This document shows, piece by piece, positions 1 to 48,487 of a stretch of 48,487 bases of DNA. Each line of letters begins with the position of its first letter. The first letter of the stretch is position 1. Source of the stretch: Octopus bimaculoides (Eukaryota); assembly GCF_001194135.2 (NCBI RefSeq), contig NC_068989.1:22060545-22109031 (forward strand), in the 5' to 3' direction. Position numbers and translations under genes: made by a program. Below the pieces are notes generated by a model. That model saw nothing but the letters and a program-made list of their open reading frames with translations. It had not been told where the DNA came from and ran no database searches.

Positions 1-719
1 ATATACTTTCTTAAAGTCTACAAAGCTGTCGCTAAGAGTAGTTTTGCTGTGTTTATATTATTATCGGAGATGATAAAGCGGTGAGCTGGCAGAATCGTTA
101 GCACGCTGGACGAAATACTTAACGGTATTTCGCCCATCACTGCATTCTAAGTTCAAATTCCGCCGAGATTGACTTTACCTTTCATCCTTTCGGGATCAAT
201 AAAATAAGTACCAGTTGAATATTGGAGGTTGATGTAATCGACTTAACTATTCCTGCGTATGAGTATAAAAACTGCATCCCTCTGCCAAGTCATGCTGAGA
301 CAGTATGGCACATAGGATCATCAAATCAGTATGATCACAAAATTCAAATTCATGGCTGCCACATCGGACTGTGGCTGGTGAAGGAAACATGCCGAAGCCT
401 TCATCCTACAGTAGACTGAATATGGACGATTCAGTCCAATCCAATTCAATCCATAAGAGAGAAAAAAAATCCAGTTAACTCTAATGACTACAGATACAAG
501 ATATACTTTCTTAAAGTCTACAAAGCTGTCGCTAAGAGTAGTTTTGCTGTGTTTATATTATTATCGGAGATGATAAAGCGGTGAGCTGGCAGAATCGTTA
601 GCACGCTGGACGAAATACTTAACGGTATTTCGCCCATCACTGCATTCTAAGTTCAAATTCCGCCGAGATTGACTTTACCTTTCATCCTTTCGGGATCAAT
701 AAAATAAGTACCAGTTGAA
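1..719 (+). repeat. Exact 219-bp direct duplication at 500-bp spacing
   Basis: 1-219 is identical to 501-719, covering unique flank plus the 5' part of a SINE. Confidence 0.9.
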
Positions 720-1480
720 CACTGCGGTCGATGTAATCAACTCTTCCCCTCACAACCAATATTATTGGAGATGATGTTACTGAATCAATCGTGAAATGAG
801 ATTAGGTTGGCTACGCTATATTACAACAAAGCAAACGCGCGAACGTTTAACAGATTTTATTAAGGGAATACATACACAAATTATCAAATCTTCACTGGTA
901 AGGAGATTAGGACTTAACTGTATTTGCTCGGACATTAGTTATCTGAAAGATGAGAGACCGCCGCAAGTTGTTGAAGCTTTTTCCTTATTTTGCTAGGTGA
1001 GAGTAGAGATATGTCCTGCTTGGAATGCCTTCAGAGCTCTGCTCTGGTCTGGCTTATGGCGAAAGGTAAGATGTGTGTTCTCCGCGGTGGTCTTGAAATC
1101 ACTTGTCTTAGATCTTCGCAGGCACTGCCTATCATACGAGGAAAACACACGAATCTCATAAACATTCAAGATGATGTCCACGACATGGCTTCAAACAGAT
1201 TGATTGATATTTAGGTTGCTCACCTGAAAATGATGTGGTTTATTTCAGACTGCGAACTGGTAATTTCACCGTTGGAGTTCAAAGCCTACAAAGCCTTAGC
1301 TGCGATAAGTGAATATATAGAAATCGAGAAAAAAACACACTCCGTTTTCAGAAGATTAAAAGGCAATAGACTTATTTATTGGGTCTTAAATTTTCTCAAA
1401 TTTTCAGCTGAATATTTACAAAACAAATGTACTTTTGGTGCAGTTTTGTTTGCTGATGATGAAAATCATATATATATATA

Positions 1481-1785
1481 TTGAAAAACCTAGAGTCAAG
1501 ACGGAGTGCCTACAATTGTGTCGACGCAACGTAGTTCTCCAAGAACACGTATTTGAATTTGCAACTGTTTGTTTGCGTAATGTTGTTTCTATATCGCCTG
1601 AGGAAGCACAACTAGACCTCATTATGCAAACAAACAGTTGCATAATCAAATACGTGTATTCTTGGAGAACTACATTGCGACGAAACAATTGTAGCAAATA
1701 ATAAATAAATGTCCAACCATACTCCAATTTCTTCAATTTTATATTCACACACGACGAATGCCCAAATTTAAACTTGAAAGTATAT
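1481..1785. mobile_element. Foldback/MITE-like element, copy 1
   Basis: About 73-bp inverted arms at 1510-1582 and 1620-1694 around a 37-nt loop; same sequence as 2711-3015. Confidence 0.8.
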
Positions 1786-2649
1786 AATTTTATCCAGTCG
1801 AATTACCCAGTTGGCCACACAGCAGAAGTTGAAACTATTTGTTGTCATAGCAATTTCAGTGTATCGTCAGCATAGAACGGTGAACCATGACCTTGAGTTT
1901 GTCAACTCGGAAGATGGGATTTACACTCAACAAATAAAAAGTACTTAGCCTGTCTTAAGTGAGGGAATAAACGCTGTTGTGGTATTCATTTTCCCCAGCA
2001 AATTCATATCTCTGCGAGTTTATGTGGTACCGTTGGCACGAAAAATATTATCTATTTGAAAAACCATTGGAATATATAGCACAATCTTGTTAAATTTTGA
2101 AGAAACAATCGTTTTCTTTCATTAAATTCTGTTTTAATAAAAAAAAAACATTCATTTTTTTTCATTGCTTTCTTTCAATAAATTCTTATTCTTTTTTTAT
2201 AAAACATTCAAGCTTCCATAGTGTTTTGATTTTCTTGCCGTTCATACAGGGATTCTCAACTCGTGAGTAAACAACGCTACACTGAAGTTACCGTAAGAAT
2301 AGATATTTTCGACTTCCGCTATGTGACCAATCGAGTTATTCGACTGGCTAAATAAATATACATAACTTACAATACTTTTAACATCTTTATTTAATTTCTT
2401 GAGCAAACGAATGCGATTTTCTCCATCAAAAGTAGAAAAAGAAGAAAATTTGAAAACAATTAGGAGAAAATTTTCAAATTCTTCAAGTAGTTGAAAGAAA
2501 TTTTACAAGATCCCGTAGAGTTATATAGCAAATAATTGAAGACTGTAAAACAGCTGTACCCAGCCTTTTTTGTACAACTGACCGCTAGATCATGTGCATA
2601 GCAAAACACAATAAAGTGCGTAGTATATAATTTATTAATTAAATATATA

Positions 2650-2689
<40 letters not shown>

Positions 2690-2710
2690 GTATATATATG
2701 TATATATATA

Positions 2711-3015
2711 TTGAAAAACCTAGAGTCAAGAAGGAGTGCGGTTGAACATTTATTTATTCGCTACAATTGTGTCGCCGCAACGTAGTTCTCCAAGAACACA
2801 CGTATTTGAATTTGCAACTGTTTGTTTGCATGATGTTGTTTCTATATCGCCTGAGAAAGCACAACTAGACCTCATTATGCAAACAAGCAGTTGCATAATC
2901 AAATACGTGTACTCTTGGAGAACTACGTTGTGACGAAACAGTTGTAGCGAATAATAAATAAATGTCCAACCGTACTCCAATTTCTTGACTCCAAATTTAA
3001 ACTTGAAAGTATATA
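2711..3015. mobile_element. Foldback/MITE-like element, copy 2
   Basis: About 115-bp inverted arms at 2723-2835 and 2873-2991; loop nearly identical to copy 1. Confidence 0.8.
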
Positions 3016-3344
3016 ATAATACTACCGATAGTACTGGATAATTCTGAAGGTAGACGAGCTTTATACTGTACTCTACCACGTTCATAACGGAATATAACTT
3101 AACTATATATATATATATATGCTGTTAAGTATATGTCTGGTCATATAACTATATTACTGCTCTATATTTTAGAGTATGCTTCTTTTTCTGATATATAGTA
3201 CACTGACGATATATATAATGTGTGTGTGTTTCATATATAATACATATATAATGTAAAAGCACCCTGAAGACTTCGATAGTCAATAAAACAGTAGTAAAAT
3301 TTTAAAATGTTTTCTTTCTGTCGGCCTGGTGCCAAATGATCTCC

Positions 3345-3385
3345 AGCCCAGTGCTGGTCAGTGGTTCGGAGGTTGGGGACCCCTG
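3345..3385. mobile_element. Isolated hAT-type terminal remnant
   Basis: Ends in GGTTGGGGACCCCTG, the reverse complement of a Charlie/MER5-type CAGGGGTCCCCAACC TIR; partner end not found. Confidence 0.4.
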
Positions 3386-4292
3386 CTGTAGAAGGACGAG
3401 GAAGGATCTGAGTGTGGGATGGATTGACTACTAGAAGGCTTTTGACAGTTTTCCTCTCACTTCACCGCATACATCCGGGAAATATTAGCCATTAGTAAGG
3501 TAACACCAATGATAAACAAATGCATTAAACAATTAATGAGTAAATGGTAAAGAATTTTGTATATAGACAAAAGAAGGAAATATATATATTAAACTTATTC
3601 TCATTAGAAGAGAAGTATTCTAAGGGAACTTTCAACCTTTCTATTCCTTTCTGCCTAATGCTAACACCTTGAACCACAGAGACAAAACGATAAACAAGAG
3701 ACATGGGGACTATATGACGATAAGAAACGAGGTGAATACATGGTGATAAATAATTAATAAATATGGTGATTGCATTGTAAGAAGAAACATGGTGAATACA
3801 TAGTAATAAATAAACTTGGATATTCCCCGTCAAGTTAAAAACTCCAAAACAGAAAATTTTCAAATTAAATAAATTACTTGATACTTGTGCGCATGCAAAA
3901 ATGTACATTATTAAAAAAAGCTCTGAGAAATCAAAGTTTTGAATGGGTCAAGGATGCCGTCGATCATAGGATTGCATATTTGGAGTTTAAAAAAAACAAC
4001 AACAGCGACAGGGTATTCAACTGGTAAGATAAGTGAAAGTCCTAGTCTGTGGAATTAGCATACAACTTAACATTTGAAACAGGCAACAGCGAACAATTCT
4101 TTACCATTTGATAATCTACCTTTGAATGCAGTTTGCATCAGTTTACTATTTCAATTTATTCTGATTGTAGTTACTAACAAATATCTGGGTTTTTTTGTTT
4201 TTGTTCGTTTTGTTTTGTTTTGTTTTTCTCTCTATATTGTCTAAAAAGGTTTCATCGTCCTTAAAGTTCCTTTTCTTTTTTCTTCTATTTAG

Positions 4293-4472
4293 TCAAAAGC
4301 TTATTCGCGCATTTTTCCGTCCGTTCTGAAATCTTTAATGATGATGCTGGAATTAGACTACACGACCACATTCCACAACCTATTCCTAGAAAACACCATC
4401 ACTTATACAGCTGTTTACATTATACTAATTTTGTACGTCATCCTTATGCCTTTTCTACTGATGAACTTACTG
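4293..4472 (+). CDS. TRPA1: TRPA1-like channel exon: pore helix, selectivity filter, S6
   Basis: Pyrimidine tract plus TTTAG acceptor at 4292 and GTACGT donor at 4473; 180 nt, phase 0-0. Translates SKAYSRIFPSVLKSLMMMLELDYTTTFHNLFLENTITYTAVYIILILYVILMPFLLMNLL, which aligns with human TRPA1 SIIQTFSMMLGDINY...FVPIVLMNLL. Confidence 0.9.
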
Positions 4473-4582
4473 GTACGTATTTGTTTCTTTTCCCTTTGAG
4501 TTGGTTTCATATCGCTGAAGCTCTTTCTCCCTGCTCTCTGTAGGTGAAAAGAATGATGTTCGACACATGAAGAAAATAAAAG

Positions 4583-4988
4583 AAGGCGGCGAGATGGCAG
4601 AAACGTTAGCACAACGGGCGAAATGCTTCGCGGTATTTCGTCTGCCGTTAAGTTCTGAGTTCAAATTCCGCCGAGGTCGACTTTGCCTTTCATCCTTTCG
4701 GGGTCGATAAATTAAGTACCAGTTACGCACTGGGGTCGATGTAATCGACTTAATCCGTTCGTCTGTTCTTGTTTGTTCCCTCTATGTTTAGCCCCTTGTG
4801 GGCAATAACGAAATAGGTATTTCGTCTGCCATTACGTTCTGAGTTCAAATTCCGCCGAGGTCGACTTTGCCTTTCATCCTTTCGGGTCGATAAATTAAGT
4901 ACCAGTTATGCACTGGGGTTGATGTAATCGATTTAACCCCTTTGTTTGTCCCCTCTATGTTTAGCCCCTTGTGGGCAATAAAGAAATG
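4583..4988 (+). mobile_element. Dimeric Nin/Deu-domain-like SINE
   Basis: tRNA-like head (GAGTTCAAATTCC B-box) plus GTCGACTTTGCCTTTCATCCTTTCGGGGTCGATAAA central domain; one full copy followed by a 5'-truncated copy; flanking repeat GAAGAAAATAA(A/C)AG. Confidence 0.8.
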
Positions 4989-5477
4989 GAAGAAAATAAC
5001 AGTAATGATTCCATTTACTACAATTTTCTGTAGTTTCAATCATGTTTTTAGGCTAAAATAAGAAAATATCGTTTTTCACGCACGTCCTTAAATTTTTCTT
5101 TGAAGTTTGAACTATACAGCAACTTGGGCACGTTATGGGATTATGATTTTCAGAACAAATAAATAAAATTAACGTTTTATTGCAATATCTATTGAATATG
5201 TAGATTTTAATCTTTGAGAAAATCTATATTAAAATGCTAGTATAACTACGTATGTTACACCGAGAAGTGGTTAGCTGAAGGGAGAGGTAGAAGAGAAAGA
5301 CTGGGGGTAAAGTGCATGTGTGCATCGGAGAAAGAGAGAGAGAGAAGCGTTTAGTAGAGGGAAATATCGTGATGGTGAGATTAAGAAGGAAGGGAAAGCT
5401 ATTGTTATGCAGTTAAGTAGGTAATTGAAGGAGACAGAGAGAGAGAGAGAGAAAGAGGAACAGAGAGGTACTATGGA

Positions 5478-5706
5478 CGGCGAGCTGGAAGAATTGTTAG
5501 CACGCTGGGCGAAATGCTTAGCGGTATTTCGTCTGCCGTTACGTTCTGAGTTCAAATTCCGCCGAGGTCGACTTTGCCTTTCACCCTTTCGGGGTCGATA
5601 AATTAAGTACCAGTTACGCACTGGGGTCGATGTAATCGACTTAATCCCTTTGTCTGTCCTTGTTTGTCCCCTCTGTGTTTAGCCCCTTGCGGGTAGTAAA
5701 GAAATA
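5478..5706 (+). mobile_element. Nin/Deu-domain-like SINE with TSD
   Basis: Same family; 16-bp direct repeat AGAGAGGTACTATGGA at 5462-5477 and 5707-5722. Confidence 0.85.
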
Positions 5707-5945
5707 AGAGAGGTACTATGGAACGAATTACTTCAGCTTCCAATGTTCAACGGATATTTCATTAAGTCAAATTAATTGCCAATATCGCGTAGGTTCATTT
5801 GAAAAGACTTCAACAAGATTGAAATGTTTGCTGTTGATATCACCATCACCATCACAATGTCGACAATATTATCTTTAAATGTTATTTATCTGCCAGCCAT
5901 CTCATTGATCTAGTCATTTTATTCTTTTTTCTTTCTCATTTCCAG

Positions 5946-6014
5946 ATCGGTTTAGCCGTCGGAGACATTGAATCCATTCAAAAAAACGCAGGTCTTAAAC
6001 GCCTTACTATGCAG
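5946..6014 (+). CDS. TRPA1: TRPA1-like exon: end of S6 and TRP-like helix
   Basis: TTCCAG acceptor and GTAAGT donor; 69 nt, phase 0-0. IGLAVGDIESIQKNAGLKRLTMQ vs human IGLAVGDIAEVQKHASLKRIAMQ. Confidence 0.95.
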
Positions 6015-6369
6015 GTAAGTAAAAACAGATAAATATGATTTTGTTTTACTGCTGATATTCTATGTCAGCTGATCACTCAAATGACTTTCCCAACAAACAA
6101 ATGCTTAGCACATTAACAATTCGGTTTTGATATTTACCACTCATAGCAGTCATGAGCAAAATCATCGTACATGCTGAAGCATGATGATAGTGTTGCTAGG
6201 ATACCAGGTTACTGACAGCCGAGTCAAGTTCAATTCCTTTCGTGGGCTTCGAGAAAATAACAAGGAAGCTTTCCAGGTTATACTTCTCTTCAATAATATC
6301 CCAACAAACTTACATGTTTCACAAATACCGGTGAAGTCATGAAAATACAACGATAAACTTTGATATTTA

Positions 6370-6590
6370 ATATTAATTTCAAAATTTGGCACAAGGCCAG
6401 CAAATTCGGGTGAGAGGATAAATCGATTACCTCGACCCCAATGTTCAACTGGTACTTATTTTATCGACCCCGAAAGGATAAAAGGCAGAGTCGATCTCTG
6501 CAGTATTTGAACTCAAAACATAAAGACAGACGAAATGCTGCTAAGCACTTTGTCCGTCATGCTGACGATTCAGCCGGCTTGCCACCTTAA
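6370..6590 (-). mobile_element. Nin/Deu-domain-like SINE, antisense copy
   Basis: Reverse-complement match to the family (TTTTATCGACCCCGAAAGGATAAAAGGCAGAGTCGA). Confidence 0.8.
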
Positions 6591-6610
6591 CTTGGTACCT
6601 AATATTATTT

Positions 6611-7103
6611 GATGCCACTTTGGCGTGTGATCTACAAGTTAAAGGGCGATTGCTTTAGATTGCTTTTTAGTTTATTTTTCAATTTCTGTTGGCTAAAGAC
6701 TTTTACAATGTCATCAGCGACGAGACGAAGGCAGTTGCATTTTTACAAAGAAATGGCCTTTTAGATGATGAAGAAAATGTTGCACTATGTCATCGTTGTG
6801 GTGGAGAAATGAAAGAAGCTCGAAGAAAAATTGAAGATGGTGAAATTTTGCCAACTTTATGTTGCAAAACTCGCGGCTGCCAAACTTATCGGTCTATCCG
6901 CATCGGAAATGGGGTTTTTCCCCCCTATTATACTAGTTTAAATAACAAAATTCATTGCAATCTTTCTCTTATGATAAGGTACTTCAGTTAACTGGTAGAG
7001 GTACCGAATCAAAATTTCACTGTCTTTCCTTTAGAAATTGATAAGTAAATTAAAATGTAACCTAAAGTAATTCAAGTTGTAGATCACACGCCAAAGTAGC
7101 TCC
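6611..7103 (+). mobile_element. Merlin (IS1016-like) DNA transposon, internally deleted, N-terminal transposase remnant
   Basis: TIR core GC(C/T)ACTTTGGCGTGTGATCTACAA at both ends; degenerate 8-bp TSD TATTATTT/TGTTATTC. ORF 6689-6991 has AFLQRNGLL..CHRCGGEM...CCKTRGCQTYRSIR, the zinc-binding N-terminus of Merlin transposases. Confidence 0.8.
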
Positions 7104-7250
7104 TGTTATTCTTTATTACTCTAATTACCAAATACGTAGTATTATGAAGTGGAAAACCCAATGGAAACATAATTTCCTTGGTGCAGTAAAAAGATCAGCT
7201 GCGATGTGATTCGATCTGATTGTGTAAGAAACCATTATTTATACTTGCAG

Positions 7251-7361
7251 GTAACAAGTCATACATCAATTGAAAGAATGCTGCCAAAACGACTTCTGAG
7301 ACGGTTCAACAAAGAAACTTATAGGGTTTTCCCCAACGAGAAAGGAAAATGTTCTAGCAGT
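7251..7361 (+). CDS. TRPA1: TRPA1-like exon: post-TRP helix region
   Basis: TTGCAG acceptor and GTAAGT donor; 111 nt, phase 0-0. VTSHTSIERMLPKRLLRRFNKETYRVFPNEKGKCSSS vs human VELHTSLEKKLPLWFLRKVDQKSTIVYPN. Confidence 0.92.
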
Positions 7362-8392
7362 GTAAGTAATTGTTTTACTTCTTTTTCTTCTGTTCTTTTA
7401 CTTAAATCATCCACGTTTGTGTTGAATCTCAGTCGTTAATTTACATTTTTCTTTTATTTCCTGTCTGCATTCATGGCCTTTGCAGACCCTTTCAGATTGG
7501 TGAGATTGGTATCGTTAATGTAAGTCAATACCCACAAGAAAGATATGAGCAGGAAAAGAATTCCAGAAGCATTATGTTCTGGGAAGGAAGGGCTTGATTT
7601 AGTGTAGGGCTTAGTGGTGTTGGGTGTAACAACAATGACGACGACGACGATGATGATGCTCACCAACACTCTAGTCTCAAGCCTACATAGTTCTTGTCTT
7701 CTCTTTTTGAATTGCTGCTTCGGTGATCTCTACTCTTTGTAGCAGGGAGTTCCCATGACATTTTGATTCAAGCAATCTTGACTCATGTTCCATATTGTGT
7801 GAGTCATCCATCCACTTACCCATTATTCCCATCAATTGTTGAATCTCCCGTTTGTCGAGCTTTTACCACTGCTAAAACATTTACTGCTCCTCTGAACTAA
7901 GAAACAATTTACTACCCAACTGATCCTCACCCACCCCCGTCATCCTTCCGTATTTTACTCCACTTCTTTAAAAAATAAACTGAACAATCCTACACCTGCT
8001 ATCCTCTTAAAACCTACCCGTCACGTACATGCATCAATCTATTGAGGTCTAAGCTGAATATTGGTCGCATCAGCATTGAGAGGTCGTAAAGACTAAAAGC
8101 ACTGTCCTTCTTCCTTAGGCTAAATAAATAAATTAATTAATTAATTAATTAAATGGTCCACTACATTGACTTTATTTTGGCAAGAATTATCTAAGCTGAT
8201 GCCACACTGCTAATCCTTCAATCAGTTTTTCATCATTTTGTTGTCAAGTGGACTCATAACATAAGGTTGAGAGCCAACCATATACTCAAGAATATACCGA
8301 TAAAATATGTATTTCTGCCAAGGAAAAACATGAGCACTTACATTGTTAGTTCTTCTCACCACCATTCTTTTTTTTTATTATTATTTCCACAG

Positions 8393-8490
8393 ATTATGAA
8401 GCAATCTCAACTCTCAAACTACGATAAATTCCAAAATATTGAGATATCTGCAGATAAAATAGACTGGGAAATGCGAAAACAGAACCAAAG
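8393..8490 (+). CDS. TRPA1: TRPA1-like exon: linker into coiled coil
   Basis: CCACAG acceptor and GTAAAA donor; 98 nt, phase 0-2. IMKQSQLSNYDKFQNIEISADKIDWEMRKQNQ(R); the end matches human LEMEILKQKYR and the spacing from PN is within one residue of human. Confidence 0.85.
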
Positions 8491-8998
8491 GTAAAAAATG
8501 CCTTTTCTCTTTTGGTCATTGTTGCTGTTGTTACTTCTACTGTGAAATAACTCCAAGTCACTCTTGACTGAACAGACCTTATGGTACGAAGGTAGTCAAT
8601 CGAACTAAGGACAATTCAAGTGAAGCGTTTGTTTGCTTTTTGTCTTTTTACTTATTATTTCACATACCTTAAAAAAGTTTAGTGTTCAGATAAGGTATTT
8701 AATTATTGTCATATCTTTATTATTTTTATTATTTTGTTGCTTCACTTCTACTTCACAAAATTGGTATGAGATTTCTCTGATAAAGTTAACTGTAAGTAAC
8801 AAGTATAGCTCCACGGTTCATATTGTCACCATCACTGAGTGTGGTAGGAATGAAACTTCCGTTGCCTTAAACCACCGATTAATTCAAGCTATCGTGCCCA
8901 ACCTGTTAAAATACGTTAACACTTACTTCACTATTTACTTTCCATGTTGATGTTATCTCCCTCGAGATTTAAGTTATTTTGTCATGCCAAGGGATATA

Positions 8999-10280
8999 TT
9001 GGGTTGTCCGGAAAATTCGTGCCGATTTATAGTAGCTTACCTTTCGACTTATTTAGAACATGGTTGAGTCCATAAAATATGATTTGACTACACCTCCATT
9101 TAGAGCAGAGTTTAAGCTATCTTTTCGTGGAAGAAGGCTTATGTTCCTATAGCCTGTGTTAATTCTGTAACCCTTTAAAATGTAAGATAAGAAAGTTCAT
9201 TTTCGGCACTTGATGCTTTTCTTTTTCCGTAAAGGGAAAAATGCCTCACAAGCAACCAAAGAAATATGCGCAGTTTACGGTGATGTTTCTTTATCTGAAA
9301 TAACTGTACGTAAGTAGTTCGCAAAGTTCTGAGCTGGAGATTGTAGCCTTATTGATAAAGAACGATCAGGCAGACTATCCACTACAGATGATGACCAAAT
9401 CAAGTCATTCATTGAGAATAACCCACATTGCACAACCCGAGAATTGGCAGAAAGCCTCAACCTATCAAAATCCGTCGTTCATGAGTACCTAGTAACTCTT
9501 GGGTACACTAATCGCTACGATGTTTGGGTACCACATGAGTTGAGTGAGAAGAACCTTATGGGTCGCATTTCCATCTGTGATTCGCTTTATAAACGGAATG
9601 AAAACGCGCCTTTTTTAAAGCAAATTGTGACAGGTGATGAGAAATGGATTACCTACCTAAATGTTCAGAGAAAGCGATCCTGGAGTAAGCGACATGAGCT
9701 ACCCTTAGCCACCCCAAAAGTGGGTCTTCACCCTAAAAAAGTCTTGCCTTGTGTCTGGTGGGATTGAAAAGGAATTCTGTACTATGAGCTTCTCCCAAGT
9801 AACTAGACAATTAATTCTGAGAAATATTGCACACAACTGGACGAGTTAAAAACAGCAATTCAAGAGAAACGTCCAGAATTGGCCAACAGGAAGGGTATTG
9901 TTTTCCAGCATGATAATGCAAGACCGCACGTTTCTTTTGGAACCAGACAAAAATTGCTGCAGCTCGGCTGGGATGTGTTACCCCACCCTCCATATTCACC
10001 AGGTATTGATCCTTCGGATTTCCACTTATTCAGGTCTCTGCAGAATAGTCTTAATAGTAAAACTTTCAATTCCTTGGATAACGTAAAAAATACCTTGATG
10101 AATTCTTTGCCATGAAACCACTTCAAATCTGGGAAGAGGGTATTTTCAAGTTAAAGCAAAGATGGAGACGCATTGTGCAACAAAATGGTTCATATTTGGT
10201 TGATTAAAAATGCAATGGCAAGTATTTATTGACCTTTTTCTTTCCTTTAAAAATCGGCACGAACTTTCCGGACAACCCAA
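8999..10280 (+). mobile_element. Full-length decayed mariner transposon (mellifera-like subfamily) in the last TRPA1 intron
   Basis: 30-bp TIRs TTGGGTTGTCCGGAAA(A/G)TTCGTGCCGATTT at 8999-9028 and 10251-10280 with 1 mismatch; TA on the left, CA on the right; 1282 bp long. Confidence 0.95.
9180..10207 (+). pseudogene. Mariner D,D34D transposase pseudogene
   Basis: WVPHEL, TGDEKW, HDNARPH and HPPYSPGIDPSDFHLF motifs; 34 residues counted between the 2nd and 3rd Asp. At least 5 in-frame stops (including codon 2) and a frameshift in the A-run near 10086. Confidence 0.95.
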
Positions 10281-10381
10281 CACAATATGAACATATTCCT
10301 TTGTTTCCACTGATCTAGCAGATACTTAAATGGCTATGTTTCGCTGAGGAAGTTTAATAAAACGGAAAGATGTCTGGAGAC

Positions 10382-11326
10382 ATTATTTACATTATTTACA
10401 TTTGACGGTTATTTGTCTTCATATTGTTTGTTGTTAACACAACATTTCGGTTGATATACCCTCCATTTATACAGTGTAAAGAGAAGGATTGCTCAGTGCC
10501 TAAAACATCGAACAAAGAATATAAGTAGCGATCGTAATACACACCACGAAGAAATGATCAAGCTAAATAACAATCTATTAAGCAACAACTACCCCAAAAA
10601 CATACTATCCACTCCAATTATGAAGAAAAGAGAGGATGAAACCAGTAAACTGTCCACAGTCTGTTTACCGTACGTGAAAGGCCTCTCCGAAAAGATGCAA
10701 AAGATATGCGGCCCATATGACATCAGGACTGTATTCAAGAGTAATGCAACACTTCGCAAAATTCTCCTTCGAGTAAAACCACCAATAGAAGACTGCATGT
10801 ACTCTATCCCATGCAGATATACCGCCTCCTCAAAATAAGGGTAGACGAACATCGGAAAGCTGTGACACGAGGAGGTATTGATAAATTGGGTATAGCTGAT
10901 CATGTATGGGAAAATGGAGACCACCTCCCTCTATGGGATGAAGTTAAAATAATAGACAGAGAACACCACTGGAAAATACGACAACCAAAAGAATCAGCAC
11001 ATATGCTAGAACACAGCAACTGCCTAATCAGACTGAGTGTAGATATGAGTAGCATATGGGAACCGGTATTACGGGAGGATAGGAAAATATTTGATTCATA
11101 AGCCCTAAAATTCACTCCAGAATTGCCCACGAGCAACAAAAAGAACAGCAACATCGATAAATACCTTAGGAATGAGAATCCAGGTTCGAAATTTCCCCAA
11201 GACATCTCATGAAGGCTGGAGGGTATATCAGCCGAAACGTTGTGCTAACAACAAACAATATAAGGACAAATATTCGTCAAATGTATATAATATACATAAT
11301 TCCTCATCTCTTAAATATAGAACTGT
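10382..11326 (+). mobile_element. 5'-truncated Penelope-like retroelement (GIY-YIG endonuclease end) with inverted partial pseudo-LTR
   Basis: Frameshifted ORF ...LPYVKGLSEKMQKICGPYDIRTVFKS...MYSIPC / LKIRVDEHRK...IADHVWENGDHLPLWDEVKIIDRE is typical of the PLE C-terminus. 10382-10465 is the reverse complement of about 11218-11305. The 12-bp direct repeat ATGTCTGGAGAC flanks it at 10370-10381 and 11327-11338. Confidence 0.9.
11201..11246 (+). ncRNA. Degenerate minimal type I hammerhead ribozyme motif in the Penelope pseudo-LTR
   Basis: GACAT-CTCATGA-A-GGCTG(GAGGGTATAT)CAGCC-GAAACGT-T-GTGCT. Stem II GGCTG/CAGCC is perfect, GAAA core and ACGT palindromic stem III are present, but the core CUGAUGA reads CUCAUGA (G5 lost). 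Confidence 0.65.
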
Positions 11327-12423
11327 ATGTCTGGAGACGTTAGAATATTTACCAAACATTAGGCTATCCTACCACTCTGTGTTCCATTATCTGTTTCCGG
11401 TTTCAGTTATATAGTACTCTGATGAGTCACCTTACTGAAAAAATTTCATTTTAATTTTAAGTTGTCTCCCTAACCTTTGTTTGGATTTGATTGTCATTGT
11501 TCAATAAGGTTTCCCTCTTTAATTTACAAATATTGTTGTGATTAAATTATTGTGCTCGTACATTAAGTGTGTTAATGCTAACTTCACTAAAAAGAAAATA
11601 AATATTAAATCACTATTCGGCATACATATGCCTATTTCAATCTAATATCTTGTCGCCAAGTCGAAAGACATTCTATATATTCATGTACATGTTGTTTCGT
11701 TTGTTATTTTTCCCCGTTATCGTCGCAATTTATCTTTATTTAGAGTTCGGAGAACAGCCTTTACTTTTTCTTATCACTACCCTTGTTTCAACTTACTTCT
11801 GTCCTTATTCGTCTGTCGTGTCCGCTCGTCTGTACCTCAACAGTTGACGTTATTGATACCGACAAACTGAATATTGTCATAAGGTGTTGAAATTGTGATG
11901 ATGTTTGATTGAGAACTGATGAGGCGTTTGTGTTTTTTGTTCTTTCTGCAATTTTTTGTCGTCCTTCTGTGTCACTTTGTCCATTATTGAAACATGCCTA
12001 CCTGTTCAATATGCAATATACATACATATACATCAATATACAATATACATAGGTGCATGTCAAAGTATACTATACATACATGTCAATACACAGTATAAAT
12101 AAATGTGATGAGAATGTACAGCATACGTGCAACTAGCATACAATTAACAAATGTTTCATAACATCCTCCAACAAACCAGAATTCAGCTTCAGATCATTTT
12201 AAGGATTTTCATTTTAGTGTTACATTTCTCACCAAGTTTGTCTCAAAACTTCAAATCTAAAGGAACTAGGATTCTTTATTTGAATACGTGGCACTGATTG
12301 TCCAGAACATCTTATAGTCCGTACTAATTTACGAACTGTAACTGAAAATTCCTGCTGCCTCATACTAGTTTACAGGTACCTTGCACAGTACAGCGTTTAT
12401 AAACCTATTTCATTTATGCTAGT

Positions 12424-12798
12424 GGAGGCGCAATGACCCAGTGGTTAGGGCAGCGGACTCGCGGTTTCGATTCCCAGACCGGGCGCTGTGAGTGTTTATT
12501 GAGCGAAAACACCTAAAGCTCCACAAGGCTCCGGCAGGGGATGGTGGCGAACCCTGCTGTACTCTTTCACCACAACTTTTTCTCACTCTTACTTCCTGTT
12601 TCTGTTGTGCTTGTAATTCAAAGGGTCAGCCTTGTCACACTGTGTCACGCTGAATATCCCCGAGAACTACGTTAAGGGTACACGTGTCTGTGGAGTGCTC
12701 AGCCACTTGCACGTTAATTTCACGAGCAGGCTGTTCCGTTGATCGGATCAACTGGAACCTTCGACGTCGTAAGCGACGGAGTGCCAACAACAACAACA
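12424..12798 (+). mobile_element. tRNA-derived SINE with (CAA)n tail
   Basis: A-box-like TGACCCAGTGG and B-box-like GGTTTCGATTCCC; CAA-repeat tail; nearly identical to 21635-22010 in the opposite orientation. Confidence 0.85.
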
Positions 12799-14448
12799 TT
12801 TATGCTATTGTGCAAGTGTCTGTATTTCATTTAATCATTTAAACAAATTTAGTATCAGCTAATGATTAGGGTGTTGGACTCATGATCGTATGATTGTGGT
12901 TTCGATTCCTGGACCAGGCGACACTTAATTTCACATTGCTCCAGTCCACTCAACTGGCAAAAATGAGTAATTCTACGACGGACGGGCGTCCCGTCCAGGT
13001 GGGGAATATATACGCCATAGAAATTGGGAAACCGGCCCTATAAGCCTATATGACTCAGGAAGGATCATTACTTTACATTTTAAGGTGGTGCCCCATCATG
13101 GCCGCAGTCAGATAACCTAGACAGGTTCCGGAAAATCGATGTTGTGCCTGTATAACGCTTTAACTTTAGAAAGAAACGGAAATAGAAATGTGTGATATTC
13201 GTTTCCTAGTTATTGGCAATGTATAAGTGTAGGCGTGGCTCTCTGGTAAGAACTCTGCTTCCCAACAACATTATTCTGGGTTCAGTGCCACTGCATAACA
13301 CATTGAGCTAGTATCTTCTAGTATAGCCTCAGGCCAACAAAAGACTTGTGAGTGGATTTGGTGAACAGAAACTGAAAGAAGCCTGCTGGCACTTGTGCCG
13401 GTGGCACGTGTAAAGACATTCGAGCGAGATCGTTGCCGGTGCCGCTGGACTGGCTCCTGTGCAGGTGGCACGTAAACTACACCATTTTGAGCGTGGCCGT
13501 TGCCAGTACCACCTGACTGGCCTTCGTGCTGGTGGCACGTAAAAACACCCGCTACACTCTCGGAGTGGTTGGCATTAGGAAGAGCATCCAGCTGTAGAAA
13601 CTCTGCCAGAGAGATGGTGTAGCCATCTGGTTCACAAGTCCTCAGTCAAATGATCCAACCCATGCTAGCATGGAAAGCGGATGTTAAACAATGATGATGA
13701 TGATGGTGATATATATATATATATAGTTTTAGGGAAAAGAACCAAGGTTCATGAACTCATCGATGAAAATCCACTGTCACATATAGAAAAATTAATAAGT
13801 AAAAGCACAATAAATAAGTACAATATAATACAAAGTAAAAATCATAAGATAAAGATAATAAAACGACTACACGTGTTTCATAACCAATTTTCAAATAGAA
13901 AGAAAATTTAAATCGATTAAAACTATCGAAAATCAATTCTATTCAAAAATATAGCTAATCTTCAGGTCAAAATACAACAATAATAATAGTATATATATAT
14001 ATATATATAGTATTCTTTAACATGAATACTGTTACTGTAACTTCGAAGTTTCTGTCCGCTAAGTTGTCATTGGACTATGTTCATCTTGCTTGGTGTAGTT
14101 GGAGTTCTCTTGAATGATCATTGGTTGTAGGGTACGCTGTGATGGAAAGGTATTATGGAAGATTTTTATTAAGTTTTGCATTAACACTCATACATTTACA
14201 TTGAATGCCAATATCCAGTATTATACAACCGTTTTGTCAATTATTTTCTTCAGTGCTAACTCGTGTTCTGCTTCTACAAATCATTTTGATTTTGATGTTA
14301 GCTCTAATGGTACTAAGGATGCTAATGCCTAATTTTAAATTCTTATTTTCTCTTAAACTTTCGAGGAAATCTGGACGGGTTACTAAGGGATTAATTAAAT
14401 TTTTCTTTTTTCTCTTTTTTTACCTTTTTCACTCTTTCGAAAACACAG

Positions 14449-14647
14449 GTTGAAGTCTATACAGAGTATGATGGAAAGCCAGCAAGAGATGATCCGTATG
14501 ATTACACAGAAAATGGAGATATGTACAGAAGATGATTTTGTCGATGAAGGTGAAAACTTTACCGAGTGTATGGGAACTGACCTCAGTAACGGGGAAAACC
14601 AAGTGAAACGGTGGAAAAGCTTTGTTGAAAAGAAAGTCAAAAAATAA
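14449..14647 (+). CDS. TRPA1: TRPA1-like terminal coding exon: C-terminal coiled coil and stop
   Basis: Long pyrimidine tract plus ACACAG acceptor, phase 2 start. (R)LKSIQSMMESQQEMIRMITQKMEICTEDD...KKVKK* vs human RLKDLTFLLEKQHELIKLIIQKMEIISETED. Confidence 0.9.
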
Positions 14648-15195
14648 TTTTCTTTGATGTTGTGCAAGCGGGCAGCAGAGCAAGAGTGACAATGAAAGTG
14701 TGCCAACAGCACAGACCAGATGTAGTTATGCAGGTGTGAATGTCTGCAGGTGTTTCAGCAGAACAAGAGTACCTGTATTAGTCTCAAGAGTTGTTTGTTG
14801 CAATTGTGTAGTAGTGGTTGTGCATGATGTGCCGGATTGTCGGATAATCATTAGTTTGCCGTGTAAAACGGCAGTGGCATATCAATAGTTGTTTGTGCTT
14901 TGTATCTCGTTAGATAAAACAGAACTATCTCTCTCTACTCCTTTGGTGACATTTTAGTCGTTAGATTAAACGTTTGACAGAAACAGATTATGAAGGAATG
15001 AACAAAAAAGGCAGCTAACTAAGGAATTAACAAACAACTGAAAGTTAAAATATATTATTTCTAATTAAGCAAAACAATTCTCAGGTTTAGAAAAATGTGT
15101 GTGAATTTTCAGTACATGTTATTTATATATTTATAAGCAGTATAAAAGATATTCTCCTCCCCAACAAAAACATTCTGTATCAATTCATTAAGCTA

Positions 15196-15201
<6 letters not shown>

Positions 15202-15258
<57 letters not shown>
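15202..15258. repeat. (TA)n microsatellite
   Basis: Pure TA run. Similar runs at about 29925-29966 and 33369-33411; (CA)n at about 2652-2686; (CAT)n at about 24654-24682; (AG)n(TG)n at about 39927-39983. Confidence 0.95.
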
Positions 15259-15266
<8 letters not shown>

Positions 15267-15429
15267 TACATATATATAACCATATACGTACATACACACA
15301 CACACATGTATTCTATGCTAGCCAGATTAGAATACTGGAATGGTCATTGTAAGAAAACTTGGACATCCCTACTGATTGGTAGTGATAAATAGAGAATTTC
15401 AAAAAATACGAACTCAAGAAAACAAAATC

Positions 15430-16164
15430 GGTGCAACTCTGGCGTGTGATCTACAAGGACGATTACTTTAGCTTACATTTTAGTTTATTTTGTGCTCGTG
15501 CTACTTTGGTGTATGATGATTTTATCAATGAATTGAGCGAACATTTGCTAGAAACACAAGAAAAAGGTCTCATCTGCAACCAGCAAAAGTAATCATCTTT
15601 TTCAAAATACGAATTTTCGAATCCAACCAAGTTCTTTCAGTTGCTTGAGTATTGGTTCCAGTGTTTGGATCAACATAATATCTTTGGTGGTTGGCAATAG
15701 AATGGCAAAAATTTAGATAATTTAAACTGAAGTATGCTGGTCATTCGTCGGAATGAATACCCGAATTTTTTGCAATTTTCCTTTGAATTATGGGTTCAAG
15801 TGTTTCACGATTTTTTTCTACATAAAAATAGCGGCTATCTGCATCTTTCTTTAATTCAAAGCCCTTCCAATCTCACCTTGACTATTTCTTTTGGCTACAG
15901 ATGAGGAAAGAGTGCTGAAGCCCTTTTTCATGCGTTTCTAGCAGATGTTCACTCAATTCATCGATAAAATTATTTTAATAATAATAAAACCATGTTTCAT
16001 TTAGTTTTAGTAAATAAATAAACCAAGAATAAACAATATAATAATTAAAATAAGCGCTCAGATCACACATCAAAATAAATTTGCTCACGTAGATCACATG
16101 GCAATGTAACTCTAACACAAAGTAATCGCCCTTTAAGTTGTAGATCACACGTCAAGGTAGCTCC
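15430..16164 (-). mobile_element. Merlin DNA transposon, internally deleted, DDE-domain remnant
   Basis: Same TIR family as 6611-7103; perfect 8-bp TSD ACAAAATC at 15422-15429 and 16165-16172; subterminal AGATCACA repeats. The minus strand reads RETLEPIIQ..GIHSDE*PAY..NH..YVDPNTGTNTQATERTW (ISXO2/Merlin catalytic motifs, broken frame). Confidence 0.88.
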
Positions 16165-19100
16165 ACAAAATCTTAGTTAATGATTCGTAAAAAATCATAG
16201 GCCCCTTTCATATAATTTATTCCCACAAACCGGTGTTGTCATATGGCATTGTCTCACGAGAAGAGAAAAATAAAATAATCTTCTAAAATATTTTAAATTA
16301 TTTATTAAGTTACAAGGCGTGGATAATTTATGAGATAGAATAATTGGCTCATGTAGAGAAATGAAAATTTTAGGTAGTTTTTAAAAATTTTGTTACATAA
16401 TTTCAAGTATCATATATGCAACTGTCATCAGTTTTATGCCCACTTCTCAAGCTTATATGGATTAAACAGGTCGTCATGTTTGAAGTTCTTATTCAGAGTT
16501 ACTTGCCCTCTTTATACAGATTGTAAACCATATCATACGTTCCAATTTTCCCATGGTTTCTTTGGATGGATAATGCTCCTAACTCTTAGCATATTGCAAA
16601 GTGTACTGCAAGCATTTTATACTGACTGGTACCAGCACTAGAGAGGTTGCCTCGTCCTCAGCGAGATTAAAGAATCCGCTCTACATTATCTCTGTTAAAG
16701 CTACAGTGACTGAAATAAGAATTGAATAACTTATCTAGATTAAACTCCAGTTGACGGCGAATTTGACAGGTTTAACAAATATTTTTAAGTGCACACTCTG
16801 ATGGCAATGAAAACGAACATGGAAACTGAGGTTTTGATCCTTGGTTATATGAAGCAGTTGTATATCTGCTAGAAGTATATTGTGTGGTTTTGTTGCAATT
16901 CTATCATCCATCACCATTTTTATTAATTATATAGAGGCATAGGCTTGGTTGTGTGGTCAAGAAATTTGTTTCAAAACCAGTCTCACAGCATGACACCGTG
17001 GGCAAGTGCCTTCTATCTTGAGCTACAGCTGACCAATACCTTGTGAGAGTAACTGGTAGACATTGCACACAGAAACCTGTTACGTGCGTGTGTGAATGTT
17101 AATATGCTGTGATTCCTTATCAGAAAGTTATCTTCTGGTTCTAAACTTTCAAAAATGAGTAAAATAATAACAGTTAAGTGTTAGTGACAGAAGGGTATCC
17201 AGCAGTTAAAACGATTCTTCAATAATATATATATATTCCATACTAGTATGGAAAAATGAACGTAAAATAATTACAAGAACTAGATACATTATACTTTTCC
17301 AGTGCAGATGGTACACTAAAATGCACCCAATGAGGATTGTGGGTTATCATAATAAAATGTAGCCAGTACACATATGGGATAGGGTTTCCAGAAACAAAAA
17401 TGGCAGTTTTCTCTCAATTGTTGTATGTGCCAGATGACATAGGACTGCGACAAGCGATGAAATATTGGCAGATCTGTCCAAAGTATGTTGCATAAAAAAA
17501 AACAACATAAAATGCATTTTTTTTTACATAGGCGCAAGGAGTGGCTGTGTGGTAAGTAGCTTGCTTACGAACCACATGGTTCTGGGTTCAGTCCCACTGC
17601 GTGACACCTTGGGCGTCTTCTACTATAGCCTCGGACCGACCAAAGACTTGTGAGTGGATTTGGTAGACAGAAACTGAAAGAAGCCCGTTAAAGTCTGTCA
17701 TACCAGCCATGATGAAATACCACAAGGTATAGAAAATACGTATTCGCCTTTATATATTTAATCCTTTATATTGAACACTCAATATTTCATCTATTCAATA
17801 AGACATTCAATACTTTATTTCATTGTACCATCCATTTTTATTTTATATTATATATTGTATATTCCATATTCTATATCCCACATTGGTTTTGCAGGAATAT
17901 AAATAAAACATAAAAAACAGACAGTGTTGGAACTCTTTTAAACAAAATAATATATTCCTCTATACACAATCATACAAAACCACTTTTTTTGTATTTATTT
18001 TTACTTGCACACATATATATATATATAAATTATATAATAATAATAATATTAGGGACAAATATGTATGTGTGTGTGTGTTTGTCCCCCCCAACATCGCTTG
18101 ACAACCGATGCTGGTGTGTTTACGTCCCCGTAACTTAGCGGTTCGGCAAAAGAGACCGATAGAATAAGTCCTGGGGTCGATTTGCTCGACTAAAGGCGGT
18201 GCTCCAGCATGGCCGCAGTCAAATGACTGAAACAAGTAAAAGAGTAAAAGAATAAAATTTGTTGTCATTCCTATCATTATTTTATAAGTTATTATGAATG
18301 ATGGCGATGATTATGCTGATGGCAGCAGTAATTATACTGGTGGTGACGATACCAGAGATGGTGGTTGTGATGATGTTTAAAAACTTATGAAGATTTGCAA
18401 AGAGAGGAGGAGTGAAACTGAGGAAGTGCAGGGAAAAGCTAGGAAAATGTTTTTGTTTCGGAAATCAATCAACAACTCTGTTACTAAAATTTTACGAGAA
18501 AGGTAAATAGCTATTAGAGAGAAAAAGAACAAATGAACTGAAAACAATAGCTTCAAAAGATGATAAATGCCCCAATTCATGGTTTTTTTATTAGTCGTTT
18601 GATTACAGCTGTCTGCAGCTATCTAGCTGTGAGTATATTTGGGCAACACCCGTTTTGGACTATGTACACAATGTTTAGGATATATAAACAAGTAAGAAAA
18701 TATTACATGACATTTATACAAAGACATCAGAACTCACAAGTAAAAAGAATTATCTACTACAATGCTGTCTCTCTTTCTCTCACATGTCTATCTATTGATA
18801 TAAATATAAATTAGAAATGGAAACCAAAACAATAAATTGAACAATTAAATAATTTAATCATTAAATGATAAATTCGATTCAATTTCATCATTTTATAGAA
18901 AACAAATGACATATCTCATAAATTACAGCTGTTTCCACTTCATTAATAAAACCAAATTTTTCAAGAATAATAAAATCCCATTTAAGTACAAGGACATCTT
19001 TTTAAATATTTCACAAAAAATAACAGTTGAAACTTTTTTATAATTGCTAACACTTTTTAAAAAAACGCTTTTTGAGAGCGAGCGTAATCATAAATAAATA

Positions 19101-19310
19101 ATCTAACTGAAATTACGTAAATTCCTAAATTTAAATCTATCAGAATCTAGTTCTATAACCGATTTTGTTGTATAATACACACATTCATATATTGATATAG
19201 GTAATAAAAATCAGTAAATTCTTCGGATATTTAATATCCCTTAGTTGATTATTTAACACCTAGCTAAATTGTTATCTATCTATATATCTATATATATATA
19301 TATACACGCA

Positions 19311-19500
19311 TACGAGGGGGTACTATAAAGTTCCTGATATTGAGGGTATCACGAAAGGCCAAACCTACAGAGCTTAGAAAAATTGAAAGACTGCTGCAAT
19401 ATGTACGTGAATCTGAGAGAGGAATATGTTGAATAAAATAATAATTAACTGATCCTCCTATATTTTCTTTTACCCAAAGCCAAGAACTTTTCAGCTCATA
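19311..19500. mobile_element. Short mariner-derived non-autonomous element
   Basis: Begins TA-CGAGGGGGTACTATAAAGTTCCT and ends CCAAGAACTTTTCAGCTC (degenerate inverted end). The interior resembles a mariner C-terminus (LEKLKDCCNMYVNL..EYVE*). Confidence 0.55.
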
Positions 19501-20339
19501 TATATATACTCTTATTTTACATAGAGGTGCACCAAATTTCTGGAGATTTATGGTCCAGAAACTCTTATAATCTGCACTAATTTACAAGCAGGAAATTCAA
19601 ATTCTCATAGCCATCATACTTGTTTACTGAGTAGCTGTTTCACAGAGCAGTATTAATAAATTTGTATCATTTATACTAATGTACATCTACCCAGATTTAA
19701 TTTATTTAGAGGTGACACAGGATGGTCACCTCTAATTACGAAAAGATTTGGAACCAAAAGTTCTGGAAACTCAATGTTCTCCCTGTAGTTGAAATGGATT
19801 TCTTAATGCATAGCACAGCGGTCAAATTCAGAAAAGGATAGTGTAGTTGATTACAAATTGACCCCTGCACCTGAACAAAACTGACAGTTATATAATCAAC
19901 ACTAAGTAGATGAAACACAAAGAGAAAAATTTTACTATTTTCTGTATATATCTGTCACTTTAGTATATAGTGGGTAAGGAGTAGTGAGGGAGAGGGTTGT
20001 CAATCAAATTGACCCAAATATTTGACTGATGCCTATTTAGCCACAGAGGAATGAAAAACAAAGCCAGTAAGGATTTAAACACAAGATGTGAAGAGACACA
20101 GATAAATATACTGAAAAGTATCACCTTCATCTTCCAGAAAAGGTTCCCTACATGCTTTGACAAAGGCCAGCCTTGTTGACTTTGAAATACTTAAATACCA
20201 GAGGCTTTGGAACTTGTTACAAGTACTCAAAGTTTGTACCTTTTATGTCAGAAAGACTTTTTTACTGTCAGCAACATAAGATGCAAAGTATTTGAAATCA
20301 CCAACTTCAAAATATCTCATGGCATGTGCACAAAACCAG

Positions 20340-20670
20340 AGATTTATGGAGGCCTTTCTCCCATCTCATTGCAGGGTTTGTTTAGCAGATCACTGCCATC
20401 GTAGTCAAGCTATATAAGATATATTGTATTTTGGAAGGTCTATTTATGGAGACCTTTCTTCTATCACATTGCAGGATTCATTTTGCAGGTCATTACTATC
20501 ATAGTTAAGCTATATGAGATATTGCATTTTGGAAGTTTCCATGCCCTAATTCAGGGATTTATGGAGAACTTTCTCCCATCTCAACACAGGGTTAGTTTTG
20601 CGGATCACTGTCATTGTAGTTAAGCTATATCAGATATATTGTATTTTGGAAATTTTCACACCCCAACAGA
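20340..20670. repeat. Three diverged tandem copies of a 100-115 bp unit
   Basis: ATTTATGGAG..CTTTCT...TAGT(C/T)AAGCTATAT.AGATA..TTG.ATTTTGGAA recurs at about 20341, 20441 and 20556. Confidence 0.75.
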
Positions 20671-21249
20671 GATGCACAACATGAAATTAAAGACTTATCA
20701 AAGCTAAATGATTCCTAGTGTGGATGTAGTGAAATACATCACAGTTTGAGATCCCTTGATGAGTGAAATAAAATACAAGGCATTTGTTTCAACTAACTCT
20801 TATTTCTGCCAATCCACTTCATTCCTTACACTGGCATATAGTCACATATCTCGTGGAAGAGATGACTAAATTGGTCCTCAGGACTTTGATTAGTATTTAT
20901 TTTATCAACATACGAAAGAATAAAAATAAAAGAATTAAATTTTAAAAAAGCCATGAGATTGGAACTCAGAACATAAAGCAATTTGTTCTGCAGCTTCAAC
21001 CAACTCATCTCTTATTCCATCCCAATATCAATACACAATTAACAGAAAATATAATGTTGCATACAACACTGGGGAAATAGATTAATATTTTTTTGCTGGA
21101 GTAGAACATTCAAAAAAATTTCTATGACACAGGAAATTTGGTATTTTGATCAATATGTATTTGTGTATAGTTGTATATTTGTGAATGTATATTTAAAAAT
21201 AAAAAAATAAAAGTACACAGTAGAAATTGCAGATGGACTTGGATTCAAA

Positions 21250-21255
21250 TTTATT
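21250..21255 (-). promoter_or_regulatory. Candidate polyadenylation signal of BUB1
   Basis: AATAAA on the - strand about 160 nt after the stop, followed by a U-rich stretch (plus-strand A-rich run at about 21195-21212). Confidence 0.45.
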
Positions 21256-21322
21256 AAACATATCTCATTACTGCATTGCTTTAACAAGACATTTCACACA
21301 CATACACACAGTTTACTTTCAC

Positions 21323-21358
<36 letters not shown>

Positions 21359-21412
21359 ACACAATGGTTTAAGCATTAAAAGACTGTCCAGAGGGTCATT
21401 GTCTACACCAGC

Positions 21413-21578
21413 TTATTGCATATCCGTGTACATGGCCATCTTAAACTGGGCCACTAAAGAAGAATTAAAATATTCAATAAACTGATCACGAAGTTCAATC
21501 AGATTCGGTAACTGGTCTGCTGATGGAATATTGAGTAAGTCATGGAAAAGCTGTTTCCATAATGGAATATTCCATTTC
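21413..21578 (-). CDS. BUB1: BUB1 terminal coding exon
   Basis: TTCTAG acceptor, phase 2 start. KWNIPLWKQLFHDLLNIPSADQLPNLIELRDQF...TDMQ* vs human [28 protein letters not shown]. Confidence 0.93.
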
Positions 21579-21634
21579 CTAGAAAAGAGAAAGAAAAATA
21601 ATAATTAACTCATTAGCAATATAATACCATAATA

Positions 21635-22010
21635 TTGTTGTTGGCACTCCGTCGCTTACGACGTCAAGGGTTCCAGTTGATCCGATCAACGGAACAGCCT
21701 GCTCGTGAAATTAACGTGCAAGTGGCTGAGCACTCCACAGACACGTGTACCCTTAACGTAGTTATCGGAGATATTCAGCGTGACACAGTGTGACAAGGCT
21801 GACCCTTTGAATTACAGGCACAACAGAAACAGGAAGTAAGAGTGAGAGAAAGTTGTGGTGGAAGAGTACAGCAGGGTTCGCCACCATCCCCTGCCGGAGC
21901 CTCGTAGAGCTTTAGGTGTTTTCGCTCAATAAACACTCACAACGCCCGGTCTGGGAATCGAAACCGCGATCCTATGACCGCGAGTCTGCTGCCCTAACCA
22001 CTGGGCCATT
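21635..22010 (-). mobile_element. tRNA-derived SINE with (CAA)n tail, in the last BUB1 intron
   Basis: Reverse complement of 12424-12798 at high identity. Confidence 0.85.
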
Positions 22011-22584
22011 TTTACTGTAGAAAACTAATTGTGATGTGTGAGTTTGGGCACATAACTGCAAATGCTGAGGGAGCATATAACCAATTAACCAACCTCAGCT
22101 CATCACTGGTACATTTTATTTTTATCAATCAGACAGACAGACATAACAAATTTGGTTGATGCAAACTGTGTAGAAGACTGTCAAATGTACATGTTTGTAT
22201 CAACCAAAATTACTTTTTGGTATTTCCATTCAATCTCAGTGTTAACATTTCATCTTCCAAATAACAGAGAGAGTACAAAGCTGCAGTGGACTGACTGAAT
22301 GCTGATGAAAATGAGCCAAGAGAATCTTTACATAGTTGTTAAGGCTTCTAGAAATAGTAGCTATATCAACCTCAAATCATTATCCTACTAAGTGTCGAGA
22401 AACATTGGATAAGGTAGTACAAGATATATTATGTCTGAATAGATAGACGGAATGGAAGATCTCTGTTCACAGTAACCTTGATCAGCACTTCGCTAGGTCT
22501 AAGCAACATCAACAACAACAAAATCGAGGACAGGATGCATGTACAACTTAATGAGATAGATATTCAAGAGTGAGATTTACTTAC

Positions 22585-22691
22585 CGCTGAAAGTTGGAGG
22601 TGAGTAGCCATTTTCCTTGAGAATAGAAAACATTCATGTATTTGCCAAAGAGAACAGTGTGTATCGTTCCAAGAATGCCAAACAGATCTGT
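22585..22691 (-). CDS. BUB1: BUB1 kinase exon: alphaF
   Basis: TTGCAG acceptor and GTAAGT donor; 107 nt, phase 0-2. TDLFGILGTIHTVLFGKYMNVFYSQGKWLLTSNFQ(R) vs human [21 protein letters not shown]. Confidence 0.93.
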
Positions 22692-23288
22692 CTGCAAAGT
22701 TAGAAAAGAGAAGACAAGAAAAGAAAACAGAATTCATGTTAGTAAAGTGATTGAATTGTAGCAACAAGAAAATCTTCCACTGAATTCTTGACACTACCCA
22801 CCACCAGCGTATTACAGGTTATTACTTCATTTTCAATATATTTAAATAACATTACAATAATTATCCCTTCATTAACAAAAAAATAAAGAACCCCCCCCCC
22901 CCCATCATTTTACTCGCAAAAATATTTTATCTTAATTGCAATAGTATGCCATGCAAACAATCTCCCTAAAAGATAAATAGAAACAAAAATATAGGCGCAG
23001 GCATGGCTGTGTGGTAAAAAGTTTGCTTCCCAACCACATGATTCCAGGTTCAGTCTGATTGCATTCTACCTTGGGCAAGTGTCTTGTACTACAGCCTGGA
23101 CAGACCAAGTGAGTGGATTTGGTCAATAGAAACAGAAAAAAAAAAGCTTGTCATTTAGATGTGTGTGTGTAGGAAGAAAGGAAACCTATATTTCCCTGGA
23201 TTTTAAACTCTAAATACTGCAGCACAAGATTAGATAATTGTGATTGTAACATGGCACCATTGACTCAAACTGTTCCAACACCTTTGAA

Positions 23289-23738
23289 GAGTGGTTCCCA
23301 AACTATGAGTCACGAACGGAATCCTAGTGGGTCACAGAAAGTTATAAAATTACACATTAGCTTTGATTAACTGCTGTCTATCGAGATAGTTCAAGACTCA
23401 TGTTTTCAATACCAGACTGGTTGTTTTATGAAGCAGTAGGCTTTTTTCACAAACTTAACAAATCAGAGGTGGTCATTTTCTCAAGTTACTTATTCGTACG
23501 TAATCGTAAAAAGGAAAAGTCTGTTTTTACCTATTCATAGAGAACTTTAACTAGGCGCAGTACAACACTGATCGAGCCGATATCAGTTACTGCTTCAAGG
23601 TTTTGTATTAGAGTTAATACCTGCCCATAGAGTATGGAAACGTTGAAACAGATATAAAACGTTTTGTTTCACATTTAATATAACCCTAACCCAGTAGAGT
23701 TAAGTGGGTCGCGTCTCTAAAAAGTTTGGGAACCACTG
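23289..23738. mobile_element. hAT (Charlie-type) non-autonomous element
   Basis: TIR (C/G)AGTGGTTCCCAAACT at both ends; 8-bp TSD CCTTTGAA/CCTTAGAA (7 of 8 match). Confidence 0.8.
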
Positions 23739-24650
23739 CCTTAGAATACTCCACACTTCCACCCTGATTTATAAACATTTGTAAAAAATACTAGTGCAGG
23801 TGTCATATAAAAAAGCACCCAGTACACACTGTAAAATGGTTGGTGTTAGGAAGGGTATCCAGTTGTAGAAATCATGTCAGAACAGACAATGGAGCTTGGT
23901 GTGGCCCCTGGCCATACCAGCTCCTGTCAAACCATCCAACCCATGCCAGTATGGGAAATGGATATTAAATGATGATAATCTCAGTGGGAAAATGATAGTC
24001 AGTGGTGTATCAGACAAGATACCAACAGGTATCTTTTCTGGCTCCTTGGACTATGATTTCAAATCCCGCCAAAGTCACTTTGCCTTTTGTCTTTGTGAGG
24101 TCAATACCAATCCAGAGGTGTGGAATGGCTGAATTTCTAGATATCAGAGAAGGTAAGATATCTAGTGGTATTCCAGCTTTTTGCATTCTGGGTTCAAATC
24201 TCAGCATGAACTAACTGGGGGATAACTTTATTGTCACTTTGTTCAATACCAGTACCTTGTCTTTCAGTGCTTTTAACAGAATAGCCCATTCTACCGCAAG
24301 CATTCAGACCAAGTCACATTTGGAGGACGACTTCCACCCTCCCGTCAGTTTCAGGAATAAAATGGGGCACAGTTACTGCTCCCCTCCTTACTAAGCATAA
24401 AAAAAAAGGCTGAATTTGGTATATTTGGACAGTTACATTTTGATAGAACTGTTTTTAAAGTAGAAAGTCCTTCCACTCAAACATGAAACTCAATGTAGAG
24501 CCTGGTTGTCAGCCAGGCAGATTGAGGAAAGTAGAATTTTCTGTTTTATGCAAGTGTGTAGTACAGTCACTGCCATATAGCTTTAACTCATAACATTCTT
24601 AGCACATAGCTTCTGTGATATGATAGTGCAGAAACCAACAAAGTAAAATG

Positions 24651-24682
<32 letters not shown>

Positions 24683-24864
24683 GTTTAACGTCCGCTTTCC
24701 ATGCTAGCATGGGTTGGACGATTTGACTGAGGACTGGTGAAACCGGATGGCAACACCAGGCTCCAATCTAATTTGGCAGAGTTTCTACAGCTGGATGCCC
24801 TTCGAAATGAAAATGAAAAAAAAAAAAATGCAAGTATTTAATCAAAACAAACAAAAATATTCAC

Positions 24865-25033
24865 CTGATAAGACCAAGGTTTGTCAGTTTTCATTTCAAT
24901 ACATTGAAAGCCAGACGTCATAACTTTGCCCTGAAACACAGTTCCCTCTGGGTAAGTTGACATGTCAATTGCTTCACCAAAATCAATTAATGTCAATAGC
25001 ATTGGAACCTTCAGATCAGGTGATATTTTCTTC
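24865..25033 (-). CDS. BUB1: BUB1 kinase exon: DFG and activation segment
   Basis: AAG acceptor after a pyrimidine tract and GTGAAT donor; 169 nt, phase 2-0. LTLIDFGEAIDMSTYPEGTVFQGKVMTSGFQCIEMKTDKPWSYQ vs human [42 protein letters not shown]. Confidence 0.95.
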
Positions 25034-25979
25034 CTTTTTAGTTGAAAGAAACAGAAACAGAATGACATTAATAATATCTGCATTGAAGATTTCATTATTA
25101 GAAAATACTTTTTTTTTAAACCGGAAAAAAAAAATTAATAAAATAAAATACTATAATTCTTAATTATAGCTATTAAGTGCAAGTAAGTGCCTTGCAAACA
25201 ACTGATTGAGCAATCCACTTCATTATAACAAATGTTCCATGTGGCAATTCTACTTTCTGTATCTTTGAAAATTGGAAGTTAATCTTATATAAATATATTT
25301 GTTTTTAAAAATAACCATACAATTACAAAACCTACCACTCATTCCTGAGAGGAATGAGTTTCCATAATAATTTGAAATCATTATCCAGAAGAACTACAGT
25401 TACCTATTTTGCACCATTGTACTCTAAGTTGCAGGCTCCATACATCTATTTATATTCAACTAAACACAGGAACTTATATATTATATCCACAAACAACGAG
25501 ACTTTTCATGACAGAGTGTATTGCAGAGACCTAGATGAGACAGAACTACAGACTTGTCTCTTCTATTGCTGTGCTACATCTACAGGGCAACACAGCTCCA
25601 ACCATGAGCCAGCTCAAGTGCAGTTAAGGTACTCAACACCAATAACACCACAATCAAGATACTAAATCTACAGCCTGATATCTGATAAATGCTAACATGA
25701 CCTAAAGAAAATATATAACAATACATATAGCCTATATATATAAGGTAGATGAATGAATAAGGAAAAACATTGTTTACTCCTTACTTGGTGGTCATCATAC
25801 CACTTATTTAAACCTGGAGGTATCCTGTGAAGAGATGTTGAGCAAAACTCAACAAATCGGGCACTCCTACCTTGAGACAAGAGACTTTGCTCTTAGCTCC
25901 AATTGATTATATATCAAAATTATAACCTAATGTGCACTTGATGACTGTTTCTACCACAAAGATCAAATAAAAGCCATAC

Positions 25980-26140
25980 CTGAGTTTGATGACAATGTTG
26001 TCTGGTTTGATGTCTCCATGTATTATTTTACACTTGTGTAGACGATCAACAATAGTTAACAATTCAATGAGAAAGTAAACAGCCAACGCCTCACAAGTAC
26101 TGCTGTTGCACAATTCTGCTTGTTTCTTGTTTACAAAATC
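25980..26140 (-). CDS. BUB1: BUB1 kinase exon: catalytic loop
   Basis: ATGTAG acceptor and GTATGG donor; 161 nt, phase 0-2. ...ALAVYFLIELLTIVDRLHKCKIIHGDIKPDNIVIKL(R). Confidence 0.95.
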
Positions 26141-26212
26141 CTACATGTAAGAAAAGGAGAGACTGTTTATTCCATTTAGTTTTCACTGAGGAACATAAGA
26201 AAAGTGGTAGAG

Positions 26213-26373
26213 GCATAGGAGTGGCTGTGTGGTAAATAACTTGCTTACGAACCACATGGTTCCAGGTTCAATCCTACTGTGTGGCACCTTGGCAAGTGTC
26301 TTCTACTATAGCCTCGGGCCGACCAAAGCCTTGTGAGTGGATTTGGTAGACGGAAACTGAAAGAAGCCCGTCG

Positions 26374-26412
<39 letters not shown>

Positions 26413-26600
26413 TTGTGTGTCTGTTTGTCCCCCCCAACATCGCTTGACAACCGATGCTGGTGTGTTTTACGTCCTTGTAACTTAGCGGTTCGGCAAAAGA
26501 GACCAATAGAATAAGTCCTGGGGTCGATTAGCTCAACTAAAGGTGGTGCTCCAGCATGGCCACAGTCACATGACTGAAACAAATAAGAGTAAAAAGAGTA
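26213..26600 (+). mobile_element. tRNA/CORE-like SINE with internal (TA)n(TG)n microsatellite
   Basis: GGAGTGGCTGTGTGGTAA head, CCTTGGCAAGTGTCTTC CORE-like segment, internal microsatellite. Related copies at about 17530-18250 (split), 31566-32010, 36083-36665, and head-only pieces at about 13229-13385, 16935-17090 and 22995-23150. Confidence 0.8.
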
Positions 26601-27589
26601 TAATAATAGTCATTGTGGGAATAATAATGATGATGATGGTGGTGGTGGTGGCAGCTCTTGCAACCATAGTTGTTGTTTAGCACTACCTCAACCCTGATCC
26701 AGCAGACCTATGATCAAAGACACTCCAGGCTTGACCAACCAATCGTTTCCCCTTTTTCTTTTCTTTCTTTTTTCCAAACGCTGTATCCCTATAACTACAT
26801 TGTTCAAAGTGATCTTTTTGAAAGCAGAATAAGAATTTGAGAAATTTGACTGCTATCTCTGATTGATCAAGCAGCTAGGTAGAGCATCACAAATCTGACT
26901 TCCACCCCACCCACCACTATTCTAATATTTTACTTTTTCTCTCTCCCCTAGGCAAATGTGCACCCCTAAGGCTATTGAGTACTCTTTGTACTTACACTCC
27001 GATTTTCACACCCCACTTCTGGCTTTTCTCCTATCATTGTTTCCTGTCCTGTTCCTTTCCTCGGCCCATATGCCTATGGTCACTGAGTACTCTAGTGTTC
27101 ATCATCATCATCATCATCATCGTTTAACGTCCGCTTTCCATGCTAGCATGGGTTGGACGATTTGACTGAGGACCGGTGAAACCAGATGGCTACACCAGTC
27201 TCCAATCTAATTTGGCAGAGTTTCTAAAGCTGGATGCCCTTCCTAACGCCAACCACTCAGAGAGTGTAGTGGGTGCTTTTACGTGTCACCCGCACGAAGG
27301 CCAGTCAGGCGGTACAAAATGGTGTATTTTATGTGCCACCCGCACAAGAGCCAGTCCAGGGGCACTGGCAACAATCTCGCTCGAAAATCCTTACACATGT
27401 CACGGGCACAAACACACAGCACACTGGTAAAGTAATTGATGATAGAAAGAGAATCAAGCTATAGAAACCAAATCAAATGACACATATGAGCAACAGTCTT
27501 CAGGAGTAGCAGCTCCAAATAAGAAACGGCTCAGATCAATATAATCTGTCCAAACCATGTCAGCATGTAAAGTGGACTTTAAAAAATTA

Positions 27590-27893
27590 TGCAGAGACCC
27601 CCTTTGGTCATGACTGACCATGGGATTGCACCTAGAAAGTTATCCTCCCAGGCACAAGTTCATGCATACCGACCTCCCCTCTTCACGCCACCAGTGTTAT
27701 CCAAGGGAAAGGCAAAGGCCGATACAGCTTGGCACCAGTGATGTCGCAACTCATTTCTACAGCTGAGTGAACTGGAGCAACGTGAAATAAAGTGTCTTGC
27801 TCAAGAACACAACATGCAGCCCGGTTTGGGATCTGAACTCACAACTTTGCGATCATAAGCTCAACACTCTAACCACTGAGCCATGCGCCTTCA
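27590..27893 (-). mobile_element. tRNA/CORE-like SINE (different family)
   Basis: Minus strand begins GAAGGCGCATGGCTCAGTGGTTAG (A-box) and contains TGTGTTCTTGAGCAAGACACTT (CORE-like); a related head lies at about 12870-13060. Confidence 0.65.
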
Positions 27894-27913
27894 CAAATTA
27901 TATTATTATTATT

Positions 27914-28910
27914 AAGGTGGCGAGCTGGCAGAATCATTAGCATACTGGACGAAGTGCTTACTGATATTTCATCCATCACTATGTTCTGAGTTCAAATTCT
28001 GCCATGGTTGACTTTGCCTTTCATCCTTTCGGGGTTAATAAATTAAGTACCAGTGGAACACTGGGGTCGATGTAATAGATTAGTCCCCTCCCCACAAATC
28101 TGAGGCCTTGTGCCTCCAGTAGAAAGGATTATTATTATTGAAGTGGTGAACTGGCAGAATCGTTAGCACGCTGGGCAAAATGTTTAGCAGCGTTTCATCT
28201 GTCTTCAAGTTCTGAGTTTAAATTCCACTGAGGTCCACTTTGCCTTTTATCCTTTCAGAGTTAACAAAATAAATACCAGTTGAAAACTGAGGTCGATGTA
28301 ATCAACTTACCTGCTCCCCGAAATTGCCAGCTTTGTGTCAAAACTTGAAATTATTACTATTATTGAGGTTATCTTTGCTTTCCATCTTTCTGGTGTTGAT
28401 AAAATAAAGTACCACTCAAGTACTGAGATTGATGTAATCGACTAAACTCTTCCCCAAAATTGCAGGCCTTGTGCCAAAATTAGAAATTATTATTCTTATT
28501 ATTAAGGTGAAGAGCTGGCAAAATCATTAGCACATTAGACAAAATGTCTAGCAGTGGTTTGTCCATCTTTACATTCTGTGTTCAAGTTCTACCAAGGTTG
28601 ACTTTGCTTTTCATCCTTTACTACTGGTGTCAATGTAATCATTGACTCTCTCCCCCAAACTTCAGGCCTTGAGCCTACATCAGAAAGAATTATTAGTATT
28701 AAAGCAGTGAGCTGGTAGAAGCATTCACATGCCAGATAAAATGCTTAGCATTTAGTACATCTTTACATTCTGAATTCAAAATCTGCCATGGTCAACTTGC
28801 ATCCTTTCAGGGTCGATGAAATAAGTTTCAGTTGAGCACTGGGATTCATGTAAATGACTACTCCTCACCTTTGAAATTTCAGGCCTTGTGCCTATATTAG
28901 AAAAAAATAT
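27914..28910 (+). mobile_element. Head-to-tail array of five Nin/Deu-domain-like SINEs
   Basis: Units start near 27914, 28141, 28365 (5'-truncated), 28505 and 28701, each ending in (ATT)n; the units are mutually diverged. Confidence 0.8.
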
Positions 28911-29499
28911 TTCATTTTTATTTCAACAGCTTTTACTCATGTCAATTATTTTCTTTACCTGAAGTCTTGGGCAACAAAACACTAAACAATGGCTTATTTT
29001 TATTTGCTATTGTTTGGTACATTGATTGAAATTTGACTTGAAAGTTGTAGAGATAAAGACACAGATGATAAATTACATAACAAGAATTAGAAAAGAAGTG
29101 GTATCTTGGGAGAGGCATTTTGTGAGCCATGTAGACAGAGGTAAACAACAAGTACTATGTCTTGCTCAAGGATAGAACAGAAGCTGTAGCAAATATTAAG
29201 CTACCTCAGTCATGTTTCCTACATTTTCACATGAACGAACTCTTTGGTAGTTGCATCACCTGAGAAATAACAGCCATGTGTTTCCTACATTTCCACATGA
29301 ACAAGCACTTTGGTGCACTTGCATAACCTGAGAAATAGCAACCAAATTTCACCTAAATCATAGTTGATTGTCTTAAAAAAAAGATTGGTCATAGCTGAAA
29401 TACATTTGGTCATAGGGCTGTTCTGGAGTGATAAAGCAACAACAACAACACACAGAGAAATAAACCAGTTATTTTCAAATAAATCAACTTTATACATAC

Positions 29500-29589
29500 C
29501 AACAATGTCCCATACTTGTAGAAGGGAGTTATTAAAATGCTGCCGTTGTTGTAAAAGTAGGCATCTTTGATGACTGGATAACAGGGAGA
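29500..29589 (-). CDS. BUB1: BUB1 kinase exon: hinge
   Basis: TGTCAG acceptor and GTATGT donor; 90 nt, phase 0-0. SPCYPVIKDAYFYNNGSILITPFYKYGTLL vs human [22 protein letters not shown]. Confidence 0.92.
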
Positions 29590-29920
29590 CTGACAATAGA
29601 AGAAATACACAAGTTCAAGATTCACGTACAACTAGGTAAAGAGTTGTGTGTGTGTGTGTGTGTTTATTCCAACATGTGGAACCTTTAATGCCGACACTTT
29701 TCTCTCACTCTATTTTTTCCCCCTCATCCTTTTTCTGCCAAAGACTTTCCCATTTTACTCAAGTACCAAACTAATACACCTGCTTGTTGTTCTCTCACCC
29801 ATCTGTTTTTTGTTTTCTGTACATCTGAACCATATATACATACAGATATATACACATCATCATCATATGTCCATTGTCCATACTGGTATGGGTTAAACAG
29901 TTTGACCAGAGCTGGCAAGA

Positions 29921-29970
<50 letters not shown>

Positions 29971-32059
29971 TGGTTCAAAAGAATGATATCCATTATCCTA
30001 ATATTCTTAAAATTTAGTCTATTTTGTTTTAGATCTATCACCATTGTCATCTTTTAACATCTATCTTTCATGCTGGCATGGGTTAGACAGTTTGACAGGA
30101 TCTAACAAGTCAAAGGAGTGCACCATGCACTAATGTCTATATAGCTGGATGCACTTCCTAATGCCAATCATTTTACTGAATGTATTGGATGCTTTTTCAT
30201 GGCACCAACTCTAGTGAGGTCACCATATGGCTTACAAGTCTAAAAACCTCTTTAACAAAAGATGTGTATGTGTGAAGGTGCATAGCTTAGTGGTTAGGAT
30301 GTTGCACTCACATCTCGCAACACATACTTAGATTCTTATTGTTATATACTTCAAAATTGGTAACACTAACCTAACTGCAAGGTCGGTTGCCCAGGACCCA
30401 AAAGATCTGTTAAGCACAATTATTTTCAGTTGGTTTTTTAATGTCTATGCATTAAATATGTTAATTCAAGTAGTGAAGTTAGTATTAACATGATTCTTAA
30501 TGTTCCAAGTTCAAATTCCACTGTGGTCGAAAAATTTATACAATATCCGTATACATATTTGCGACAGTAGGTTGCGTTTTCACTACGACTTAAAACGATT
30601 AGACTCCAACAGATATCATCCGGTAATTGCCATTTGAATGGAAATTTTGTTTTCACTATAAAACGACATATTGAGCCCCAACTACACTCTAGCTGAAAAA
30701 TACAGAATACTTCACAAGTAATATAAACGTCCTAAATTCAGTGGCGGCATTAAATGTCTTGCAAACAACTCGCACATGCAAGTGCTACCAATCGAGAACT
30801 CTGCATACCGGAAGCCAGCAAGTGTATGGGGTCATCAGGAGAGAATGCGCGCCGTTTCGGGGCCTACCTCTCGACAGCATCAATGTGCACCCGCCCCTAT
30901 CACTGATATGAGGCCCCGCTTGCTAGATCAACTGGTTATTAAAAACAAAGCTCAATATTTCTCTAGCCATCGCTCATCGTCTCTTTTTAACCAAATCCAG
31001 TGGCTCGCCTTCTCCACAGTATTTTGGATATTGGTCATGGTGGTATTAAATTAATGTTACACATTAATTTAATGTCTTCAATTATCTTAATTCATGTGTC
31101 TCGAATTATACATAGATATATACAAGATTTACACAGATATAAAAGTTAGAACTTGTGATCCGCTTGTGGACCTTTTTCTTTAGAAATTTTTGCCCACCAC
31201 ACTAAAAAGTTTCTCCACCCCTGCTTTAGACGTTGATAAAATAAGGACCCATTGACTATTGGGGTTGATGTAATCGACTATCAGCATCCCCAAATTTCAA
31301 GCCTTGTACCTATATCAGAAAAGATTATTATCATTATTACGAAAGTGAGCTGACAGAATCATTAGCATGCCAGATAACACTGATCTCACTACCTGAATTA
31401 TTCAATTCCTATACACTTCTACAGACCAAATAAAACAGTTTGGATGCTATTTTACATTCATTTTTATATGCCAAAGTAAGTAAATATTGTCACTTGTCAT
31501 CTGAGATCATGTACATCCGTGGACATCATAGCAAAATGAGAAATTAGAAATGAAATGTTTCTAAGTGCAGGCGTGGGTGTGTGGTAAGAAGTTTGTTTCC
31601 CAAACACATGGTTCTGAGTTCGGTCCCACTGCGTGGCACCTTGGGCAAGTATCTTCTACTATAGCCTCAGGCCAACCAAAGCCCTGCAAGTGGATTTGGT
31701 AGACAGAAACTGAAAGACGCCCATCGTGTATATGTGTATATATATACATATATATAATAGAAATATGTTACAATGTGCATTTTCGTTTTTTTTCTTCTCA
31801 CTTTCCCCCCCTATATATATATTTGTAAATATTTAGTGTGTGTGTGTGTGTCTGACTTTGTCCCCAAAATTTAGAGGTTTGGCAAAAAGAATAAGTACTA
31901 GGCTATTCAGAATAACTCCTGAATAGCCTAGAATAACTCCTGGGGTCGATTTTTTCAACTAAAGGCAGTGTTCCAGCATAGCTGCAGTTAAATGACTGAA
32001 ACAAGTAAAAAAAATCATAATCACCATTTGAAAAGGAATATTAAATGAGAACTAATTAC

Positions 32060-32146
32060 CATTTTTGAAGCATTTGGGAATTTCTTCAGCCGTTCCTGAA
32101 TTTCATCGCAAATGTAAAACTCCCAAAAGTTGCTAAATTTCATTAC
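32060..32146 (-). CDS. BUB1: BUB1 kinase exon: alphaC
   Basis: TTTTATAG acceptor and GTAATT donor; 87 nt, phase 0-0. VMKFSNFWEFYICDEIQERLKKFPNASKM vs human [20 protein letters not shown]. Confidence 0.92.
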
Positions 32147-32426
32147 CTATAAAAATGCCATTAGTTTAAAAGTTTAGTGACAGAAATAGATAAATTCAGG
32201 CATTTACTTCATTCTAAAAATAAAAAAACAGGGGGGAAAAAACAAAACAAAGAAGAGTATTAATGGTTTTTCATATACACAAAGAAACAATACATAACTG
32301 TCACACCTGCAAGTAAGTATGACCTGGTGGCTGTTAGCATGCTTTCGTTAGTTGTTTTAGCTGCCTATGTGATCACAAGCAGACACAGACCTCCTGCATT
32401 TGAACAACCAGAACATCTTTGATACA

Positions 32427-32522
32427 NNNNNNNNNNNNNNNNNNNNNNNNNNNNNNNNNNNNNNNNNNNNNNNNNNNNNNNNNNNNNNNNNNNNNNNNNN
32501 NNNNNNNNNNNNNNNNNNNNNN
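32427..32522. other. Assembly gap (96 N)
   Basis: N run next to a (GA)n microsatellite, in a BUB1 intron. Confidence 0.99.
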
Positions 32523-32561
<39 letters not shown>

Positions 32562-33363
32562 CTGCACAAGCATTTGACAAATACTCATTTGTAGCTGAGT
32601 AAACTAGAGCAATATAGAATCACTAGCATAGCTAGAGTGTGTTATGCTCAGGGCGGCCCTTCCATTTGCCGCCCCTAGACCCCACAAAAAACAGTCTACA
32701 GCAATAGCCTACAACAGGATGAAAAGTGCCACCCAGGGCAGACTGCCCCTACCACCCTTCCCCTAGCTATGCTAAAGTATAGAATGAAGAGCCTTGCTCA
32801 AAGACACTACATGCTGGCTGGTCCAGGAATTAAACCCACAACCTTACAATCTGGAGCCCAACAACTTAACTTCTAGGCTACTCGCCTTCATACAAATACA
32901 ATACTGTGACCAACAATATGGGCAAAATGTCCAACTTTCTCTATCACTGTACTTCAATGAAGCAAAAATCAGGTGTCTTGCACAAGTCCACACTGAGGTA
33001 GTGCACAAGTCCACACTGAGGTAGTTCATTATCATTTTAACACCCACTTTTCCATGCTTGCATGGGTCAGATTGAATCCATCAATGTAGATTCCTATGAT
33101 TGAATGCCCTTTCTGTTTGCTGCCAACCATATATATATAGTCACTATAGTTTTGAGGCACGATGTAAAGCAGGCCTTGCCATCCACTCAAGAAAACATAG
33201 TAAATGATCCACAAGCGCTCAAGCAAATTGAGTCCTGAACTTGTTTCAATTGCCAAAAGGTTCACAAGGCACCAACAACCCTAGAGAGAGACATTCATGT
33301 CCATAGGACATGATTAATGTTTTATTTTACTGAACCCTCATTTGTTGTTCATGACAAGAGAAT

Positions 33364-33416
<53 letters not shown>

Positions 33417-34114
33417 AAGTGCATGTGTGTGATATATTTGGGATTCCTTGTGTGATAGTTGTAAATATGTGTCATAGTCATACAGGCAGTATTCTTCATT
33501 TCCAATATTCTGTAAAAACATGTCTGGCCATGGGGAAATATCACCTTGCTTGAAAACAGATGAAGGTTAGCAACAAGAAGGGCACCCTGCCATACAAAAT
33601 GTCTCAACAAATTCCATTCAACCCAGTCAAGCATGAAAAAGTGGATGTTAAAACAATGGTGGTTATCACAGAGAAAAACCATTTTTTTCCCAATCTTTTC
33701 TTGACACAACATCAATTCTTCTGAGTTTTCTCTCCATTCATGTTTTTCCTGGCCATCAAATGTATCAGTCATATCAATTTGAAAAGGTTTGTGAAGATTA
33801 TGCTAGTGTGGAAAGCCGTTAAAGGTATTTCCTGTTTGGGATGAAGTTGGGACATGAAGGAGGATTTGTGAAGATCACACCAGTCTGCAAAGGTCTGTCA
33901 AGACCAAACTAGTCAGGAAGGCCCTGTCAAGATTGGATTAAACTGGAAGAAGGCCTAGTCAAAATCAGACAAAACCTGGCCATAACAGAATTATCCTAAT
34001 TAAGTTTGTGATTTGACTGGTCAAAACTCGGAGAAACCTATAAAAAACACTTAATACATCCACTCCAAGAACCCAAAAGGTTAACAAGCTCAATAAATTA
34101 CAATAGTAAATTAC

Positions 34115-34233
34115 CTTAAGTGCCACATCAAACATTCCACTGTCAATAGCCAAGGTGCACTCGGTACACAGCTTGTATATCTGTCCATTTCCACCTTTGG
34201 CTACCTGTTTTTCTATAACTCCTCTCCACAATC
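34115..34233 (-). CDS. BUB1: BUB1 kinase exon: Gly-rich loop and VAIK lysine
   Basis: TTTCAG acceptor and GTAATT donor; 119 nt, phase 1-0. LWRGVIEKQVAKGGNGQIYKLCTECTLAIDSGMFDVALK. Confidence 0.9.
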
Positions 34234-34499
34234 CTGAAAAAAGAACAAAATGATGAGCAGGAAAAAAATCCTGTCACATTTTTGACACACTCTGAGGGTA
34301 CTTACTCAATACTTACAGTAAAATAAACATTAATTTTTTCATTCTTTGTATATTACTTTATACCGTAGTGGTTAAATTTGTAGCAATCTTACCCTTTAAA
34401 AATGAGCTTAGGAGCAGACCCACATCAGACAGTTCAAGCAACACTGAGATCATAAAGCCATTTTATGAACAAAGAAAATTGTTTAAGGTTGGTTAGTAG

Positions 34500-35160
34500 A
34501 CCCCCTCATCACCAAACAGCTAATGAGCTTAATCAATGAGTTGCCCTTCATTCATCATTGAAGAGTAGATTTGCTGGTGAACCTTTCTTGGGTAGAATCA
34601 TCACATGTGATGAAAAGCAAGTTCTCTACAATCACATCCAACAAAAACAACAAATGTTAACGCTCAAAGAAAAAGCAGAATCCATCTCTAAACCTGGACT
34701 TCACCCGAAAAGTGTTATGCTGTTTTTGGTGGAATATAAACGGTCTCATTTATCCTGAAGTGTTAAACCAAAACAAAACAGTTAATGCAGAGAAGTATAG
34801 TCTTTCAACAAAAGCACTGCATAAAAATTTGCAGAAAATATGCTTGTCACTGGTCAGTCATAAAGTGGTGTTACTCTTACGCAATAATGCAAGAGCACCA
34901 CCAACATGGAAAATGGATGATGATGTTGATGACATATAACCCAAGTCACTCAGGAAAAGATTATGGCACAACATACAGAAGTTTTACTTAACCTTCCGTA
35001 CTCACTTGACCTTGCTCCATCTGACTAACATCTTTTCAGATCATAACAACATTGTTTAGAAGGAAAATATCTTATTAATTGTGAAGTGGTTAAAAACGAT
35101 ATTGAGTATTTCTTTGCTTCAAAAACTGAAGAATTGTATGCTTGAAGGATCAAACTGTAT
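34500..35160 (+). mobile_element. Highly decayed mariner transposase remnant in a BUB1 intron
   Basis: Fragments FLGRIITCDEKQVLY, LHPKSVML, WWNINGLIY, NNARAP and PYSLDLAPSD*HLFRS in broken frames; TIRs not identified. Confidence 0.8.
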
Positions 35161-35330
35161 GCTCCACTCACAAGATTTGGGTCAGTGCAGAGCTACAACA
35201 GAAGACACCTGCCCAAGGTACCATATAGTAGGGCTGAACCTGAAACCACACGATTGGAAAGTGAACAGCTAAACCATGCAGCCCTATCTGTACTTTTCGA
35301 AAATATTTCCGTTGAGTCTGCAGCACTCAC

Positions 35331-35581
35331 CAATTGTAACTTGAAAATTTGTTCGCAAAATTGGCAGGTCTTCATTTAAGCAATGGTAGGAGTCATGATA
35401 CTCTAATGGTTCAGAAAGGTTGGCAAGAACTTTCTTCTGGTGCTCTTTGCAGAATGGATCAGCAATAAGAAGTTGCTTGGAAGATACTTGACTGAAGTGG
35501 CTGTTGGTATGATGACTCGGATCAGCTGTACGGTTCTCCAGACTAGAATGTGTTCCTTCATTGCTTCTTTCTTTGATTGGG
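35331..35581 (-). CDS. BUB1: BUB1/MadBub exon: KARD second half and kinase N-terminal extension
   Basis: TGTAG acceptor and GTGAGT donor; 251 nt, phase 2-1. PIKERSNE...ADPFCKEHQKKVLANLSEPL...LPILRTNFQVTIG vs human NPWDDKLIFKLLSGLSKPV...LPAIKPKTEFQLG. Confidence 0.9.
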
Positions 35582-36779
35582 CTACACAATCAAGATAAAA
35601 ATCAAAGAGTTACAGTATTAAAACAAAGACTGGCATTAAGTCACAGTATTTAATTTTAGACCAACACTAAATTACAGTTTTAAAATGTAGACCAACATTC
35701 GAAGGAAAATAACTTTCAAAAGTAAACTATTAAAATCAAACAGATTATTCCACATATCATTAGATTCAGAAAAACCAAAAAACTGCTTTTTTCTTGTAAA
35801 TATATAATTTGCTTCATCTTTTAAAACTGCTACCCATTTTCTCATTCATAACTTGTAATGAAAAACAGTTTTTCTTTTAGAATGCATTAATATTTTCATA
35901 TGTCTGTAATTAAGTTTTTTATTGTCTCAAGTACAAATTCTCAAGCATTATTTTCAAGTTCTAAGTAAGATTTTCCTTAATCCCTCAGAGATTTACAGAC
36001 TTCATCCTCTATTTTAGAATGTATTAATATCCTTGCAAGTATATATTAAGCATTACTTAGTCGTAAGTAAAAATTTTCAAGCAGGCGTAGGAGTGGCTGT
36101 GTGGTAAGTAGCCTGCTTACCAACCACATGGTTCTGGGTTCAGTCCCACTGCGTGACACCATGGGCAAGTGTCTTCTACTAAATCCTCGGGCTGACCAAA
36201 GATTGTAAGTGGATTTGGTAGACAGAAACTGAAAGAAGCCCGTCGTATATATATATATATATATATATATGTTTTTACCTTTGTGAGTTACAAGTGATGC
36301 TATCTGTGAGATTCCCAGCTTTTTTAGCTGCTATTTCTGAACTTCGGTATATGGTGAAGCAAATATTTGCTGATCCCTTAATTATATATATATATATATA
36401 CATATTTATATATATATACATATTTATATATATATATATGTATGTGTATGTGTGTGTATATGCTTGTGCGTCTGTGTTTGTCCCCCCCAACATCGCTTGA
36501 CAACCGATGCTGGTGTGTTTACTTCCCCGTAACCTAGTGGTTCAGCAAAAGAGACCGATAGTATAAGTACTAGGCTTACAAAGAATAAGTACAGGGGTCG
36601 ATTTGCTCGGCTAAAGGCGGTGCTCCAGCATGGCCACAGTCAAATGACTGAAACAAAAGAGCAAGCATTATTTTCTAGATTTAAGATTTTCATTAACCTC
36701 TTTGAGACTTATAGATGCCCTTTTCTATTCTTGACCCCTAACAAAAGTACGCACAACTCTAGAATGTTCTAATACTGAC

Positions 36780-37147
36780 CTCATTGCAGTAGTTCTGTTC
36801 GTGTTTTCAGCAGTTCTGTACATGTTTTCAGTCGGTCTCTCTATCATAATTGTATTTTCTGTAGTGATACATGCAGTGCCATTGATCAAACTGATGTTGG
36901 ACATGTCAGGCAGAGAGAAGACATTTGTTGATGGATGAAACGGTGTGGACACCATGTTTTTGCAAAGCACTTGATTTATAGGACAGGTCTGCGGATCGTC
37001 TTCATAAATCTGAAATGTTGGCTCAGTGTTCGGTTGAGGTGCTGGGTTCACAGGTTTTTGGAAGGTTGAAGACCATTCGTTACCAAAACCCAGAGTAATT
37101 TCATTCACATCTGGCATTGTTAAATGAAATTTTACATCCTTTTCAGC
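36780..37147 (-). CDS. BUB1: BUB1/MadBub exon with ABBA motif (FQIYED) and first half of KARD
   Basis: CTGTAG acceptor and GTCAGT donor; 368 nt, phase 0-2, open throughout. AEKDVKFHLTMPDV...TFQIYEDD...RTTAM(S). Confidence 0.85.
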
Positions 37148-37380
37148 CTACAGAGAAAACAAGATAAATACCAACATTATTGCAAAACAGTCATATCATA
37201 ATTGCTACCAAGTATTACTATTATTACTACAAACTTCTATTAATGATACCAAATGACAAAATGATATTATCATTGCTACCAAGTGATAATATGGTTACAA
37301 AGTGTTATTGCTACTAAATGATATTGTTATTGCAACCAAGAGACATTGTTATTGTTACATAATGATATTGCTAACAACAG

Positions 37381-37850
37381 ATATTGGTTTCAAATTTTGG
37401 CACAAGGCCAGCAATTGGGGGAGTGTTAAGTCGATTACATCAACTCCAGTGCTCAACTGGTACATATTTTATCTCGGCTGTAAAGATGAAAAGCAAAGCC
37501 AACCTCAGTGGAATTTTACCACAGAACATAGAGACAGACAAAATGTCATTAAGTATTTCACCTGGTGTGCTAACAATCCCGCCAGCTTGCTACCTTCGCA
37601 GCAACAAATATTAATTATTATTTCTACCAAATAAGGTAGCAAACTGGCAGAATCATTATCAATCCAGACAAAACACTTAGTGGCATTTCTTCCAGGTTTA
37701 CATACTTCGTTCAAATTCTGCTGAGGCTGACTTTACCTTCTGTCCTTTCAGGGTCATTAAAAGAAGTACCAGTCGAGCACTGGGATCCATATAATCATCT
37801 AACTCTCTCCCCACCAAACTCCAGTCTTTGTGCCTATAGAAAACATTGTT
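37381..37850. mobile_element. Head-to-head inverted pair of Nin/Deu-domain-like SINEs
   Basis: Minus copy at about 37381-37600 and plus copy at about 37633-37850, roughly 35 nt apart. Confidence 0.75.
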
Positions 37851-38759
37851 GCTTCCAAATGATATTATTATTGCAATCATGTAATATCAATGCTGCCAAG
37901 TGATGTTATTGTTAATCACCTGCATACAGGCTCATCCCCTGCAACCCTCTCCAGCTGAGCATCCCTAATCTTGCAGGCTCGTAGGTCCTGGTACTGTGTA
38001 AAAGCACCTGGTACGCTCTGTAAAGTGGTTAGCATCAGGAAGGGCAACCAGCCATAGAAACCATACTAAAACAGACATGGAGCTTGAACAGCTTCTGTCA
38101 AACCATCCAACCCATGCCAGCATGGAAAACGAACGTTAAATGTAAGTGATGAAATGAATGAAGATTTCTGGCTATTAACCCTTCCATAACTATTTCTAAT
38201 GAGTATACTGCCACCGAGGTGTTTCAATTAACATTTAATACAATGAAACTTTAGGAAGAGCTTAATGTATATTATGTTGGTGTTGACCAGCTGAAATTTC
38301 ACATTATCATATTGTAATGAGATTTTTGTTTAGGTTTAAAATATAAAAATGAACATTTTAGAAAGGAGAGTCCCAGGTAGTTAAGTGCTGAAAGTTATAT
38401 TATTCTAAATATGTGAGAATGTAATAAACATACCATAGGCACTGAAATAGCTCATGGCTGTCTGTGTATGGAGATTGCTTTATAACCAGATGGTTTCAGG
38501 TGCTATCTCACTGTGTGATACTCAAGGAAAGAATCTTCGACTATAGCCTCGGGTCAATCAACGCCTTGTAAATGGAATTGAAAGATGGAATTTCTATGGC
38601 AGCTTATCATGTGGGTTGACAGGTAAACTGGCAACAGCTCAAAGGTTGCAACTTTCACAGAAATGAGTGGAAATGTAAGCAAACACAAATCCATACATAT
38701 TGAAAAAAAAATTTTTTTTTGCCTTTTATTGTGAGCACTCATTCAACCATTATGTTTTA

Positions 38760-39210
38760 AGTGGAAAATCCGATGACTAGCACCCATGCCAACGTCGTCT
38801 CCTTCATTGGACACGAAACTCAGGTTGCGAAGACCTGTTGGGGCAAGCGAAAGCGAAATCGGGATGGCACCTGTGCCCAGCGTCGCCTTTCTGGCACTTG
38901 TGCTCGTGACATGTGTAAGGATTTTCGAGCGAGATCATTTCCACTGCCTCTGGACTGGCTCCTGTGCGGGTGGCACATAAAATACACCATTTTGAGCGTG
39001 GCCGTTGCCAGTACCCCCGAACTGGCCTTCGTGCGGGTGACACGTAAAAGCACCCACTACACTCTCTGAGTGGTTGGCGTTAGGAAGGGCATCCAGCTGT
39101 AGAAACTCTGCCAAATCAGATTGGAGCCTGGTGTAGCTATCTGGTTCACCAGTCCCCAGTCAAATCGTCCAACCCATGCTAGCATGGAAAGCGGACGTTA
39201 AACGATGATG
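38760..39210 (+). mobile_element. SINE/LINE-tail family ending GGACGTTAAACGATGATG (RTE-like tail)
   Basis: Shared 3' part GGAGTGGTTGGCGTTAGGAAGGGCATCCAGCTGTAGAAAC...CCCATGCTAGCATGGAAAGCGGACGTTAAAC(GAT)n. Other copies at about 13390-13705 (+), 23800-23970 (+), 24655-24805 (-), 27100-27415 (-), 37990-38145 (+), 40620-40825 (+), 41915-42100 (+) and 47320-47670 (-). Confidence 0.8.
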
Positions 39211-39941
39211 GTAGTGCTTCAGCTATTCATTATAACTGAAGGATTGCTGTAGATATTGAGGCTCTGGTGAAGCTATAAAGTGTTACTCAGGCACTCAACC
39301 TGGAGTCCGCTGCATCTTATAACAGAAACAGTTCTAAGCTAACGAAGTTTGTAAGGTCATTGTTTATTCTTTTATTCCTGTCAGTCTATACACATATGTT
39401 TATGAAATCCTCATTTAATGTTCACTTTTCCATGCTTGCATGGGTTGGATGCAGATGTTCTAGTCAGATGCCCTTCCTGTCACCAACCATTCCCTATTTC
39501 CAAATATGGTAATATTTTCCCATAGCCAGATATATTCTTGATGAATATTGGAAACAAATGATGTTCCTTGTGTGACAGTGACATCCATTTACAAGTATAA
39601 CACAATGTCAAGACAAACGTACACACACATATGATGGGATTCTTTCAGTCTCCGTCTACTGAAACCACTGACAAGGCCTTGCTCAGCCAAGACTGTAGTG
39701 GAAGGCATTTAGCCAAAGTGTCATGCAGTGGGACTGAACCCACCATATGTTTGTGAAGCAAGCTTCTTATCATACAGCCATGCCTACATCTTTATTATTT
39801 ATAAAGAAATAGTAAAACAAAAAACACAAATTTATTTGGTTATAAAATGGTTTAGTATTTTAGAGCACTAAAGAAAGAGGCAATATACCTTTCTAAAACT
39901 GGGCACACATTAACTATTCCATTTCAGAGAGAGAGAGAGAG

Positions 39942-39987
<46 letters not shown>

Positions 39988-40083
39988 TTATATCTACTCA
40001 GAGATGTCTATATTTCAAGGCAGAAATGTTAAGGTGAAAACTTTACAGGGGTTAGCTACCAACATTTCAAAAATGGCTCTTAC

Positions 40084-40144
40084 GTTTTTTCCTTTATCTT
40101 TACTTCCTGTGCTGATTCCATCTTTGAAGTTTGAATTTGATGAT
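40084..40144 (-). CDS. BUB1: BUB1/MadBub small linker exon
   Basis: TTACCACAG acceptor and GTAAGA donor; 61 nt, phase 2-0, exactly the phase change needed between its neighbours. SSNSNFKDGISTGSKDKGKN. Confidence 0.75.
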
Positions 40145-42498
40145 CTGTGGTAAAAGAAGTACTAAATGTTAGAAACAGAATTGCTAAACCAATTTTAAGA
40201 GAAATCAATAATACATTTCTTTTAAATATCTTCAATTGAAAAAAAGAAAAATGGACAACTAGACAGAGAGTAACAGTTGTCTGCTGTATCTAGTCTTCTA
40301 CACTACACTATGACCAAAAAAGATGCATTATTTTCTTCCATGCACTACTCAGGGGCTGTAAATGATACCATTTACCTGCCTGCACTTCACATTGTCTATT
40401 ACTGTCACATATCACCTCTGTTTCCTCCTCACTGACGAACTCTTACTTTCTTCAATTCTTCCCCAAACTGATATTCACCATTGATCAAATGTTTCCTCTA
40501 TATTAAGACACGTATCGCTAACCCTTTCACCCAGCACGAAGCCACTTTCCTCGATTCCACTCCCTCTCTCTCAGCTGAGAGGTCATTGTCTGGCAAGTTA
40601 CTTGGCAACCTCGCTGGTGTTGGTGCCACTTAAAAAGCATAAATGCTGGTACCACACAAAAAGCACCCAGTACACTCTGTAAAGTGGTGGCATTAAGAAG
40701 AGCATTCAGCCAAAGGAGACAATGGAGCTTGGTGCAGCTCTCTGGTTTGCAAACACCTGTTGAACCATCCAAAGCATGCCAGCATGCAAGATGAATATTA
40801 AATGATGATGATGATGATGATGACCATGCCTTCACCCATTTGTGCCATTCAATGCATCTGCCTCTATCTCCATCTCTAACCATTTGTCAATCACCTTTCA
40901 CACTCATAATCTTACCTACCCACCTTTTCCAAGCCTGTATCCCTTTTTCTCTTTCTCATATTCATTTTGAATCTTGTCTCTTTTCTCGCTTTCCTACTGG
41001 GAAAGCCATGTATCACCTGATCTCGTCCCTCTATCATACTTCAATCTCCAAACACCAGTGTTTCTCAAACTATTTTGATTATTGCCTCTTTTTGTTTTAC
41101 TCTTTCTTAATTAATATCCCATTCACTGCCTACCCTGATTCCACTTATTTTTAATGTACATAGATGTAATATAAGGTTTGAGTAATTTAATTCTGGGTGC
41201 TAGTTTAATGTAACTACTTACTACAGCACTATCCTACCGTAAACAAATATTTGCTGCATCACCATTTGGCCATAATTATTGTACCAGACGAACTACGGTA
41301 CATATTCTTTGGACTTCATATATACACTCTTAACTACCAGTTGAAATTCATATTCCAATTTATAGCAGTATTTTTGTTCACAAACCCATATAAATTTACT
41401 TGCTCATGTGCAAGTTTACATTTGTCTGTTTATACAAGTTGATAGATTATAAGATTAACAGAGGGCACTCAGCTAGAACAATGTTCAAGCATGAAAATAT
41501 GGATATATATGCAGAAACAAGTCAGAACATTACCAAATACTACAGGTGCTGCGGCAGTCTTTATTGCATGTATGGAAATGCCCGCAAATTTTGACAATGT
41601 ATTTTAAATTACACTTTAGTTTATTGATTATAATTACATGATAGTTGGCATATATATTCAGTTACGTTTATTTACATATTCACTATTCAAAATCTGCTAT
41701 TGTTGATCTTGTCATGATTGCAACTAAGTAGTTCGTCAAAATATTAGATTAAAATTTTTAAAGTTAATATTTAAATAGCAAAGACTAAAAAAGCAGCATA
41801 TATGCATCTATTACAAGCCCATACCACAGTCCACTTTGTCCCCAGTACCCATATGTAATTTTCCATCAGCCCTAGGGGGCAGTGTTGCACTCCTTGAGAA
41901 GCATTGTTTTAGATTGCCGGTGGCATGTAAAAGCACCCACTACACTCTTGGAGTGGTTGGTGTTAGGAAGGGCATCCAGCTGTAGAAACTCTGCCAAATC
42001 AGATTGGAGCCTGGTGTAGCCATCTGGTTCACCAGTGCTCAGTCAAATCGTCCAACCCATGTTAGCATGGCAAGCAGACATTAAATGATGATGATGATGA
42101 TTTCATTTTCTAGTTTTCTTCAAAAACAAATTCCAGTATTTCATGTTATTTTACCTGTTCTTATGTGCATTAAATTCAACTGATAATCTAATGGTGTGCA
42201 TAATTCTTCTATACTAAAATTTTGTTGCATACCCAATTGAATATTAGCTGATGACTTGTTTTCTATGATGTTTAAACAAAATTTTAATATTTTTATATTT
42301 TGCTGTATTTACCAGTAATTAGTCACTTTTGAGACAAAAGTTATGCAATAGAATTGATTGAGAACCTTTTTTTTCAATTGTGTTCCAAAAATAACATTAA
42401 TATGTCGATAAGTAAAAAAAAGTTACAGTTGTTTAATGAAACTCATAAGGAGTGCGTTTTAGTTAGAAATATAGCAACGAAAGGGCTAATGATCTTAC

Positions 42499-42625
42499 GG
42501 GCTTATAAAAACATTGTTGACATTTTTCACAGGTGCTGGAGGGTCAGGTTCCTGTTCATCCTCACAAATGACAAAAGGGGCTGTTTTAAGCACTGGCTCC
42601 TGGTATACTGGTTCAGACTCTCCTG
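42499..42625 (-). CDS. BUB1: BUB1/MadBub exon with ABBA-like motif
   Basis: TTCCAG(CAG) acceptor and GTAAGA donor; 127 nt, phase 1-2. GESEPVYQEPVLKTAPFVICEDEQEPDPPAPVKNVNNVFIS. Confidence 0.8.
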
Positions 42626-42814
42626 CTGGAAATTAGAAAATGAGCACAGATTATTCAGTAGACTGGACTAATTGTTAACAATTTCATCAGCTACATCTGT
42701 GTAGGTGGTATATATATATTCAGTTATATTTATTTACATATTCACTATTCAAAATCTGCTATTGTTCATCTTGTTGTCGTGATTGCAGCTTAAACCAATA
42801 AGTCTTTACATGGT

Positions 42815-43532
42815 CATATTAGATATACCAGCTAAATTTCTAGACATATTAGATATACCAGCTAAATTTTTAGGCATATTAGATATACCAGCTAAATTTC
42901 TAGACATATTAGATATACCAACTAAATTTCTGGACATATTAGATATACCAACTAAATTTCTAGACATATTAGATATACCAACTAAATTTCTAGACATATT
43001 AGATACACCAGCTAAATTTCTAGACATATTAGATATACTAGCTAAATTTCTAGACATATTAGATACACCAGCTAAATTTCTAGACATATTAGATATACCA
43101 GCTAAATTTCTAGACATATTAGATATACCAGCTAAATTTCTAGACATATTAGATATACCAACTAAATTTCTAGACATATTAGATATACCAACTAAATTTC
43201 TAGACATATTAGATACACCAGCTAAATTTCTAGACATAGATACACCAGCTAAATTTCTAGACATATTAGATATACCAGCTAAATTTCTAGACATATTAGA
43301 TATANNNNNNNNNNGCTAAATTTCTAGACATATTAGATACACCAGCTAAATTTCTAGACATATTAGATATACCAGCTAAATTTCTAGACATATTAGATAT
43401 ACCAGCTAAATTTCTAGACATATTAGATATACCAGCTAAATTTCTAGACACATTAGATATACCAGCTAAATTTCTAGACATTAGATATACCAGCTAAATT
43501 TCTAGACATATTAGATATATCAGCTAAATTTC
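42815..43532. repeat. 30-bp minisatellite, about 24 units, interrupted by an assembly gap
   Basis: Unit CATATTAGATATACCAGCTAAATTTCTAGA; variants at a few positions and two 27-bp units. Confidence 0.95.
43305..43314. other. Assembly gap (10 N)
   Basis: N run inside the 30-bp minisatellite, so the true array length is unknown. Confidence 0.99.
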
Positions 43533-43748
43533 TCTATCATACTTTTTTCACTGAATGCATAATGTATTTTAAGATAAATTTTATTTCAAGAAAAAGAAAA
43601 CACAGTGTTAATAGCTGGAACTTCTCTGATCCACAGGGCTGCTCAATCAATGCTGACCTATGCTGATTAAGCAACAACAGTAACAATCATAATGAAGAAC
43701 ATGAAAATGGATGATATTTTGAAGGGAGAGCAAATGAAAGATAAATAC

Positions 43749-43875
43749 CATAATCAGCATCCTGGTCTCTGTCAATTGTAGTATCTTTGCCAAGATTGAT
43801 GGAATCACAATAAAATCCTCTCACAACTTCCAGGGCTTCCATAGTGTTCAGTGTTGTAGATGGTGCATATGTTGA
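43749..43875 (-). CDS. BUB1: BUB1/MadBub exon with CD1 (Mad1-binding) motif
   Basis: Strong pyrimidine tract plus TGCCAG acceptor and GTATTT donor; 127 nt, phase 0-1. STYAPSTTLNTMEALEVVRGFYCDS resembles human CD1 QPSPTVHTKEALGFIMNMF. Confidence 0.85.
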
Positions 43876-44600
43876 CTGGCAAGGAGTAAGAGGAAAAAGT
43901 TAAAAAAAAAAAAGTAATTGGTTTCAATGAGGTTACACTAAGAAGAGGATATAATCACTTAAAAATCATCCCCAGTAACTGAACGGTACTTTATATTATC
44001 ACCTCAAAAAGTATGTTAAAGAAAAAGAAAGTAATCTCTGTAGGAATTCTTTAGTCTGGTTGGAACTAACATATTTAATGATGGCAACATGATAAAATGA
44101 ATGCAGTCCATACTATAGAGTGGTTACTTGTACAAAGAGCATCTAAGCATAAAAAACAAGACTGACCACTACTAACACCACCACCAAATAAAACAAATAT
44201 AAGAACAAAGAGGGCTAGTTTTTCTTTGTTGTTGTTGTTTGTGGCAGATTGTCAAGGATTGCAAATGAAATGAATGTCAAGACACCTAAGACCCATCCAA
44301 CCCATAACCAGTACGGAATATAAAATGATAATGAATCACTCATCAACACGGAATAATAATAGTATTAATAATGGCTTCAAATTTTGGCACAGGGCCAACA
44401 ATTTTAGGGGAGGAGTAAGCCAGTTACCTCGACCCCAGTATTCAGCTAGTACTTATTTTATCAACACCAAAAGAATGAAAGGCAAAATCAACCTTGGTAG
44501 AATTTGAACTTTGTGAAGACACAAAATTCCGTGAAGCCTGGTGTGCTAACAATTCTGCCAGCTCACTGCCTTAATTATGATAACAATAATAATAATAATA

Positions 44601-45555
44601 AGAGCACTCAGAGAACGCAAACCTCCGCCAAAGCAACACCAATGTCCTATCAACGATTAGCCAGAGATAATTTTTAAAATGAGAATATCTGAAATTAACT
44701 TGACTGCTCTCACAAACGAGAATACTAAAACTGAACCAGACTGCCCTCAAAAATTAAGTTAAAAAACTGGAGAAATAATCCAGAATCCTTGTCTGGTACC
44801 TAATCAATCCCAATGGTAGTCATGGAATGTGAAGGAGGATGTGCGGGCTGTGTTTGTAATGCTGTATGTGTCGTCTGCAGTGGGAACAGGGGCATTTTTC
44901 TCTATGAAGGACTTTTTTTAGTCTATCCACTGATATAATGTCTTTATGACCATTAAGGTTTATAGTGAAAAATTTATCCGTGTGTGAAAGAAAATGGAAA
45001 GGACCTGCATATGATGCTGTTAATGGAGATTTAACATCGTTGCACACAAAAATGAGAAATCAAAAAGTAAAGCTTCCTTCAAGGCAGAGCTCGAAATGCA
45101 ATTGTCAAGTAGGTAAGAGGTTTTAAACAGGAGCGATATATTCAAAATTGGTAAGACTAAAAATTGTCGAGGATAAATTGAATTTATTATTGTTACTGAA
45201 TATGTTAGTACTATTTAATTTCTGAACGGTTTTGCTGCCATTTGTTTATGTAATTTGATTTCTTTATCTATAGAGAAACGAAAATAAAACTTTGGAAACA
45301 GCAATGCCACCATAATTTATGTGGAAACCATGAGCGTGCTTTCAAGTATTACAATCAGAGATTGAATTACTTCATGTGAAGTAAATATAACAAATAATCC
45401 AAAATCTTTGTCTGGTACTGATCGATCCCAAAATTTAATCAGTTAGTGCCAGTCATGAGGCCAAACATCCCTGAGAGTTTTATCTGAATCCATTCAGCAG
45501 TTCTTACAAACACAACTGAAAATAATACCTCCACCTTCGCTAAAGCAGAGGTAAT
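44601..45555 (+). mobile_element. Helentron/DINE-1-like non-autonomous element (split or two partial copies)
   Basis: 5' subterminal ACCTCCGCC at 44621-44629; 3' degenerate hairpin ACCTCCACCTT-CGCT-AAAGCAGAGGT at 45527-45552 that also inverts the 5' motif; flanked by (AAT)n. Confidence 0.55.
44907..45060 (-). mobile_element. Gypsy/Ty3 integrase C-terminal fragment
   Basis: LIFVCNDVKSPLTASYAGPFHFLSHTDKFFTINLNGHKDIISVDRLKKVL matches the Gypsy post-integrase pattern VFVR.D....PL...Y.GP......K.F....NG....VS.DRLK. Confidence 0.75.
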
Positions 45556-45560
45556 AATAA

Positions 45561-46140
45561 AAATAATTCTTTCTACTAAAGGCACAAGGCCTGAAATTTG
45601 TGGGGCTAGCTGATTACATCGACCCCAGTCTTTCATTGATACTTATTTCACTGACCCCGAAAGGATGAAAGGCAAAGCTGACCTCAGTGGAATTTGAACT
45701 CAGAATGTAAAGATGGACAAACTTCTGCTAAGCATTTTGCCTAGCATGCTAACGAGTTTCCCTATCTGGCCACCATAATAATAATAATAATAATCCTTTA
45801 TACTAGAAGCACATGGCCTCAAATTTGGGGGAAGGGATTAAGTCGATTACATTGACCCCAATGCATAACTGATACTTATCTAATTGACCCTGAAGGGATG
45901 AAAGGCAAAGTCAACCTCAATGGAATTTGAACTCAGAATGTGAAGACAGACGAAATACCGCAAAGCATTTTGCCCGGCATACTAATGATTCTGCCAGCTC
46001 ACCACCTTTTTAATAATAATAATGTTTCTAAAAAAGGCTCAATGCTAGAAATTTGGGATGGTTGATTATATTGACTACAGAGGGATGAAAAGGCAGTTAA
46101 CCTTGATGGATTTGGATTCAGAACATTGCAAGGCATGTAA
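45561..46140 (-). mobile_element. Head-to-tail array of three Nin/Deu-domain-like SINEs
   Basis: Units at about 45561-45776, 45790-46005 and 46020-46140 (partial), separated by (AAT)n. Further minus copies lie at about 44370-44575 and 46795-46990. Confidence 0.75.
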
Positions 46141-47893
46141 AAAAAAAGGAGTTTCATAAAAGTCAGACAACAAATGCAAAATGTGTGGAAAAGGAACAAA
46201 AGTATTACACATCTAAGTGAGTGCAGTAAGCTAGGGACAAAGAGTATAAACACAAGCATGACTGTGTAAGTAAAAGAGTGTACTGACATGCAAGCCAAGT
46301 TATCTGATTGAAAGTGACTGGAAAAGGGAATGAACATAAGACAGAAACAGTCAATGTGAATGATTGAGATTTTTTAAATGACTGATCATATCATTGAGGT
46401 AAGGAGACCAAATATGATTAAAAGCACAGAAAAAAAGCAAAGTATAAGATCATAATCTTTGCAATATACGATAGTAGAGTGGATATCAAAAGTAAATGGG
46501 GAAAATTAAGAAATATCAGGATCTACTCAAAGAGACAAAAAAAACTGTGGAAACAAAAAGGTGAAAAATTGTTCATATGGTACTTAGAGCATTGGCCACA
46601 ACACCTAAACTGCTACCTAAGAGGCTGAAGTGTATTGGAAATGAGATATATTATCAACCTGCAGAAAAGTGCATTCTTGTTTGCTGTTAGAATCTCAAGG
46701 TTCTTGAGATTCAATAAGACTTGTCACCAAGCCTCAGGAAAACATACCTGCCATTTACATTAGCAAGTAATAATTTTTGTTTAACAACAATAATAATGGT
46801 TTCAAATTTAGGCACAAGGCCAGCAATTTCAGGAGAGGGGCTATGTCAATTACATCAACCCTAGTGTTCAACTGGAACTTATTTTATCAACCCCAAATGG
46901 ATGAAAGGCAAAGTTGAGCATAAAGATGGATGAAATGCCACTAAACATTTTGCTCAACATGCTACCAATTCTGTCAGCTTGCAACTTTAATAATAATTTC
47001 CTACATAAACACAAGAACAAAAATTCATAGCAGAAGACAGTTCTGAAGACATTGGTACCAGATGTAAAGGGAATTATTTTCAATTGAGCGTCGTAACTAA
47101 GCCCAGTGATTATTATCATTTGACATCCATGTTTGATACTGGAATAGGTTGAACAATTTAACAGGATGCAATGGGTCCGAGGACTACATTGCACTCCAGT
47201 GTCATGGTTTCTACGGCTTGCTTTGTTACTTACAAAGTGTACAAGAGACACAATGGAAATTTAATTATTGTTTGGTACATGGTACATAGATGCATGTTGC
47301 AATTCAAAATATACCAACAACATCATCATCATCATTTAACATCTGCTTTCCATGCTACCATGGGTTGGACGATTTGACTGGGGACTGGCGAAGCGGATGG
47401 CTACACCAGCCCCCAATCTGATCTGGCAGAGTTTCTACAGCTAGATGCCCTTCCTAATGCCAACCACTCCGAGAGTGTAGTGGGTGCTTTTTACGTGACA
47501 CCAGCATGAGGGCCAGTCCAGCAGTAATGGCATGGCCACGCTCAGATGGTGTTTTTCATGTGCCACCTGCACAGGAGTCAGTCAATGTTGTGTTCACATG
47601 CCACCGGCACAAGTGCCAGTAAGGCGAAGCTGGAAACAATCACGCTCAAATGGTGCATTTTACGTGCAAAATAAAGAATTTTCCAAGTGATTACTTGGCC
47701 ATATAGAAATAGTAACCAAAACTGCTCGGAAAAAACCCTGTTATGTTATAAAAAGAACAGAATTTAGTTCTTATACATTTTCCATGACCACCCCATCAGA
47801 ATGGAAATAGCCAGAATACTTTTCATCAAAGATCTACTGGATCATGGGTTCTGAAAAAAAAAAAAAAAAGCCACAACAATGAGGAAGAAATAC

Positions 47894-48065
47894 CTTTGGG
47901 CCTTCTTTATTTTGGAAACTGGAATTAAATCCTGTCTGACTAGTATTTTGCAAAGGTTCTGGAGTTTTCGAATTGCTGGTCGTATGCTGCCCAGATCGAT
48001 TTAGGCTGCCGTTCAGTGTCAAGTCACGTGAGCTTACATCCTTCAAACTGTGTTCTTGTGGTTCC
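47894..48065 (-). CDS. BUB1: BUB1/MadBub exon (low-complexity linker upstream of CD1)
   Basis: CACCAG acceptor (uncertain) and GTATTT donor; 172 nt, phase 2-0. EPQEHSLKDVSSRDLTLNGS...NKEGPK; the frame joins the CD1 exon. No diagnostic motif. Confidence 0.6.
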
Positions 48066-48219
48066 CTGGTGAATGGTCAAGATAATCTTTGGTAACACGA
48101 ATTTCAATAATTTACAATAATAAAACATTTTAGGTCATTACCAGCTTACCATCAGTGCAACCAACATTCTAATCAATACTGACAACATGCACGTCATTAT
48201 TAATCTGCTTGACCAGCAA

Positions 48220-48487
48220 CAACAAACTGGTTAGTAAGCATAGACAATCTGGCTAGGCAGCACAGACAATCTGGCTAGGCAGCACAGACAATCTGGCTAG
48301 GCAGCACAGACAAGCTGGCTAGGCAGCACAGACAAGCTGGCAAGGCAGCACAGACAAGCTGGCTAGGCAGCACAGACAAGCTGGCTAGGCAGCACAGACA
48401 AGCTGGCTAGGCAGCACTGACAAGCTGGCTAGTCCGCATTGACAGGCTGGCTAGTCAGCACCAACAAACTGGCTAATTAGCACCAAC
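48220..48487. repeat. 22-bp minisatellite running to the window end
   Basis: Unit GGCAGCACAGACAA(G/T)CTGGCTA, about 12 units with degenerate flanking units. Confidence 0.92.

Follow-up and report, generated by a model that had tools for sequence, protein, structure and literature searches.

Octopus bimaculoides TRPA1 shares a selectivity filter without the conserved glycine with other named molluscan TRPA1 sequences

Does the absence of a single glycine from the selectivity filter of a TRPA1-like channel mark the gene as altered or failing, or does it reflect a condition that the gene shares with its relatives? This question is raised by an exon at positions 4293-4472 of a 48,487-nucleotide stretch of Octopus bimaculoides DNA (contig NC_068989.1, forward strand), the whole of which is referred to below as the window. 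From its letters alone, an earlier reading had concluded that the filter had lost its glycine codon through a clean deletion, and it took the locus for a special paralog with altered or absent permeation, a dominant-negative or modulatory subunit, or a gene in early decay. To answer the question we examined the exons of the gene, the alignment of the filter, its distribution across animals, and the condition of this particular copy.

The TRPA1 exons and the alignment of the filter

The exon belongs to the annotated TRPA1 gene of O. bimaculoides, LOC106868019 on chromosome 9 (assembly GCA_001194135.2), which has a gene range of 140.6 kb and the RefSeq protein XP_052826291.1 (P0226 in our protein set). 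Five of its exons, all on the plus strand, lie in the window. The pore exon (4293-4472) is an open frame of 60 codons with phase 0 at both ends and with ag and gtacgt at its boundaries; frame 1 translates without a stop into SKAYSRIFPSVLKSLMMMLELDYTTTFHNLFLENTITYTAVYIILILYVILMPFLLMNLL, and the remaining two frames are closed. It corresponds to residues 791-850 of XP_052826291.1, matches the pores of human and Drosophila TRPA1 in HMMER, and codes for the post-S5 linker, pore helix 1, the selectivity filter, pore helix 2 with the turret, and S6 as far as LLMNLL. Downstream of it, both tblastn and HMMER identified an exon for the end of S6 and the TRP-like helix (5946-6014, IGLAVGDIESIQKNAGLKRLTMQ) and another for the post-TRP segment (7251-7361, VTSHTSIERMLPKRLLRRFNKETYRVFPNEKGKCSSS), and HMMER also identified an exon for the linker preceding the coiled coil (8393-8490, IMKQSQ...DWEMRKQNQ), which ends in phase 2. 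The terminal coding exon (14449-14647), recognised by HMMER and by its identity to RefSeq, contains the C-terminal coiled coil LKSIQSMMESQQEMIRMITQKMEI, an acidic stretch, a basic tail and the TAA codon at 14645-14647. The splice sites of all five exons are canonical, there are no internal stops, and the frame runs to the TAA. When spliced, the exons yield a C-terminus of 218 residues with 100% identity to residues 791-1008 of XP_052826291.1, which confirms the earlier statement that the four exons beyond the pore exon are intact and in frame.

For this C-terminus, an exhaustive protein search covering 1.84 billion representatives returned nearest relatives that were all TRPA1 or TRPA1-like. 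Against solved structures, the 218 residues gave HMMER E-values of 1.4e-35 for Drosophila TRPA1 and 1.3e-28 for human TRPA1, both aligned end-to-end, with TRPV3 as the next family at 7e-4. The parts in correspondence with human (6V9V/3J9P) and Drosophila (7YKR) TRPA1 comprise the pore helix, S6 (MP[IF]LLMNLLIGLAVGDI), the TRP-like helix, the post-TRP segment and the coiled coil; the last of these aligns with human LKDLTFLLEKQHELIKLIIQKMEI and is predicted to be helical in an AlphaFold2 model of the relative P0122. The succession of S6 and a TRP-like helix of the type IGLAVGDIxxxQxxAxLKRxAMQV, a TRPA1 feature, is present as LLMNLL followed by IGLAVGDIESIQKNAGLKRLTMQV across exons 4293-4472 and 5946-6014 and into the exon starting at 7251, and IGLAVGDIE was invariant in the alignment of relatives used for modelling. 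Outside the window, the RefSeq protein carries a long N-terminal ankyrin array (Ank_2, E=7e-66, multiple stretches). This array, the acidic residue at D915 and the aromatic residue at Y918 are features that the octopus protein shares with human and fly TRPA1, which are chemo- and thermosensitive non-selective cation channels. Also, introns flank the octopus pore exon at the positions that a vertebrate TRPA1 entry implies. The same classification has been reached in a 2026 survey of cephalopod TRP channels, where XP_052826291.1 (LOC106868019, chromosome 9) is placed in the alpha-TRPA (true TRPA1) clade and a second alpha-TRPA paralog of O. bimaculoides is listed on chromosome 3 (PMC13402157 Table S1). 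The table gives a length of 1367 aa for XP_052826291.1 (151 kDa, predicted cytoplasmic), as against 1008 aa for the sequence used here. Judged by its sequence, the region at 4293-4472 is thus assigned to a TRPA1-type channel gene of the alpha-TRPA clade.

With regard to the filter itself, bases 4338-4361 read ATG ATG ATG CTG GAA TTA GAC TAC, exactly as had been noted, and the selectivity-filter codons CTG GAA TTA GAC TAC (L-E-L-D-Y) occupy 4347-4361, as established by direct reading and by tblastn, HMMER and MAFFT. The octopus filter, MML-ELDY, is one residue shorter than MMLG(D/E)xxY, and it has L-E-L-D where other phyla have L-G-(D/E)-x-(D/N). Three aligners placed the missing residue alike, in agreement with the sequence-only reading: tblastn, in comparison with arthropod exons and a human TRPA1 C-terminus; HMMER, with human TRPA1 6v9v (from which the numbering L913-G914-D915 is taken) and Drosophila TRPA1 7ykr as references; and MAFFT, in an alignment of 104 TRPA sequences. 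In all of them one residue is missing after Leu (CTG, 4347-4349) and before Glu (GAA, 4350-4352), opposite human G914, and the octopus Glu aligns with human D915. In the HMMER alignments the gap faces the Gly of SMMLgELDF in the fly and of SMMLgDINY in the human protein. The anchors on the two sides, A-[FY]-S ... [KR]-[ST]-x-x-M-M-L upstream and E-x-D-[YF] downstream, are in register only with the gap at Gly. An ungapped alternative in which Gly stands opposite Leu was rejected because the RTF/KSL and A[FY]S anchors then fall out of register. The L-G-(D/E) filter motif is therefore incomplete in the octopus protein, in which the Leu and the acidic residue are present and the Gly is absent. The octopus L-E-L-D differs accordingly from L-G-D-I-N of human and L-G-E-L-D of fly TRPA1; its turret is also shorter, and Thr and Asn replace the human outer-vestibule acids E920 and E924.

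A second one-residue gap before S6 had been proposed as well, and ascribed with less certainty to a Pro. Such a gap is indeed needed in HMMER against both human and fly TRPA1, but its placement differs between the two. Since the turret, the loop before S6, can be as short as about 12 residues in one TRPA1 and longer than 60 in another, and since the placement differs, this gap is not attributable to any particular residue such as the Pro.

Distribution of the Gly-less filter across animals

Every named molluscan TRPA1 that we recovered shares the gap at the filter Gly. These are the TRPA1 of Aplysia californica (XP_012937566, LLL-EIDF), Biomphalaria glabrata (XP_013078350, LIF-EIEY), Bulinus truncatus (KAH9488095, 1172 aa, MML-ELDY) and Candidula unifasciata (CAG5121392, MML-EVDY), and full-length proteins of 1155-1190 residues are included. 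The Gly is likewise absent from P0223, a cephalopod-like protein derived from Logan transcripts (MML-ELDY) with a C-terminal tail closely similar to that of the octopus, and from three unnamed full or near-full relatives (P0122, P0227 and P0244). Within this group of nine sequences, the MAFFT alignment shows no variation at the filter Glu, at the acidic residue that stands two positions after it, or at the aromatic residue, and the context MML-E-[LVI]-[DE]-[YF] of the octopus is that of the molluscan alpha-TRPA clade.

The Gly is kept in TRPA sequences of the annelid Lamellibrachia, the flatworm Macrostomum, the hemichordate Saccoglossus, the tick Ixodes, insects, vertebrates and the cnidarians Nematostella and Acropora, as well as in the echinoderms Antedon, Holothuria, Apostichopus, Amphiura and Anneissia (crinoids, sea cucumbers and a brittle star). 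It is substituted rather than deleted in the starfish Patiria (by Ala), and other residues replace it in a nemertean and in an amphioxus paralog. Because none of the named molluscan TRPA1s has the Gly, the L-G-(D/E) motif does not define the TRPA1 clade. Alignment with molluscan TRPA1s had been suggested as a check on the sequence-only reading, and its outcome is that the gap is shared and hence not specific to the octopus gene. The idea that the gap singles out a special paralog (one with absent permeation, a dominant-negative role or early decay) is not supported by this comparison, as all named molluscan TRPA1s have the gap and the annelid keeps the Gly. A missing Gly, in other words, does not signal a broken or unusual gene; it is normal for molluscan TRPA1.

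We then consider the origin of the gap. A neighbour-joining tree of 80 sequences was built on 183 columns that take no information from the gap. The nine Gly-less sequences, and no others, fall together in it, and the octopus protein is sister to P0223 with a bootstrap value of 90/100. It should be underlined that strict monophyly of the nine obtained a bootstrap value of 14/100 with these 183 columns, so that the case for a single origin rests mainly on the shared rare indel and on taxonomy. On these grounds the most likely history is a single deletion of the Gly codon in an early mollusc, prior to the split between gastropods and cephalopods more than 500 million years ago. The Gly-less filter would most likely be an inherited ancestral state of the molluscan clade that has been kept under selection, and not a lesion of the octopus locus; when applied to all molluscs, this statement is an extrapolation from gastropods and one octopus, no bivalve, chiton or nautilus TRPA1 having been identified by name. 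No report of a Gly-less filter shared across molluscan TRPA1 was found in the literature searched, including by searches with the motif strings.

The filter Gly is also absent from two arthropod-type TRPA1 exon fragments outside the window, P0026 (AMMM-ELNF) and P0168 (AMML-EVDF). Their S6 and TRP helix are of arthropod type and lack the mollusc intron, and we regard their loss of the Gly as independent of the molluscan one.

The shorter pore loop

Two elements make up the upper gate (selectivity filter) of human TRPA1, namely the side chain of D915 and the backbone carbonyl of G914, and upon activation this gate dilates (bioRxiv 10.1101/2019.12.26.888982). D915 forms the constriction and sets the handling of divalent ions, and the D915E mutant conducts approximately as the wild type does, with a pore that is narrower by about 2 Angstrom (PMC5100928). 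A precedent for a TRPA pore without the Gly is provided by TRPA5B of Rhodnius prolixus, in which the equivalent of Gly914 is absent, 'Leu913 and Glu914 form a shorter pore loop', and heat-activated currents are produced; insertion of a Gly into TRPA5B disrupted its modelled fold (PMC10993193). A Gly-less filter in functional invertebrate TRPA channels, a finding that the sequence-only reading had named as one that would speak against it, is thus on record in kind. The Leu and Glu of TRPA5B keep the positions of L913 and D915, and the octopus L-E at 4347-4352 aligns with the same two residues. TRPA5B, which was compared here by description and not by sequence, is a member of a different, insect-only subfamily (TRPA5), and its loss of the Gly is therefore independent of the molluscan loss. 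Thus, a whole animal lineage and at least two insect or arthropod lineages independently run TRPA channels without the Gly of the human upper gate, and molluscan TRPA1 is a new lineage of an already known variant.

The fold of a Gly-less filter region was modelled for the relative P0122 by AlphaFold2 from 38 sequences (mean pLDDT 70.5; pore-region blocks 87, 72 and 62). The predicted structure retains pore helix 1 (PGLSLLRTSMMM), pore helix 2 and S6, and the two pore helices are connected by a non-helical loop of four residues, F-E-L-D. The top structural matches of the model were TRPA1 structures, with TRPV6 far lower.

In our judgement there is a good probability that the annotated octopus TRPA1 carries a clade-wide, inherited loss and that it has a cation pore with a filter loop one residue shorter, in which Glu stands for D915. 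In such a pore, the Glu directly after the Leu would take the place of human D915 at the constriction, and the backbone carbonyl of G914 would be either lost or supplied by the Leu. The pore loop would be shorter and probably tighter or stiffer, with cations presumably still conducted as in the Gly-less TRPA5B, and the upper gate may be tighter or less dilatable. Conservation within the clade together with the insect TRPA5 precedent suggests that the molluscan Gly-less TRPA1 most likely forms a conducting cation pore. The altered permeation envisaged for the octopus gene is possible as well, although as a trait of the whole molluscan clade rather than of this gene. Our literature search found no electrophysiology of any molluscan TRPA1. 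Paired mollusc and vertebrate channels give a handle on the part that the Gly plays in pore size, calcium preference and filter dilation.

A stronger proposal is that TRPA1 has been re-engineered across molluscs, so that side chains (L-E-x-D) line an upper gate of reduced length and permeation or gating is measurably changed. We hold this as tentative and rather doubtful. If it were true, the possible changes would include a narrower pore, a higher affinity or selectivity for divalent ions, or the lack of an agonist-dependent filter dilation as seen in the human channel, and octopus and snail irritant and heat signalling would use a biophysically distinct TRPA1. Less likely still, as an addition to this proposal, is that the octopus chromosome 9 copy is truly devoid of S3-S5 and functions as a modulatory subunit consisting of the pore only. 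TRPV5 and TRPV6 have a Gly-less T-I-I-D filter and are highly Ca2+-selective, and the acidic side chain that follows the hydrophobic residues at the end of their pore helix forms the constriction. They belong, however, to a different subfamily with only a fold-level likeness to TRPA1, and the comparison says nothing on Ca2+ selectivity in the octopus channel.

Condition of the octopus copy and the remainder of the window

As far as it can be judged within the window, the octopus copy appears healthy. Conservation across the TRPA1 clade reaches at least 85% at 43 positions, of which the octopus C-terminus retains 37, and the six changes are all conservative; the median number of deviations at such positions is about 2, and Aplysia and Biomphalaria have 11 and 10, respectively. 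Compared with the molluscan clade, the octopus chromosome 9 copy has MPFLL for MPILL and LTMQV for LAMQV, and its turret is 3-4 residues shorter, less acidic and without the PYTD motif. Its branch in the neighbour-joining tree is longer than that of P0223, which makes it the faster-evolving member of the pair.

The RefSeq model as a whole is unusual. In XP_052826291.1, S2 (...EIVQLIQQ) is joined directly to the pore exon (SKAYSRIF) at window position 4293, and S3-S5 are absent. Of the transmembrane domain, the window thus codes for the part from the pore helix to S6, and the RefSeq model adds S1-S2 and skips S3-S5. By comparison with Bulinus, the model also lacks the pre-S1 stretch RVECLxHPLCxxFLxMKW and about 55 ankyrin residues, the affected part lying at approximately residues 470-790. 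The RefSeq protein has no Pfam Ion_trans match, and P0223 has one. Searches of the window for S3-S5 or other upstream exons, by tblastn with three molluscan proteins and by a profile HMM in six frames at maximum sensitivity, found none, and the window therefore begins within the intron preceding the pore exon.

These features can be read as signs that the chromosome 9 copy is a decaying or non-channel paralog devoid of S3-S5, either poreless or acting as a modulatory or dominant-negative partner of the chromosome 3 paralog, in which case the Gly-less filter would be incidental. The jump from S2 to the pore exon with the accompanying losses, the missing Ion_trans match, the lack of an S3-S5 exon in the 4.3 kb that precede the pore exon, the longer branch, and the shortened and less acidic turret all agree with this explanation. 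So does the result that three queries of a word-indexed protein collection returned no octopus orthologue and no transcript fragments of the chromosome 9 copy, although this silence carries little weight, as the index also missed the identical RefSeq protein. Against decay stand, on the other hand, the five open exons, which have canonical splice sites and keep 37 of the 43 highly conserved positions. The missing parts are also of whole-exon size and in frame, as annotation yields when exons fall into assembly gaps, and the window itself holds two runs of N. Furthermore, the O. vulgaris counterpart on chromosome 9 (QHX41565.1, MN081858), which is transcriptome-derived, is listed at 1112 aa and so exceeds the octopus model by about 104 residues, approximately the size of S3-S5 (PMC13402157 Table S1). 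P0230, a vertebrate-type TRPA1 entry of 821 aa, has the identical S2-to-pore junction (...EIFQLIQQ joined to QTYSTP...), which points either to annotation that repeatedly skips these exons or to a conserved isoform from which they are left out in frame. On balance we consider the decaying or non-channel paralog unlikely, though a case that deserves to be kept in mind. The RefSeq model of octopus TRPA1 is probably incomplete through a defect of assembly or annotation, which matters for studies of cephalopod nociception that use it. The missing S3-S5 are, in any case, a matter separate from that of the glycine.

A recent one-codon deletion confined to the octopus gene, leaving an altered or dead pore, is what one would propose from human and insect TRPA1 alone, against which the locus shows a clean 3-nt loss in a conserved motif. 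It is very improbable, given that the same gap occurs in the same MML-E[LV]DY context in gastropods whose separation from octopus dates back more than 500 million years, as well as in a second cephalopod-like sequence. An artefact of sequencing or assembly at 4349/4350 can be dismissed almost entirely, for even though the assembly is gapped and based on short reads, the in-frame loss of 3 nt falls at exactly the position missing in independently sequenced molluscs, and the earlier view that it was no typical sequencing error stands. The inherited, clade-wide loss in a TRPA1-like channel with a filter one residue short of that of vertebrate and insect TRPA1, on which HMMER and the alignments agree, thus remains the preferred reading.

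The remainder of the window is AT-rich (about 36% G+C), with many short interspersed repeats and microsatellites. A minus-strand frame at 17427-17386, 2.7 kb beyond the stop codon, reads AHTTIERKLPFLFLE and resembles the TRPA1 post-TRP motif HTxLERKLP; 27 nt of it (17427-17401) are 85% identical to part of the exon at 7251-7361. A second TRPA gene on the minus strand was considered and rejected, because the similarity extends over these 27 nt only and no other exon has a partner. The frame may be either the relic of an inverted exon copy or a chance match. Further to the right, exons of a BUB1-like kinase lie on the minus strand from 24841-26140 onward, where IIHGDIKPDN is encoded near 26026 (Pkinase, E=3e-5) and LIDFGEAIDM near 24990; the gene called next to TRPA1 contains Mad3_BUB1_I and Pkinase and stands tail to tail with it.

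Mobile and repetitive sequences are found both in and beyond the TRPA1 introns. Pfam detected frameshifted remnants of mariner/Tc1-type transposases (Transposase_1 with HTH) on the plus strand at 9333-10112 and 34661-34936, the former within the 6-kb intron preceding the last TRPA1 exon. A SINE-like repeat of about 170 bp is present in at least 14 copies with 72-93% identity, at 4540-4800, 4816-4973, 5478-5689 and at least 11 other places, and the three copies specified crowd the intron right after the pore exon. The two N runs are a gap of 96 N at 32427-32522 and one of 10 N at 43305-43314, the latter interrupting a tandem array of about 24 copies of a 30-nt unit (42815-43533), and an array of a 22-nt unit occupies the end of the window (48237-48475).
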